Of a DNA stretch of 56,557 bases, positions 1 through 56,557 are shown in pieces. The translations under genes and the position numbers were made by a program. How positions within the stretch are numbered: position 1 is the stretch's first letter; every line of letters begins with the position of its first letter. The notes beneath the pieces were generated by a model that was not told where the DNA came from, ran no database searches, and saw only the letters and a list, made by a program, of their open reading frames with translations. This DNA comes from a virus (lineage: Duplodnaviria; Caudoviricetes), in IMG/VR virus record IMGVR_UViG_3300034109_000654, positions 1 through 56,557 of that record; one strand, given 5' to 3'.

Positions 1-1
1 C

Positions 2-1090
2 GGCCCGGAGAAGGTAAATCCGAAGGTCGTGAAGGTGTCGCCGTGGCAGGTGTTCAAGGCTCGCCTTGAAACGTGGGTGCGGGACTACCTGCTGGACGAA
101 CCGGAGTTGGGACGCCCTGAGATCACTGCGATCCGGGTGCCTGATCCTGGTTTCAACGATGCTGACATCGCGGCGGGTATTGATCCTCCGCGCCGGAACC
201 CTGGGGTTGTCAACATCCTGGATGCGCGGGACTGGTTGAACCCCGAGGGTTCGCCGTTCAGTAGCGCGTTTGGTAAACCGCCCGCGTATTCGTTTCGGCA
301 CGATCTGTTGCCCGATACGGATGCACAGTTCATTGCGCGTACCCGCAAGGGTGGCACGCAGTTGATTACGACAAACGGTATCGACACGGCGGCGGGTACC
401 TCGCATCTGGTGCTGGCTGCTCAGCGTGGCAACGTGTACGCCACCACAACCGGCAATATCAACATCACCGGCCAGATTGTTGCGGCGAATCAGGTTGTCA
501 CCGCCGGGAACATCGTCACACTGTCGAACAAGACGATCCAGTCCCCGACAATCAACAACCCCACGATCTCGGCCACCGGGGGAATGGTGGTGAACTGGAC
601 CGCCGCCGCCACACCGACCACCAAGATCACACTGGGCCAGGAGAGCGTCCTCAACAGCGAAACCGCTTCTCAGCAGGCTTTGTCCATCAACCCGAAGATC
701 GTCAGAACGTCGATTTCCTCCCCATTGCACGGCGTGATGACCCTGAGCCCGAGGATCGACGGTCCCGGTGCCGAAGATGTGTCTCTGATAACTTGTATGC
801 CCTACCTCAACGGGCCTCCGTCGAACGTCTTTGAGGTGTTCGCCAGCGGAGATGTGGTCTGCACTTCCATCAACGCCGGCGGTCCCGACAGCACAATGTC
901 GATCTTCTCCAAGATTGCGATTAACCAAGAGGGGATGAACGAGCAAGTGCAGGTACCGGGCACTCGTGTCGTTCCTCCGGTACGCAACAACGATCCTGGC
1001 AGGCGGGGAATGTACGCCGTCGACAACAACTGGCTCTACATCGCCGTGGCCGACAACCAATGGAAACGAATCGCACTACAGACGTGGTAA
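2..1090 (+). CDS. Minor tail/tail fibre protein, 5'-truncated by window
   Basis: Frame is open from position 2. T/N/I-rich beta-like sequence with C-terminal GRRGMYAVDNNWLYIAVADNQWKRIAL motif typical of tail fibre ends; lies just before the lysis cassette. Confidence 0.65.
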   Translation, partial: GPEKVNPKVVKVSPWQVFKARLETWVRDYLLDEPELGRPEITAIRVPDPGFNDADIAAGIDPPRRNPGVVNILDARDWLNPEGSPFSSAFGKPPAYSFRHDLLPDTDAQFIARTRKGGTQLITTNGIDTAAGTSHLVLAAQRGNVYATTTGNINITGQIVAANQVVTAGNIVTLSNKTIQSPTINNPTISATGGMVVNWTAAATPTTKITLGQESVLNSETASQQALSINPKIVRTSISSPLHGVMTLSPRIDGPGAEDVSLITCMPYLNGPPSNVFEVFASGDVVCTSINAGGPDSTMSIFSKIAINQEGMNEQVQVPGTRVVPPVRNNDPGRRGMYAVDNNWLYIAVADNQWKRIALQTW

Positions 1091-1102
1091 GGAGAAACAG
1101 CA

Positions 1103-1342
1103 ATGGCACGGTATGACGAGGTTTTCGCCGACCTTCAGGCCAAGCACGCCGCTCTGCTGGCGGTGATCGCCGCGCACCCCGAGATCGCCGAGGAAGTCAA
1201 AGAGGCGTGGTCGACCACCCCTGATGACGTACAGGTCGACGACCCGACCGACGAGGCCAGGGCCAACGCGCTGGCGGCGGTGCTGCGGGAAGCGGAGAAC
1301 ACCATCGGAGTGGAGAACCCCGCCCCGCCCGTTGAAGGGTAG
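1103..1342 (+). CDS. Small acidic hypothetical protein
   Basis: AAGGAG RBS at about 1089-1094; 79-aa ORF in tandem with neighbours. Confidence 0.7.
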   Translation: MARYDEVFADLQAKHAALLAVIAAHPEIAEEVKEAWSTTPDDVQVDDPTDEARANALAAVLREAENTIGVENPAPPVEG

Positions 1343-1378
1343 CGGCAGTGATGCACTGCTGATTTCTACTCTCGCGGT

Positions 1379-2701
1379 GTGACCGAGAAGATCCTTCCGT
1401 ACAACGCGGATATAGCCGCGCAAGAGACCGGGTATTGGTGCGGCCCGGCCAGCGCGCAGATGTGTCTGTCGGACAGGGGCATCCACGTCGAGGAACATGT
1501 CCTGGCCGCAAAGTGTCAGACACATGAGGGCGGCACCGACCACCTCGGCCTCATCGAACGTGTGCTCAACGAGTACGTCCACAACGCCGACTACATCACC
1601 GTGTCGCTGCCCAACGACCCGCCCACGCAGGACGAGGTTGAGACGTTCTGGAACCATCTGCGAACAAGCATCGACGCCGGTTTCGGCCTGGTCATCAACT
1701 TTGTCGCCCCGCAGAACAACATCCCGTTCCCGATCAAAGGTTCCGGCCCGGCACCGAGTTTCTACAACTTCGGAACCACCTACCACTACGTCAGCGCACA
1801 TGGATACAGCGACGAGGACAACCAGCAGGCGGTGTGGATCACCGACTCCGGTGGCCCGTCAACACCGGGCAAGTGGGGTTACTGGCTGACCTTGGCGCAG
1901 ACCGTTCTGCTCGCAGCGGGCAAGGGTTACATCTGGGCGCGGCCCCACGGCAGCGTCCACGCCCCGGCGCTGCCCGGTCCCGCTCCGGCGGTCACACAGC
2001 CCGGCCGGTTCTGGCCGGTCACCGCGGATCGGATTGTCACCAGCCCGTTCGGACCTCGATGGGGGACAATCCACACCGGGGTGGACTTCGGGTTCAACGG
2101 TGGTGCTGGGGACCGCCCGGTGTTCGCGGTGCAGTCGGGGACGGTCATCTTCTCCGGTGCCGCAGCTGGTTACGGCGGCCCGGACCCGTGCGGTTGGCTC
2201 GTCATCGACTCCGACGATTCGCAGGGTGGCGGGGTGTGGGAGTACGGCCACATCGTTCGGGAGCACGCGCTCACTGTGGGTGCGAAAGTCCAAGCGGGTC
2301 AGCAGATCGGTGTGATCAACCCGAATGAGGGCACTAACGGGGGTGTTGCTGCGCATCTGCATTTGTCGTATATGCCGCGTGGTTACGATCCGGGGGCGAA
2401 GGTGGACCCGCTGCCGGTGCTGGACGGCTCCAACGAACCGGGTGTGCATCACGAGCCGCCGCCCCCTGTGCACGAACCGGCACCTGAGCCACCGCCTGTG
2501 CATCATGAGCCGCCGCCGACAATGATGCCGACTCCGCTCACAGGTAGGCCGTTCCATCATTCACAAGCCGACGACTTAGAAGGCACGCTGCTGTCGCTGC
2601 GAGCCGAGGGTCTGCTCACGCAGGCTTTGGTGTTCGCCCTGGCAGAAAAAGCCGGGATCAACGCCCGCGAACTGTACGAGAACGTGCGAGGCAGCTTCTG
2701 A
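1379..2701 (+). CDS. lysA: Endolysin (lysin A): C39-like cysteine peptidase + M23 peptidase + His/Pro linker + C-terminal domain
   Basis: QETGYWCGPASAQ and HYVS (C39-like), HTGVDFG and HLH (M23 Zn motifs), PVHHEPPP repeats. Confidence 0.9.
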   Translation: MTEKILPYNADIAAQETGYWCGPASAQMCLSDRGIHVEEHVLAAKCQTHEGGTDHLGLIERVLNEYVHNADYITVSLPNDPPTQDEVETFWNHLRTSIDAGFGLVINFVAPQNNIPFPIKGSGPAPSFYNFGTTYHYVSAHGYSDEDNQQAVWITDSGGPSTPGKWGYWLTLAQTVLLAAGKGYIWARPHGSVHAPALPGPAPAVTQPGRFWPVTADRIVTSPFGPRWGTIHTGVDFGFNGGAGDRPVFAVQSGTVIFSGAAAGYGGPDPCGWLVIDSDDSQGGGVWEYGHIVREHALTVGAKVQAGQQIGVINPNEGTNGGVAAHLHLSYMPRGYDPGAKVDPLPVLDGSNEPGVHHEPPPPVHEPAPEPPPVHHEPPPTMMPTPLTGRPFHHSQADDLEGTLLSLRAEGLLTQALVFALAEKAGINARELYENVRGSF

Positions 2702-3327
2702 TGTCAATGCCGTGGGACAACCCGCCCCAGAACCCCAACGGGCAGCCGCCGGCTCAGCCTCCCCCTCAACCGCCCCCGAACTACACCTACACACCCAGCC
2801 CGGTGCCGCCGTATGTTCCCCCGGCTGGGCAGCCTTACCCGCAGCCATATCCGCAGCCATACTCGCAACCGGCTCAGCAGATGCAGCCGGATCTGCCTCC
2901 GGTGGTGGCCCGAAACCCGCAGACCGGGGAAACCGTCAAGGTGGACATCGGCACCGAACTGCGCGAAGCCATCCGGCAGGCCATCACCCAGTCGGTGGTC
3001 GAGAACAAAGACTCCATGCAGGCCGGAACGCAGCGTGCCATCGCCAAGATGGTCAAAGCAGAAGTCGCTGAAGAAGTCGAAGAACAGTCCGACAACCTTG
3101 AGGCGGCGTTCTCCGGGGGACCGGCCACCACCAGGACGTTCATCCAGGGCGCGGCACTGGACATCGGAATGGCGGTGTTCGCGGGGATGGCAATGCTGAT
3201 CGGCCCGGACGCTGATCTTTTCTCCGCTGAACTGTGGACGATTGTGGGCGTAATGATGGTCAAGACCGTCATTCAGACCGGGCTGTCTTACATGATGCGC
3301 TTCAGCGCAGGAGCACCCCCGCGATGA
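2701..3327 (+). CDS. Holin-like membrane protein
   Basis: Start overlaps the lysin stop (TGATG); P/Q-rich N-terminus and two C-terminal hydrophobic helices. Confidence 0.6.
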   Translation: MSMPWDNPPQNPNGQPPAQPPPQPPPNYTYTPSPVPPYVPPAGQPYPQPYPQPYSQPAQQMQPDLPPVVARNPQTGETVKVDIGTELREAIRQAITQSVVENKDSMQAGTQRAIAKMVKAEVAEEVEEQSDNLEAAFSGGPATTRTFIQGAALDIGMAVFAGMAMLIGPDADLFSAELWTIVGVMMVKTVIQTGLSYMMRFSAGAPPR

Positions 3328-3515
3328 GAGTGGTGTGCGCAGCCTGCAACGAGCACTACGCCGACCTCGACGACTCGATGGAGTTTGAGTCGATGCTGGT
3401 GTACTCCGACGCGCTGGCGGTCTACCACCTGGCACACTGCCAGGCCAGCCGCGATGAGAAGGACGCCGCCTGGGAAATGATGGAAGCGGCGTCAAAAGTA
3501 GACACCGAACAATGA
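3324..3515 (+). CDS. Small protein with CxxC/HxxxC motifs
   Basis: ATGA overlaps at both ends; MRVVCAACNEH...HLAHC. Confidence 0.55.
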   Translation: MRVVCAACNEHYADLDDSMEFESMLVYSDALAVYHLAHCQASRDEKDAAWEMMEAASKVDTEQ

Positions 3516-4192
3516 CCACGATCCGCGAGTTCCTGTTCAGCACCGCGGCTAAGACTCACGACGAAACCGTCCCTGAACGCCGGCAGCGGTGGTTTGAGAA
3601 CGTCATGGCGATCATCATGGCGGTGGCGGCGATCACGGCGACCTGGGCGTCCTTTGAGTCCTCGCAGTGGAGTGGCAAGGCTTCCGGTCTGGTGTCACAG
3701 TCCAGTGTGCTGCGCTCCGATTCCAGCCGGTGGGCTGCCCGAGGCGCGGAACAGACCAGCGTCGATGCCTCCATCTGGATCGAGTGGCAGAAGGCGATCC
3801 TGCTGGGCCGGGACGATTTCGCCGCGTTCGTCCTGGAACGGTTCTCCCCGGAGCTGGACGAAGCGCAGGACACCTGGCTGGGCGCGGTGGACCCGACTGA
3901 GGGGAAGCTGCCGAAGGGCACTCCGATGGCGTTGGACAGCTATGTCCCTCCCGGCCAGGAGAAGTCCGAACAACTGGCCGCGCAAGCCGAGGAACTGCTA
4001 GCCGAGTCCAGCATCTACAGCGCGACCTCGAGCCGATACACCATGCTCACGATCATGTTCGCGCTGGTGCTGTTCTTCGGCAGCGTGGCCACGAAGTTCA
4101 CCAGCCCGAAGATTCAGCTGGCGTTGGGGTCGCTGGCCCTGGCGCTGCTGCTCTCCGCAATGGGCAGAATGGTGCTCCTGCCGGTGATGTGA
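3512..4192 (+). CDS. Three-TM membrane protein (DUF4337-like)
   Basis: One N-terminal and two C-terminal TM helices around a soluble loop; ATWASFESSQWSG motif. Confidence 0.65.
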   Translation: MTTIREFLFSTAAKTHDETVPERRQRWFENVMAIIMAVAAITATWASFESSQWSGKASGLVSQSSVLRSDSSRWAARGAEQTSVDASIWIEWQKAILLGRDDFAAFVLERFSPELDEAQDTWLGAVDPTEGKLPKGTPMALDSYVPPGQEKSEQLAAQAEELLAESSIYSATSSRYTMLTIMFALVLFFGSVATKFTSPKIQLALGSLALALLLSAMGRMVLLPVM

Positions 4193-4199
4193 CCTCGCG

Positions 4200-4406
4200 T
4201 CAGCGAGGACCCCAACGGCCGCGACCGGGCCGGGCGGCGTTCCACTCGTCGATGGTTTCCTTGAGCCATCCCTTGTGTGGCCCGATGATCGCGTCGGGCG
4301 GCGGCAGCTTGATGCGGGTCAGAGACCGCACCGATTTCAGGCCCAGGTGCGCGGCGACTTCGGCGCGGCCCATGTAGCGGGCTACCTTGCGCTTCTCGTC
4401 GGCCAT
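4200..4406 (-). CDS. Small AlpA/excisionase-like HTH DNA-binding protein
   Basis: YMGRAEVAAHLGL...LPPPDA...GWLKETIDEW pattern. Confidence 0.75.
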   Translation of the reverse strand: MADEKRKVARYMGRAEVAAHLGLKSVRSLTRIKLPPPDAIIGPHKGWLKETIDEWNAARPGRGRWGPR

Positions 4407-4422
4407 GCCGACACAATACCGC

Positions 4423-4800
4423 CTACGGGTGCTGTTGAGATACGAGAACGGGACGGATCACCCCTCCGGTGACCACACCGGCCCGGCCGATCACCGCGCG
4501 ATCCCATTCCTTGCGGGGGTCGTCGGTGACCTCCCAGATCACTTCCTCGAGCTTGCCTCGGGCCTCGACCAGCTTCTCTACCGCAGCGTCGTACTCGTCG
4601 ACCACTTTCTCCACCGAGTTGATGAAACCTCGCGGGCAGCGGCGCCGGCCGATCTCGATGTCGGACAGGCTGCGCTCGGCGATGCCGATTTTGTTGGACA
4701 GCGTGCGCTGCGATATGCCCAGGTACTGCCTGTAGGCGCGGACGAGCTCCCCGTAGCCGTCGCTGTAGTCGGCGGGCACGGGTGTCGATGTCGTGGTCAC
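4423..4800 (-). CDS. XRE-family HTH regulator
   Basis: VRAYRQYLGISQRTLSNKIGIAERSLSDIEIGRR. Confidence 0.85.
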   Translation of the reverse strand: MTTTSTPVPADYSDGYGELVRAYRQYLGISQRTLSNKIGIAERSLSDIEIGRRRCPRGFINSVEKVVDEYDAAVEKLVEARGKLEEVIWEVTDDPRKEWDRAVIGRAGVVTGGVIRPVLVSQQHP

Positions 4801-4820
4801 TGTGTTCTCCCTGTGGTTGG

Positions 4821-4864
4821 TTCGGCCCTGACCGTCTGCGGGGGACCAGACGGCCAGGGCCGAA
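4821..4864. terminator. Intergenic hairpin (possible terminator or processing site)
   Basis: ttcggccctg-a-ccgtctg / cagacgg-c-cagggccgaa inverted repeat. Confidence 0.5.
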
Positions 4865-4879
4865 GTTTAGTGCGGCGTT

Positions 4880-5395
4880 CTAGGCGAGCCGCCCCGCACA
4901 GATGGGGCCGATACCGGCGGCGATACTCTCCTCCTTGGTCAGCACGATGCCGCAGATGATGCAGCGTCCGTAGAGCTTGCCCAGCGCCTTGGCCCTATCC
5001 AGCGACAGCCGGGTACCGGTCTTGGCGACCTCGCCGATGAGGTTCTCGACGAAGCCGAACTTGCCGGTCTCGGTGTTGAGCAGCTTGGCGTAGGGCATAC
5101 CCGAGCCGTGGTAGGCGATCTGCACCTTGGCGATGCGGCCATCGGGCAGCTCGTAGAAGCCGTCCTCGACGGCGACCTGAGCGCGGCTGTTCTCGTCGAG
5201 CCACCGCTTGGTGGTGTCGATCTCGCCGCTGACATCAGCACTCGATGATCGGGCGATCCAGGCGTCCAGCTCGGCCTCGTCGAGGGGCTTGCCCTCGATC
5301 ACCGACCTCTTGAACTTGAGATCGCGCAGATAGCCGATCTGGCGCTCGCTGGGCGGGTAGGCCACCGGGGAGGCGGTGGCGAAGGGGTTACGCAT
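4880..5395 (-). CDS. DUF6011-like Zn-ribbon protein
   Basis: C-terminal RCIICGIVLTKEESIAAGIGPICA; N-terminal PSERQIGYL motif; GAAAGGA RBS. Confidence 0.75.
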   Translation of the reverse strand: MRNPFATASPVAYPPSERQIGYLRDLKFKRSVIEGKPLDEAELDAWIARSSSADVSGEIDTTKRWLDENSRAQVAVEDGFYELPDGRIAKVQIAYHGSGMPYAKLLNTETGKFGFVENLIGEVAKTGTRLSLDRAKALGKLYGRCIICGIVLTKEESIAAGIGPICAGRLA

Positions 5396-5470
5396 GTGAG
5401 GTTCCTTTCCTCTCGTGGTCGGGTGATGCCCGGCCGGCTAATTTCATAATACCTACCGGAGTAGGTTATT

Positions 5471-5623
5471 TCAAGACATGGCGGTCAGCAGAATCGCCAT
5501 GACAGCGCAGGTCCCCGAGGCGAACAGAGCGACTGCGAAGAACTCCGCGGCCCACTGCTTCGTGGCCAGCAACAGGCCACTGCACGACATCAGGAACACC
5601 GCGAGGGTGTAGGCGATGGTCAT
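5471..5623 (-). CDS. Small two-TM membrane protein
   Basis: ATG overlaps the upstream TAA; 50 aa, hydrophobic. Confidence 0.55.
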   Translation of the reverse strand: MTIAYTLAVFLMSCSGLLLATKQWAAEFFAVALFASGTCAVMAILLTAMS

Positions 5624-6030
5624 TACGCGCTGGCCCCCTCGCGGATCACCACGTCGATGGCGGCGATGGGGTCGTGATCGGGCGGGAACGGCATCCCCTC
5701 GCGCGCAGCCCATTCCTCGGCCACGCCCCGGTGCCAGGTGTATTCCACGTCGCCGACCCCGGCCAGGTGCTCGTAGTACTTCTTGCCCTCGTCCCAGCGG
5801 GCCTGGGCGCGGCGCAGCTGCTCCTCCTGCTCGGCCATGTTGGGGTAGCGCAGGAAGCGCACGCCCCGGTAGGCGCTGCTGTCCACCTCCGCACCGGCGC
5901 GGGTGGCGGCCTCGAGGAACGCGGTGTAGCCCTTGAGCAGCGCGGGGTCCAGGGTGATCTTGTCGACCTCGATGTTGGCGAACTCGACGTTTTCCATCTC
6001 GATGTCCTCGAGTGACTCAGGTCGTGCCAT
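5623..6030 (-). CDS. Hypothetical protein
   Basis: GAAAGGA RBS and own promoter/leader; phage-typical codon usage. Confidence 0.75.
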   Translation of the reverse strand: MARPESLEDIEMENVEFANIEVDKITLDPALLKGYTAFLEAATRAGAEVDSSAYRGVRFLRYPNMAEQEEQLRRAQARWDEGKKYYEHLAGVGDVEYTWHRGVAEEWAAREGMPFPPDHDPIAAIDVVIREGASA

Positions 6031-6303
6031 GTGTGCGGTGTCCTTTCCATCCGGGCCCGGGTGATTCCCTGACCTTCACACTCATAATACCTATTTTTAT
6101 AGGCATTATCTAGTGCTCGGGCGGGGCAGAACGGAGCAATACCGAAAGGTTCTGAGAGCCTCTGTGCGATTCCTGGGGGCGAGGGGCTGTCCAGAACCAC
6201 CCTGGGCGATGGAACGGGGCTCTCGGGGCCACACAGAGCCAGTACGAGGGGTTCCGGTGGGGTAGACTCAGGGCACTATCGTGGTTGGTAGTGCGGCATC
6301 AAG

Positions 6304-6343
6304 ACAGAAAGACCCGGCAGCGTCAGCTGCCGGGTCTTTCTGT
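6304..6343. terminator. Bidirectional intrinsic terminator
   Basis: Perfect 18-bp inverted repeat acagaaagacccggcagc-gtca-gctgccgggtctttctgt downstream of the replication operon. Confidence 0.85.
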
Positions 6344-6390
6344 TGCCGGGGTTCCTGCCGTCAGGGGAGCGGCAGGCCGGACGCCCTAGC

Positions 6391-6882
6391 CTAGGCCAGA
6401 CCGAGCTCGGCCATGACCTCGTGCCCGCGAGCGATCTCCTCGGGGGTCGGAGCGGCCAGGATGTACGGGGCGTTCTTGCCCGGCGAGGCGTTACCCAGCG
6501 CCAGGCGACCGAGCACCCATTCCTGCGGCCCGCGCAGGACGGTCTTGAATCCCCGGATCAGCGCGGACCCGAACACCAGCAGGTCGTCGGCCCGCTCGTT
6601 CTCGTTGTCCAGCCGGATCACATCGACCCGGCAGAACTCGCTCTCCGGGCTGATGCGGGTCGCCATCACGTCGACCTCGATGGGGTGCACCAGCAACAGT
6701 TCCCCGACGAAGTCGGTGAACTTGTAGTCACCGCCCCCGCTGGACGGCAGCGCGAACGGGTCTCCGGTGCGCGGTGCCGGTACGGGGTCGCCGTCACCGT
6801 TGGCCGCGGCCAGGCCGCCGCGTGCCTTGGTGGCGGTGGCGCCAGTGGTTTTCTTCTGGTTGTCAAACGGGTTACCGGCCAC
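6391..6882 (-). CDS. Hypothetical replication/recombination-associated protein (possibly ssDNA-binding)
   Basis: GAGGAG RBS; directly follows the exonuclease. Function inferred from position only. Confidence 0.6.
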   Translation of the reverse strand: MAGNPFDNQKKTTGATATKARGGLAAANGDGDPVPAPRTGDPFALPSSGGGDYKFTDFVGELLLVHPIEVDVMATRISPESEFCRVDVIRLDNENERADDLLVFGSALIRGFKTVLRGPQEWVLGRLALGNASPGKNAPYILAAPTPEEIARGHEVMAELGLA

Positions 6883-6884
6883 GG

Positions 6885-8030
6885 TTAGTTCTCCTCGTTG
6901 GTAGTGGCGGGGGTGAGAAGCTCGATACAGGTCGTACCGAGCCCGGTGAGGTCGTCATCCCAGACTTCCTCGTACTGCTCGAAGATCGCGGCGGCATCGC
7001 TGCGGTCCTCGATGTTCAGGAGCGCCTGTCGGGCTTCGACATAGCGCACGGTCGCCGGAGTCGGCGCGGGGTGGTCGGCGGCGAGAGCCTTGGCCTTGAT
7101 CTCCTTGCGCCGGGACCGGACGTCGATGGCCAGTTGCATCCCCTCGCCGCCGCAGTAGAGGTCGAAGGGGATCACCTCGGCACGCTCGGGCTGGTCGGAG
7201 GGCAGGTGCACGACCACGCAGTAGTCCTGGTTGATCTTCGGCATGTCCGACCACGTCAGGCCGTCGAGATTGAGCATCTTGGTGGCGTATCCGTAGACGG
7301 CGAACTGGATGGCGAACTTCACCGTCGAGGAGTCGAAGCTCGTCGACTTCGAGGTCTTGAGGTCGCCCAGGATCAGCTCGCCGGTATCGACCACCCGGTA
7401 GATGCGGTCGATCCGACCGGCGATGGACTCCTGACCCCGGTCGTTGAGGACCACCCGCTCGGTGTACTCCGGCACCGCCACCAGACCCGCCTGGGTCAGC
7501 GCCTTGTGGTAGCTCTCGGCATACGGCTTGACGAGATCGGGCAACTGGTGGAACAGGATGCGGCCCATGTCGAGCTCGGCGAGCCAGTCGTGGACGCAGG
7601 TGCCGAGCTCCTTGGCATCCGCACCGCCGGCCAGGTCGTGAATCATGTCGATGATGCCGTTGATGTCGGTGGACTTGGCCTCGTTGCGGACTGCGCTCTC
7701 GTAGGAGCGGAAGGCTGCGGCCAGGGCCAGCTCGGTGTCGGTCATCGAGTCGTTGGCGGTGATCGCCAACTGCTGGGCGTAGAGCACCGACGAGACCTTT
7801 TCGCGGATCTTCCAGCTCATCAGGTTCGACTCGTCGGAGATCGTGTCGGCCAGCTTGGTCGCCCGGGTGTAGGTCGTCTTGCGGCCTGTGGTGGGCGAGG
7901 GCAACTGGTAACGCTGCCAGCGGTCGGTCTGGATGGTGACCTCCTCGCGGGGCACCAGCGGCGGTAACGGGTACCGCATGTACTCGGTGTACCGGGCGGC
8001 AGGGGAACCGCCGGGGACCATTTCATGCAC
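6885..8030 (-). CDS. PD-(D/E)XK (RecB/Cas4-like) exonuclease
   Basis: LGTCVH, AGRIDRIY, GDLKT, QFAVY motifs. Confidence 0.85.
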   Translation of the reverse strand: MHEMVPGGSPAARYTEYMRYPLPPLVPREEVTIQTDRWQRYQLPSPTTGRKTTYTRATKLADTISDESNLMSWKIREKVSSVLYAQQLAITANDSMTDTELALAAAFRSYESAVRNEAKSTDINGIIDMIHDLAGGADAKELGTCVHDWLAELDMGRILFHQLPDLVKPYAESYHKALTQAGLVAVPEYTERVVLNDRGQESIAGRIDRIYRVVDTGELILGDLKTSKSTSFDSSTVKFAIQFAVYGYATKMLNLDGLTWSDMPKINQDYCVVVHLPSDQPERAEVIPFDLYCGGEGMQLAIDVRSRRKEIKAKALAADHPAPTPATVRYVEARQALLNIEDRSDAAAIFEQYEEVWDDDLTGLGTTCIELLTPATTNEEN

Positions 8031-8357
8031 GGGCTGTGTTTCCTTTCGGGTTGTGAGGCCGCGGGGGATCGGACTCGGTGAAGTAGCCGGGATCGGCGTA
8101 CTCGATCAGGGAGGTAAAGGCCGACGAGGAACCGGCGGCGCGATACCAGGCGATGCCGTTGGCATCGGTGACCAGCGGGGGTAGATCGTTCACCATCCCC
8201 ACCCCGTGATCTCTAGGGCGTAATTGAGAGCCTCGACCTCGTCGTCAAAGCAGCCCCGGTCAGCACCTCTGCTGTCGCAGACAACCCACCGCACGGTGGT
8301 GTTGTCGTACTCGACAACACAGGTCGGGCAGATTGCACGATCCACGGTCACGCTCAT
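8023..8357 (-). CDS. Two small coupled ORFs (8190-8357 with CxxC; 8023-8193)
   Basis: Start/stop overlaps fill the gap between helicase and exonuclease. Confidence 0.5.
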
Positions 8358-10093
8358 GCGCTGGCCTCCTCGTCGGAGTCGGTGGTGACGTTGTGGTCGA
8401 CGGTGCGGCTCATCAGCGCAATGGAGATCTCGTCGCTCAGTCGGCCCCGGGTGAAGGTCTCCGCACCGACGATCTGCAGGCGGCGAGCCATTCCCATCTG
8501 CTTTTCGGTAGCGCCCTGGTTGCGGGTGCGCCACTGGGCGAACTTGCTGGGCAGGACGAAGTTGTTGTCGATCACCCACTCCTCGGCCTTACGCAGCGCG
8601 GTGGCCAGCGGGTGGTAGATCGCCCTGCCGTCGAGGTCCACGTCGGCGAAGGCACCCTTGCCGGTCTTGGTGTTGATCGAGCCCACCGCCCACTCGGTGC
8701 GGTCGTCGTTGGGCCAGACGAACACGTTCATGCCGTCGGAGAGTGGGACGAACGGCACGCCGGCCGGGGTCTCGAGCCACAGGGTGTCGTCGTCGTCGAG
8801 CAGGTTGACGGTGACCATGTCGACGGTGCCCTGTCGCTGGCGCACCTCGATGCGCTTCTCCTCGGGCTCGCAGACGCACAACGCCAGGTTCATGCCGCAG
8901 CCGTCGCAGAGGATCTCCTCGCCGTCCTCGTCGACCTCCTTGATCGTCAGCCCCATGCCGTGCACGAGCTCGGAGAGGTGGATCAGCTTCATCGAGCGCG
9001 CGGTACCGGCCAGGTCGAGCACCAGGGCGTCGGTCTTGTTCTCGTAGAGCCGCAGCGCACGGCCCACCATCTGCGAGTACAGCACCCGGCTGCGGGTGGG
9101 GCGTGCCATGACCACGCAGTCGCACATCGGGAAGTCGGCACCCTCGGTGAGGACCATGACGGTGACCATCACGTCGATGTCGCCGTTGCGGAAGTCGTGG
9201 TAGACCGGCTGCCTCTCGTCGTAGGTCATCGCTCCGGTGGTCGACACCGCTTTGAGGACACCGCGCTCATTGATGAGGTCGGCGATCTGCCGGGCAGCCT
9301 CCACGCTGGCGGCGAACACGATGGAGCGCCGGTCGCGGGCGTGCATCTCGATGGCGTCGACGGTGTACTCCACCGCCGCCTCCATGATGTCGGCGAGGTC
9401 GCCCTGGTGGAAGTCGCCTGCGATGTTCTTGACCTTGTCGAGGGCGTTGAGTTCCCCGATCCGCACGGTCAGGCCGGTGGGCGGGACGAGGTACTCGTTC
9501 TCGATAGCCCAGCGCAGGTCCTTCTCGTAGGAGATCTTCTGGATCACGTCGCCCAGGCCGATCTGGACGGTCTTGCCCTTGGTGTTGTCGGAGCGGTACA
9601 TCGTGGCGGTGAAGCCGCACATCAGCGCGTCGTCGTAGCCGCCGAGGTCGGTGAAGGTGGCGTGGTAGCCCAGCGCCGGCGCGTGGTGCACCTCGTCCCA
9701 GATGATGACGTCACGCTTACCCAGCGCCATGCGGCGGTGGGCGGTGGCGAGGGTCTGCAGGGTGGCGAACACGATGGGGGCGTGGTGGTCGTCCATCTCG
9801 GCGCGGACCATCCCCATGTGCTGCAGCGGGATGGATGGGTCGACGGCGATCAGGTCGCGGCGCATCTGGTCGAGCAGCTCGCCCCGGTGGGCGAGGCAGA
9901 CGATGCGGTGGCCGTCGTGGTAGGCGTCGGAGACGAGCTTGCCGATAACGGTGGACTTGCCCGCTCCGGTGGGCAGTACGACGCCCACACGCTTGGTGCC
10001 GTTGGCCCAGTCCGCGTGGACGGCGTCGACAGCTTCGGACTGGTAGGGGCGAAGCTCGCGGGGCTTGGCCTTCTTCTTGGATCGGACGCTCAC
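8354..10093 (-). CDS. Superfamily 2 DEAH-type DNA helicase
   Basis: LRPYQ, PTGAGKS, DEVHH, GFTAT, LTEGADFP, QMVGRALR. Confidence 0.95.
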   Translation of the reverse strand: MSVRSKKKAKPRELRPYQSEAVDAVHADWANGTKRVGVVLPTGAGKSTVIGKLVSDAYHDGHRIVCLAHRGELLDQMRRDLIAVDPSIPLQHMGMVRAEMDDHHAPIVFATLQTLATAHRRMALGKRDVIIWDEVHHAPALGYHATFTDLGGYDDALMCGFTATMYRSDNTKGKTVQIGLGDVIQKISYEKDLRWAIENEYLVPPTGLTVRIGELNALDKVKNIAGDFHQGDLADIMEAAVEYTVDAIEMHARDRRSIVFAASVEAARQIADLINERGVLKAVSTTGAMTYDERQPVYHDFRNGDIDVMVTVMVLTEGADFPMCDCVVMARPTRSRVLYSQMVGRALRLYENKTDALVLDLAGTARSMKLIHLSELVHGMGLTIKEVDEDGEEILCDGCGMNLALCVCEPEEKRIEVRQRQGTVDMVTVNLLDDDDTLWLETPAGVPFVPLSDGMNVFVWPNDDRTEWAVGSINTKTGKGAFADVDLDGRAIYHPLATALRKAEEWVIDNNFVLPSKFAQWRTRNQGATEKQMGMARRLQIVGAETFTRGRLSDEISIALMSRTVDHNVTTDSDEEASA

Positions 10094-10235
10094 AGTGCGG
10101 TCCTCCTTCGGGGTCGGGGTTGGGGTCGGGGTCGAGGTTGGTAGTCGGGGTGGAACTTCTTACCTCTTGATAATACCTACTTTGGTAGTCATTGTCTATT
10201 CCTCGGCCGCACCAAATCGACAGCCGAAAAGTCCC

Positions 10236-12728
10236 TCATTCGAGGGACTTTTCGGTGTCGTCGCTCATCACCTCGGCTGCGTACATGCGTCTGGCGTCGG
10301 TGTCGGTGGCCGTGCCGGGGACATACCGGGTGCCCAGCCGCTGACCGGATGCGGTCTCGAGAAGGTAGAACCGCAGACCCTTGTCAATGGCCACCGCCAC
10401 TTTCTGCCGCCAGGCTTTGACGGCATCGCGGCGCATGGTGGTGTAGGAGTCGGGCTTGACCCCGGCGATGATGTCGGCGCGGGTGACGCCCTGCTCGGGG
10501 AACTGGGTGACGAAGCGCCGGATACGGATGGCGGTCTCGATCACCGGTTCCTCGGTGGGACGGGCCAGCACGATCTCGCCGATCATCGGGTCAAGCTCAC
10601 CGCTGGGGCCGGTGATGTACGGAGCCGCCAGCGGCTCGTGGCTCCGCATCAGCAGCGGCATCGGGTGCTCCATCTGCTCGGCGTTCTTCTGCTTGCTCGT
10701 GGTGAGTTGGATCTTCTTGCCGTGCGGGACACGTCCGTCGTCACCGACCAGATCGAAGTCCTCGAACTCCCACTGGCCGTCGCTGACCAGAAGCTCGGAG
10801 TCCAGGGCGGCGTTGAGCGCCGAGGAGCCGCGGCCGGAGGTCGGGTTGTTCTTGGCGGTGTGGTGGACGATCATCACTCCGGCGTTGGTGAGCCGCCGTA
10901 TCTGGTCGAACCGGGCCACCGCCTTGTTGATCTCGGTAGCGGAGTTCTCCTCGATACCCAGGCTCATGCGGGCGAAGGTGTCGAAGATGATGAGTCCGAC
11001 CCCCTGCCGGATCGCGTACTCGCACACCGCCGCCCACGCCTCCTTGGACGCGCCGAGCTGGATGATCGAGGAGCCCAGCCGGATGCCCTGGTCGAGGACC
11101 TCCTCGGGCACGTCGTTGACCGCGCACCACGCCTTCATCCGCTGCACCGCACCGGACAGACCCTCACCGGGCAGGTAGAGCACCTTGGTCTTGAGCACCT
11201 TGCGGCCCTGCCACGGGCGACCGGTGGCGATGCAGCACGCCATGTCCAACACGACGCTGGACTTGCCCACCCCGGGAGGTCCGATCACCGAGGACAGACC
11301 ACCGTGCTCGATCAATCCCTCGACGATGTACTCGGGGGCCGGCATGTCCCGCCAGTGGGAGAACGGCGCGATAACGGGGACACCCTGGATGTCGGGATCG
11401 AACACGTCGGGATCGGGCTGCTCGACCTCGTCGGGGAAGTCAGTGGGGTTCTCGAGCAGGACCGGCTCGAAGGCCATGTAGTCGTCGTCGAGCTCCTCAA
11501 TCGGCTCGTCGTGCTCGGAGGTCAACACGATGTCCTCGCAGAGATCGTGACCGGCCTGGTCGGACTCGATGGCGCGGGAGTCGACACCCTCCTCACGCTC
11601 GATGGTGGTCAGCGCCGGGCTGATCCCCTTGCCGTCCATCGTCGCGCCGACGTTGCCGCCGTACTCGATCCAGGCCACCGCCTGCAGCTTCGAGAGCGTC
11701 TGCTTGCCGGTGGTGCTGACGTAGTCGTCGAAGGGCTCACCCGGATTGTCGGTCCAGATGTGCAGCGGCGCGTTGGTCTCGGTGTAGATGCCCAGTGAGC
11801 AGCCCGCGTCGTGTGCGGTGGCCGACTTGGGGCTGGAATGTTCTCCCGGTGCCGTCCAGACCACACAGCCGCAGTTGTCGGGTCGGGAAGTCGGCACCCA
11901 GCCCAGCGGTTCGAGAATCTGCTCCCAGGTGGTGTTCTCGGCCCACAGGTCGATCGAGGACGCCAGCTCGGTGTCGACGCTGTTGTAGATCGAGCGGTCC
12001 AGTTTGACCGAGGACCGCTCTTGGATCACCGCCTGCAGCCAGGTCGGCAGCGGGTAGTCGCGCCCCACCAGTTCGTAGGGACCCTCGGGACGGGTGGACG
12101 GCGGGATCAGGACGTAGCGGCGGTCCCAGAGCACCGCGAAACCGTCCTCGCCGCCCCAGGTCATCGCGCCCATGTTGCGGGGCAGCACCGTTTCCTCGGG
12201 GACGGTGAAGTAGAAGTGCCCGCCGTCGCTGTGCACCCAGGTGCCGTCGGCGGTGCGGCTGCCGGGGGTGACCACCGTCGGCGGCAGGTCGGAGTCCTCG
12301 TCGCCGGTCGCCGCCTCGAGGAACCGGCGCTTCTGGGCCTCGGTGTCGCAGTCGACGACCACCAGCCCGGAGCCGCCGACCTCGACGGCGATGTTGACCG
12401 CGACCTGATCGCCGTACACGCTGATGTAGCGGTCCAGGTACTTGCTTAGGGTGGCCTTGTCGGAGGTCGCCAGCGCCAGGCCGGACGCGGACTTGGCTTT
12501 CTGCCAGTCCTTGTGGCCCGCCAGTTTCGCCCGCGCCTGGGCGGCGCGGTCGTCGGCGGCTTTCTTCTGCGCGGTGCGGCCGTCGAAGGGTTGCTTGGTG
12601 CCGGGGGCGATCAGCAGTAGCGACAGACCGGCGTCGGCAGCGGCCTTGAGAAACGAGCGGACAGCGTCATGGTTGGTGTTGTCGACACCGCTGCCCAGGA
12701 CAGCGGTGATCGGCGTCGAGCCGAGCAT
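10236..12728 (-). CDS. Bifunctional primase-polymerase fused to AAA_25/RepA-type helicase
   Basis: N-terminal LVVVDCD and GGHFYF...YVLIPPS (Prim-Pol); C-terminal GPPGVGKS, LIIFDT, VHHTAK, GRGSSAL. Confidence 0.9.
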   Translation of the reverse strand: MLGSTPITAVLGSGVDNTNHDAVRSFLKAAADAGLSLLLIAPGTKQPFDGRTAQKKAADDRAAQARAKLAGHKDWQKAKSASGLALATSDKATLSKYLDRYISVYGDQVAVNIAVEVGGSGLVVVDCDTEAQKRRFLEAATGDEDSDLPPTVVTPGSRTADGTWVHSDGGHFYFTVPEETVLPRNMGAMTWGGEDGFAVLWDRRYVLIPPSTRPEGPYELVGRDYPLPTWLQAVIQERSSVKLDRSIYNSVDTELASSIDLWAENTTWEQILEPLGWVPTSRPDNCGCVVWTAPGEHSSPKSATAHDAGCSLGIYTETNAPLHIWTDNPGEPFDDYVSTTGKQTLSKLQAVAWIEYGGNVGATMDGKGISPALTTIEREEGVDSRAIESDQAGHDLCEDIVLTSEHDEPIEELDDDYMAFEPVLLENPTDFPDEVEQPDPDVFDPDIQGVPVIAPFSHWRDMPAPEYIVEGLIEHGGLSSVIGPPGVGKSSVVLDMACCIATGRPWQGRKVLKTKVLYLPGEGLSGAVQRMKAWCAVNDVPEEVLDQGIRLGSSIIQLGASKEAWAAVCEYAIRQGVGLIIFDTFARMSLGIEENSATEINKAVARFDQIRRLTNAGVMIVHHTAKNNPTSGRGSSALNAALDSELLVSDGQWEFEDFDLVGDDGRVPHGKKIQLTTSKQKNAEQMEHPMPLLMRSHEPLAAPYITGPSGELDPMIGEIVLARPTEEPVIETAIRIRRFVTQFPEQGVTRADIIAGVKPDSYTTMRRDAVKAWRQKVAVAIDKGLRFYLLETASGQRLGTRYVPGTATDTDARRMYAAEVMSDDTEKSLE

Positions 12729-12988
12729 CAGGGAACGTACCTTTCGGGTAGGTGTTGGGGATATTCATTTGGGGCCGCTGCCCGGAAGCGGGGGAACTTC
12801 CGGCGGGGGAACAGCGGGGAGTGCAGTCAATCAGTCGGGGCGGTATCGGTCCTTTCGCCGTCAGTAGACGTATCTGCACGCAAACGCACGCAGTGGTACG
12901 CCGCCGAACAGGGCGGCACAACATCTAGTGGTTGGAGCGGTGGTGTGTCGGCGTGTCGCGGTGTTTCCGCAGTGAGCCATCTGTGCCT

Positions 12989-13396
12989 CTAGCCTATGAC
13001 ACCGGACGAGTCTTTGCTGGGTTTCGGTGCCGGTATTTCGCGGTACTTGTCCAACTCATTGTCGGACTGATCCCCCCAGCGCAGGTTGTCGACCCGGTTG
13101 CAGCGCTTGCCTCTTGAGCCGTGCAGCACCCACGTCTTGCCCTCGACCCGCGGGATGAACGTCTCGGCGACAAGGTGATGGATGTAGCGTTTGCGGGCCT
13201 TGCCCTGATGGTCGTAGAGCGTGACGCACAGGTGGCCGTAGTCGTTGCCGGTGCGCGGGGCCAGCAGACCGCCGCTGGCCCAGTAGGGCCGGGTGTGGCG
13301 GCGGTCGATGCGCCGGCGGTGGTACATCACCCGGCCCCAGGTGCTGACGCTGTAGAGACCCTCGTACCCGGGGATCGCCCTCCACTGCTCACTCAC
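12989..13396 (-). CDS. NUMOD4-HNH homing endonuclease
   Basis: EQWRAIPGYEGLYSVSTWGRV (NUMOD4); IHHLVAETF...VLH...NRVDNLRW (HNH). Confidence 0.9.
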   Translation of the reverse strand: MSEQWRAIPGYEGLYSVSTWGRVMYHRRRIDRRHTRPYWASGGLLAPRTGNDYGHLCVTLYDHQGKARKRYIHHLVAETFIPRVEGKTWVLHGSRGKRCNRVDNLRWGDQSDNELDKYREIPAPKPSKDSSGVIG

Positions 13397-13760
13397 CGCG
13401 CATCTTCTTCCGGTGCTGCGCCCGGTACTGCTTGACCGAGAACATGGTGCGTCCGAGAATGTTCGCCGCCTGCTGCGCGGACAGCTTCGGATTGAGCGCC
13501 ACCGCACGATCTTCGTCTGTCCACGGCTTGGACCTGTTGGGCATGGTGCGGGACTGCTGCTCGTTGATCCGGCGCTTGCGGTCCTCGACGCGCTTGTAGA
13601 GCTTGCGTCGCATCTCCGGGGAGGCGTTGTCACGCCACTCCTTGTGCTTGCGTCGGTGGTCGGCGGCGCAGCCCTCGCAGCGGCAGCGGTGATTGACATA
13701 CGTCGTGTAGGACACGGCGTATCCCTCGATGTGCGGCGGTCGGGGCTTCTTGGCGGTCAT
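13389..13760 (-). CDS. Basic protein with CRCxxC motif and C-terminal HTH
   Basis: YVNHRCRCEGC; WTDEDR...LSAQQAANILGRT; ATGA overlap with polA. Confidence 0.7.
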   Translation of the reverse strand: MTAKKPRPPHIEGYAVSYTTYVNHRCRCEGCAADHRRKHKEWRDNASPEMRRKLYKRVEDRKRRINEQQSRTMPNRSKPWTDEDRAVALNPKLSAQQAANILGRTMFSVKQYRAQHRKKMRGE

Positions 13761-15562
13761 ACCTTGGCCCACCTCTCTCCCATATCGGCCCGGTCGGTAC
13801 GCAGCACCGGGGTGCGTTCGGCCCACCGCTGCAGGAACGGCGGCGGGGTTTCCATGATGTGCCTGACCTCCTCGGCAACTCCGGTGGACACCACGACCTC
13901 GTCGTGCATGGCCAGGTAGATGTCGTCCCCGATACCCTGTCGTTCCATCTCGCAGATGGTGTGGGCGAGCACGTCGTAGGCGCTGCCCTGCACGACGTAG
14001 TTCACCGCGCGGAACACGCCGTCGCGGTCGACGGGCAGGATTCGCCCTACAGCGGTGGGGACCATGCCGTGATTCTCTGCCACCGCCGCCACCCGCGTCA
14101 TCCAGCGTGCGCTGTTGGGCATCGCCGCCATCATCTGGCGGCGAATCTTGGCCGCGTCGTCCTCGGATTTCCCGATCCGTTTGGCCAGGCCCGACACGCC
14201 CTGGCCGTACATGGTCGCCAGCAGCACCACCTTGGCCAGTGTCCGGTCGATGCCGCACGCCTTCTGGACCGGGCCGTAGAGGTCCTCCCCGGCCTCGTAG
14301 GCGGCGAGGAACTTGTCGTCCTTGGCCATCAACCCCATCGTCACCGGCTCGATCTGCGACCAGTCGATGCTCGTCAGGCCGTTGCCGTCGCCGCAGAGGA
14401 TGGGGCGGGCGTCCTTGGAGAACTGCTGCAACTCCGGCGAGGAGTAGCTCATGCGCCCGGTCTGAGAGGCGCCCAGCACGCTCACCTGGGGGTGGCAGCG
14501 CCCGGTGACCTCAGACTGCCGGGCGACCTTGGCCAGATAGCCCAGCACCTTGTCGGTCTCGGCCAGCTTGCGCTGCGCGGTGGCCAGCGGGTGATCCAGC
14601 GAGTCCAGCAGCGCCTTGGTCGCGGAGAGCCGGTTGGTGGAGGTGCGCGGCCAGTCGGGGCGCAGCTGGCCGATCGAGTCGAGGTACTCGATGAGTTTGG
14701 GCCCCTTGCCCGCCCCGCCGGCCAAACCGTGCGTGGCCAGCTCGGTCTCGGCCAGCATCCGGTCGATGTCGACCATCTCCCGGTACTCGACGAGGTAGTC
14801 GGAATCGACCTTGATGCCGCGGGCGGTGCGCCGCAGCATGACCCGGTTGACGGTTTCGGTGACCGCGATGATCTCGTCGGCCTCGGCGGTGGTGGTGGCC
14901 CCGTAGTGGATGAACGGGTGGTCGGTGAGCAGTCGTCGGCAGGCGGCGCGCACGATGGGTTCCAGTCGCAGAGTGGCCACCGTGTCGGCCATCGCGCCCT
15001 GCCGGTAGATCGGGGAGTCGATGTCCATGTTCTCGTACCCGACCTGCTTGGTCTTGAAGCCCGCCGCCTTGAACGCTCGGGTCATGCCGTCGGCGAACTC
15101 CGACATGCCCAGCAACCGAATCGACAGCGAGGTCAGGTCGCGTTTGCCGGTCACCTTGTCGTAGGGGTTCGGCCAGGCCATGCGTGCCAGCACGAGGGTG
15201 TCCACGACACGGTTGACGTCGTGGGCCCCGATCAGTCCGGCCTCCCACAGGGCCGGAATGTCGAAGGGTGCGTTGTGCAGGATCAGCGTGGACCGGTTGA
15301 CCTGCAGGATGTTCGCGGCCATCGCGTAGTCGCGGGGGTTGCGGCTCACGTCGAGCAGGACGGCGTTGGTCTGGCCGTCCTGCTGCCAGGCGGCGGTCAC
15401 ACAGTTGATCTCGAAGGCACGGTCGAACCCCGGCGTCTCGATGTCAATGGCGACCTGGGTTCCGGTCGGCATGGCCTGCACGGCGTGGTAAGCGGCCATG
15501 CCGGTGTGCAGGTAGGCGTTGAGGGACGGGTCGAACCAGCGCCGGTCGGGAACGTCAGGCAT
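13757..15562 (-). CDS. polA: Family A DNA polymerase with 3'-5' exonuclease (no 5'-3' exonuclease)
   Basis: Exo DIET and HNAPFD; TGRMS; motif A DWSQIE; motif B RTLAKVVLLATMYG; VQGSAYD; motif C MHDE. Confidence 0.95.
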   Translation of the reverse strand: MPDVPDRRWFDPSLNAYLHTGMAAYHAVQAMPTGTQVAIDIETPGFDRAFEINCVTAAWQQDGQTNAVLLDVSRNPRDYAMAANILQVNRSTLILHNAPFDIPALWEAGLIGAHDVNRVVDTLVLARMAWPNPYDKVTGKRDLTSLSIRLLGMSEFADGMTRAFKAAGFKTKQVGYENMDIDSPIYRQGAMADTVATLRLEPIVRAACRRLLTDHPFIHYGATTTAEADEIIAVTETVNRVMLRRTARGIKVDSDYLVEYREMVDIDRMLAETELATHGLAGGAGKGPKLIEYLDSIGQLRPDWPRTSTNRLSATKALLDSLDHPLATAQRKLAETDKVLGYLAKVARQSEVTGRCHPQVSVLGASQTGRMSYSSPELQQFSKDARPILCGDGNGLTSIDWSQIEPVTMGLMAKDDKFLAAYEAGEDLYGPVQKACGIDRTLAKVVLLATMYGQGVSGLAKRIGKSEDDAAKIRRQMMAAMPNSARWMTRVAAVAENHGMVPTAVGRILPVDRDGVFRAVNYVVQGSAYDVLAHTICEMERQGIGDDIYLAMHDEVVVSTGVAEEVRHIMETPPPFLQRWAERTPVLRTDRADMGERWAKV

Positions 15563-17498
15563 TTTCGATCCTCCTGGTGTTCTCGAACTCCGCACGCAGG
15601 ATCAGGTCGGACATGCCGTTACGCAGAATCCGCAACTGATCGAGCCAGTCGTCTCCGATGGTGCCTCCCTCGACCAGGTCGATGAAGCCACCGATGGTGT
15701 TGGTGGCGGCGGTGACACCCTCGATGCGGCCCTGGATCACGGCCAGCTCAAGCAGATGCCGGAGCTCGTCCTGAACGCTCACTTCATTACCTCCGTCATC
15801 AGCCGCAGCCGGATCACGGCTGCCTCTTTGGCGTAGTCGACCGGAATGCCGGCCCGCACGTCGCCGACCAGCCAGCGCAGACGACGCGCCAGCCAGTCGG
15901 GGCTGTCGCCGACGTTGATGTCGTGGGGGATCACTGTGCTTCCTTTCGGTCGGCCCACGAGGTGAGCGTTCTGGCGATCTTTCGGGCGTCGTCGGGGTCG
16001 CTGAGGATGGCGGTCAGGGCGGCGGTCTTGCCGTGCCGGATCACAGAGAGCGCCAGCAGGCCGTCGACTTCGTCGACGGCGAGCATGTCGCCGTCGATGT
16101 CGATGTAGTCGTGCAGCGGCGTGGCCGTCATCTCGGGGAACAACCACTCCATCACGACGCCTCCTCGCCGAGGAGTTCGGCGACCAGGGACGCCGCCCAG
16201 TCCTCGGCGGCGGTGTCGTCGGATTGAGCCCGTTTGCGGGGCGCGGCCTTGGCCTTCTGGTAGGCCCGATCGTGGAACTGCTCCATCTCCGCGTCCCGCT
16301 GTGCGGCCTTAGCCGCGTTGCGTGCCTTGGCGTGGCGGCGTTCGGCGGCGGTGAGCTTGGTGGGCTCGACGTAGTTGACCCATTCGCCGTTGAGTTGCTC
16401 GCACAACTCTTGCGGAGTCGCCGCGGTCAGCCATGAGGCGGTGCGTCCCGCCTCGGAGCAACTCTCGGTGTCGCGGATCGAACCCTCCGGGGTGAGGCGG
16501 TGGGAACGTCCGCAGACGTGGGAGCTGGTCTGGGCACGGCGGTCCAGCCGGACCTCGTGGAAGCGACCGTGGAAGTCGGTTGCCCACACCATGCCGGTCT
16601 GGGGGTGGTCGGACCAGTAGGTGAGATCCAGCACCGCGCAGGCGGCGACAGACTGCGCTGTCCGGTTCGGCAGTGTCCTGCCGAACCGGATCGGCGGGTG
16701 GGCGGTCAGCCGGAGATCACGGCCGGTGTTCGTCAGGCCCCAGTACCGGGCGTTGGCCTCGTAGTCGATTTTCTTGGACACGAGCACGCCTCCTCTCAGT
16801 AGTAGTCGCACCCGCCGTGGCGGGTGACGGTGGTCGGTTCTGAGTCGATGAGCCAGAACTCGCGGATGTACCGCTGCCCAGGTTCGATGACGGCCAGGCA
16901 ACCGCTGCATCGGTGCTGCTTGCGAGCGGTGACCCGTTTTCCGGACAGCTGAATCTGCGGAATACGCTCACGCTCGTAGAGAGCGTCGTCGTGGTAGCCG
17001 ATCACTTCGGTTCCTCGGCGATGCGCTGGACGAGGAACACCGCCAGTTCCAGGATTCGCGGCAGAACCTCCTCGGCGTCGAGCTCGGCTGCGGTGCCGGC
17101 GGCGCTGACCGACGTGACCACCAGCTTGTAGAGCCTGGTCGCCGCCTCGATGTCGGTGCAGCCGTCGTTGGTGATGTCGCGGTAGTAGTCGACCAGTGCG
17201 TCGATGACCTCCGCGGAGGTGCGCCGGTTCTGGTCGTAGGCCGCGACATTGCGCGCGCTGGGCCGCTTCATCGTTGCCTCGCCTGGGCGAGAGCATCGGC
17301 GTCGGTGGTGTAGCCGTTGGGCTGCAGGCCGCAGTCGATGTAGAAGCGGTGGAACTGGAAGCTCGGCGCGATCTGGCTGAACGTCGAGGCGAGGTTGCGG
17401 CAGATGCGTGCCACGGTCTCGCGCTCACCCTCGGTCTTGGCGATGGCGAGTTGAACGCGCAGCATCACCGCGACGGCGCTGATCTGTTTTCGGTTCAC
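15555..17498 (-). CDS. Run of about 7 small coupled ORFs (15555-15782, 15779-15934, 15931-16155, 16152-16781, 16796-17005, 17002-17271, 17268-17498)
   Basis: Mostly 4-bp start/stop overlaps; preceded by a promoter with -10 at 17556-17561. Functions unknown. Confidence 0.65.
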
Positions 17499-17619
17499 GG
17501 TCAGGTGTCTCCTTTCGTTGCGTGGTGGCGGGTGCAGTCCCAGCCTTGCCCTTTTAGAATAAGGCATGGGCGGTGAAAACGCAAGTGTCACAAGCGGTTT
17601 CGTCCGTACTAATTCCGGG

Positions 17620-19684
17620 TCACGAGAACTCTCCCTCGGTCTCCATCTCGAACAGGTAGTCCTTGACCGCCTCGGCCAGCTCGTAGGCGTAGGCCACCAC
17701 GTCGGCGTTCTCGGTCTGTGATTCATAGACCCGCACGAACTCACTGAGGACGCGGCGCATCTCCTGCTCGGTCTCGGCCCGGCGGTCGGCGCTGGTGTCG
17801 CTCATACGAACCTCACCACCCGGTACTCGGCGGCTTCGCTGCCGAACTGGCCGTCGATGACGGTGTCGGTGCAGACCCACCAGCCCGGCACGATCTTGGT
17901 GAACTCCTCGGTCGTGTCGTCCCAGGCGTCGGTGGCGACGTGCCTCTTGACTGAGACGATGGTGTGCAGAGCCGCCTGCGAGTCGGCGATCAGTTCGCCG
18001 GGGTGCAGTTGATCGGCGGTGCAGCGGCGTATATCGGTGACGTGGGCGGTCAGGTCCCACGGCCAGAACCGCATCAGCTTGCCCGAACGCTGCATCCTGA
18101 CCCCGACGTACTTGCGGCCGATCTCCTCGACCGTGCCGTGCATGTCGCCCTTCATCCAGGCGTCGGTGACCGGGTGCGGCATAACCCGCATCCCGACGTG
18201 GACCTGGCCCAGCGTGGACAGGTAGCCGATCATCGTGACCAGCCGGCGTTCGCCATCGGGAGTGATCTGATACACCGTCACTCACCGTCCTTGACCAAGC
18301 GCCACCCGACCGGCAGCCGGACCGACTCCTCGCCCCAGGACACGTTCTCGGGGTTGATGTCGTTGTCGATCAGCCAGCCGCCGACCTCGGCGTCGGCCAG
18401 CTCGGCGATGTCGGCCTTCTCGGACTCCTCGAGGTTGCCGCTGCCGTAACGGCACAGCGACTCCTTGAGGTCTGCGCCCTGCTCCTCGACGGTGAGGAAC
18501 AGCGCCAGCTCGTAGTTGACCTCGGTGTAGTACACCGTGACGATCTGCCGGTCGCTCATCGGGGCTTCACCGCCTCGATGAGCAGCCGGGTCACCAGCAG
18601 CGGCAACTCCTCGGCGGTGCCGCAGAAGTCCATCGCCTTGAGTTCGCAGCCCTCGTCGGTGTAGACGCCGACGGCGTAGCCGAAGCTGGCGTCGCCGTCC
18701 CCGGTGGAGATGCGGGCGGGCATCGGCGTGATGTACGCCTCCTCACCGTGGTCGGTGTGCGGGTTGTCGGTGACCATCACCGTCAGGTCGCCCTCGAGGA
18801 ACGCCTGGATCGCGGTGCAGCCGCCTCCGGTGTGCCACCACTGGAACACGTTCTCCCCGAAGATCGCGTTAAGTGGGTCGAGCATCGGGGTGAACTGCTC
18901 GGGGTCAGTCGGGTCGTATTTCATGCGTCAGCCTCCTTCGGGAGTTGCAGCACCTCGGTGCCGTTGGAACCGGACTTGAAGTAGGCGTGCGCCTGTCTAC
19001 GCAGCGCCATCCGGTCGGCCTGGGCCTCGCGGAACTTCTGCGCGGCGGTCGGAGCCGGGGCCTCGACGTAGGCGGCGACCCGGCGGGTGGACTTGCGGAC
19101 CAGCGACCTGCCGAAGCGGTTCCGGGCCCGGTACTGACTCGACGCCTCGCGGGCCTGCGCCTCGGTGTCGTGGGTGGAGCGCACCATCCAGTGGCCCTGC
19201 CGCCACACCCACACCCGCCAGCACGGCACGGCGACCATGCGGGCGCCCATCAGATGAACCCCTCCTGGCGAGCGGCCTTGAGCGCCCCGGCCTGCAGCCG
19301 GTCGGCGAACCACTCGTCCTGGGTCGCATTGAGCCAGGCGGCGATGTAGAAGTAGCCGTAGCTGCCGTTGGAGTTGCCGACGACCTTGATGAGGCCGTCC
19401 TCGTAGACGGTGACCTCGTTGCCGAGGTGCGACTGCACCTTGCCCTCGCAGATGAGGGTTGCCAGCGGCTGGCCCCAGGGCCGCACCCGGTCGAGCTGGT
19501 CGGTGAGGGCGTGGCGAGCGGAGGGAACGCCCCACAGAGCCTGGCGGTTGTGAACCAGATCGCCGCCGAACTTGTGGGACATGCGGTCGAGGATCAGCCG
19601 CGCGCCCCAACACGCTGCGGTGTCGGCCGGCACGGCGGCCTCGTATCCGAAGGCCAGACGGCGCTCGGAGGGTTTGTCGGACAC
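17620..19684 (-). CDS. Operon of 6 small ORFs (17620-17805, 17802-18281, 18278-18559, 18556-18924, 18921-19250, 19250-19684)
   Basis: Start/stop overlaps; promoter/leader at 19696-19737. Confidence 0.7.
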
Positions 19685-19750
19685 GGTTGGTGTACTCCTT
19701 TCGGTCGGGTGATTCCCTGCCTTACCCCATCAGTGTACCTGATGGGGCGA

Positions 19751-22388
19751 CTAGACGGGTAGGTTTTCTGCGGAGCAGTTCGGAAGATTCCGGGCATGGT
19801 CGATCCGCCACACTCGGGTGTTGAAGTTGAACGTGACGGTGTACCCGGAGACGGAGAGATCGCAGTCGATGTCGTCGATGAGAACCTCCTCCCGGCCCTC
19901 CGGGTCGGGGTACTCCCAGCACCGCGACATGGCGTGCGCGTAGGAGTCCTCGCCGGTATGGCCGAGCAGCACGTCGGCGCACGCCGCCAGGTCCTGCGGG
20001 CTGCTGACGCTCACCGGGACCTCGCGCCATGCGGTCACCACTTCGCCGCCTGGATCGCGTCGAGCAGCTGGCGCACCATCGGCAGGAACGCCTCGGACAC
20101 GTCCTCGCCGTTGCGGTGGTCGATCAGGGTCTGATGACCGGCGAGGTTCTCGAGGTCGGTGATGAAGTCGCTCAGGGCGTGCTCGTCGTCGTGGAACCGG
20201 ACATCGACCTCGACGGACTTGATGATCGGGTTGTTCATCGTGCGTACTCCTTTCGTAGCTGTTGCTTGTCCCAGGACCGGGACCGCTTGTGCTTGCCCAT
20301 CGGAATGGGCACCGCCGCATTGGAGCGGCGGAGTTCCTGGCGGCGCACCGCGGCCTGTCGGCCGGCGGTGGCGGGGGTGGGTTTGCGCTGGCTCACGGCA
20401 GATCCACCCCGTCGGACAGCTCGGCGAGGTACTCGTCGACGTAGGGGTTGCGCCACGGTGCCAGCACCACGAGGTAGCCGTTGTAGGTGTGCCAGCGCAC
20501 GACACCCGGGCACGGCACGTCGATGTCGATGAGGGCCCCGTAGCGTTCCTGAACCTCGGCCAGGAACTTCGACACGTCGTGGGTGTTACCGGCATCGTGG
20601 CCGTCGCCGCTGGGGCGGTGGCCGACCCAGTAGTGGAACATTCCTCGTCCGCTCACTTCTCCTCCTCACAGTCGTGGCCGAAATAGAAATCCTGACGCTG
20701 ACGGATGTCGGTCAGGTCGAACTTCTTGCCGCACTCCGGGCAGCGCGGCCGGGGCACCAGGAACGGGATCACGGTCACCACCTCAGTCCCCACACCACGC
20801 GCTCGTAGGCGCAGTCGATGCACCCACACCACGGGTCGCGGAACAACAGCCAGTCGCAGAACATCAGACCTCCTCGGTGTCGGGGTGGGTGTCGTAGTGG
20901 CGGGCGATGGCGCCCTCACTGTCGGTCTCGTAGTCGCAGTGATCGCACTGGTAGAACTCGCTACCCTCGATGAGCGCCACGACATGGGCCACCGACTCGG
21001 TGACGTTGAGGTAGCCGTTGAGAAGCCCGATGCTGGTGTAGATCGTCAACCGGGGCCGTGCCTGGGTGTAGTCCCTGACCGACTTGGTGGAGAGGGTGGA
21101 GATGTGGTCCGGGTTGACCTGGACCTGCCGGTACTCGGGGTCGGCCCCGAACAGGGTGAGTTGGATCAGACGCGGCATCACGCCACCTCGCTTTCGTTGA
21201 TGTGATCGGGGTCGGGCTCCTCGGGATCGGGGCCCATGTACTCGATGGGTTCGGCACCGCAGCACTCGGTGACGAGGGCGTAGGACTCGTGGTAGTACGG
21301 GGCACCCCAGTACTCGACCCAGCCGATGCTGTTGTCCTCGACGGTGATGGCCGGGTCAACGGCGCGACAGGCGGGGCACTGCCGGTCGAAGGGGAACTCC
21401 CGGTCGACGGCGTCGTCGAAGTCCTCCTCGCAGCGGAACCTCATTCGGACACCTCCTCGCCGGCCGACGAGGCGGTGTCCATGTCGATGGCGTCCCAGCC
21501 CATGCGGGTCATGGCTTCCTCGATGGCGTCGGGGTCGGCACCGCGGAGCTCGGTGGGCGAGAAGGCGCACACCGAGAACCCGCGATCCCGCAGCATCTGC
21601 AGCGCGTCGAGGACCTCGGGGGTGAGGTCGTCCTCGATCTGGGCGTGGTAGTCGGTCATTTCCACAGCCCCAGCGAGCGCATCATGACCTCGTGCATGAA
21701 GTCGGCGAACTCCTGCACGCGGTGCCGCTGATGCGGTGCCCACCAGTCGGCGGGAGGCAGATCCCCGGTGGCGGGGTCGACCTCGACGTAGCAGGCCCGG
21801 CAGCCGGTGTAGCCGTCGCAGCCCTTCGCGCTGGCCCCGCAGCACGGGGTGACGTAGAACGCCTCGCCGTCGCTGTTGACCGCGATCTCGATGCCGTGGC
21901 GCTCATCGACGCCGACGACGCGGGTGACGTAGTTACGCATCAGAACACCATCCGCGAGGCGGCGGCACGATCGAGGTCGCGGATGCGGCCCCGAATGGCG
22001 ATGACGGTTTTCTCGTTGGGCCGGTCCTCGGCGAGCTCGATGTCGAGGGCGCGCTTGGCCTCCTCGATCTGGTCGAGGATCGGTTGCAGCTTCTCGGCGC
22101 GGGTCAGCAGCCGCGCAGCACGGTCGCTCATCGCTGACCCCGCATCCGACGCTGCAGGCGCAGCGAGAAGTTGTTGATCGCCTCGAGGTAGGTGCCGCGG
22201 GGCAGTGCGCCGTGCACGGTGGCGTCGGCGCTGATGTCGAGGGCGGTGTACTCGTCGAGGTCGTCATTGACCAGGATCGCGTAGCCGCTCCCCACGTCTG
22301 TCCAGTCGGCGAGCGCGACGAGCGGGAACTCGAAGTGCTTGTTGATCGCCTTGACCGCAGCGATGTGCTGCAGCTTCGTTGCTCTCAT
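19751..22388 (-). CDS. Operon of roughly a dozen very small ORFs (including 20393-20656, 21940-22131, 22128-22388), several with CxxC motifs
   Basis: Chained overlaps with GGAGG/GAAAGGA RBS; promoter/leader at 22399-22441. Individual starts are uncertain. Confidence 0.6.
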
Positions 22389-22537
22389 TCTCGGTGATTC
22401 CTTTCCGGTCGGGTGGTTCCCTGCCTTACCCTGTCAGTCTAACAGGTCAACCGGCATTTCGGGTAGTTCTCGGCCGCACCAGATCGGAGTAGAAAAATGG
22501 CCCCATCCCAGGCGGGACGGGGCCGGTGAGGGGCAGG

Positions 22538-22903
22538 TCAGCCGGACTGGCGCAGCGACTCCATCACCCGGGGCCACTGATCGAGGACCTCGCGGGCCTT
22601 TCGGTTGCGGCCGATGGCGGTCAGAGCGTCGGCCAGTGTCGGGCCGGGCGCGGTTTTGAGCGCGGCGACCCGCAGCACGGCCCGACGGATGGCGGCCTGG
22701 TCGTAGTGAGCGAGGGCGTCGTTGCATTTGTCGGCCAGCGCCGGCACTCCACCGGAGGTGCTCAGGACAACGCGACCGGCGACCTTGCGGAAGCGGGCGT
22801 CGGCGTCGAAGAAGTCGGAGAGCAGGGTGTCGATGTCGACTCCGCGGGAGGTGGCGATGCGGTCCAGGGCGTGCAGAGTCTCGTTGGTGATGTACGGGGC
22901 CAT
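22538..22903 (-). CDS. Leaderless small protein, ribbon-helix-helix-like N-terminus
   Basis: YITNETLHALDRIATSRGVDIDTLL; TAAACT 6 nt before the ATG. Confidence 0.6.
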   Translation of the reverse strand: MAPYITNETLHALDRIATSRGVDIDTLLSDFFDADARFRKVAGRVVLSTSGGVPALADKCNDALAHYDQAAIRRAVLRVAALKTAPGPTLADALTAIGRNRKAREVLDQWPRVMESLRQSG

Positions 22904-22990
22904 GCAGTCAGTTTACCGAAGGCGGCATTGTACCGTCCAGCTTTCATCCCGTCAATATCGAATGTTTGTTCGACGACATCGGCACGGGGG

Positions 22991-23020
22991 TTGACAAGGA
23001 CTTGACGGGGACATTAGGCT
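22991..23020 (+). promoter_or_regulatory. Consensus SigA-type promoter
   Basis: TTGACA (22991) - 18 nt - TAGGCT (23015); no convincing ORF downstream. Confidence 0.6.
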
Positions 23021-23492
23021 CGGAGCGAGGCCCCAAGCCAGGGAGCGAGGAGCCGCCCCCGACGAGGTCGAGGTCGACGACCTCCCCGCGCGGCGAAGCT
23101 GTTACCCTGTAGACTATCTCGAGTCCGTAGACGATGCAGGCGTGGACAGACGCCGCAGCCGTCGAGCCACGCTCTCATGCTTGACGCATCGCGGCTCACA
23201 GGCCGGGGCGAGGTCGATGCCTGACGAGCTCGGTGATGACGCCGCCCGTTCGGGCGGTGACAAGGCTGCGCGAAGTATGCGCTCTCGAGTATTCGGAAGT
23301 TTGTACCGAGGTTTGTGTCGCAGGCTGCGGTGCGGGGCCGCGGGAAACCGAAAGGCTCTCAGAGCGATTCTGCCGGGCGGTGCATACCGAACCCTCACTC
23401 AACCACCGAAAATGGCTCTCGGTGCCGTACAGGGGCGAATAGAGGGCATCTAGGCGAGGCGGTGGAATGGGCGAGGGCGTAGAATGACAGTC

Positions 23493-23726
23493 ATGACGGA
23501 CAAGACAGCGAGGCGAACACCGAACGTCGAACGGATCAGCCTCCGCGCGCCCGAGGGCTTCGGTAGAAAGTTGAAAATGGCAGCGGCCGAGGAGGGCGTC
23601 CCGGCGGGCGTGCTGATCGACCGGCTGCTGGACGCCCGCCAGTCGCGGCTCGCTGACCTGCGGAAACGGCAACCGTCGCCGCTGCATCGGCCACGGGACG
23701 AGGATTTCGGCCACTTTTTGCGATGA
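23493..23726 (+). CDS. Leaderless ribbon-helix-helix DNA-binding protein
   Basis: ERISLRAPEGFGRKLKMAAAEEGVPAGVLIDRLL; TAGAAT 7 nt before the ATG. Confidence 0.7.
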   Translation: MTDKTARRTPNVERISLRAPEGFGRKLKMAAAEEGVPAGVLIDRLLDARQSRLADLRKRQPSPLHRPRDEDFGHFLR

Positions 23727-23758
23727 GATGGGCCGGGCTGCGATGAGATAGGCCCGGG
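23719..23758. repeat. 20-bp-period tandem repeat
   Basis: tgcgatgagatgggccggg and tgcgatgagataggcccggg. Confidence 0.8.
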
Positions 23759-23870
23759 AGCGCGTACTTTCGGACTGTTTTCTTGTCGGGTAGACGCACT
23801 CGAGGCGGGCGGCGGTTGGCGGGCGGTCGGGCGAGACCTCGAGTGCCGGCCGGGCGACGGAAATGGGCCG

Positions 23871-23910
23871 AAAAAAGCCCCCGACCCGGAATCGGGTCGG
23901 GGGCTTCGTT
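23871..23910. terminator. Intrinsic terminator between convergent genes
   Basis: aaaaaagcccccgacccg-gaat-cgggtcgggggctt; U-tract on the minus strand. Confidence 0.85.
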
Positions 23911-23916
23911 CCTGCG

Positions 23917-24126
23917 TCAGGCGCAGAGGATGCCGCTGTCGGGCAGCGGGCCGTTCTCCGTCAGCCAGGTGTTGGCGAACGCGAGGAGCTCGGTGGCGCC
24001 CTCGGGTCCGGTCAGCTCCCGGGTCTCGACGAAGTCGCTCATGGCGGCGCGGAAGGCGACCACCTGCGGGTGGGCGTTCCACGCGGCGTTGAGAGTGGCG
24101 CGTTCGGCGGCGCTCTGCTCGGCCAT
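23917..24126 (-). CDS. Small hypothetical protein
   Basis: GAAAGGAG RBS; ends just before the terminator. Confidence 0.65.
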   Translation of the reverse strand: MAEQSAAERATLNAAWNAHPQVVAFRAAMSDFVETRELTGPEGATELLAFANTWLTENGPLPDSGILCA

Positions 24127-24208
24127 GTGCGGATCTCCTTTCGGTTGGGTTCCTCGAGTGGGGATGGGGCGGCACCCCGGCCCAGCCGGGCCGGGGTGCC
24201 GCGCCCGG

Positions 24209-24751
24209 CTACTTGGCCGCGACCTTGGGGGCCGGAGCCTTGTCGGCCTTGGCCGCGAGCTGGGCGAGCAGCGCGTTGAGCCGCTTCCACTTGTCGCGGT
24301 CGTCCTTGCGGATGACCTCCCGGTCGCCGACCTTCACCGTGCGGACGAAGTCCTGCTCGCTGTAGGTGACGGTGACCAGGACGTTGCCCTTGCGGAAGCG
24401 CACCGTGCGGTCGAAGGGGGCCTCGGTGTCGTCCTTGTAGCCCGCGTTCTTGGCCAGCGTCAGCGTGTGCTGGCGGAACATGTGCGCCTTGCCGGTGCCG
24501 GCGGGGCGACCTGCCCACGTCGGGCCACCCGGGGCCGCCTTCTTGACCGGCGCCGCCTTCTTGACCGGGGCCGCCTTCTTGACCGGGGCCTTGGCCGGGG
24601 CCTTCTTGGCGACCGGGGCCGCCTTCTTGGCCGGGGCCTTGGCCGGGGCCTTCTTGGCGACCGCCTTGGCCGGGGCCTTCTTGACCGGGCCGGGCTTCGG
24701 CGCGGGCTTGGGGGCCTCGATGACGGCGGCGGTGCTCTCGGTGTTCGACAT
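24209..24751 (-). CDS. Histone H1/HupB-tail-like Lys/Ala/Pro-rich DNA-binding protein
   Basis: Tandem KKAPAK/KKAAPV repeats followed by a small globular domain; own promoter and RBS. Confidence 0.75.
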   Translation of the reverse strand: MSNTESTAAVIEAPKPAPKPGPVKKAPAKAVAKKAPAKAPAKKAAPVAKKAPAKAPVKKAAPVKKAAPVKKAAPGGPTWAGRPAGTGKAHMFRQHTLTLAKNAGYKDDTEAPFDRTVRFRKGNVLVTVTYSEQDFVRTVKVGDREVIRKDDRDKWKRLNALLAQLAAKADKAPAPKVAAK

Positions 24752-24885
24752 AGGTGATTCCTTTCGTCTTGGCGGTGTCCCGCCGTGATTTTCTTACTCT
24801 TTCAGATTACCCTATGGGCGATGCCCACGCAACTCATTTCTCGGGGTTTTCCGAGGTAGACGAGCTGCCGGGGAGGCATTGTCGG

Positions 24886-26263
24886 CTAGGCGTCCTCCTC
24901 TCCGTCCTCGGAGTAGCGGGGCTCGGAGGAGGTGAACTCCCCGCACTCGGAGCACTCGGTGTCCGGGTGGGTCCAGGCCGAGCACCACGGGCAGGTGATC
25001 TCGCCGGGCTCGTCGGGCTCGGGGCCGTCCATCTCGAGCCAGCGGGCCTGCGCCCACTCCTCGTCGGCGCGGGCCTCGGCCGCCCAGACGGTGTGTCCGC
25101 AGCAGCCGCAGCACGGCGCGTCCTCGCAGATCGCCATGTCAGATCACCCACGACACGGTGTCGGGGGCGAACAGGCCCAGCCCCTTGGCGTAGACGCGGT
25201 CGCGCTTGGCCCACTCGAGCAGCTCGGACTTCCACCTCGCCTTGCGGAGCTGGTGGAACGGCAGGGTGACCCGGCACATCCGGCCGTCCTTGAGCTCGCC
25301 GTAGCAGTACGACAGGTCGAAGAACGGGAAGTCCCGGTCGCCGAGCAGCCGCAGCCGGGTGATCCGGGCCAGCTTCGGGTCCGACCAGTACACCTCGGCG
25401 TCGCCATCGGCCGCCAGCCGGTCCAGCAGCGCCTGCTGGCCGCCCGCGGGCAGGCCGTTGATCTCGTGGGCCCCGTACTTGTCGCGGAACGGGATGGTTT
25501 CGATCATGCGTTCGATCCTTTCGTCTCGGAGGTGAGCAGTTCGAGGGCTTCCAGCGCCGAGCGCAGGCCGCTGGCGCGACCGGCCCAGAACTCTGCGCCG
25601 TCGTGGTGGGCCGGGCCGATGTGCCGCAGCCGGTCACAGCGCTCGGCCTCGTTCTCGGCGGTGAGCAGCAGCCCCCGCAGGTGCGTGAGCACCGCGGCCA
25701 TGTGCCCGGTCACGAGGTCCGCCGGGGGAGCCGGACCTTGTAGCGGAACTCAGCGCCATCGGGGTTGGCCTCGAGGCGCTTGAGCCGGTCGAGCTCGAGG
25801 TGCAGCCGCCGCATCCACATCTCCACGGTCTCGCTGTCGCCGGTCTCGGCCAGCCGGACGATCATCTGCGCGGCCCGCAGGACGCGCCGGCGCGCGATCT
25901 CGGGGGTCATCCGATCGGCCATCAGGCGCTCCGTCCCTGGAAGCGGGTGGCGACCCGGTCGTCGGACTGCATGACCCGCTCGGTGGACGGCTCGCCCTTG
26001 TAGTTCGTGTCGCAGACGACGTCGAACCACAACACCCAGCGCTGCTCGGGGCCGTGCCACTCGTAGTTGGCCGCCCGGCGCCGGAAGTTCGGATCACCCA
26101 GCGTCCCGGTCAGGTCGATCACCCCGCGGTCGAGGTTGTTCGTGAACACCCTCATCCCGTGCGTGATCACCTTGCGGTCAGCGGTGTAGACCGGGGGATC
26201 GTTGGGCGTCCAGATCGGGCGTCCGTACTCGTCCTTGCTCGGTTCCCACTTCGTGTTCGTCAT
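24886..26263 (-). CDS. Operon of 5 small ORFs (24886-25137, 25139-25507, 25504-25713, 25710-about 25923, 25922-26263)
   Basis: Coupled starts/stops; promoter -10 at 26302-26307. 24886-25137 has the CEDAPCCGCC motif. Confidence 0.7.
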
Positions 26264-26628
26264 TGCGTTTCCTTTCTCGATGGAGCAACTTACCCCTTAA
26301 GACTATATCACCGACCGACCATTCCGCAACTTCTCGGCCGGAGTAAAAATGCAGATCAGATAGGGCGGGCGGCCGATACAGCAAACGGGCGACCGACGAC
26401 GGGCACCCCGCCCAGCGAGCGGGCCGGTTGTCGGGCGGTGCCCGACAATTCTCGATAGATACGCCCGCCGCCGGCCGCCGCCGCCGCCGCGCCCGTGCGG
26501 CGGCACCGACCGCCATCGGGCCGCCCGAAAAGGGCAGACTCCACCCCCGGTTGGCCTGTGGTTGGCCTGCACTCACCAGGAGGGCCGACCGGCCGCCCGG
26601 CCCCCGAAGGGGCCGGGCGAGCCGGTCG

Positions 26629-27315
26629 CTAGCCGTCGAGCTCGCCCAGGGCGCGCAGGGCGTCCCGGCAGGGCTCGCAGCACCAGATCTCGGTGACCGC
26701 GTCGACGAGCCGCACCCGGACCGTCTTGCCCTCGTCGACCTTGCAGTCGTCGGCTTGCCCGGCCTCGCAGGCCCGAGTCAACGGAGCCGAGATGTGCTCG
26801 CGGCACCGGATGTACCCGAGCCGGTCGCGGTAGACCGCGTACTCGTTGCACCGCGCCGAGTAGCTCGGGCACCCGAACTCCCCGCAGCACCGGCCGTCGA
26901 CCTCGACCTCGCACGTCCAGCGGTCGGCGTGCTCGTAGCAGAGGTCGAGGCTCGTGAGGCCGCCGTCCTCGCCGTTGACCGAGATCCGCACGCCAGCCGA
27001 GCCGCCGCCGCACTCCGCGCACGGCTCCCCGACCGCCAGGTCGAACTGGCACAGCCACGCCGTGACGCCATTGCCGAAGGTCTTGCGACCCGCCGCCTCC
27101 TCCGAGCAGTCCTCGTTGGAGCACTCGAGGTGCGAGTTCGGCACCACGCACTCGATGTCGTGCGGGACGTTGGCGTCGTTGACCTGCGTCGGACACCAGG
27201 TCGAGCACTCCCCGATCCCGTGCATCGTCCGTGCCGGCCCGAGCCCGGTGATCAGGACGCTCACCTCGAGGCCGAGCCGCTCATCATTCGACACGAACCG
27301 CTGCGAATCGCTCAT
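26629..27315 (-). CDS. Cys-rich (20 Cys in 228 aa) putative multi-zinc-finger protein
   Basis: AGGAGG RBS; repeated CxxC...LCxEH-type modules. Confidence 0.7.
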   Translation of the reverse strand: MSDSQRFVSNDERLGLEVSVLITGLGPARTMHGIGECSTWCPTQVNDANVPHDIECVVPNSHLECSNEDCSEEAAGRKTFGNGVTAWLCQFDLAVGEPCAECGGGSAGVRISVNGEDGGLTSLDLCYEHADRWTCEVEVDGRCCGEFGCPSYSARCNEYAVYRDRLGYIRCREHISAPLTRACEAGQADDCKVDEGKTVRVRLVDAVTEIWCCEPCRDALRALGELDG

Positions 27316-27399
27316 GCGATCCTCCTTGCGAACATCGGGCGACAGCCGCACTCCCCGGGATTGGGGAGCCGCTCGAAGCCGCCCTGCGGGAACCTCCCG

Positions 27400-27462
27400 C
27401 CCACGGGCACCGCGCGACATGCGCGGGGCCCGAGGGAAGGGGCGGGGGCCGAAGCCCCCGCC
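27400..27462. repeat. 63-bp structured direct repeat, copy 1
   Basis: Matches 28030-28092 at 61/63 positions; contains a cUUCGg hairpin on the minus strand. Confidence 0.95.
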
Positions 27463-27468
27463 ACCCGC

Positions 27469-27919
27469 CTACACCGGCTGCGGACCGAACTCGTCGAAGC
27501 AGTCGGTCACCGCGTGGGCCGGGCACGCGCCGTGGTCGAAGATCTCGACCTCGACCCCGCACCAGCAGCACTCGCCGAGCCACTCGCTCACAGCCCGGCC
27601 TCCTTCGCGTCGCGCACCCACTCGGGCAGCGCCGCCGCCCGGCGGTCGAGCTCGTCGGCCACCCACTCGGGCAGCCGCTGGGCGGCGCGCTTGGCCGCCC
27701 TGGCCCGACGCCGCTCGGCGTCCCGGTCCCGCCGGGCCGCCTCGCGGTCGAGGCGCTGGGCGCGGGCGCTCACTTGCCCGCGCCCTTCACCCGGTGCGGG
27801 GTGCGGGGCTCGATCACCTTCGGTGACCGCGTGCTCCGCCAGACCCAGCGGTCGGCCTGGGTGCTCCAGACGCTCTCGCGTTCCGTCCACGGGGCGACCC
27901 ACGGTGTCCATTCGCTCAT
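27469..27919 (-). CDS. Three coupled micro-ORFs (27770-27919, 27588-27773, 27469-27591)
   Basis: GTGA overlaps; the block is bracketed by the two 63-bp repeats. Confidence 0.55.
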
Positions 27920-28029
27920 CGGCGAACCTTTCGTCGTGCGAGGCATCGCATGTCGGTGATCCCGACCGCTGTCACCCGGTGATTCCGGGCGCGCTGTGCA
28001 CCTCGCGGTTTCTCGAAGGGCGAACCCTT

Positions 28030-28092
28030 CCCACGGGCACCGCGCGCCAGGCGCGGGGCCCGAGGGAAGGGGCGGGGGCCGAAGCCCCCGCC
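28030..28092. repeat. 63-bp structured direct repeat, copy 2
   Basis: 630 bp from copy 1; follows the stop of 28104-28469 on the minus strand. Confidence 0.95.
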
Positions 28093-28103
28093 CCGCCTGG
28101 CCG

Positions 28104-28469
28104 CTAGGCCGTGGCCGGAGCCTTGCGGCGGCTGCGCTTGGGCGCGGTCGCCAGCTCCTTGTTGACCCGGCCGACCTTCCCGGCGTGGGTCGGGAGGACG
28201 AAGGGCGCCTTGTCGCCCTTCCGGTGCGCCTCCTTGACGAAGTCGCCCTCGTCGTAGCGCACCGTGATCTCCTCGGTGCCCCGGGTGAACACCGTCACCC
28301 GGCCGTCCGCCACCGGCTTCCAGCCGTTGTCCTCGGCGCGCTTCTTCGTGTTGAGCCGGAAGAAGTGCGCCTTCGGCAGCCCGGCGTCGAGCGCCGCCGC
28401 CCAGCTCGGCTTGGCGATGGCCGCCTCGAGGGCAGCGCCGGCGATCTTCTTCGAGGAACGAGCAGCCAT
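28104..28469 (-). CDS. Small basic hypothetical protein
   Basis: GAAGGAG RBS; K/R-rich. Its core (GRVTVFTRGTEEITVRYDEGDFVK) resembles the globular part of 24209-24751 (DRTVRFRKGNVLVTVTYSEQDFVR). Confidence 0.75.
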   Translation of the reverse strand: MAARSSKKIAGAALEAAIAKPSWAAALDAGLPKAHFFRLNTKKRAEDNGWKPVADGRVTVFTRGTEEITVRYDEGDFVKEAHRKGDKAPFVLPTHAGKVGRVNKELATAPKRSRRKAPATA

Positions 28470-28858
28470 GTCGGCTCCTTCGGGTTGGTGGTCGCACGCC
28501 GCACCCCGGCATCGGACCGGGGCCGCTCACGCGACCTGAGGGAACTCCCCTCGCAGAGGGCTCGGAGATGAGGCCGAGCCCTCGGCCAGGGTCCGGGGCG
28601 ATGAGTCCCCGGACTCCCGCCGCCGCCCTTGGGTGGTGTTCCACAGACACCACAGGCCAGCGGTTTTGCAGGCATCCACTATGTAAATTCTCAAACTTCA
28701 CTCAACTGCTTACCCCTTTAGATTACCGTTCCCCTCAACCATGCACCACCCCCCGGTTCGGAGTCCTCGCCTCCGCAATTTTTTGCTGCCGGATGGATTT
28801 GATACTTACCCTTTAGAATAGCCCCGGCTCTGCCGCCGGAACACCTACCGTGGTCGGA

Positions 28859-29452
28859 GTGACCACCACGCCATTCGACAAGCCGACAGTCGATGACATC
28901 GCCAACTCCACACCGGCTTCTGACGAGTCCCTCTGGGAGCGCAGGATGCGCGCGGTCACCATGCGGAACGCTGGCAGGACTTATCAGCAGATCGCCGAGG
29001 CCCTAACCAACGCCGGCACCCCCATCTCGGTCTCCCAGGTCCGCAAGGATGTGGCCAAGGCATACAAGGAGATCATCGGGGAGGCCCGCGACGACATGAT
29101 CGCCCGGCAGCGCAGTGTGCTGTTCGACTTTCAGAGGGCCAACTACCTCGATGCCATCAACACCGACCCTGATCGCACCGATGAGCGTGCCACCGCCCAG
29201 AAGCTGATCCTCTCGGCGATGGACCACGAGGCCAAGCTGTTCGGTCTGTACTCACCGCAGCGGGTCAGCCTGGGCATCAGTGACACCGAGTTCGCCGAGG
29301 AGACCGCCAGGCTCATTTCGGAGCTTGGGTTGCAGCCACCCAAGGAGTTGCTGCTCGGCCGGGAGCGCCAGGAGGAAGCGGTCGACGCCGAGGTGGTCGA
29401 GGCGGTGGAGGCCGCACCCGTCGAACGTGTACCGGACTGGTCAAACATCTGA
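28859..29452 (+). CDS. terS: Terminase small subunit (HTH type)
   Basis: RRMRAVTMRNAGRTYQQIAEAL HTH; C-terminal AKLFGLYSP; first rightward gene after the divergent promoter region. Confidence 0.7.
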   Translation: MTTTPFDKPTVDDIANSTPASDESLWERRMRAVTMRNAGRTYQQIAEALTNAGTPISVSQVRKDVAKAYKEIIGEARDDMIARQRSVLFDFQRANYLDAINTDPDRTDERATAQKLILSAMDHEAKLFGLYSPQRVSLGISDTEFAEETARLISELGLQPPKELLLGRERQEEAVDAEVVEAVEAAPVERVPDWSNI

Positions 29453-29487
29453 GCGGTTTTGGTGCGCCGTGTTGTTATCGTGCGGTT

Positions 29488-30042
29488 GTGGAAGATACTT
29501 GCGAACGCAACGATCCACCGAGCAGGTGGGAGCCGGACCTACAGCTGATTCCCGCGGTCATGGCGGGCGGTGGCCGCAAGATGGCGCAGCTGTCCTCCTC
29601 TGATCGCTGCTGGGTGGTGGCGGGGCTGACGGTCCTGGGCCTGACCGCCGGGGACATCGCCGACCGGCTCGACTGTTCACTGCGTCTGGTCCGCTCGATA
29701 CGCTCTGACGACATGACCGCTGTCTGTGTTTATGCGCTCACCGAGTCCACGAACTTCGCCAGCGAGATGCGCCTGGCTCAGAGTCACCTGCGTTCGCAGA
29801 GCAGCAGGATCACCGAGCTGTCCGGGGAGTTGGAGCGCACCCGGTCGAAGTTGAGCCGGATGATCGACACTCACGTCGGTGTAAGGAATTGCCCGAAGTG
29901 CGGAACCAGAATGGACCGCTGGAACGAGTACGTCTGCAACGGCAAGAGCTATTGCCGGGCCTGTCATCGGGAGCGGCAGAAGATGTATCGCAATCGTCAG
30001 CGTGAAGTCGCAGGTCTGCCGTTTGCCCTTGCTCGGGGCTGA
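29488..30042 (+). CDS. Protein with HTH, coiled coil and C-terminal Zn ribbon
   Basis: GLTAGDIADRLDCSLRLVRSI; CPKC...CRAC. Confidence 0.7.
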   Translation: MEDTCERNDPPSRWEPDLQLIPAVMAGGGRKMAQLSSSDRCWVVAGLTVLGLTAGDIADRLDCSLRLVRSIRSDDMTAVCVYALTESTNFASEMRLAQSHLRSQSSRITELSGELERTRSKLSRMIDTHVGVRNCPKCGTRMDRWNEYVCNGKSYCRACHRERQKMYRNRQREVAGLPFALARG

Positions 30043-30186
30043 CAACAGTGACTACTTGAGTAGTCACACCCCGGACAGGAGAAAGCGAAGGGGCGCAGCT
30101 CCTGCCTCACCGTGTAGGAGCGGGTCTTGGGCAGGGCTTGGCGGTGCATTTTCGGAAAACCGCTTTGACGCCCCTTCGCTGGAAAA

Positions 30187-32315
30187 TCAGTAGTCGACCC
30201 ATTCCGATCTGCTCGAGGTGTGGAAGTACCCACACTCGCAGCGGTAGATCCGGCACGGCTTGCGGGTGCGCCCGTCATGGCTCATGTAGCGCAGCACCTT
30301 GATGGCGTGTTCCTCGTCCTCGAAGCACAGCTTGGTCGGAGTCGGGCATCCCTCGCGCGGAAGGCAGCGGTGGTGGTGTGTCCGGCTACCCCTCTGAATA
30401 TCGTCACTGTGACGCTTCGACCTGCGCTTACTCATGAGGCACGCACCGACAGCAGAGCACGGGCGGTGGTGATCTTCACTCGACGGGGAGGGGTGTCTCC
30501 CATCAGCGCGTAGACCGTCGGGTTGGACAGGTCGGCGGTGCGAGCGATCGAGGCCAGCGAGGCTCCTGACTCCACCAGGGCGGCGACGTGTCGGCGCACC
30601 TCGGTGGAGTCGACGAGGTCGGGGACGTAGTCGGGGTTCCGACGCCACTTCATGTAGCAGGGCCAGCACATGCCCGCGCAGTGCCGCGGATGGTCCTGCC
30701 GGCCGCAGTTGGTGCACGCGGTCATGTCTGTTCCTCCTCTTCTTCCTCGTCGCCGAACATCTCCTTGCCGGAGGTCATCATGTCCATGATGAGGTCGATG
30801 TCCTCGGCCACTATCTCGGCCTCGCCGCCCACCTGGATCAGCTCGCCCTTGGCGAGGTCGATCATGTAGTCCGCCTTGGCCTTGGTGCCGTCCTGCAGGG
30901 TCTTGGTGATGGTTCCGTGTATGAACACGCGGGTCTCCTGTCTTGTGAATAAAGCCTGTCTTGATAGGTATTTTACTGGTCAGGGCGGATTCCGAGAAAG
31001 TCCCTCGCCGCCTTTCTCTGCGACCTGAGCTCGGTGAGCTCCTGGGCCATATCGGTGGTGGTGTCGGTAACGCTCTCGAGCGTTACTCGCAGCGCCTCGA
31101 GCCAGCTGCCCACCTCGTTGAGGAAGTCGACGATGTCCTGCTCGGGGTCGATGACAGGCCGCACCGCCGACACGCTGCCTCCGTAGGGCATGTTGAACAG
31201 GGCGATGTTGACCCTGATCCGGGCGTCGTGTTCGTCGGCGTTCATCAGTCCTCCTTACGGGGGAAGCGGATGGTGCCCCAGGACGTGGGGACGTACCCGC
31301 CGTGGATCAGCCACTCGTCCAGGGCGCTGAACAGCTCGCAGAAGCGGTTGGCCTCGTAGAGGCTGCGCTCGGTCTCCCAGGCACTGACCGCCAGCCGGAG
31401 CTCCTGCAGCGTGATGTCGGGGTCCACTAGATCGCCTTCTTTCGGTACGGCCCCTCGTCGGGGGTGTTGGTGGTCCGGCCGTGCCAGGGCTCGACCGGTT
31501 CGGGATTCTTGGCCTCGATCTCGCGGGCCAGCCGGCGCACGGTGGCGCCGATCTCCGCGAGGTTGTCGGCCAGGACGCGCAGCTCTCTGGCGATGCTCAC
31601 GGCTGCTGGCCTCGGCTGATCTTGTCGAGCACCGCCTGGCGGGCCTGGTCTGCCAGCTTCTTGGCGGTCTCGGCGGCCTGGTGGGCGGCGACCACGTCCT
31701 CGGAGTTCTCCCAGGCGACGTAGATGGAGCTGCTGATCTCCTCGGCGAGCTTGTTCGGGATGAGGAAATACTTGCCGTATTCCCGCAGCACCACGTTGCC
31801 GCGCGAGTCGACGGTCACGTCGATGGTCAGCGTCGGGTGCTTGGGGTCTTTGATGAAGCTGCCGATCAGCACCTCGTCGCGGCTCATGCGTCCACCACCT
31901 TGACGAGGTAGGGGTAGTTCAGCGGCCAGTCGTCGCGGACCTCGAAGCGTCCGATCACGGTACGCAGCACCGAGCCGACCGAGACGGGGATGCGGTAGAC
32001 GAAGTCGCGGGCGTAGTAGTGCGAGGCGATCACCGCCGCCTCGGGGCTGAAGCTGCCCTGCATGTCCTCCGGGCCGCGCTCGCCGTGCCAGCGGTGGGCG
32101 AGCTCGGGGCTCTCGAACAGGCTCACGTTGTAGGCGGTGTAGGCCCCGCAGTGCCGGAAGTCTCCGGTCAGCCGGACGGGCCACGGCATGACCCAGCGCA
32201 CGGTGCCCGGCGGCATTCCGTAGTTGTCCTTGGCCTGCTCCAACGGCAGCGTGATGGTGGTCGTTCTCGGTGGTGCGGTCACGGGTGTCCTCCCTGTGAG
32301 TAGTTGAATATGCAA
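30187..32315 (-). CDS. Leftward cluster of small ORFs (30187-30435, 30432-30725 Zn+HTH, 30722-30928, 30973-31245, 31245-31427, 31597-31887, 31884-about 32283)
   Basis: Coupled overlaps and RBSs; AT-rich promoter region at about 32300-32350. Confidence 0.65.
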
Positions 32316-32422
32316 CTATCAATTTACCTATAAAAGTATGTATTGTCAATTATCACGGCGTGGCAGTTCCGCTCATTCGCCCTGTTCAGAGCGTTGCAGG
32401 GGGTGTGTTTATGGTGGGGCGC

Positions 32423-33121
32423 ATGGCCTCACAGCAGCTACCTGCGCCCAACACCATGACCAGTGTTCAGCCGATGGGCCTGTCGACGTATCACCGCAAC
32501 GCCCGGCGCGGCAACGTCGATGCGATCGTCGGAAGCCTCAAAGCGAATGGGCAGTACAAGCCCATCGTGGTCAACATCGGCACGCACACCGGACGGCCCA
32601 ACGAGGTCCTCGCCGGAAACCACACCCTGATGGCGTTCCGCAATCTGGCCGAGATGTATCCCACCGACGAACGATGGAACGAGATTCAGGTCTACTGGGT
32701 CGATGTCGACGACGACCGCGCCACCCGCATCGTGCTGGCCGACAACCGCACCGCCGAGGACTCGACCTACGACGATGTGATGCTCTACGACCTCATCAAG
32801 AGCCTGGGCGATGACCTGGACGGCTCCGGGTTCACCGACACCGACGTGGACAAGCTCAGCTACCTGGACAAGATGTTCAGCCCCGACGACGGCGACGACG
32901 GCCCCGACGGCTACGACACCACCGACAACGAGACCGTGGTGATCGACGTCGGCAAGGTCCCCCCGGTCTGCGCCGAGGTCGGCGTGGTGGTGGGACGGAT
33001 CAGGTTCAAGATGGCGCGGGACCTGTATGTGTCGTGGTACGACGAGCTCCGCGAGCAGGTCGGGTACGACGACGAGGCGCTGTCCAGCGCCGTCCAGCAG
33101 CGGCTCGGAATGATCCAGTGA
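32423..33121 (+). CDS. ParB/Srx N-terminal domain protein
   Basis: YHRNARRGNVDAIVGSLKANGQYKPIVV...VLAGNHTLMA...IVLADNRT; acidic C-terminal linker. Confidence 0.9.
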   Translation: MASQQLPAPNTMTSVQPMGLSTYHRNARRGNVDAIVGSLKANGQYKPIVVNIGTHTGRPNEVLAGNHTLMAFRNLAEMYPTDERWNEIQVYWVDVDDDRATRIVLADNRTAEDSTYDDVMLYDLIKSLGDDLDGSGFTDTDVDKLSYLDKMFSPDDGDDGPDGYDTTDNETVVIDVGKVPPVCAEVGVVVGRIRFKMARDLYVSWYDELREQVGYDDEALSSAVQQRLGMIQ

Positions 33122-34650
33122 TCCTCAAGGTCGTGTCCACCGAGGACATTCGCCCCTCCACCTACAACCCCCGCCAGGCCGACCCCGAACGCCTCGAGCT
33201 GGTCAAGCTGTCGCTGTCCAAGCTGGGCTGGCTGCTGCCGATCTACGCCGACGCGGGCGGGGAGATCCTGTCCGGCCACCAGCGCCACTACGTCGCCACC
33301 GAGATGATGGGCATGACCGAGGTGCCCGTCGCCTACACCAAGGCCATGACCCTGCCGCAGCGCAAGGCCATCAACATCGCGTTCAACCGTGGCACCAACG
33401 ACATGGAGTCCCACACGCTGACCGGCACCCTGGCCGAGGCGATCAAGAGCTCTGGCGTGGTGGAGATGGCGGCGGCGCTGCCCGACGCCACCGGGACCAT
33501 GCCCATCCTCGACGCCCGCCAGGAGCCCATCGGCCCGATCCTCAAGGCCAACAAGGGCCGGTGGAGCCGTCACGCCAAGAACGTCAGCCGGATGCTGATT
33601 CACCGGGGCGTGGAGATGCCGGTGATCGTCGACGAGGACAACCGGGTCATCAACGGCATCGGCCGGCTCGAGCAGTACGCGATCCTGAAATACACCACCA
33701 TCGACGTGCTCCGGCTGCCCAACAACGTCGCCAAGGTCGCCGAGGTGATGCTCAATCTGCTCACGATGGACTTCGACCTGCACCGCCGCTATTCCGACGA
33801 ACTGCGCTACAACAGCTTCCGGCGGGCCTACACCACCCGCAAGCAGCTCGGTGTCGGCATGACCTTCGCCGCGGTCAACTCCAACCGGCGCATGGAGTTC
33901 GACATCCTCAACCCGACGCACGCCAGTGGCTGGAAGAAGGTCTACGGGGACCGGATTCTGGACTTCGGCGCCGGGCATCTGTGGGAGACCGAGATGCTCC
34001 GCAAGGCCGGATGCACCGTCAGCCCGTTCGAGCCCTACCACGTCGGCCAGGGCGGTCAGATCGACAAGCAGAAGTCCCTGGCGCTGACCGATGCGTTCCT
34101 GCGCGACGTGGCCGGCGGGGTGGACTGGGACTCGATCTTCCTGTCCTCGGTGCTCAACTCGGTGCCGTTCGAGGCCGACCGGTTCCACATCGTGCAGCTG
34201 CTCAACGCGCTGGCCCAGCCGACCGAGACCCATCCTGAGGGCGCGGCGGTGTACGCGGTGGCGCTCTCGACGGCCAACGACTCCTGGCGGGACAACACCG
34301 CTCAGAAAACCGGGCTGAACAAGACCCACTACGACCGGCCCAGCTTCCGGCTGGACCACGAGCCAGGCGTGAGCCTGGCCGACTTTCTCGAGGTCCCGAA
34401 GATTCAGAAGTACCACTCGATGCCGGAGTTCCGGGCGCTGTTCGCCAGCGGGTTCGGCAAGGCTCAGACCAACCATGTGGGAACCAACTGCCAGGGCGTG
34501 TTCCGCGACCCGCTGCCGGTGGACCCGGCCAAGCTGGCGGCGGCTATCGACTTCGAGTTCGAGCTGCCCTATCCCGACGGGACACACATGGAGCGGTCAC
34601 GTCAGGCCAGGGCGGCGTTTGAGCAGCGGCTGGGAATGACGCTGCCCTAG
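33118..34650 (+). CDS. Fusion of two ParB-like domains and a class I SAM-dependent (amino-type) methyltransferase domain
   Basis: ParB-1 IRPSTYNPRQ...LPIY...ILSGHQR; ParB-2 EMPVIVDEDNRVINGIGRL; MTase motif I ILDFGAG, FEPY, motif-IV-like IFLSSVLNSVP; no PC motif; GTGA-coupled to the upstream ParB gene. Confidence 0.8.
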   Translation: MILKVVSTEDIRPSTYNPRQADPERLELVKLSLSKLGWLLPIYADAGGEILSGHQRHYVATEMMGMTEVPVAYTKAMTLPQRKAINIAFNRGTNDMESHTLTGTLAEAIKSSGVVEMAAALPDATGTMPILDARQEPIGPILKANKGRWSRHAKNVSRMLIHRGVEMPVIVDEDNRVINGIGRLEQYAILKYTTIDVLRLPNNVAKVAEVMLNLLTMDFDLHRRYSDELRYNSFRRAYTTRKQLGVGMTFAAVNSNRRMEFDILNPTHASGWKKVYGDRILDFGAGHLWETEMLRKAGCTVSPFEPYHVGQGGQIDKQKSLALTDAFLRDVAGGVDWDSIFLSSVLNSVPFEADRFHIVQLLNALAQPTETHPEGAAVYAVALSTANDSWRDNTAQKTGLNKTHYDRPSFRLDHEPGVSLADFLEVPKIQKYHSMPEFRALFASGFGKAQTNHVGTNCQGVFRDPLPVDPAKLAAAIDFEFELPYPDGTHMERSRQARAAFEQRLGMTLP

Positions 34651-35165
34651 CTGGGCAGGCTGAACGGCAGGTTGGCCTCGGCAGCGAAGCTGCGGGTGGG
34701 TTCGTAGGCGCTGAACTCCGGCAGCTTGCGCCAGTAGCTCTCGCGGGGGACAGGCTGGGAGTCGATGCCGTACTCGAGGTACATCGCCCGGGTACGCGGG
34801 TTGGATTCCAGGCCGAACCACAGTTCCTCGGCGTTGGGTTCCCCGTACTTGTCCACGATGCGGCGCAGGTTGTCATGCTTCTTGTGGTGCGGCATCCCGT
34901 CAGGGGTCTGGGAGAAGAAGGCGTCGTCGGGCTCCCAGTCCAGTTGATCCTTGATCCGCGCCAGAGTGGCCTCCATCGCCGATTCCGGCCGGGCGGTGGT
35001 GATGACCACGGTGGCCTCGTTGCGGGCCAGCAGCTTGGGAATCCAGGCCCGATAGGTCTCCTGCGGTATCCGCACGCTCAGAGGCCGTTTGTCGTTGTAG
35101 AGCACCTTGGCGAGCGTGAAGTTCAGGTCGAGTAGGGCGAACATAGGTGTGACGACTCCCATCAA
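34647..35165 (-). CDS. HAD-superfamily (PNKP-phosphatase-like) protein with altered catalytic motifs
   Basis: LLDLNFTL (motif I), ITTARPE (II), K (III), GLESNPRTRAMY (IV). Start is uncertain (possibly 35144). Confidence 0.7.
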   Translation of the reverse strand: MMGVVTPMFALLDLNFTLAKVLYNDKRPLSVRIPQETYRAWIPKLLARNEATVVITTARPESAMEATLARIKDQLDWEPDDAFFSQTPDGMPHHKKHDNLRRIVDKYGEPNAEELWFGLESNPRTRAMYLEYGIDSQPVPRESYWRKLPEFSAYEPTRSFAAEANLPFSLPS

Positions 35166-35247
35166 AAGGCATACTTGTCTAAGTATTATACCATATAACG
35201 CCAGGTCACAGCCTCATTTGCAGGGTCAATGCCTACAGTTGTCGGGT

Positions 35248-35967
35248 ATGACACAGGACATTGCGGAGAGCTTCTCACCCGGTGGCTGGAAGTTCACCGC
35301 TGAGGTCACCGACGTGTTCGACGAACATGTCTCCGCGTCGGTCCCGTATTACCCGCTGATTCAGAACATCGTCGCCGAAGCAGCCGACTGGTTGCTCCCC
35401 GATGGTGGGGTCTACGTCGATGTCGGAGCCTCCACCGGAACCACCGCGGCTGCCATCGCCAGACGCCATCCCGACCGCCATATTCGGACGTACCTCTACG
35501 ACGAGGTGCCCGAGATGCTGGACAAGGCGATGGTGAAGCTGGCCGGGTTCGACAACCTCAAGGTGGAGCGCCGGCACAAGAACGTCCTGGCCGGAATGGA
35601 TCACAGCCCGTCCGATCTGGTGACCGCGCTGTTCACCTTGCAGTTCATCGCCCCGGAGAACAGGCCCAAGGTTCTCAACGAGCTGCGCCGCCGAGCCAAG
35701 CCCACCGGAGCGATCATCGTGGCCGAGAAGATCAGGCCGATTCACCCGATGTGGGCTGAGATCGCCATTGACGCCTCACACGACTTCAAGGCCGACCACG
35801 GCCTGTCCGACACCGCGATCCGGCAGAAGGCCAAGGCACTGCGCGGGGTTCTGCGGCCCTCCACCGAAGCGGCCCTGCGGTTCAGCCTTGAGGAGGCTGG
35901 GTGGTGCAATCCGGAGATTCTGTTCCGGTGGCATCAGTGGGTGGTGGTCGGAGCACTGGCCTCGTAG
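35248..35967 (+). CDS. CmoA-like (carboxy-SAM synthase family) SAM-dependent enzyme
   Basis: WKFTAEVTDVFDEHVSASVPYY, DVGASTG, LFTLQFI, GAIIVAEK, FKADHGLSDTAIRQK..L.GVL match the CmoA pattern as I recall it ([54 protein letters not shown]). Confidence 0.8.
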   Translation: MTQDIAESFSPGGWKFTAEVTDVFDEHVSASVPYYPLIQNIVAEAADWLLPDGGVYVDVGASTGTTAAAIARRHPDRHIRTYLYDEVPEMLDKAMVKLAGFDNLKVERRHKNVLAGMDHSPSDLVTALFTLQFIAPENRPKVLNELRRRAKPTGAIIVAEKIRPIHPMWAEIAIDASHDFKADHGLSDTAIRQKAKALRGVLRPSTEAALRFSLEEAGWCNPEILFRWHQWVVVGALAS

Positions 35968-37072
35968 CCTCTGCACCCGCAGTACATGTAGCAGGTGGTT
36001 CCGTAGGAGTGCAGCCCGAAGGGGTGGCCGCACTCGCACGGCGGCAGTTTGCCGACCTCCCAGCGGTCCACCATCTCCTCGGGAGTCAGGTGCCCTGTCC
36101 TGCCCTGGCGGCTGTGGCCGCGTGTGCCCTTGCCGTCCTCGCGGGGCGGCAGCTGTGACCACGTCGGGTCGTGCTTGACCGGGCAGCCGCACCACCCGCC
36201 GTCGTGGTTGATGAAGATGCTGTAGCTGGCGTCCACGAAACCGCAGCGCAGACACACGTCGGCCCCACCCGGGCGGTCGGGCAGACCCAGGCTCTCAACG
36301 AACTCAGCTTTCATGCGGTTCCACTCGCGCTGCTGGCGCTTCCAGCGTTCGTCCTGGGTCTCCCACAGCCCGAGCTGTTCGGGTTCAGTCATAGTAGTGC
36401 TCGCAGCTTTCGCTGTGCACCATGTGCAACCCGTGCTCGTCCTCCCAGACGTGGTTCCATGCCTCGCAGGTGCAGGTCATCGTCTGTTCCACCAATCCAT
36501 GAACGCGGCACCGACAAACCCGCCGATACCTGCCGACAGGTACGGCATCCACCAAGAGCAGTCACTCATCGCGGCCACCTCCCCGATAGGTCATGGCGTA
36601 GCTGACGATCCCCTGGGCGTCCCTGTTCAACTTCTGCATAGCCTCGTAGGCCGTTTCTTTATGCAGAGGATCGTGGAAGTCAATACCCACTAGTTCCGAC
36701 TGTGCGTAACCCTGAATCGCCCCCAGTAAGGCCGCCCCGATGTCCGCGATCACCGCGTCGGCCACGTCATAAGGCGAGAACTCCACGCGCCCATCCCGCC
36801 GTTTGGACAGCTTCTCCACAACAGCGGCGGCGATCCGCTCACGGAGGTCACTCATTGACAATCTCCCAATCCGTCACATGGCGGCGCACACGTTGATCCG
36901 GCTTTCCGTTGATGATGCGTTTCGCCAGGTGTGTTTGCAGCCCTAGTTCTTGGATCACCGCGTCGGCCAGTAGCCAAGCGCACTCCCGGTTGATGTAGTC
37001 ACCGTCGAGGACAACCTCTTTGGAAGAAAGGATGGCGGCGATGCGGGTGCGGAGGTCACTCATCGCGGCCAC
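35934..37072 (-). CDS. Small leftward ORFs (35934-36392 Cys-rich, 36562-36861, 36848-37072, plus two micro-ORFs at about 36385-36570)
   Basis: Coupled overlaps; 36562 and 36848 share the start MSDLR(E/T)RIAA and ADAVI. Confidence 0.6.
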
Positions 37073-37530
37073 CAGTCCGGTGCCGGCCGATTGCGCCAGG
37101 TGGCGAATCGGGCCTTCTCAGCCACATAGAAACGGCGGTAGGCCGTCACCGGGTCGGGGTGGTGGTACTGCTCGGGCATGGCCTGGGGGACGTCGGTGAA
37201 GCCCCGTGATGACAGGAACGGTGGCGGGCAGGCCAGTGCGGGCAGCAATCGGGCTGAACCGTGGGTTTTGCCGTAGCGGTGCTTGTACTCGGCGCACAGG
37301 GCAGCGAACAGCCGCCATGCCCAACGATAGTTGGACACTGACTCTCCGGCCCACACGGTGCAGGGGTGGTTCTTGTGGGTGGCCCGGTAGAGCACGTCGC
37401 CGTCGTAGCCGTGCTGGCGGTGCACGGTGGAGAGCATCTGCGCTTCCTCGATGACCATTTTCAGGACGTGCTTGTCGCAGTGCATCTGCGCGGCAACGAG
37501 GGGGTCGGGATGCAGGATGAAGCGGTTCAC
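37060..37530 (-). CDS. Pyrimidine-dimer DNA glycosylase (DenV/endonuclease V-like) family protein
   Basis: NRFILHPDPLVAAQMHCDKHVLKMVIEEAQMLST, YRATHKNHPC, EYKHRYGKTH, PQAMP, AYRRFY. Confidence 0.75.
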   Translation of the reverse strand: MNRFILHPDPLVAAQMHCDKHVLKMVIEEAQMLSTVHRQHGYDGDVLYRATHKNHPCTVWAGESVSNYRWAWRLFAALCAEYKHRYGKTHGSARLLPALACPPPFLSSRGFTDVPQAMPEQYHHPDPVTAYRRFYVAEKARFATWRNRPAPDWWPR

Positions 37531-38420
37531 GCGCTCTGCTCCCTGAGCCAGCGGGAGGCGACTTTGATGCTCTTGCCACGTCGGCGTACCACGGTGCGTT
37601 GGGAGACGTTCAGCAGCTCGGCGATCTGGGCCGCGGATAGCTCCTCGGCGGTCAGCAGGTCCACGGCTTCGCTCAGGTCGCGGAAGGCCACGTCGATCCG
37701 GCTGAATATCTCGCGGTGGTTGAAGCCCAGATCGCGCATCTCCTCGTAGCGTTCCAGGAAGCTGACCGGCGCATCGTCGGTGTCGGGTGCGGCCTCTGGT
37801 TTGTCGATGTCGTCGTCCCAGGCCATCGGCGGCTTCCACCCGTTCTTGCGGCCCTCGTTGATCGAGCGTGAGTAGGTGCCGGGAGTGGCTTCCAGTTCGG
37901 TGTAGAGCTCGGCGATCTTGCGGGCGGTGCTGGCCAGCATCTTCGGTTCCCTGACGATGCGGCTCAGCGTGTTGGGTGTGATTCCGATTCTTCGGGCGAT
38001 CTCACGGCGCGAGTAGCCGTAAGCGACCAGGGACTGGATGCGTCGGACGCTGCCCAGCGAGTCGACCAGCTGCTTTCCGGCTATGGCGGGGTCATGGGGG
38101 ATGTCGGGAATCCGCACCGCCAGAATCGCCTCGGCGGTACTCTGATGTACGCGCTTGGTGGGTGCGCCGCCCCGCTCGGATCTGCCGTTGGTGATGATTC
38201 TGACGGTGTTACGTTGCAGTCCCGCCAGCTGGGCCAGCCGCCGCTGACCAATGCCTGCCGCCTGTAGTGCGCGAACATGTTGTCGCACGGGCTCGGCATC
38301 GACGTAACTGCACTCATAGCCGTAGCGCCTACGGCGATCGTTGTCGCAACTACGGCAGTAGCCGCGCCGCAGCGGGTAGTAGTCGCGGTGGCATTTCTCG
38401 CACGGTTTGGGGGTCGGCAC
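37527..38420 (-). CDS. Multi-HTH DNA-binding protein with N-terminal Zn ribbon
   Basis: CEKC...CRSC; YVDAEPVRQHVRALQAAGIGQRRLAQLAG; two further HTH segments; GAAAGGAG RBS. Confidence 0.75.
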   Translation of the reverse strand: MPTPKPCEKCHRDYYPLRRGYCRSCDNDRRRRYGYECSYVDAEPVRQHVRALQAAGIGQRRLAQLAGLQRNTVRIITNGRSERGGAPTKRVHQSTAEAILAVRIPDIPHDPAIAGKQLVDSLGSVRRIQSLVAYGYSRREIARRIGITPNTLSRIVREPKMLASTARKIAELYTELEATPGTYSRSINEGRKNGWKPPMAWDDDIDKPEAAPDTDDAPVSFLERYEEMRDLGFNHREIFSRIDVAFRDLSEAVDLLTAEELSAAQIAELLNVSQRTVVRRRGKSIKVASRWLREQSA

Positions 38421-38511
38421 AGTGGCTCCTTTCCGGGTGTCGTCCCAGGTAATAACACTTTCTGTAATAGGTATTTTACCAGAATGCCGGTAGCACACCT
38501 AACCTTTGCGT

Positions 38512-40227
38512 ATGCAAATAACGGCCTCTGATATTTACAACGAGGACGGCACGTTCTCCTCCGAGCGCGCCGCCAAGGTTTACGAGCAGGCGCGGCAATG
38601 GCCGCCGGAGCAGAAGATCGCCGCCCTCAAGTGGCTCGAGTCCGCGGTTCAGCGCGACCGCATCCGCAGCCGCTACTCCAACGCCGCCGAGCTCGCTCAG
38701 GCCGTGGACCCCGACTTCGTGATAACCCCGGCCCTGAAACTGATCGCTGACGCCATCGAGACCGTCCTGGCCAAGCCTCGCCACAACCTGCTCATCACGA
38801 CACCTCCGCAGGAGGGCAAGTCGACGATGTGCGCGGTGTGGGCTCCGATCCGGGCCTGGCAGCTCAACCCCAATCGCCGGGTGATCCTGTCCTCCTACGG
38901 CGACGACCTGGCCCGCACCCATTCCACCAACTGCCGCAGCGTCATCGAGTCGCACGGCTCCGACGTGTTCGACCCGCTGACCGGAGCGCGGGTCGAGGAC
39001 AAGCTGGGACTCAAGATCAGCACCAAGTCCCGGCGCATCGACGCCTGGAAGATCGAGGGTGCCCGCGGCGGCATGGTCGCCGTCGGCCTGGGATCGGCGA
39101 TCACCGGCCGCGCCGCAGACCTGTTCATCATCGACGACCCGTACAAGAACATGCAGGAGGCCGACTCCATGACCCACCGCGAGAAGGTGGACATGTGGAT
39201 GAGTTCGGTGGCCCTGACCCGCCTGTCGCCGGAAGCCTCGATCATTCTGGTTCAGACTCGCTGGCACCCCGAGGACCTGGCGGGTAAGACCATCGCCGCC
39301 GAGGCCGAGCTGCCCCGCGATCAGCGGACCTGGCGCTACATCAACATTCCGGCCATCAGCGAGGAAGGTGTCTACGACTCGCTGAACCGGCCGCCGGGTA
39401 AGGCGATGATCTCCGCGCGTGGCCGCACCAGGGCAGAGTTCGATGCCACCCGCCGCCAGGTCGGCGAGCGGGTCTGGTACGCGCTGTACCAGGGGATGCC
39501 GACCAACCCTGCCGGCGGTCTGTTCGAGCGTGCCTGGTTCGATCCTCGCGTCAAGTCCACCGATGTCATTCAGCCGGTCGCCGCCGTGGTGGGCATCGAC
39601 CCCGCCGATTCCGGCGAGGGTGACGAGACCGGCATCATCGGCGGCGTGCTGCAGCCAGACGGCACCGTGGTCCTCACCGAGGACTGGTCGGGACTGCACA
39701 CCGCCGAGCAGTGGGCACGCAAAGCGGTCGATCTCGCGCTGACCATCGGCGCCCGAGAGATCGCTATGGAGGGCTATGCCACGTTCCGCACCTACGAGGC
39801 GGTAATTCGGCGCTCCTACCAGGAAGCCCACCGAGAAGCGCGAGAGGCGCTGGCCGAGGGCAAGGAACTGACGGCACTGCAACTCAACGCGCTCTCACCC
39901 TCCCAGCCGTTCATCATCTCCAAGTACACCGAGGCCGGTGATCCGGTGGGCCGCGCCGCCGCGCTGCGCCAGGCGCTGGAACTCAAGCGAGCACGGGTCG
40001 TCGAGTACAAGCTGGGCGTGTTCGAGGACCAGGCCGCGGACTGGCAGGCCGGTCAGCACTGCCCTGATCGGGTGGCGGCAGCGGTGATCTGCCACTGGCG
40101 GCTGTCCCGTCTGGGGTCGGGTCAGACCGACTACGCAGCCCCTCTGCACGGCACCGCCAGACCCGCTCCGGACTGGCTGACCCGGAAGGTGAGCGGCTCG
40201 CCCTCGTTACCAGTACGAAGCCGTTAG
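38512..40227 (+). CDS. terL: Terminase large subunit
   Basis: PPQEGKS, ITGRAADLFIIDDPYKN, QTRWHPEDL, ALYQGMP, VGIDPA, PDRVAA. Confidence 0.95.
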   Translation: MQITASDIYNEDGTFSSERAAKVYEQARQWPPEQKIAALKWLESAVQRDRIRSRYSNAAELAQAVDPDFVITPALKLIADAIETVLAKPRHNLLITTPPQEGKSTMCAVWAPIRAWQLNPNRRVILSSYGDDLARTHSTNCRSVIESHGSDVFDPLTGARVEDKLGLKISTKSRRIDAWKIEGARGGMVAVGLGSAITGRAADLFIIDDPYKNMQEADSMTHREKVDMWMSSVALTRLSPEASIILVQTRWHPEDLAGKTIAAEAELPRDQRTWRYINIPAISEEGVYDSLNRPPGKAMISARGRTRAEFDATRRQVGERVWYALYQGMPTNPAGGLFERAWFDPRVKSTDVIQPVAAVVGIDPADSGEGDETGIIGGVLQPDGTVVLTEDWSGLHTAEQWARKAVDLALTIGAREIAMEGYATFRTYEAVIRRSYQEAHREAREALAEGKELTALQLNALSPSQPFIISKYTEAGDPVGRAAALRQALELKRARVVEYKLGVFEDQAADWQAGQHCPDRVAAAVICHWRLSRLGSGQTDYAAPLHGTARPAPDWLTRKVSGSPSLPVRSR

Positions 40228-40268
40228 TTCACCGTTCCGTTGCACTCGGGGTTCCTAGCGTCGCCGGG

Positions 40269-40637
40269 ATGAATCGACAACAGTTCATCCGGCTGGGCCT
40301 GTCCTCCGTTCTCGCGGGAGCGATGCTCCCGCTGGCACAGGGGTCAGCCCGAGCGGTTCCTCTGGTGGGTGGTTACGGTCTGGTTCCCAACGCCTGGGCG
40401 CTGGCTGACTATGTTCGCAGCACCTATCCGGGTGTGCAGTCCATCGGTGGGGTGCGGTCTGATCCGCTGCCCGACCACCCGTCCGGTCACGCCATCGACA
40501 TCATGGTCGGCGGCAACACCGCGTTGGGTAACGCGATCCACGCCGACATTCTCAGTCAGTCGGGCCGGTTCGGGGTCAGCTACACGTTGTGGCAGGTGGC
40601 GTATCACTACGACCACATTCACGTCACGGTGTTCTGA
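40269..40637 (+). CDS. Exported small protein with LAS-type metallopeptidase-like domain
   Basis: Tat-like signal (MNRQQFIRLG...ARA); DHPSGHAIDIMV...HYDHIHV. Confidence 0.65.
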   Translation: MNRQQFIRLGLSSVLAGAMLPLAQGSARAVPLVGGYGLVPNAWALADYVRSTYPGVQSIGGVRSDPLPDHPSGHAIDIMVGGNTALGNAIHADILSQSGRFGVSYTLWQVAYHYDHIHVTVF

Positions 40638-40752
40638 ACACCTGACGCACCATCTCTGCCTCATACTCGTCGCGCCCGATAATCACCGTTCCGTCGGGCA
40701 GGGTGAACACCTCGGAATCCACCGGGAACTCGTCAGCAGCCATCGCCTGACT

Positions 40753-41223
40753 CTAGATCAGATCTAAGGTTTCCACGGTGATGTGGGCTCCGGTGGGCTC
40801 GTCGCGTTCGGCGATACGCTTCCAGACGTTGAACGACACGATCTGGGAGTCGTCGCAGTAGACCGTTCCGGTCAGGGCGTCACAGACCCCACGGGTCAGC
40901 TTGTCCAGATCGGGGACCTTGACGGCCAGCGGCGTCGGCTTGTTCTTGGGAGTGGCCCGAGGCCGGTGCAGCACGAAGCCGATCGACAGGTAGATGCCGG
41001 TGGGCGGGCACCACGGGTCCCGGCCGTCCATCACATAGGTCGCCCTGGTTTTGACCTGAGTCCGCCACAGCCGCAGCGCGTCACCGGACGCCTCGGTCAT
41101 CACGATGCGTTTGGTGTGCGGGTGCTGGAAGGCCCGCTTGGACCCCTGCGGTTTCGGTGTGCCGGGAACCCAGAACTGTATTCGCAGGATGCGGGTCGTG
41201 TTCAGGGTGTCGGCCACACACAA
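40753..41223 (-). CDS. rusA: RusA-family Holliday junction resolvase
   Basis: PGTPKPQGSK; PDLDKLTRGVCDAL; DDSQIV. Start is uncertain. Confidence 0.9.
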   Translation of the reverse strand: MCVADTLNTTRILRIQFWVPGTPKPQGSKRAFQHPHTKRIVMTEASGDALRLWRTQVKTRATYVMDGRDPWCPPTGIYLSIGFVLHRPRATPKNKPTPLAVKVPDLDKLTRGVCDALTGTVYCDDSQIVSFNVWKRIAERDEPTGAHITVETLDLI

Positions 41224-41272
41224 AGCCTACTGACCGTAGGTGTTCTGCACCCCGGTGCGACACAGTGCTGTC

Positions 41273-41602
41273 ATGGCCTCAACCGTGCTCGTTCTCGCTA
41301 TTTACGTCCTCGCCGTGATGCGGCTTACCAGGCTGGTCAACGCCGACACGATCCTCGACCCGGTGCGTATCCGCGCAGCGCGCAAATACGGCCCGGCATC
41401 AACGCTGGTGGAGTTTCTGGGCTGCCCGTGGTGTGTCGGCATGTGGTTCTCGCTGCTGCTGGCGATTCCGGTGGTCAGCTTCCTGGGGTGGCCGTGGTGG
41501 TCGCTGATTCCTGTCGGCCTGGCCTGTTCGCAGTTGGTCGGTATGTTCGCCCCGCTCTACAACGACGACGAGATTGAGTACGAGCCGCTCGAGGCCGACT
41601 AG
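41273..41602 (+). CDS. DUF1360-like membrane protein
   Basis: RLTRLVNADTI...LGCPWCVGMW. Confidence 0.8.
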   Translation: MASTVLVLAIYVLAVMRLTRLVNADTILDPVRIRAARKYGPASTLVEFLGCPWCVGMWFSLLLAIPVVSFLGWPWWSLIPVGLACSQLVGMFAPLYNDDEIEYEPLEAD

Positions 41603-41627
41603 CACCACCCTTGGATAACGTGACAGC

Positions 41628-43472
41628 GTGGCGGCTCCTGATCTGCGAATAGTCCGGCGGCGGCGGCGGGGCGCTGTGTCGGCATCTCTGGTCGCGGCGA
41701 GCGCCCCGGTTGACAACCCGCAGGCGACGTTCAAGAACTCGATGGCCATTGCCGGCCGAACCGGCTGGCAGACCGAAGCCTGGAACATGATGGACAACGT
41801 CGGCGAGCTCCGGTACTACGTCAACTGGCGGTCGCACTCCTGCAGTCGCGTTCGACTGGTGGCCTCCGAACTCGACGATTCCGGCCTGCCTACCGGCAAG
41901 ACCTCCAACGCGCGGGTCGACGCCATCGTCAAAGCCATCGGTGGCGGCTCTCAGCTGACCGTGGGACAGCTCATCAAGCGGACGGTGGAGTGTCTGACCG
42001 TCGTCGGTGAGGTGTGGGTCGCCATCATCATTCAGCCTGACGGTCGGGAGCGGTGGTACGCCTTCTCCCGCGACGAGATCCGCAAGAAGGGCGAGGAGGT
42101 CACGGTCACGCTGCCCGACGGCACCGATCACGACCTGCGGCCCAACGTCGATGTCATCTTCCGTGTGTGGAACCCGCACCCTCGCAAGGCTGCCGACCCC
42201 GACTCCTCGGTGCGCTCCAATCTCGACGTGCTCCATGAGATCGTCCGCACCACGCAGACCATCGCCAACGCCGGGAAGTCCCGCCTGATCGGCAACGGCA
42301 TCGTGTTCGTGCCCCAGGAGATGAGCCTGCCGATGGCGCACGGCCCGATGGCGGCGGCTCCTGACGGCGGTCCTCGAGGGCTGGGGCTGACCGGGCTGCC
42401 TGCCGTTCAGGAGCTGCAGGAGCTTCTGTTCAACGTCGCCAAGGTCGCCTACGAGGACGATGAGTCCTTTGCGGCGATGATCCCCATATTCGCCAGCGTG
42501 CCCGGCGACATGATCGGGAAGGTGTCGCATCTGAAGTTCGACAACGAGATCACCGACACCAACATCAAGATTCGCAACGACGCCATTCACCGCCTCGCTC
42601 TGGGCCTGGACGTGTCCCCGGAACGGATGCTCGGTCTGGGGTCCTCGACGAATCACTGGTCGGCCTGGCAGATCGGTGACACTGACGTGCAGCTGCATAT
42701 CGCCCCGGTGATGGAGACCGTCTGCGACGCCATCACGCAGCAGGTGTTCCGCAACGTGCTGATCCGCGAGGGCATCGACCCCGACGACTACATCGTCTGG
42801 TACGACGCCTCGCAGCTGACCGTCGATCCGGACAAGACCCACTCGGCCACTGACGCCTTCGACCGGGGTGTCATCAACGCCGAGGCGTACCGCGCCTATC
42901 TGGGCCTGGACGCCGATGCGGGCTACGACCTGGCCAGCCTGGACGGGTGGCGGCGGTGGGCGCAGGATCGGGTGTCCCAGGACCCGAAGATGTTCCCCCA
43001 GTTCCTGCCGCTGCTGGACCCCAAGGTGCAGAACGCGATCCCCGAACCGGAGCCGATCGGAAATCCTGTGGGTCGGCCCGAAGTACCCAAGACATCGGAC
43101 ACCACCAACACCGGAGGTAAGCCGTTGACCGAGGGGAAGTCACCCGGCTACGACCAGGGCAAGCGCGGGCGCAAATCTGATGTCGCCTCGAGGGCGATCA
43201 TCGAGGTGATGGTGTCGCGCGCTCTGGAACTGGCCGGGAAACGACGCCGCACCCGCGCCGACAATGACCGGTTGCGCGGCTTGAAACCGCAGCACTTCCA
43301 CCGGGTGATGGAGCCGGTCGGCGAGGACGACATCCCTGAACTCATCAAGGGCTGGGACGACGCACTGGAAGCCGACACGCTGGCCCTGGTCGGACTGGAC
43401 ATCGAGGTGGTGCGCGACGAGGTGCGCCGCGAGGTTCGCCGGCAGTTGACCGCGCAGGTGGTCAATGCCTAG
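41628..43472 (+). CDS. Portal protein
   Basis: WQTEAWNMMDNVGELRY, VWNPHPR, SRLIGNGI, NHWSAW; position between terL and the protease. Confidence 0.85.
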   Translation: MAAPDLRIVRRRRRGAVSASLVAASAPVDNPQATFKNSMAIAGRTGWQTEAWNMMDNVGELRYYVNWRSHSCSRVRLVASELDDSGLPTGKTSNARVDAIVKAIGGGSQLTVGQLIKRTVECLTVVGEVWVAIIIQPDGRERWYAFSRDEIRKKGEEVTVTLPDGTDHDLRPNVDVIFRVWNPHPRKAADPDSSVRSNLDVLHEIVRTTQTIANAGKSRLIGNGIVFVPQEMSLPMAHGPMAAAPDGGPRGLGLTGLPAVQELQELLFNVAKVAYEDDESFAAMIPIFASVPGDMIGKVSHLKFDNEITDTNIKIRNDAIHRLALGLDVSPERMLGLGSSTNHWSAWQIGDTDVQLHIAPVMETVCDAITQQVFRNVLIREGIDPDDYIVWYDASQLTVDPDKTHSATDAFDRGVINAEAYRAYLGLDADAGYDLASLDGWRRWAQDRVSQDPKMFPQFLPLLDPKVQNAIPEPEPIGNPVGRPEVPKTSDTTNTGGKPLTEGKSPGYDQGKRGRKSDVASRAIIEVMVSRALELAGKRRRTRADNDRLRGLKPQHFHRVMEPVGEDDIPELIKGWDDALEADTLALVGLDIEVVRDEVRREVRRQLTAQVVNA

Positions 43473-43512
43473 CACTGCCGGTCGATACCGTGGCACCGGA
43501 TTGGAGGACGCA

Positions 43513-45156
43513 ATGACTGACACCATCGGTGACTTCGACACGTCGCTGGATGAGGTGACGGAGGTGGAGGGCGAGACCTTCCGCACGTTCACCAACGCGG
43601 TGATCGCCCTGGTGGGCCAGCCCACCAGCGACGGCAGGATGCTGGCGCAGAACATCGACTTGTCGTTCCGCACCTTCCCGCTGCCGCTGATGTGGTGCAA
43701 GCAGTCCAAGGAAGGTCACTCCGACTCCTACACCGTCGGGGTCATCGAGAGCGCCGCGCTCAACGGCGGCACGGTGGTGGCGTCGGGGTATCTGCTCAAC
43801 ACCGCCGAGGCTGACGAGGCTGCCAACGAACTGGCGCATGGAGTGTCCAGCCCCAGTGTCGATCTGGCGTCCGCGGAGTGGGTGTTCACCGACGCTTCCG
43901 GGGTGGAGTTGGCCGAGGACGCCTCGCCGGACACTCCGATGTTCATGACGTTCACCAAGGCTGAACTGATCGGCACGACGCTGGTCGCCACCGCCGCGTT
44001 CGGGGACACCAAGCTGTCGCTCAACGAGAACCGGGAGCCGCGCGAGGTCGCTCTGGTGGCCAGTGCCGCCGAGGAGTTCCGGCCCAAGGTCTACGACCAC
44101 CGGCTCTTTGAGAACCCGAACCTGCCGGGCCCGACGCTGCCGACGATGGGGGCCGACGGTCGCATCGTGGGGCACCTGGCGGTGTTCGGTCAGTGCCATC
44201 GCAGTGTGCAGACCGAGTGTGTGATGGTGCCGCGCTCACCCAGCGACTACACCCATTTCCACACCAGCCCGGCGATTCGGCTGGACAACGGACAGCGGCT
44301 GCCGGTGGGGCGGCTGACGGTGGGGACCGGACACGCCGACCCTCGGCTTGGGGCAGCCCCGGCAGCCGCTCACTACGACAACACCGGGTCGTGCTTCGCC
44401 CTGGTGCGGGTCGGGGAGGATGCTCATGGCATCTGGTTCTCCGGTGTGGCCGCTCCGTGGGCCACACCGGATCAGGTGGAGCAGGGGGTGTCCTCGCCGC
44501 TGTCCGGTGACTGGCGCAACTTCGGCCAGGGACTCGATCTGGTGGCCGCGTTGGCGGTGAACACGCCGGGGTTCTCGGCGCGGGGCCGTGACGACGATCA
44601 GGGCCAGCCGTTGGCGTTGGTGGCGTCGGTGGGGCCGGTGGTCAAGCCGGGCCACAAGCACACCGGCCTGACTCGCAGCCAGATCAAGGAAGTGGTGCTC
44701 GAAGCCCTCCTCGAGGAGTCCGAGCGTAAGAACCGGGCCATCGAGACGATGGCGGCGATCATCCGGGCCGAGAAGCTGGTGGGCAAGCCGCCCACGGTGC
44801 GGGAGCGCGTCAGGGACCTGCTGGCGGGATTCTCCGAGGGAAACACCCCGCCGCCTGCCGTCCGGGCAGAGGCCCGCCGCGGACTCAAGTGGCGCGACGA
44901 GTTCAACCGCGGCGGCACCGCTGTCGGGGTGGCTCGCGCCCGCGACCTGTCCAACGGCAAGTCGATCAGCAGCGACACCATCAGCCGGATGAACTCCTAC
45001 TTCGCCCGCCACGAGGTGGACAAGAAGGGCAAGGGGTGGAGCCCCGGTTCGGAGGGCTACCCCAGCGCCGGACGTATCGCCTGGGCCTTGTGGGGCGGCG
45101 ATGCGGGCCGGTCGTGGAGCGCGTCAGTGTCGAAGAAGAACAAGAAGGAGAACTGA
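43513..45156 (+). CDS. Capsid maturation protease with appended C-terminal domain
   Basis: GGAGG RBS; TSDGR, LPLMW, SVDL, TLVATAAF, GRIVGHLA, LSGDWR, VNTPGF; extra basic domain ending IAWALWGGDAGRSW. Confidence 0.75.
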   Translation: MTDTIGDFDTSLDEVTEVEGETFRTFTNAVIALVGQPTSDGRMLAQNIDLSFRTFPLPLMWCKQSKEGHSDSYTVGVIESAALNGGTVVASGYLLNTAEADEAANELAHGVSSPSVDLASAEWVFTDASGVELAEDASPDTPMFMTFTKAELIGTTLVATAAFGDTKLSLNENREPREVALVASAAEEFRPKVYDHRLFENPNLPGPTLPTMGADGRIVGHLAVFGQCHRSVQTECVMVPRSPSDYTHFHTSPAIRLDNGQRLPVGRLTVGTGHADPRLGAAPAAAHYDNTGSCFALVRVGEDAHGIWFSGVAAPWATPDQVEQGVSSPLSGDWRNFGQGLDLVAALAVNTPGFSARGRDDDQGQPLALVASVGPVVKPGHKHTGLTRSQIKEVVLEALLEESERKNRAIETMAAIIRAEKLVGKPPTVRERVRDLLAGFSEGNTPPPAVRAEARRGLKWRDEFNRGGTAVGVARARDLSNGKSISSDTISRMNSYFARHEVDKKGKGWSPGSEGYPSAGRIAWALWGGDAGRSWSASVSKKNKKEN

Positions 45157-45157
45157 G

Positions 45158-45477
45158 ATGGGTCACAACAAGACGCCCAACAAGCCGGGAACCACGACGC
45201 ACGCCAATCCGTCGGGTCCGGTGAAGAAGGCAGACCCGCGAGGCTACAAGGGTCTCGGCGGCGGTAAGAGCAAGTAATGGGATGCGGGTGCTCCAAAGCG
45301 TCCCGCTACCGCGCGGCCGGCATGGAGATCAGCGGCTACCGGGTGACGCTGCCGGACGGCACCGTCGTGCCGCCGCTGGACATGCCGCCGTTCCTGTCTC
45401 CCATCGAGGCCAAGGCCGAGGTACGGGCAGCCGGGGGCGGCACAGTCCGCACCGAGGCGCACAAGAGGATCGAATGA
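45158..45477 (+). CDS. Two small ORFs (45158-45277; 45277-45477 starting MGCGC)
   Basis: AAGGAG RBS and TAATG coupling. Confidence 0.6.
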
Positions 45478-45767
45478 TCCGCGCAATGGCGGTCGGGGCA
45501 CTGCTGGCGGCGGTGGCCCTGGCCCCTCACGCCAGGGCCGACGACCGGTCGTTCCTCGACGCGGTGGCGGTGTTGGGTTACACCGACCGCAGTGAGGCTC
45601 TGCGTAACGGCTATACGGTGTGCGTGATGCGTACCGAGGCCAGCGGTGATTTGACCGACCGCGTGCTGCGGGAGGTGCTGAGCCGGTTGGATCGCCCGGA
45701 GGCGGCGGCAGAGAGCGACGAGTTCGCCGCTCTTGCCGTCAAGCACCTCTGCCCCGAGCTGGCCTAG
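45474..45767 (+). CDS. DUF732-like secreted protein
   Basis: Signal peptide ending ARA|DD; FLDAV...GYTVC...AVKHLCP. Confidence 0.75.
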   Translation: MIRAMAVGALLAAVALAPHARADDRSFLDAVAVLGYTDRSEALRNGYTVCVMRTEASGDLTDRVLREVLSRLDRPEAAAESDEFAALAVKHLCPELA

Positions 45768-46717
45768 TCCTCACTGAGCCGGTCGGTGATCCGGCGCAGA
45801 TCATCCAGCGACGACGCGGTGTATATCTGAGTCGTGGCCACGCTGGCGTGGCCGAGCAGATCGCGCACCTGAATCAGATTGGCTCCCAGACGCAGGCTCC
45901 GGGTGGCGTAGCGGTGACGCAGCTTGTGCATCGTCCACCCGCCGGGCATCAGTTCCCCGACCAGCTTGCCCACCGTGGCTGCCGACAGGTGTCCGTTCTC
46001 CTGGCCGGGGAACAGATACCCGCCGTTGGGCCGAAACCGGCGTATCGCCAGGGCCAGCTTCTCGCCGACCGGAACGATCCGCTGCTTGCCGCCCTTGCCG
46101 TGCACGATCAGTGACCAACCGACGAGGTCCTCGATGAGGTCCTGAGTGTGGCAGCGGGCCACCTCTCCGCGCCGCATTCCCGCTTCTCCGGCCAGGCGCA
46201 CCATCATCCGTTCCCGTTCGGGAGCGGCGATGAGGGTCTCCTGCCACATGCCGTCGGGGACAGGTCGAGGTCTGCCTGGCCGTGCTGAGACCTTGGGCAG
46301 CCGGATGGCCGGATTGCTCTCGCAGAGACCATTGGTCACCGCCCAGTCGTAGAACCCGATCAACGAGCACCGCACACCGCGTCGGTGCTCGTTGCTCCAT
46401 CCCTCCTCGCTGCACAGCCGAACCAACGTCGCCAGGTCGATGTCGCGGGGATGGTGTGTCTCGCTGCGGCGGGCTATCTCGCGGACGTGGCCCCGCCGTG
46501 TCCGTTGCGTGGTTTTCGGCATCCCGCTGGCGGCCAGCCAGATCAGCCAGCCGCTGACCGCGCTTTCCCAGGAAGCCGAGAGTTGATACTTCTGTTTGTG
46601 TGTGCGGGGTCTGGGCACGTCTGAATTAATTACACTGCCGTTGATTTCTTCCACAACAAGTTTCAGGACTTGTTGCCGTTTTGTAGCAAACTTACTTACA
46701 CGGGTGTTACCTGACAT
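45764..46717 (-). CDS. int: Tyrosine recombinase/integrase (compact; start uncertain)
   Basis: Full catalytic set: GMRRGE, HGKGGK, HKLRH, LLGH, TQIY. Confidence 0.92.
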   Translation of the reverse strand: MSGNTRVSKFATKRQQVLKLVVEEINGSVINSDVPRPRTHKQKYQLSASWESAVSGWLIWLAASGMPKTTQRTRRGHVREIARRSETHHPRDIDLATLVRLCSEEGWSNEHRRGVRCSLIGFYDWAVTNGLCESNPAIRLPKVSARPGRPRPVPDGMWQETLIAAPERERMMVRLAGEAGMRRGEVARCHTQDLIEDLVGWSLIVHGKGGKQRIVPVGEKLALAIRRFRPNGGYLFPGQENGHLSAATVGKLVGELMPGGWTMHKLRHRYATRSLRLGANLIQVRDLLGHASVATTQIYTASSLDDLRRITDRLSED

Positions 46718-46774
46718 GGTTGACGGTCCCTCCGCACCGTTGTGGCTAGTAGTTGACTTTTCAACTACTCACCG

Positions 46775-46808
46775 GGCGGTTGATGGTTCGAGTCCATCCG
46801 GGGGAGCA
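46775..46808 (+). other. tRNA 3'-half (T-arm + acceptor strand, tRNA-Asn-like); probable attP core
   Basis: ggtt-gatgg-ttcgagt-ccatc-cggggga-gca directly upstream of int; no canonical D-arm or anticodon arm. Confidence 0.75.
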
Positions 46809-47124
46809 GCAAAGCTGTGGTAGCCTTGGCTCGGCTTCGGCCACAGCCTTCCCGTCGGGGGACGTGGAACCGGCTGTATCGGCGGTGGTAGGTCCGGTCA
46901 GGGGACGGGACCTACCCCCGTCGAGTTCCCGGTGGACTGTCATCGTGACCCTTTTTCGGGCTCCTGAAAAGACCTATTTCGTTCGCATTTTGCGTTCGCA
47001 AATACTTTGACTGCACGGCCTGTACTTACTGTCGGCAACTGCGAGAGCTTCTGATCTGGCTACGGGCCGGGGAGCGATCAACGACAGAGATGTACGGGTT
47101 CGATTCAGAACAGGAGTCAGCGCA

Positions 47125-48777
47125 GTGACGTTCCAACTGCCCGACGAGTTGCCGATCACTCCCGAGGAACTGACCTCGCTGCGTGACCAGGCCACCGCCG
47201 ATATCACCGATATTCAGCGCCGCTACGAAGCGGGTGAGGAATTGTCCGACGCCGATGTGGAGGGCTTGACCACTCTGCTCGACGCGGTGGATTCCCTCAA
47301 CTCCGCTCTGGCGGCGGCAGAGGCCGAAGCCGAGGCACACCGTGCCGCCGTGGCCGAGGTCATCGAGCGGTCCAAAGCGGCCACCGCCGAGCCGGTCCTC
47401 GAGGAGGCCGTCGTGGAGGAAACCGAGGACGACAGGTACAGCGGCGACGACGTCGCCGAGCCGGTCGCAGTCGCCGCGTCCGCTCCTGCTCCGGTCACCT
47501 TTGCCGGTGCCGGTGCCACCGAGCCGCCGGCCGAGGAGACCGGACCGGGCTGGGAGATGGTTCCCGGTGCGCCGGGCTGGCGACCCGGAAAGATCGGGTT
47601 CAAGGAGATGGGTGCCGCCATCGACTCCGTGCGCGGTCACAACGCACGGGTTCGCCCCAACCGCTCCGATGTCCGTTCAATGGCCGCCCGCGGCCTGGCC
47701 CAGTTGTCCCGGCAGATGACCGTGGTCAACGACAGCCACGAACTGGTGCGTGAGATCGAGCGGGCCACCTCCGAGATCCCCGGATACGGCAAGGTGACCG
47801 CTCAGGCTCTCACCGCAGCCGGTGGCTGGTGCGCCCCGTCGGAGCAGATCTACACGTTCTGCGACGTGCCCGAGGCCACCGACCTCATCAGCCTGCCGGA
47901 AATCGCCATCAACCGTGGCGGCATCCGCTGGCCGGTGGAGCCGGACCTCTCGGCGATCTTCGAGAGCTACGAGTTCTTCTTCACCGAGCCGGAACTGGAA
48001 GCAGTCGACGCCGACGGTCACCCGACCGCCATCAAGCACTGCGTCGAGATCCCCTGCCCCGATGAGTTCGTCGAGATGCGGCTCAACGCTGTGGGCTACT
48101 GCGTGGAGGCGGGCATTCTGCAGCGGCAGGGCTGGCCCGAGTCCATCGAATGGTTCCTGCGGTCGCTGACCCAGGAGCACTTCCGGGCGCTGAGCCGGCG
48201 CACCATTCTCGACATGGTGGCCGGGTCCACGCCGAAGAAGATCACCGCCGATCAGGTCAACGCGACCTCCTCAGTGCTCAACTCGATTGCGCTGATGGCC
48301 ACCAACCTTCGGCTCAACCGTGGGTTGAGCCGAAGCGCCACCATCGAAGGTGTCGCACCGAACTGGTTGCACGAGGTGCTGCGCGCCGATCTGGCGCTCA
48401 TGCAGGGCCGCAACAACCTGGCCGTGGGTGACGGTGAGATCAGCGGTTGGCTCAACGCCCGCAACATCTCGCTGCAGTTCGTCGGTGACTGGCAGACCCG
48501 TGGTGTGGGCGAGCCGGGCCACCTGGACACGATGAAGTGGCCGAGCAAGGTCAACGTGCTGCTCTACCCGGCGGGGACCTGGTTCCGGTCGCTGAGCAAC
48601 ATCATCGAGGTCGGGGTGCTCTACCCGAAGGAACAGTTGCAAATCAACCGCTACACCGAGTTCTTCACCGAGGACGCGATTGCGGTCGGCAAGCGGTGCA
48701 ACCACTCGCTGAACGTCGAAATCCCGATCTGCCCGACCGGCGGATACGGGGCTCCGGTCGAGATCACCTGCTCCTGA
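47125..48777 (+). CDS. Major capsid protein with N-terminal scaffold-like segment
   Basis: Acidic coiled-coil N-terminus then ALTAAGGWCAPSE, LISLPEI...RGGI, KHCVEIPCP. Confidence 0.9.
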   Translation: MTFQLPDELPITPEELTSLRDQATADITDIQRRYEAGEELSDADVEGLTTLLDAVDSLNSALAAAEAEAEAHRAAVAEVIERSKAATAEPVLEEAVVEETEDDRYSGDDVAEPVAVAASAPAPVTFAGAGATEPPAEETGPGWEMVPGAPGWRPGKIGFKEMGAAIDSVRGHNARVRPNRSDVRSMAARGLAQLSRQMTVVNDSHELVREIERATSEIPGYGKVTAQALTAAGGWCAPSEQIYTFCDVPEATDLISLPEIAINRGGIRWPVEPDLSAIFESYEFFFTEPELEAVDADGHPTAIKHCVEIPCPDEFVEMRLNAVGYCVEAGILQRQGWPESIEWFLRSLTQEHFRALSRRTILDMVAGSTPKKITADQVNATSSVLNSIALMATNLRLNRGLSRSATIEGVAPNWLHEVLRADLALMQGRNNLAVGDGEISGWLNARNISLQFVGDWQTRGVGEPGHLDTMKWPSKVNVLLYPAGTWFRSLSNIIEVGVLYPKEQLQINRYTEFFTEDAIAVGKRCNHSLNVEIPICPTGGYGAPVEITCS

Positions 48778-48864
48778 CCGACAGGACGTGCCGAGACCAG
48801 GCGGGCGGTGTGAGCACCAGAGGCCGCTCACACCGTCCGCCTTCCGGCGCAGAAGGGACTGACG

Positions 48865-49749
48865 ATGACCTCCCCAGAGCAACTAGGCAAGCTCTACCCG
48901 CCACACAGCCCCGCCGTTGGTGACGGGCTCTACGACGACGCAGGACAGCCCCACGTCGACGGGCTCTATGACCCGCGATCCGGCAGCGCGGGGGACCGCT
49001 GGACGCCGCTGTTCTACCCTCCCTACCTGCCGCCGCCGCGCGGCCTGTATGACGTGGTGACCTGGGTGCAGGACGGCGGCACGCCGCTGCGCTTCCTGGA
49101 AGGGCTTCAAGTCCGGCTGACCAACGTCGATCTGGACACCCAGTTCGGAGTCTGGGGCGAGGACTGGTGCGCCGACCCGGACTCCATCACCGACACCAAG
49201 GCCAAGGACCGCCCCGACGCGGTGACCGCCGACTTCGAGGCCATGACTGTGTACGGCTTCGACCAGAACCAGTGCGGGGACCTGTCCAGGGATTCTCGCG
49301 CAGAGGTCCGCACCCGGGCGGCCCAGGTGCTGGCAGTGACCGAACAGATCGCGGTGGAGACCACTCTGGCTCCGCGGCTGCTGGCAGACGCTCCGACAGC
49401 TGTGACAGCTTCGTCTGTCACAGATGCGGTAAGCCTGCTCGAGGTCGGTCTGGCCAAGGCCGGGCTGACCGGCTACCTGCACGCCAGCCCCAAGTGGGCC
49501 GCGTATCTGGCCGAGCACCGGCTGAACCTGGGTGGGCGCAGCCCGATGGGCCACATGTGGGCGTTCGGCGGCGGTTACGCCGACACGTTGGGCGACACCA
49601 TCGTCGGGACTACCGCCGTGTTCGGGTGGCGCGGCCCGATCACTCTGCGGGACGCCATCAAGTACGAGCTGAACCAGTATGTGGCCGTGGCCGAGAGGTC
49701 GCTGCTGATCGCCTACGAGACCGCTGTGGTGGCGGTCAAGGTCGGATAG
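48865..49749 (+). CDS. Capsid-associated structural protein
   Basis: Follows the major capsid gene; EQIAVE, FGGGY and AERS motifs. Confidence 0.6.
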   Translation: MTSPEQLGKLYPPHSPAVGDGLYDDAGQPHVDGLYDPRSGSAGDRWTPLFYPPYLPPPRGLYDVVTWVQDGGTPLRFLEGLQVRLTNVDLDTQFGVWGEDWCADPDSITDTKAKDRPDAVTADFEAMTVYGFDQNQCGDLSRDSRAEVRTRAAQVLAVTEQIAVETTLAPRLLADAPTAVTASSVTDAVSLLEVGLAKAGLTGYLHASPKWAAYLAEHRLNLGGRSPMGHMWAFGGGYADTLGDTIVGTTAVFGWRGPITLRDAIKYELNQYVAVAERSLLIAYETAVVAVKVG

Positions 49750-49759
49750 GAGAAACACC

Positions 49760-50497
49760 ATGCCCGCTGGCATCGAAGCAGTCGTCGAGGACGGATTCGC
49801 CACCGTCGACTTCATCAACAAGTCTCTGCGCGGACCCGCCTTGGAGAAACTGCGCAAGGCCGGGTCGAAGGTGACCAAGGAAACCCGCGTGGGTCCTCGC
49901 GCCCGGTACGTCATGCCTGAGGCTGATGCCCGCGCTGCGGGTCTGATCGACGGTGCCACCGGGCCGGGCCCGCTGAAGTACGGCGACACCGGGTTCGCCA
50001 AGGTGTTGCAGGACGTGGGGATGGAAGGTGCTCGCCCGGAGCAGCCCACCATCCGTAACCATTACAGCGGTGCCACCCCGGCAGCCGCTGTGATGGCCAT
50101 TCCCGGCCCGTCGACGACTGTGAGCGGGTCTAAGCCGGATAACCGGATCGTGACTCCGATTCACGGTTCGGTGGATCAGTACGGCCTTTACGGGCTTCCG
50201 GTCACTGCCGGTGACGGTTCCGGTGTGGCTGCCGATGGTGTCATCGACTATGTGGAGCCGACCACCATCCACTCCCCGGCGATCACGCGGCCTCCGACCA
50301 CCGAGCACATCACGCTGGATGCGCCTCGTCAGACCCCGCCCAGCGGAGTGGTGACCACCGTTCCGCGTGGGGCCGCGGCGCCGGATATGACGTGGACGGT
50401 GGCCGACCTCAAGCAGTACGCCGCCGACAACGGCATCGACCTGGGTGCGGCCACCAGGAAGTCCGACATTCTCGCCACCATTCAGGCGGCGGGCTGA
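49760..50497 (+). CDS. Putative virion protein with C-terminal HeH-like domain
   Basis: WTVADLKQYAADNGIDLGAATRKSDILA; AGGAG RBS. Confidence 0.65.
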   Translation: MPAGIEAVVEDGFATVDFINKSLRGPALEKLRKAGSKVTKETRVGPRARYVMPEADARAAGLIDGATGPGPLKYGDTGFAKVLQDVGMEGARPEQPTIRNHYSGATPAAAVMAIPGPSTTVSGSKPDNRIVTPIHGSVDQYGLYGLPVTAGDGSGVAADGVIDYVEPTTIHSPAITRPPTTEHITLDAPRQTPPSGVVTTVPRGAAAPDMTWTVADLKQYAADNGIDLGAATRKSDILATIQAAG

Positions 50498-50570
50498 TTG
50501 CACGGCGGTGCGCTTGACTGAGCGCATGGCCTCGAAGAATGACCGAGAAACCACCAGGAGGTAGCGGCGC

Positions 50571-51374
50571 ATGAGCGTCTTTCCCGTGGTCAAGGGCCTC
50601 CGGCTCCGCGCCACCAAAATCAACCGGTGCGGCCTGCCGATGTCCGGCAATGCCAATCGGCTCGTCACCGAAGGCTTCGTCTCCGTTCGGCTCAGTCCGG
50701 TGATGAAGGACGCTCAGGAGCTCGAGCAGGAGAACGCCGAGGGCAGGGTGTGCGTCCAGGACCGCACTCCGGCGATCCGCAAGCACTTCAACGTCGAGCT
50801 GGAGTTGTGCAACGTCAACACCGGCCTGATCGCCATGTTCAGCGGGTGGAGCCAGGTAATCGACTTCGCCAACAACCCCATCGGGTTCCAGGATTCTCCC
50901 AACGTGGACGATCAGTACGGGGTCGTCTTAGAGGTGTGGACCGGCGGTCGTTCCGACGAGGACTGCGAGCCGCAGAAGCTGGACACCGTGTTCACCACGC
51001 CCAGCACGGGGATCAACTACGGCTACCTGCTGTTCGGGGCCACCGAGTTCACTCTGGGCAACATCGAGATCGGCGCGAGCATCTCGACGTTCACTCTGAG
51101 CGGGATCACCATTCCGATCCCCCAGTGGGGTCGTGGGCCGTACAACGTCGCCGCCACCAACTCCACCGGCACTGCCGGTCGGCTGTTGGCCCCGGTGGAC
51201 GACGACGCCCACTTCACGATGTTCCGCACTCCGGTGGCACCGCCGGCCCCGACGCCGGGTTCGCGTCCGGCCAAGCTGGACATCCCCGGCAAGTTCACCG
51301 GCACCACCTACTACTTCGGTGGTCCGACGAACGCCCCGGCCGCCGCTATCGCCCCGGCGCAAACCGACACCTGA
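50571..51374 (+). CDS. Major tail protein
   Basis: VKGLRLRATKINRCG, EQENAEGRVCV, ELCNV, LEVWTG, WGRGPYNV; AGGAGG RBS. Confidence 0.85.
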   Translation: MSVFPVVKGLRLRATKINRCGLPMSGNANRLVTEGFVSVRLSPVMKDAQELEQENAEGRVCVQDRTPAIRKHFNVELELCNVNTGLIAMFSGWSQVIDFANNPIGFQDSPNVDDQYGVVLEVWTGGRSDEDCEPQKLDTVFTTPSTGINYGYLLFGATEFTLGNIEIGASISTFTLSGITIPIPQWGRGPYNVAATNSTGTAGRLLAPVDDDAHFTMFRTPVAPPAPTPGSRPAKLDIPGKFTGTTYYFGGPTNAPAAAIAPAQTDT

Positions 51375-51847
51375 TGAACGTCCTGCCCGTCGCAGCCATC
51401 CTGCTCGCGGTGCTGTTCGTTCTTCTGGGACAACTGAATAGCTTTCACGCCTTACGCCGCGTGGCCGAGGCGCACACCGCATATCTGGATAGGAGACTGG
51501 AAGTGTCAACACAAGCCGTAGTCGACGCTCTCGTCGCTCAGCTGGCCAAGGCCAAGGACGAGATCGTCGCCAAGCTGGAAGCCGCCACCAGCAACGTGCA
51601 GTCGCAGCTGGTGGACGCCGGAGTCGCAGATCAGGTCGATCTGTCGGCGCTGGCTGCCATCGCGCAGCAGCTGGACGACATCGTGCCCGACGAGGTGGCC
51701 GTGGACCCCGAGGTCGACGAGGCCGTCGAGGGTGACGAGGTCGAACTGGTCGAGGTCGACGACACCGACGAGGGTGTCGAGGTCGATGAGGCCGTCGAGG
51801 ACTTCGACGAGGCTGTCGAGGACTTCAACGAGCCCGAGAACGCCTGA
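51374..51847 (+). CDS. Acidic-tailed protein (alternative start 51503)
   Basis: TGATG coupling; internal AGGAG RBS; EVDEAVE repeats. Confidence 0.55.
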   Translation: MNVLPVAAILLAVLFVLLGQLNSFHALRRVAEAHTAYLDRRLEVSTQAVVDALVAQLAKAKDEIVAKLEAATSNVQSQLVDAGVADQVDLSALAAIAQQLDDIVPDEVAVDPEVDEAVEGDEVELVEVDDTDEGVEVDEAVEDFDEAVEDFNEPENA

Positions 51848-51865
51848 GGGTAAGGAGAAGTCGTC

Positions 51866-52108
51866 GTGGCGACAGCACGCAATACCGGCACCGTGGTGGT
51901 CGAGGGAAGCCTCACTCCGGCGGTCGGCCATCCCCGTCGAGGCGTCAAGATCGAGGTTCCGCTGACCGACAACGTCAAGGACCTCGAGGCCAGGGGATTC
52001 ATCTTCATCCACCCCTCGGGCACCGCCCCTGATTCCGGTGCCGTGGAGGCTCCCGTGGAGCCGGTGGAGTCTGCCGCGCCGGCCGACGGCGACGGCGACA
52101 AGAAATAA
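51866..52108 (+). CDS. Small hypothetical protein
   Basis: AAGGAG RBS; ends at the terminator. Confidence 0.65.
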   Translation: MATARNTGTVVVEGSLTPAVGHPRRGVKIEVPLTDNVKDLEARGFIFIHPSGTAPDSGAVEAPVEPVESAAPADGDGDKK

Positions 52109-52129
52109 ACCGCGTCCCCCGACGCAGAA

Positions 52130-52163
52130 GAAACCCCCGGCCACCCTTCGGGCCGGGGGTTTC
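52130..52163. terminator. Bidirectional terminator
   Basis: gaaacccccggcc-acccttcg-ggccgggggtttc between convergent operons. Confidence 0.85.
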
Positions 52164-52173
52164 CTCGTTTGCG

Positions 52174-53355
52174 CTACTCGCTGACGAGCCAGTCGTCGAT
52201 CGCGCTCTTGAGCAGCAGTGCCTGGTCGGCGTCGAGCTTGGCGACGGCTCTGTTGTGTCCGTTCAGGGACTGCACGCGCACCGTCAGCAGCTCATCGTCG
52301 CCAACGATGACCAACCGGTGATGGTTGGCGGTGTTGATCGGCCCGGTCACTCGTCGAGCTCCGCGCTCTTGGCGGTCCACTCGATGTCCGAGTAGTCCGA
52401 CAGCACGCAGCTGTTCCCCAGCGCCGAGAAGATCAGGTCGGAGCTGGACTCGTCGACCTCGGATACCGCCTCGTCACCGTCGCGGGCCTGCACGTTGACG
52501 TTGGCGTAGAACGTCAGCGTGACCTGGGTGCGGACGCTGTACTGCTTGCGGCGGGGGTCGAGCTTGAGAACCGTGAACTGATCGTTGAGTTGGTCGACAA
52601 CGTCGTCGTATTCGCTGCACCAGTCGCGCTCGTTGGACTCCTCGATGAGCCTGCTGTTGAGGATGCCCCAGTCGGACTTGGCGTTGGTGAAGTTCTGCTC
52701 GGCCACCTCGAGGCGGCGCTGGACCTGGGCGAGCTGCTCGACCAACGTGTTGATGCGATGCTGCTGCACCTCGGTGCGCTGCAGCAGGCTCTCGCGGGTC
52801 TCGGTGTTGTCGATGGTGTCGGTCACGGTCACTTCTCCTTCGGGGTCAGGTGGTCGATGATGGCGGGGATGTCGATGTCGTCGATGAGGACGGCGGCGTG
52901 GCGTTTGTCGTTGTTGCCGGTGACGGTGAACTTGTAGCCGCCGTCGTAGGCTTCGATGAGCAGGCCGTGTTTGGTGCCGGTGCTGCTCAGGCCGTAGATA
53001 CCGAGGGTCGGCTGGATCACAGCCCCTCCATCGACTTCAACGGCCACTGGTGGGCGTCGTAGCTGCGGAACATGCCCGCGTAGTAGGCGGCGGCGCTGAC
53101 CTCGTCGGCGTAGACGTGGACTCGCTTGCCGTGCTCGAACTCCTTGCCGCCGCGGATGAACACCCGGGTGACGGTGTAGTCGTCGATGGGGGTGAGCTGA
53201 ACGCGGACGCGGTAGCCGTTGGAGACCGGCAGTTCGATGCCGTCGGGGATCGGGGTGACCCGGCCCCCGCTGATCGACAGAATCGCCATGAGGCTGATCT
53301 GCCGCACCATCTCCTGACGCTGGGCGTCCTCGATGGTGAAGGTGGATGATGTCAC
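52174..53355 (-). CDS. Four-gene leftward operon inside the structural module (52174-about 52350, 52347-52832, 52829-about 53020, 53017-53355)
   Basis: GTGA couplings; early-type promoter/leader at 53364-53407. Confidence 0.7.
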
Positions 53356-53466
53356 GGGCGTGCTTCCTTTCTCGGTGGGTGATGCCCTGCCTTACTCCCT
53401 TAGTTTATCAACAGTAATAGGCATTTACTATCTCTGCGCCGCACTGGTTCGGACTAATCTCGGGCC

Positions 53467-54216
53467 ATGTCCTGCAACTGGCCGGTAGACGACAGCTGCC
53501 TTCCCCCACTGCCTCTCGAGGACGATCCGAACTACCAGAGCCAGCTACGCGACCGGATGGCTGCCTGCGATCTGGCGGTCAGTGTTCTGTGGTCGCTGTC
53601 GGGCCGCCAGTTCGGGGTGTGTGAGACCCTGGCCCGCCCCTGCCCTCCCGGCATGTGCGGGGGAGGGTTCAAGGCCGGATCGACGTGGAACCAGACCGTG
53701 GCCCCGTTCATCCCCACCTACGAGTTCGGCAGGTGGATCAACTACACCTGTGGCTGCACCGGACGGTGCACCGCACCGGGACCGCGCACCGTCCATCTGC
53801 CGGGCCCGGTACAGGCAATCGTCACAGTGACGATTAACGGTGACATGCTCGACCCCTGCGAGTACGCGCTGGAAGGCGACATGCTCTACCGGAAGGGCAC
53901 AAACTGGCCTGCCCAGGACTACAACAAGCCACTGGACGAGAACGGAACGTGGTCGGTGACCTACCTCAAGGGTGTCCCCGTCCCCGAGGGAGTCGCCGCC
54001 TTCGTCGGCCAGCTGGCGCGGGAGTTCCTCGCCGCCTGCTCCGGTGACGCCTGCCGGCTGCCCCGCAATGTCGTCGCCACCACCAACCGCGGAGTGAGCC
54101 GGGTGTTCGACCCGTCGATCATGTACGCCAACGGCAAGACCGGGCTCTCCGAGATCGACCTGTGGCTGGCAGCGGTCAACCCCTACGCCGTGATGGCCGC
54201 GCCGAGGGTGATGTGA
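53467..54216 (+). CDS. Head-to-tail adaptor
   Basis: LWSLSGRQFGVC...RPC, LPGPV, CRLP, KTGLSEIDLWL...NP. Confidence 0.75.
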   Translation: MSCNWPVDDSCLPPLPLEDDPNYQSQLRDRMAACDLAVSVLWSLSGRQFGVCETLARPCPPGMCGGGFKAGSTWNQTVAPFIPTYEFGRWINYTCGCTGRCTAPGPRTVHLPGPVQAIVTVTINGDMLDPCEYALEGDMLYRKGTNWPAQDYNKPLDENGTWSVTYLKGVPVPEGVAAFVGQLAREFLAACSGDACRLPRNVVATTNRGVSRVFDPSIMYANGKTGLSEIDLWLAAVNPYAVMAAPRVM

Positions 54217-54707
54217 GCGAGCACTGCCACGACCGCGCCTCCGATGTCGTCAACACGGTCATCACCGCGCTCAAAGACGTGTACGGCCCCGGTCTGGACT
54301 GCCCACCGCTGGGCGGCACCACCACGACGGTGAGGTTCTTCGCCGGGGACGGTGCCCCCATCGAGGAGATTCACTGCGACAGCCCGCTGCTGTGGGTGCG
54401 CCTGATGTCCCGGCACCGGTCGGTGGACTTCCCCGAGCCGGACCTGATCGCCTCTCCCTGCGGGGCGATGGACGTGATCGTCCTCGAGGTCGGTGTGGCT
54501 CGCTGCGCCGACATGGACCCCACCGCATCGGTGCGGGCCGGTGAGGCCGAGATCGCCCTGGACGACACCTGGCGCATCTCCAAGGCGATGTGCCTGGTGT
54601 CCAGCCGTCTCAAGAACGACCACTTGGTCGGCACCGACGTGATCGAGCCCTACGGCCCCGAGGGCGGGGTCATCGCCTGGACCTCGACCCTGTACGTCAG
54701 CGTCTGA
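54213..54707 (+). CDS. Tail completion/terminator-like protein
   Basis: GTGA coupling; LWVRL, EVGVARC, PYGPEGG. Confidence 0.6.
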   Translation: MSEHCHDRASDVVNTVITALKDVYGPGLDCPPLGGTTTTVRFFAGDGAPIEEIHCDSPLLWVRLMSRHRSVDFPEPDLIASPCGAMDVIVLEVGVARCADMDPTASVRAGEAEIALDDTWRISKAMCLVSSRLKNDHLVGTDVIEPYGPEGGVIAWTSTLYVSV

Positions 54708-55309
54708 TGACCAAGATCACCCTGTCGGAGTCCCTGACGCTCGAGGTCGACAACCAGCGGCAGCTGATGGTCAAGTGCCACCCGATGTTCAGGCGGGAGC
54801 TCAACAAGATTCTGCGGGAGATCAAGGAGGAAGCCCGCGAGCACGTCCGGCGGCAGCACCACATCACCGGGGCGCTGATGCGCTCGATTCAGGTCGGCGA
54901 TGTCAAGACCGTGTCCGGAGGGCAGCGGTTGCAGGGCACCGTCAAGGCCGGATCGCGGCTGTGTCGCTACGCCTGGTACGTCCACGAGGGCACCGATCGG
55001 CACCGGATGCCCCGCGAGGGCGAGAGCATGGGCCGGGGGTCGATGCGGTTCTGGATGCCTGAGCGCCCCAGCCGCAGCTACACCGTGTCAGACAACAAGT
55101 GGGTGAATCAGAACAAGATCGGTGCTCCGATGAGGCTCATCAAATCGACCAAGACCATCACCATCGGCGGCGGTCCCGGCATCGGGGACACCAAACGGGT
55201 CAACCACCCCGGATACAAGGGCGACCCGTTCCTGCACAAGGCCGCGATCCGGGTGGTCCGCAAGTACGGCGGCGCACGCAAGCAGCGGGACGGCACCTGG
55301 ATCAGATGA
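54707..55309 (+). CDS. HK97 gp10-like neck protein
   Basis: TGALMRSI, YAWYVHEGT, VNHPGYKGDPFL. Confidence 0.7.
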   Translation: MTKITLSESLTLEVDNQRQLMVKCHPMFRRELNKILREIKEEAREHVRRQHHITGALMRSIQVGDVKTVSGGQRLQGTVKAGSRLCRYAWYVHEGTDRHRMPREGESMGRGSMRFWMPERPSRSYTVSDNKWVNQNKIGAPMRLIKSTKTITIGGGPGIGDTKRVNHPGYKGDPFLHKAAIRVVRKYGGARKQRDGTWIR

Positions 55310-55370
55310 CAATGCACCCCAAGGTGGCATTGTCCGAATCAACCTCTACACCGAAAGGTACGGCCTCGAC

Positions 55371-55787
55371 ATGAGTTCTCCTGCTGCCTCCAACGACTTC
55401 ACCGATCTGGTGGAACCCGCCGACAAGAACGCCGCGCCATCCGAGACCCCCGAGGAGCACGTCCTCGACCGGGACTGGCCCCACCAGCGCTTGGAGTTCC
55501 TCGGCGACAACCTGGCGGTGCGGATTCCCACTCAGCAGGCGCTGGCCGGGTTCTCCCTGGCCTCCTCGAAGTACGTCCCCAATCAGGTCAAGAACGACAT
55601 GACCGGGCTGTTCCTGACCGAGCACATCGGGCCGGAGTCCTACGGCCGGGTCATGCAGCGCCTCATGGACGGCGACGACCCCGACTACACCACTGAGAGC
55701 ATCGGGGCGATGATGCGCGAAATCGTTCTTCTGGGGGTCAAGGAGCCCGTCGAGGAGCCCGACGATCAGCCTGACGTGGCCGAATAA
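55371..55787 (+). CDS. Tail assembly chaperone
   Basis: Acidic 138-aa ORF immediately before the tape measure gene. Confidence 0.65.
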   Translation: MSSPAASNDFTDLVEPADKNAAPSETPEEHVLDRDWPHQRLEFLGDNLAVRIPTQQALAGFSLASSKYVPNQVKNDMTGLFLTEHIGPESYGRVMQRLMDGDDPDYTTESIGAMMREIVLLGVKEPVEEPDDQPDVAE

Positions 55788-55815
55788 CGCCACCCCTGAT
55801 CGTTAGCCTGAGCCC

Positions 55816-56557
55816 GTGGCGAAGCGGGGACCTAAAGTCGGCGAGATCGTTCTCGGCGTAGGCATCTACGACCAGGACATCGCCAAGAATCTGACCAAGG
55901 ACATCCTCGACGAGATCTACCCTGCGCTCGAGGGCTGGCACGACCGTCTGGATCAGATCAACAAAGACATCACCAAGATCAAGAAGGAGTCCTACGGCCA
56001 GCGCCGGCGGAAATCCGGTCTGGACCGCGACGACTTCGACACCACCGATGCGCTGCAACGGCAGCTCAGGAAGAAGGAAGCCGGGCTCACGGCCCAGATC
56101 GCCAGGGTCAACCGCCTGCAACGGGCGTTCCTGGCGCAGAAGGAGCTGGCCGACAAGGAGGAGCGCCGCACCGGATGGGTCGGTAAGGCGCAGCAGAACT
56201 CGCTGGACAACGCCCGAGAGAACTACGCGGCGGCCAAGGCGAACTTCAGGGTGTTCAACGAGGAGCTCGCCGAGCTACGGGAAAAGATCAACGAGCGACA
56301 ACGCGAGGACGAGGACCGCTACTCCGCAGCCATTCAGGAGGTATGGAAGCAGCGCATCAAGGCGCTGGAGGATCTGCGGGACAGAGAACGCCAGATCAAA
56401 GACGAGATGATCGTCGATGCCGAGAAGCGCAGCGAGGAGGCCATCGCCATCGGCACCCGCGAGTACAAGGCGCGGGAGGACTTCTACACCAAGCTGGAAC
56501 GGCTGGAACGTAAGCGGGAGCGGGAACGCAAGGCACGCGAGAGGCAGCGCAAGAAGG
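55816..56557 (+). CDS. Tape measure protein, 3'-truncated by window
   Basis: GTG start (VAKRGPKVGEIVLGV...), coiled-coil composition, frame appears open to the window end; absent from the ORF track because it has no stop. Confidence 0.75.
   Translation, partial: MAKRGPKVGEIVLGVGIYDQDIAKNLTKDILDEIYPALEGWHDRLDQINKDITKIKKESYGQRRRKSGLDRDDFDTTDALQRQLRKKEAGLTAQIARVNRLQRAFLAQKELADKEERRTGWVGKAQQNSLDNARENYAAAKANFRVFNEELAELREKINERQREDEDRYSAAIQEVWKQRIKALEDLRDRERQIKDEMIVDAEKRSEEAIAIGTREYKAREDFYTKLERLERKRERERKARERQRKK

Follow-up and report, generated by a model that had tools for sequence, protein, structure and literature searches.

We describe a conserved and widespread phage cassette of four genes, encoding a stand-alone ParB protein, a ParB-ParB-methyltransferase fusion (ParB-MT), a HAD-like protein and a CmoA-like protein, which, at about even odds (a probability of roughly 0.5), is a variant of DNA carboxymethylation by CmoA-CmoX, arranged as a sister of the CmoA-CmoX(-CmoY) system. 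The cassette was found in a window of 56,557 nucleotides, that is, the whole stretch of viral DNA that was analysed. If this reading is true, the four genes write a new carboxymethyl mark on DNA, which is made probable by the fact that the fusion is found where related phages carry a known cytosine carboxymethylase.

Homology and gene context suggest that the CmoA-like enzyme would convert SAM and prephenate to carboxy-SAM (Cx-SAM), while slot replacement and strict linkage suggest that the Methyltransf_23-like domain of the fusion would place the carboxymethyl group of Cx-SAM on phage DNA after replication. The stand-alone ParB and the ParB/CTPase-fold domain of the fusion may deliver the enzyme to dsDNA or activate it there, as domain content, an existing natural fusion and an analogy suggest; such a role would resemble that of the ParB that activates a phage thymine dioxygenase on dsDNA. 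The HAD-like protein would be an accessory, possibly acting on a nucleic-acid or nucleotide phosphate. By analogy with other phage DNA marks, the putative role of the cassette is likely to be the shielding of phage DNA from host nucleases.

Organization and conservation of the cassette

The first-pass annotation had described four adjacent genes, partly coupled, between terS and terL. All four are present as ORFs where it had placed them (Table 1), and "coupled" is correct for the ParB/fusion pair, since the GTG start of the fusion overlaps the ParB stop as GTGA. The HAD-like gene is convergent with the fusion, the stop codons of both overlapping as CTAG, and the region between the HAD-like and CmoA-like genes is presumed to be a putative promoter region. 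Of the flanking terminase genes, terL was confirmed by matches to PF03237 (E 2.9e-11) and phrog_38 (3e-92), with ~2.5 kb of minus-strand genes between it and the cassette; terS was not, as the HTH protein encoded at 28850-29452 (200 aa) has its match in phrog_645, labelled "Rnase E". By eye, the 82-bp intergenic region looks AT-rich.

Table 1. Positions of the cassette genes, their domains and motifs, and neighbouring features in the window.
Feature	Position	Strand	Basis
Stand-alone ParB N-domain protein, 232 aa	32423..33121	+	phrog_6392
ParB - degenerate ParB - class I methyltransferase fusion, 510 aa, proposed Cx-SAM-dependent transferase	33118..34650	+	phrog_5475
ParB/CTPase-fold domain 1 of fusion; conserved PSTYNPR, SGHQRH, AFNRGTND	33118..33453	+	invariant columns in family alignment
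ParB-like domain 2 of fusion, degenerate (INGIGRLE), residues 125-216	33490..33765	+	hhalign vs domain 1
Arg-rich RYNSFRR segment, ~46 residues before motif I	33805..33825	+	invariant in family
Methyltransf_23-like class I MTase domain	33850..34647	+	Pfam, Foldseek, ESM Atlas
DFGAG, MTase domain motif	33961-33975	+	
FEPY, MTase domain motif	34027-34038	+	
SSVLNSVPF, MTase domain motif	34144-34170	+	
Capless HAD-like protein, 172 aa	34647..35165	-	phrog_32036, AF2/Foldseek
Divergent intergenic region, 82 bp, between HAD-like and CmoA-like genes	35166..35247	.	sequence read directly
CmoA-type carboxy-SAM synthase candidate, 239 aa	35248..35967	+	TIGR00740, 4gek
Large terminase subunit (terL), context, outside cassette	38506..40227	+	PF03237, phrog_38

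Conservation was assessed at the most query-like loci (the best 80 of 261 viral and the best 80 of 149 genome matches). Fusion-bearing loci numbered 164, and 143 of these had sufficient flanking room to be judged. Among these best-match loci the CmoA-like gene lay within 4.5 kb of the fusion in 139/143, the HAD-like gene was conserved in 134/143, and all four genes, whose co-occurrence across genomes the first-pass annotation had proposed to survey, were together in 132/143, representing 19 fusion clusters at 70% identity; the fusion/CmoA-like pairing was found in all 19. The adjacency of the four genes is far above chance. Neither the CmoA-like nor the HAD-like gene is strictly needed, as the former is missing from 4/143 loci and the latter from 5. 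The terminase-adjacent setting also recurs, in Gordonia phage Evaa (terminase), in locus L113 (terS and terL, strong PHROG matches) and, with weak terL matches, in SM1 and HJ05.

The fusion occupies the slot of CmoX

A scan with close relatives of the window CmoA yielded 22 new viral loci, in 20 of which ParB and a C5-MTase lie directly upstream of CmoA, the other two being cut by contig ends. The closest CmoA relatives thus sit in ParB - CmoX - (ligase) - CmoA clusters, with an Asn-synthase-like ligase also present in 13, and ParB-MT or HAD-like genes in none of the 22 loci. Both signatures of CmoX, SPPC and Arg350 (Yang et al. 2025, PMC12783734), are present in 21/21 slot C5-MTases, including gp123 of Streptomyces phage TurkishDelight. 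In the window, in Evaa and in locus L010, the order is instead ParB - ParB-MT - HAD - CmoA, so that ParB-MT and the HAD-like gene hold the CmoX slot. Since the fusion occupies the slot of a proven-type Cx-SAM consumer, it is the best candidate consumer, as the first-pass annotation had proposed and as the lack of any other consumer in the window also favours; gene context thus supports the consumption of Cx-SAM by the fusion.

The 5-carboxymethylcytosine system of Synechococcus phage S-B43 comprises CmoA, CmoX and CmoY (Yang et al., Nat Commun 2025, PMC12783734). The sequence peculiarities of its phage CmoA-type synthase recur in that of the window cassette, and a ParB-domain gene often lies beside the cluster in both; in actinophages the cluster fills the same slot upstream of the terminase. 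The window cassette differs in having neither a C5-MTase (PF00145, SPPC Cys, Arg350) nor an AMP-forming ligase, in its ParB-ParB-Methyltransf_23-like transferase, and in the added DxNxT HAD-like gene. With the E. coli CmoA/CmoB tRNA cmo5U pathway it has in common a Cx-SAM synthase gene beside that of a class I transferase, here ParB-fused, for which Cx-SAM would be the substrate. The first-pass annotation had seen no CmoB and no full tRNA, and this stood for the window: ARAGORN found 0 tRNA genes, and no match to PF00145, PF01555, PF08003 or PF00733, hence no C5-MTase, CmoB or ligase, was found. PF00145 was absent also from the complete genomes of Evaa, SM1 and HJ05. C5-MTases do occur ~3 kb upstream as full-length genes in six cases, all of them ordinary, with PCQ and GN, not SPPC and GR; one more case has only a partial ORF, at another place in its locus.

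Domain structure of the fusion and its possible acceptors

The fusion matches phrog_5475 (annotated as unknown function) over its whole length (E 1e-89). Relatives number at least 807 at E ≤ 1e-5, and 257 cluster representatives (50% identity) match at E ≤ 1e-30; the AF2 model of the fusion has a pLDDT of 88.3. Domain 1 is recognized by both PHROGs and Pfam and resembles Noc/ParB structures (PDB profile matches to Noc and Spo0J, 1e-5 to 5e-4), and domain 2 is homologous to it (hhalign probability 91.7%, E 7.9e-7), which agrees with the double ParB described at first reading, as do the positions of DFGAG, SSVLNSVPF and RYNSFRR. R230, R235 and R236 of the last motif, proposed by the first-pass annotation as a possible binding site for the carboxylate, are invariant in 32/32 sequences, and the MTase domain further contains KIQKYH and FEFELPYPDG. 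The Pfam Methyltransf_23 match is weak in the window fusion (E 0.0045); among family members only ParB_N (30/32) and Methyltransf_23 (25/32) were detected. The nearest PDB folds to the MTase domain (Foldseek: 1kia, 1wzn, 1ve3, 3hnr, 8rye) include glycine N-MTase, archaeal small MTases, AzeJ and cap N7-MTase, with no DNA amino- or C5-MTase among the top structural neighbours listed, and ESM Atlas neighbours are all of Methyltransf_23/11/TehB type.

The earlier label of "amino-MTase" is not supported, given the Methyltransf_23-like domain, the small-molecule and cap MTase folds and a motif-IV position reading N-S-V-P-F, not (D/N/S)PP(Y/F/W); N6-carboxymethyl-adenine and N4-carboxymethyl-cytosine therefore remain guesses. 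Cytosine C5 via the classical Cys mechanism is not the acceptor, in line with the earlier remark that a catalytic PC is lacking. The enzyme fold and cofactor of phage Mu Mom are unrelated to those of the window cassette. Its product, N6-carbamoylmethyl-adenine, would be chemically close only if the acceptor were adenine N6, as a two-carbon amide beside the acid (in part from PMC7261163). A preliminary search by Yang et al. (PMC12783734) found no CmoA-linked candidates for N6-A or N4-C carboxymethyltransferases, and among the literature matches listed for N6-/N4-carboxymethyl base names none concerned phage DNA.

That ParB-MT is an ordinary SAM-dependent DNA MTase, with the CmoA-like protein serving another end, such as depleting SAM, or saturating the cell with Cx-SAM so that SAM-dependent host defences are disturbed, we consider unlikely. 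It would fit the class I fold, which is generic and shows no recognisable determinant for Cx-SAM: the MTase domain has no specific likeness to CmoB or CmoX, hhalign with E. coli CmoB aligning only the generic Rossmann motif I-IV region (probability 13.5%), and no carboxylate-binding residue was located in the fusion. SAM depletion by CmoA was also raised as a question by Yang et al. (PMC12783734), and the four loci with a fusion and no CmoA-like gene point the same way. The tight linkage in the remaining 139 and the replacement of CmoX in the ParB-X-CmoA slot would, however, be hard to explain if the enzymes were unrelated, and a SAM-draining enzyme would counteract its SAM-using neighbour.

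The cassette resembles known ParB-assisted phage systems in pairing a ParB/CTPase-fold module, fused or adjacent, with an enzyme that modifies DNA, or would do so here; the systems covered in PMC12704722 and PMC13229309 include ParB-fused N6_N4 methyltransferases and the ParB-dependent thymine dioxygenase 5mYOX176, with ParB activating the DNA-modifying enzyme on dsDNA (PMC13229309). The passages on ParB-Methyltransf_23 fusions in the ParB survey PMC12704722 describe an enrichment in phages and list the fusions simply as predicted DNA methyltransferases, which would suit ordinary SAM-dependent methylation; they make no link to CmoA or Cx-SAM and assign no chemistry. The window fusion differs in having two ParB domains and a third ParB as a separate protein. 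Our literature search found no report of the fusion/CmoA pairing, which, as far as searched, is not in print.

The stand-alone ParB and the HAD-like protein

The stand-alone ParB matches phrog_6392, "ParB-like partition protein" (E 6e-58), and gave no match to Pfam ParB_N at E ≤ 0.01. Its box II reads GNHT against the family consensus GHxR. Its N-terminal part shares 50% identity with the ParB encoded in a CmoX cluster (L176), a protein in which the C-terminal part is missing; in the family alignment the C-terminal ~75 aa are cassette-specific. One natural fusion of this protein to ParB-MT was found (P0299, 706 aa). The predicted ParB/ParB-MT complex scored 0.41 (best control 0.00), above a mark passed by 58/80 solved complexes and 2/110 mismatches, in a range, from the mark to 0.60, which held only 7/80 solved complexes and both passing mismatches; at least 52% of contacts agreed between runs, and partner pLDDT was at least 71. 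Since ParB dimers are solved, the pass may reflect likeness to known structures, and we take the prediction as weakly supporting contact between the two proteins.

The HAD-like protein matches phrog_32036 (E 2e-19) and has no sequence-level relative in the PDB. Its AF2 model (pLDDT 86.8) has the fold of capless HAD phosphatases (TM 0.52-0.61, E 3e-4 to 2e-3), the top Foldseek matches being MDP-1 (2wm8, 3e-4), Pnkp1 (4xru, 3.5e-4), HisB-N and T4 PNK, and on this basis it appears to be a capless, polynucleotide-phosphatase-like protein. Motif I is LLDLNFT (DxNxT), and the protein also carries TARP, ESNP and a conserved Lys. It retains the nucleophile Asp, this Lys, the Thr of motif II and an acidic motif IV (E-S-N), whereas D+2, normally the general acid/base Asp, is substituted: among 135 unique family members, motif I is D-L-N-x-T in 132, D-L-H-x-T in 2 and DxDxT in none.

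This phosphatase-like partner, kept in most loci, would also suit a transferase that carboxymethylates a target other than DNA (a phage protein, RNA or a nucleotide in the ParB/CTPase-fold pocket), with a phosphorylated product then processed by the HAD-like protein. The small-molecule and cap-nucleotide MTases among the nearest solved folds are compatible with this, as are the Foldseek matches of the fusion to SerK and sulfiredoxin; and since ParB-fold proteins also bind CTP, ATP or GTP and include kinases (PMC12704722), DNA is only the likely substrate. We nevertheless regard a non-DNA target as quite unlikely, because the slot is otherwise filled by a DNA enzyme, CmoX, the stand-alone ParB accompanies both ParB-MT and CmoX clusters, the window has no tRNA, and Evaa is without the annotated nucleotide-metabolism genes required for pre-replicative base replacement.

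The CmoA-like protein

The CmoA-like identity assigned at first reading is supported: the best NCBIfam match is TIGR00740 (CmoA; E 7e-30), and the alignment with E. coli CmoA (4gek, E 2.5e-18) spans the whole protein. It scores 104.5 bits against TIGR00740, under the curated cut-off of 193.3, as does the experimentally verified phage synthase SpCmoA (115.6). Y39, D62, G64, S66, D89, the E164-K pair and K198 are conserved; R199, N132, N90 and D117 of E. coli CmoA are not, and the position of R199, called the defining residue for CmoA by Byrne et al. (2013), is Ala. The deviations are shared with SpCmoA, both proteins having Leu at the N132 column and K-x-K-x-L-R ("K.K.LR") in place of K-R199; "LFTLQF" is also common to both. 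Across cassette-linked homologues, 61/129 have the classical K-R199...E203 pattern, and 48/129, which may make something else, lack Arg at both the 199 and 203 columns. It is very unlikely that the window protein is a plain MTase or makes another SAM derivative, so that no carboxymethylation occurs, as the low score and lost residues might suggest, since a verified synthase has the same deviations and the closest relatives of the window protein adjoin C5-MTases with the Cx-SAM-binding Arg350; most likely, it is a true carboxy-SAM synthase.

The window protein is 55.6% identical to the CmoA in the CmoX/ligase cluster of TurkishDelight, and with the CmoAs of Evaa and L010 it forms a clade (support 100/99) among CmoX-linked CmoAs. 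Mapped onto the CmoA tree, association with ParB-MT requires at least three changes on well-supported branches, and CmoA lineages have therefore been repeatedly recruited or exchanged.

Gene order of the cassette and its recurrence in other genomes

All four genes that the first-pass annotation had placed side by side are present as open reading frames (ORFs), and the coupling claimed for the ParB gene and the ParB-ParB-methyltransferase fusion (ParB-MT) is seen as a GTGA overlap between the ParB stop and the fusion's GTG start. The stops of the fusion and the HAD-like gene overlap as CTAG, and an 82-bp divergent spacer separates the HAD-like from the CmoA-like gene. The window (56.6 kb, about 65% G+C) is estimated to be 83% complete, and all 24 listed sequencing runs with matching contigs are lake or freshwater metagenomes, with no RNA run among them. 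Of the two terminase genes said to flank the cassette, terL was found, whereas no terS was identified in the window; an HTH protein with a match to the 'Rnase E' family may have been the source of that terS, for which no coordinates had been given. A minus-strand gene 1.1 kb from the cassette encodes a 153-aa protein that matches a 'DNA binding protein' family and, weakly, the pyrimidine-dimer DNA glycosylase family PF03013 (E 0.004).

Coordinates of the cassette genes, neighbouring genes and related features (L numbers denote scanned loci; A1 and A4 are the alignments of the fusion and of the stand-alone ParB)
Feature	Location	Strand	Remarks
HTH protein, 200 aa	28850-29452	+	phrog_645, annotated 'Rnase E' (E 2e-43)
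Stand-alone ParB protein	32423-33121	+	ORF
ParB-ParB-MTase fusion, 510 aa	33118-34650	+	ORF, GTG start
HAD-like protein, 172 aa	34647-35165	-	ORF
CmoA-like protein, 239 aa	35248-35967	+	ORF
153-aa protein	37060-37521	-	phrog_624 'DNA binding protein' (E 7e-56)
terL	38506-40227		beyond about 2.5 kb of minus-strand genes after the cassette
RLG tails	window 33100-33121, QQRLGMIQ; 34630-34650, EQRLGMTLP		A1 and A4
Stand-alone ParB with altered Box II	window 32423-33121; L001 1-699; L010 4646-5338; L176 5038-5577		AGNHT noted for window, L010, L176
KELSL[GS]G-class CmoA-like proteins	L011, L013, L017, L020, L050, L098, L122, L125 and relatives		cassette-linked
Ordinary C5-cytosine methyltransferase (YPCQ, GN)	L011, L012, L015, L090, L093, L097, ~4600-5700		about 3 kb upstream of cassette
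DAHP synthase, Aeromonas phage HJ05 (L006)	6257-7420		PF00793, E 1e-49; directly follows the cassette and a weak terL match
Acb2/Tad1 hairpin-domain protein, HJ05 (L006)	7554-7904		E 8.5e-17
Second HAD-like gene	L161, L162, L164, L169, ~6866-7350		upstream of the ParB gene

The same genes are genes 1-5 of Gordonia phage Evaa, directly before its terminase, while the Pseudomonas phage SM1-like phages and Aeromonas phage HJ05 carry the ParB, fusion and CmoA-like genes with no HAD gene, followed by a weak terL match. Relatives of the fusion were found at 261 viral loci and in 149 stretches of a one-genome-per-species set, and the best 80 of each, that is, the loci most like the query, were scanned with ORFs labelled by purpose-built HMMs. 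The fusion was held by 164 loci, of which 143 had room to judge the neighbourhood (at least 1.6 kb downstream); all four genes were present in 132 of these and the CmoA-like gene in 139. The HAD-like gene was missing from five and the CmoA-like gene from four, including one (L113) in which the fusion locus runs straight into terS, terL and portal genes. When the fusion was clustered at 70% identity, the pairing occurred in 19 of 19 clusters, and these counts bear out the co-occurrence of the genes across genomes. Hosts named in the genome records comprise Alpha- and Gammaproteobacteria, Cyanobacteria, Verrucomicrobiota, Planctomycetota, Chloroflexota, Bacteroidota, Rhodothermota and others. 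Apparent long HAD or CmoA ORFs in the GC-rich loci L031, L108, L118, L139, L152 and L154 probably result from stop-to-stop over-extension and not from gene fusion.

Phage HJ05 also encodes DAHP synthase, the first enzyme of the shikimate pathway, upstream of prephenate. We treat this as anecdotal and dropped it as support for prephenate supply, since 213 phage records have the gene and most of these are Escherichia, Klebsiella or Shigella phages (about 170 kb) that the CmoA match list does not include.

Fold and motifs of the ParB-methyltransferase fusion

The fusion matches phrog_5475, a family of unknown function (E 1e-89), and belongs to a family of at least 807 proteins at E<=1e-5, with 44-55% identity and from many phyla; at E<=1e-30 it comprises 257 representatives of 50%-identity clusters. 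Across the 32 sequences of alignment A1, the blocks PSTYNPR, GHQR and FNRGTND are invariant in ParB domain 1 and NGIGRL in domain 2, as is RYNSFRR; in the methyltransferase, DFGAGH (motif I), FEP (motif II) and, at the position of motif IV, SVLNSVPF..DR are invariant, together with the further blocks PK.QKYH and FEF..PYP.G. In hhalign, domain 2 matches domain 1 (probability 91.7%), of which it is a degenerate version. Assignment of the cassette ParB domains to the ParB/Srx (CTPase-fold) fold rests on the fold and on Box I/II/III-like motifs, with NPR, GHQR and FNRGTND invariant in the fusion family; the domains also match PHROG ParB families at E 1e-25 to 1e-58, and Noc and Spo0J in PDB profile and Foldseek searches. 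In P0292, an 891-aa member of the family, an apparent intein of about 340 residues, ending ...THN|S, interrupts ParB domain 1 within its invariant FNR-(G/A)-TND motif. Since inteins usually occupy functionally critical sites, this motif is probably essential.

The AlphaFold model of the fusion (pLDDT 88.3, pTM 0.84) was compared with the PDB by Foldseek, which matched the N-terminal part to Noc/ParB and the C-terminal part to glycine N-methyltransferase 1kia (E 9.5e-4), archaeal small methyltransferases, AzeJ and the vaccinia cap N7-methyltransferase, with no DNA amino- or C5-methyltransferase among the listed top matches. Pfam detected ParB_N (PF02195) in 30 and Methyltransf_23 in 25 (best E 1.6e-4) of 32 members and no other family except two chance-level matches, and all ESM Atlas neighbours were of the Methyltransf_23/11/TehB type; PDB sequence and profile searches matched the ParB part only. 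The amino-methyltransferase motif IV, (D/N/S)PP(Y/F/W), is absent, its position reading NSVPF, and PF01555 has no match in the window; PF02384, MT-A70 and Dam were covered through all-Pfam scans. On these grounds neither the 'amino-MTase' label of the first-pass annotation nor the N6-adenine and N4-cytosine carboxymethyl products proposed with it are supported, whereas its remark that the fusion has no catalytic PC was right.

That annotation had also seen neither CmoB nor a full tRNA in the window, and indeed the window holds no PF08003 (CmoB) match and no tRNA genes. A specific CmoB-like origin of the fusion was rejected, as hhalign gave probabilities of 13.5% against E. coli CmoB and 7.2% against the CmoA alignment, both reflecting generic Rossmann similarity. 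CmoB binds Cx-SAM through K91, Y200 and R315, of which Tyr200 contacts the carboxylate (PMC10491745); in the hhalign alignment the invariant N347 of the fusion falls in the Y200 column. The invariant N-S-V-P-F loop, located at the positions of both (D/N/S)PP(Y/F/W) and CmoB Tyr200, may serve as a lead and not as a classification.

The CmoA-like protein resembles a verified phage carboxy-SAM synthase

The top NCBIfam family of the CmoA-like protein is CmoA (TIGR00740, E 7e-30), at a score of 104.5 bits against an equivalog cut-off of 193.3. This cut-off is too strict for phage members, because SpCmoA of Synechococcus phage S-B43, whose synthesis of Cx-SAM has been demonstrated (PMC12783734), also fails it with 115.6 bits. 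The window protein aligns over its full length with E. coli CmoA (4gek; residues 12-230) and conserves the SAM-binding residues Y39, D62/G64/S66, D89, the FTLQF motif and E164, but not the N90, D117 and N132 columns. According to Byrne et al. (2013), Arg199 is decisive for CmoA and salt-bridges the carboxylate. The corresponding column is Ala in the window protein, with an Arg four residues later (KAKALRG), and Glu in SpCmoA, with the same later Arg (KEKELRD); the N132 column is Leu in both, within 'LFTLQF'. Because SpCmoA shares the deviations and the sub-cut-off score, these features, as judged from sequence comparison, fit a phage-type CmoA rather than loss of function.

Among 129 unique cassette-linked CmoA-like proteins, 61 show the classical K-R...E pattern and 15 are SpCmoA-like. 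A further 48 constitute a divergent class, KELSL[GS]G, which sits on a very long branch, has Asp at the E164 column and Met at the Q136 column, and has no Arg at either candidate carboxylate-binding column; this class may make a different SAM derivative.

ParB-MT and CmoX are alternative occupants of one slot

The demonstration of natural DNA carboxymethylation dates from 2025 and is confined to cytosine C5; Yang et al., who discovered it, state that their preliminary search turned up no CmoA-linked candidate for an N6-A or N4-C carboxymethyltransferase (PMC12783734). A search of viral contigs with A5, an alignment built from the nearest relatives of the window CmoA, retrieved 22 new loci, where a single CmoA-like protein as query had found only two. 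Twenty of the 22 encode ParB, then a C5-methyltransferase, then CmoA, and the other two are cut by contig ends; an Asn-synthase-like ligase occurs in 13, and in whole-cluster loci it adjoins the C5-methyltransferase, usually between it and CmoA. Neither the fusion nor the HAD-like gene was found in any of these 22 loci. SPPC and Arg350, the two signatures by which Yang et al. define CmoX (PMC12783734), are present in all 21 C5-methyltransferases, namely those of the 20 loci and gp123 of Streptomyces phage TurkishDelight.

The N-terminal 135 residues of the window ParB are 50% identical to the ParB of one CmoX cluster (L176), which is without the C-terminal 75 or so residues of the window protein. 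Maximum-likelihood phylogeny groups the window CmoA with those of Evaa and locus L010 in one clade (support 100/99) placed among CmoX-linked CmoAs, with weaker support (82/95) for the exact sister, and the ParB-MT label changes at least three times on well-supported branches. The arrangement is thus a slot, ParB - X - CmoA, in which X is either CmoX, with or without the ligase, or ParB-MT plus the HAD-like gene. In contrast to CmoX, the window fusion has neither the PF00145 fold nor SPPC nor Arg350, yet it sits in the same slot. PF00145 and PF00733 have no matches in the window, and PF00145 has none in the complete Evaa, SM1 and HJ05 genomes.

A C5-methyltransferase was aligned from seven ParB-MT loci (an eighth, L116, was left out). 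Six are full-length genes upstream of the cassette whose PCQ and GN motifs are ordinary; the last is a partial ORF elsewhere in its locus, with GN. Phages with such an upstream enzyme may carry two DNA marks. Several of these loci lie in alphaproteobacterial genome bins.

Proposed mechanism and its significance

From the computed gene content, conservation, fold classes and slot replacement, we infer a mechanism in which CmoA would make Cx-SAM, the methyltransferase domain of the fusion would transfer the carboxymethyl group to DNA, and the ParB domains together with the stand-alone ParB would bring the fusion to, or activate it on, dsDNA. We give this Cx-SAM-dependent phage DNA modification about an even chance (roughly 0.5). 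What survives of the first-pass interpretation is the link between Cx-SAM and the ParB-fused transferase, which appears well founded on comparative grounds, but not its choice of enzyme class and products.

More tentatively, the cassette might constitute a second widespread natural route to DNA carboxymethylation, in which a ParB-clamp-tethered, small-molecule-type methyltransferase would use phage-made Cx-SAM to modify a non-C5 position (an exocyclic amine, a nitrogen or oxygen of the ring, conceivably the backbone), with the DxNxT HAD processing or assisting. If true, phages and prophages of ten or more bacterial phyla would carry a carboxymethyl DNA mark that is the first natural one outside C5, together with a new class of DNA-alkylating enzyme. 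The cassette offers a candidate non-CmoX carboxymethyltransferase linked to CmoA, in the CmoX slot and of a different fold class. In the main texts of openly accessible papers on CmoA or phage carboxymethylation, Cx-SAM-dependent DNA modification, and Cx-SAM with ParB, no CmoA/ParB-MT pairing was found; none of the listed matches on N6- or N4-carboxymethyl bases concerned phage DNA, and literature on Samunavirus, SM1 and Evaa held no report of DNA modification. Culturable carriers (Gordonia phage Evaa, Pseudomonas SM1-like phages and Aeromonas phage HJ05) would make the chemistry readable by nucleoside mass spectrometry, and a new charged DNA mark would matter for restriction evasion, for artefacts in virome sequencing and for tools that functionalise DNA at specific sites.

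The stand-alone ParB and the fusion as a possible unit

A natural 706-aa protein, P0299, consists of the stand-alone ParB joined to the whole fusion. Complex prediction for ParB with ParB-MT scored 0.41 vs. 0.00 for controls, which lends weak support; the pass may reflect likeness to ParB dimers of solved structure, and the mark was reached by 58 of 80 solved complexes and 2 of 110 mismatches, and scores at or below 0.60 comprised seven of the 80 and both passing mismatches. A phage ParB reportedly activates a thymine dioxygenase on dsDNA (PMC13229309), and a ParB survey, as far as its available text goes, assigns no chemistry to ParB-Methyltransf_23 fusions (PMC12704722).

In the stand-alone ParB of the window, L010 and the CmoX cluster L176, AGNHT replaces the GHxR of the wider family; the Box II arginine, which serves NTP binding in canonical ParB, is therefore absent from these proteins. 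A conserved ...RLG(L/I/M) tail ends both the stand-alone ParB and ParB-MT, and it may be a shared docking peptide.

The HAD-like protein

The model of the HAD-like protein (pLDDT 86.8) has a capless HAD fold, with Foldseek matches at probability 1.00 to MDP-1, the phosphatase domains of Pnkp1 and T4 polynucleotide kinase, and HisB-N as its closest relatives; a profile search of PDB sequences returned nothing meaningful. Conserved across the family are the nucleophile Asp, a Lys and the TARP Thr, and E-S-N replaces the usual acidic motif IV. In place of DxDxT, motif I of the window protein reads DLNFT, and over 135 unique members the D+2 residue is Asn in 132, His in two and Asp in none. Because the D+2 Asp is the general acid/base of HAD phosphatases, our guess is that the protein is either restricted to substrates with good leaving groups (anhydrides, acyl phosphates) or a phosphate-binding accessory. 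L-2-haloacid dehalogenases carry an S-x-N motif; a dehalogenase-like reading was dropped, as the top Foldseek matches are phosphatases and dehalogenase or epoxide-hydrolase members rank 27th or lower, at E>0.02. In some loci from Opitutales and Puniceicoccaceae, another HAD-like gene lies upstream of ParB, and in one of them, L164, it occurs instead of, not in addition to, the copy after the fusion.
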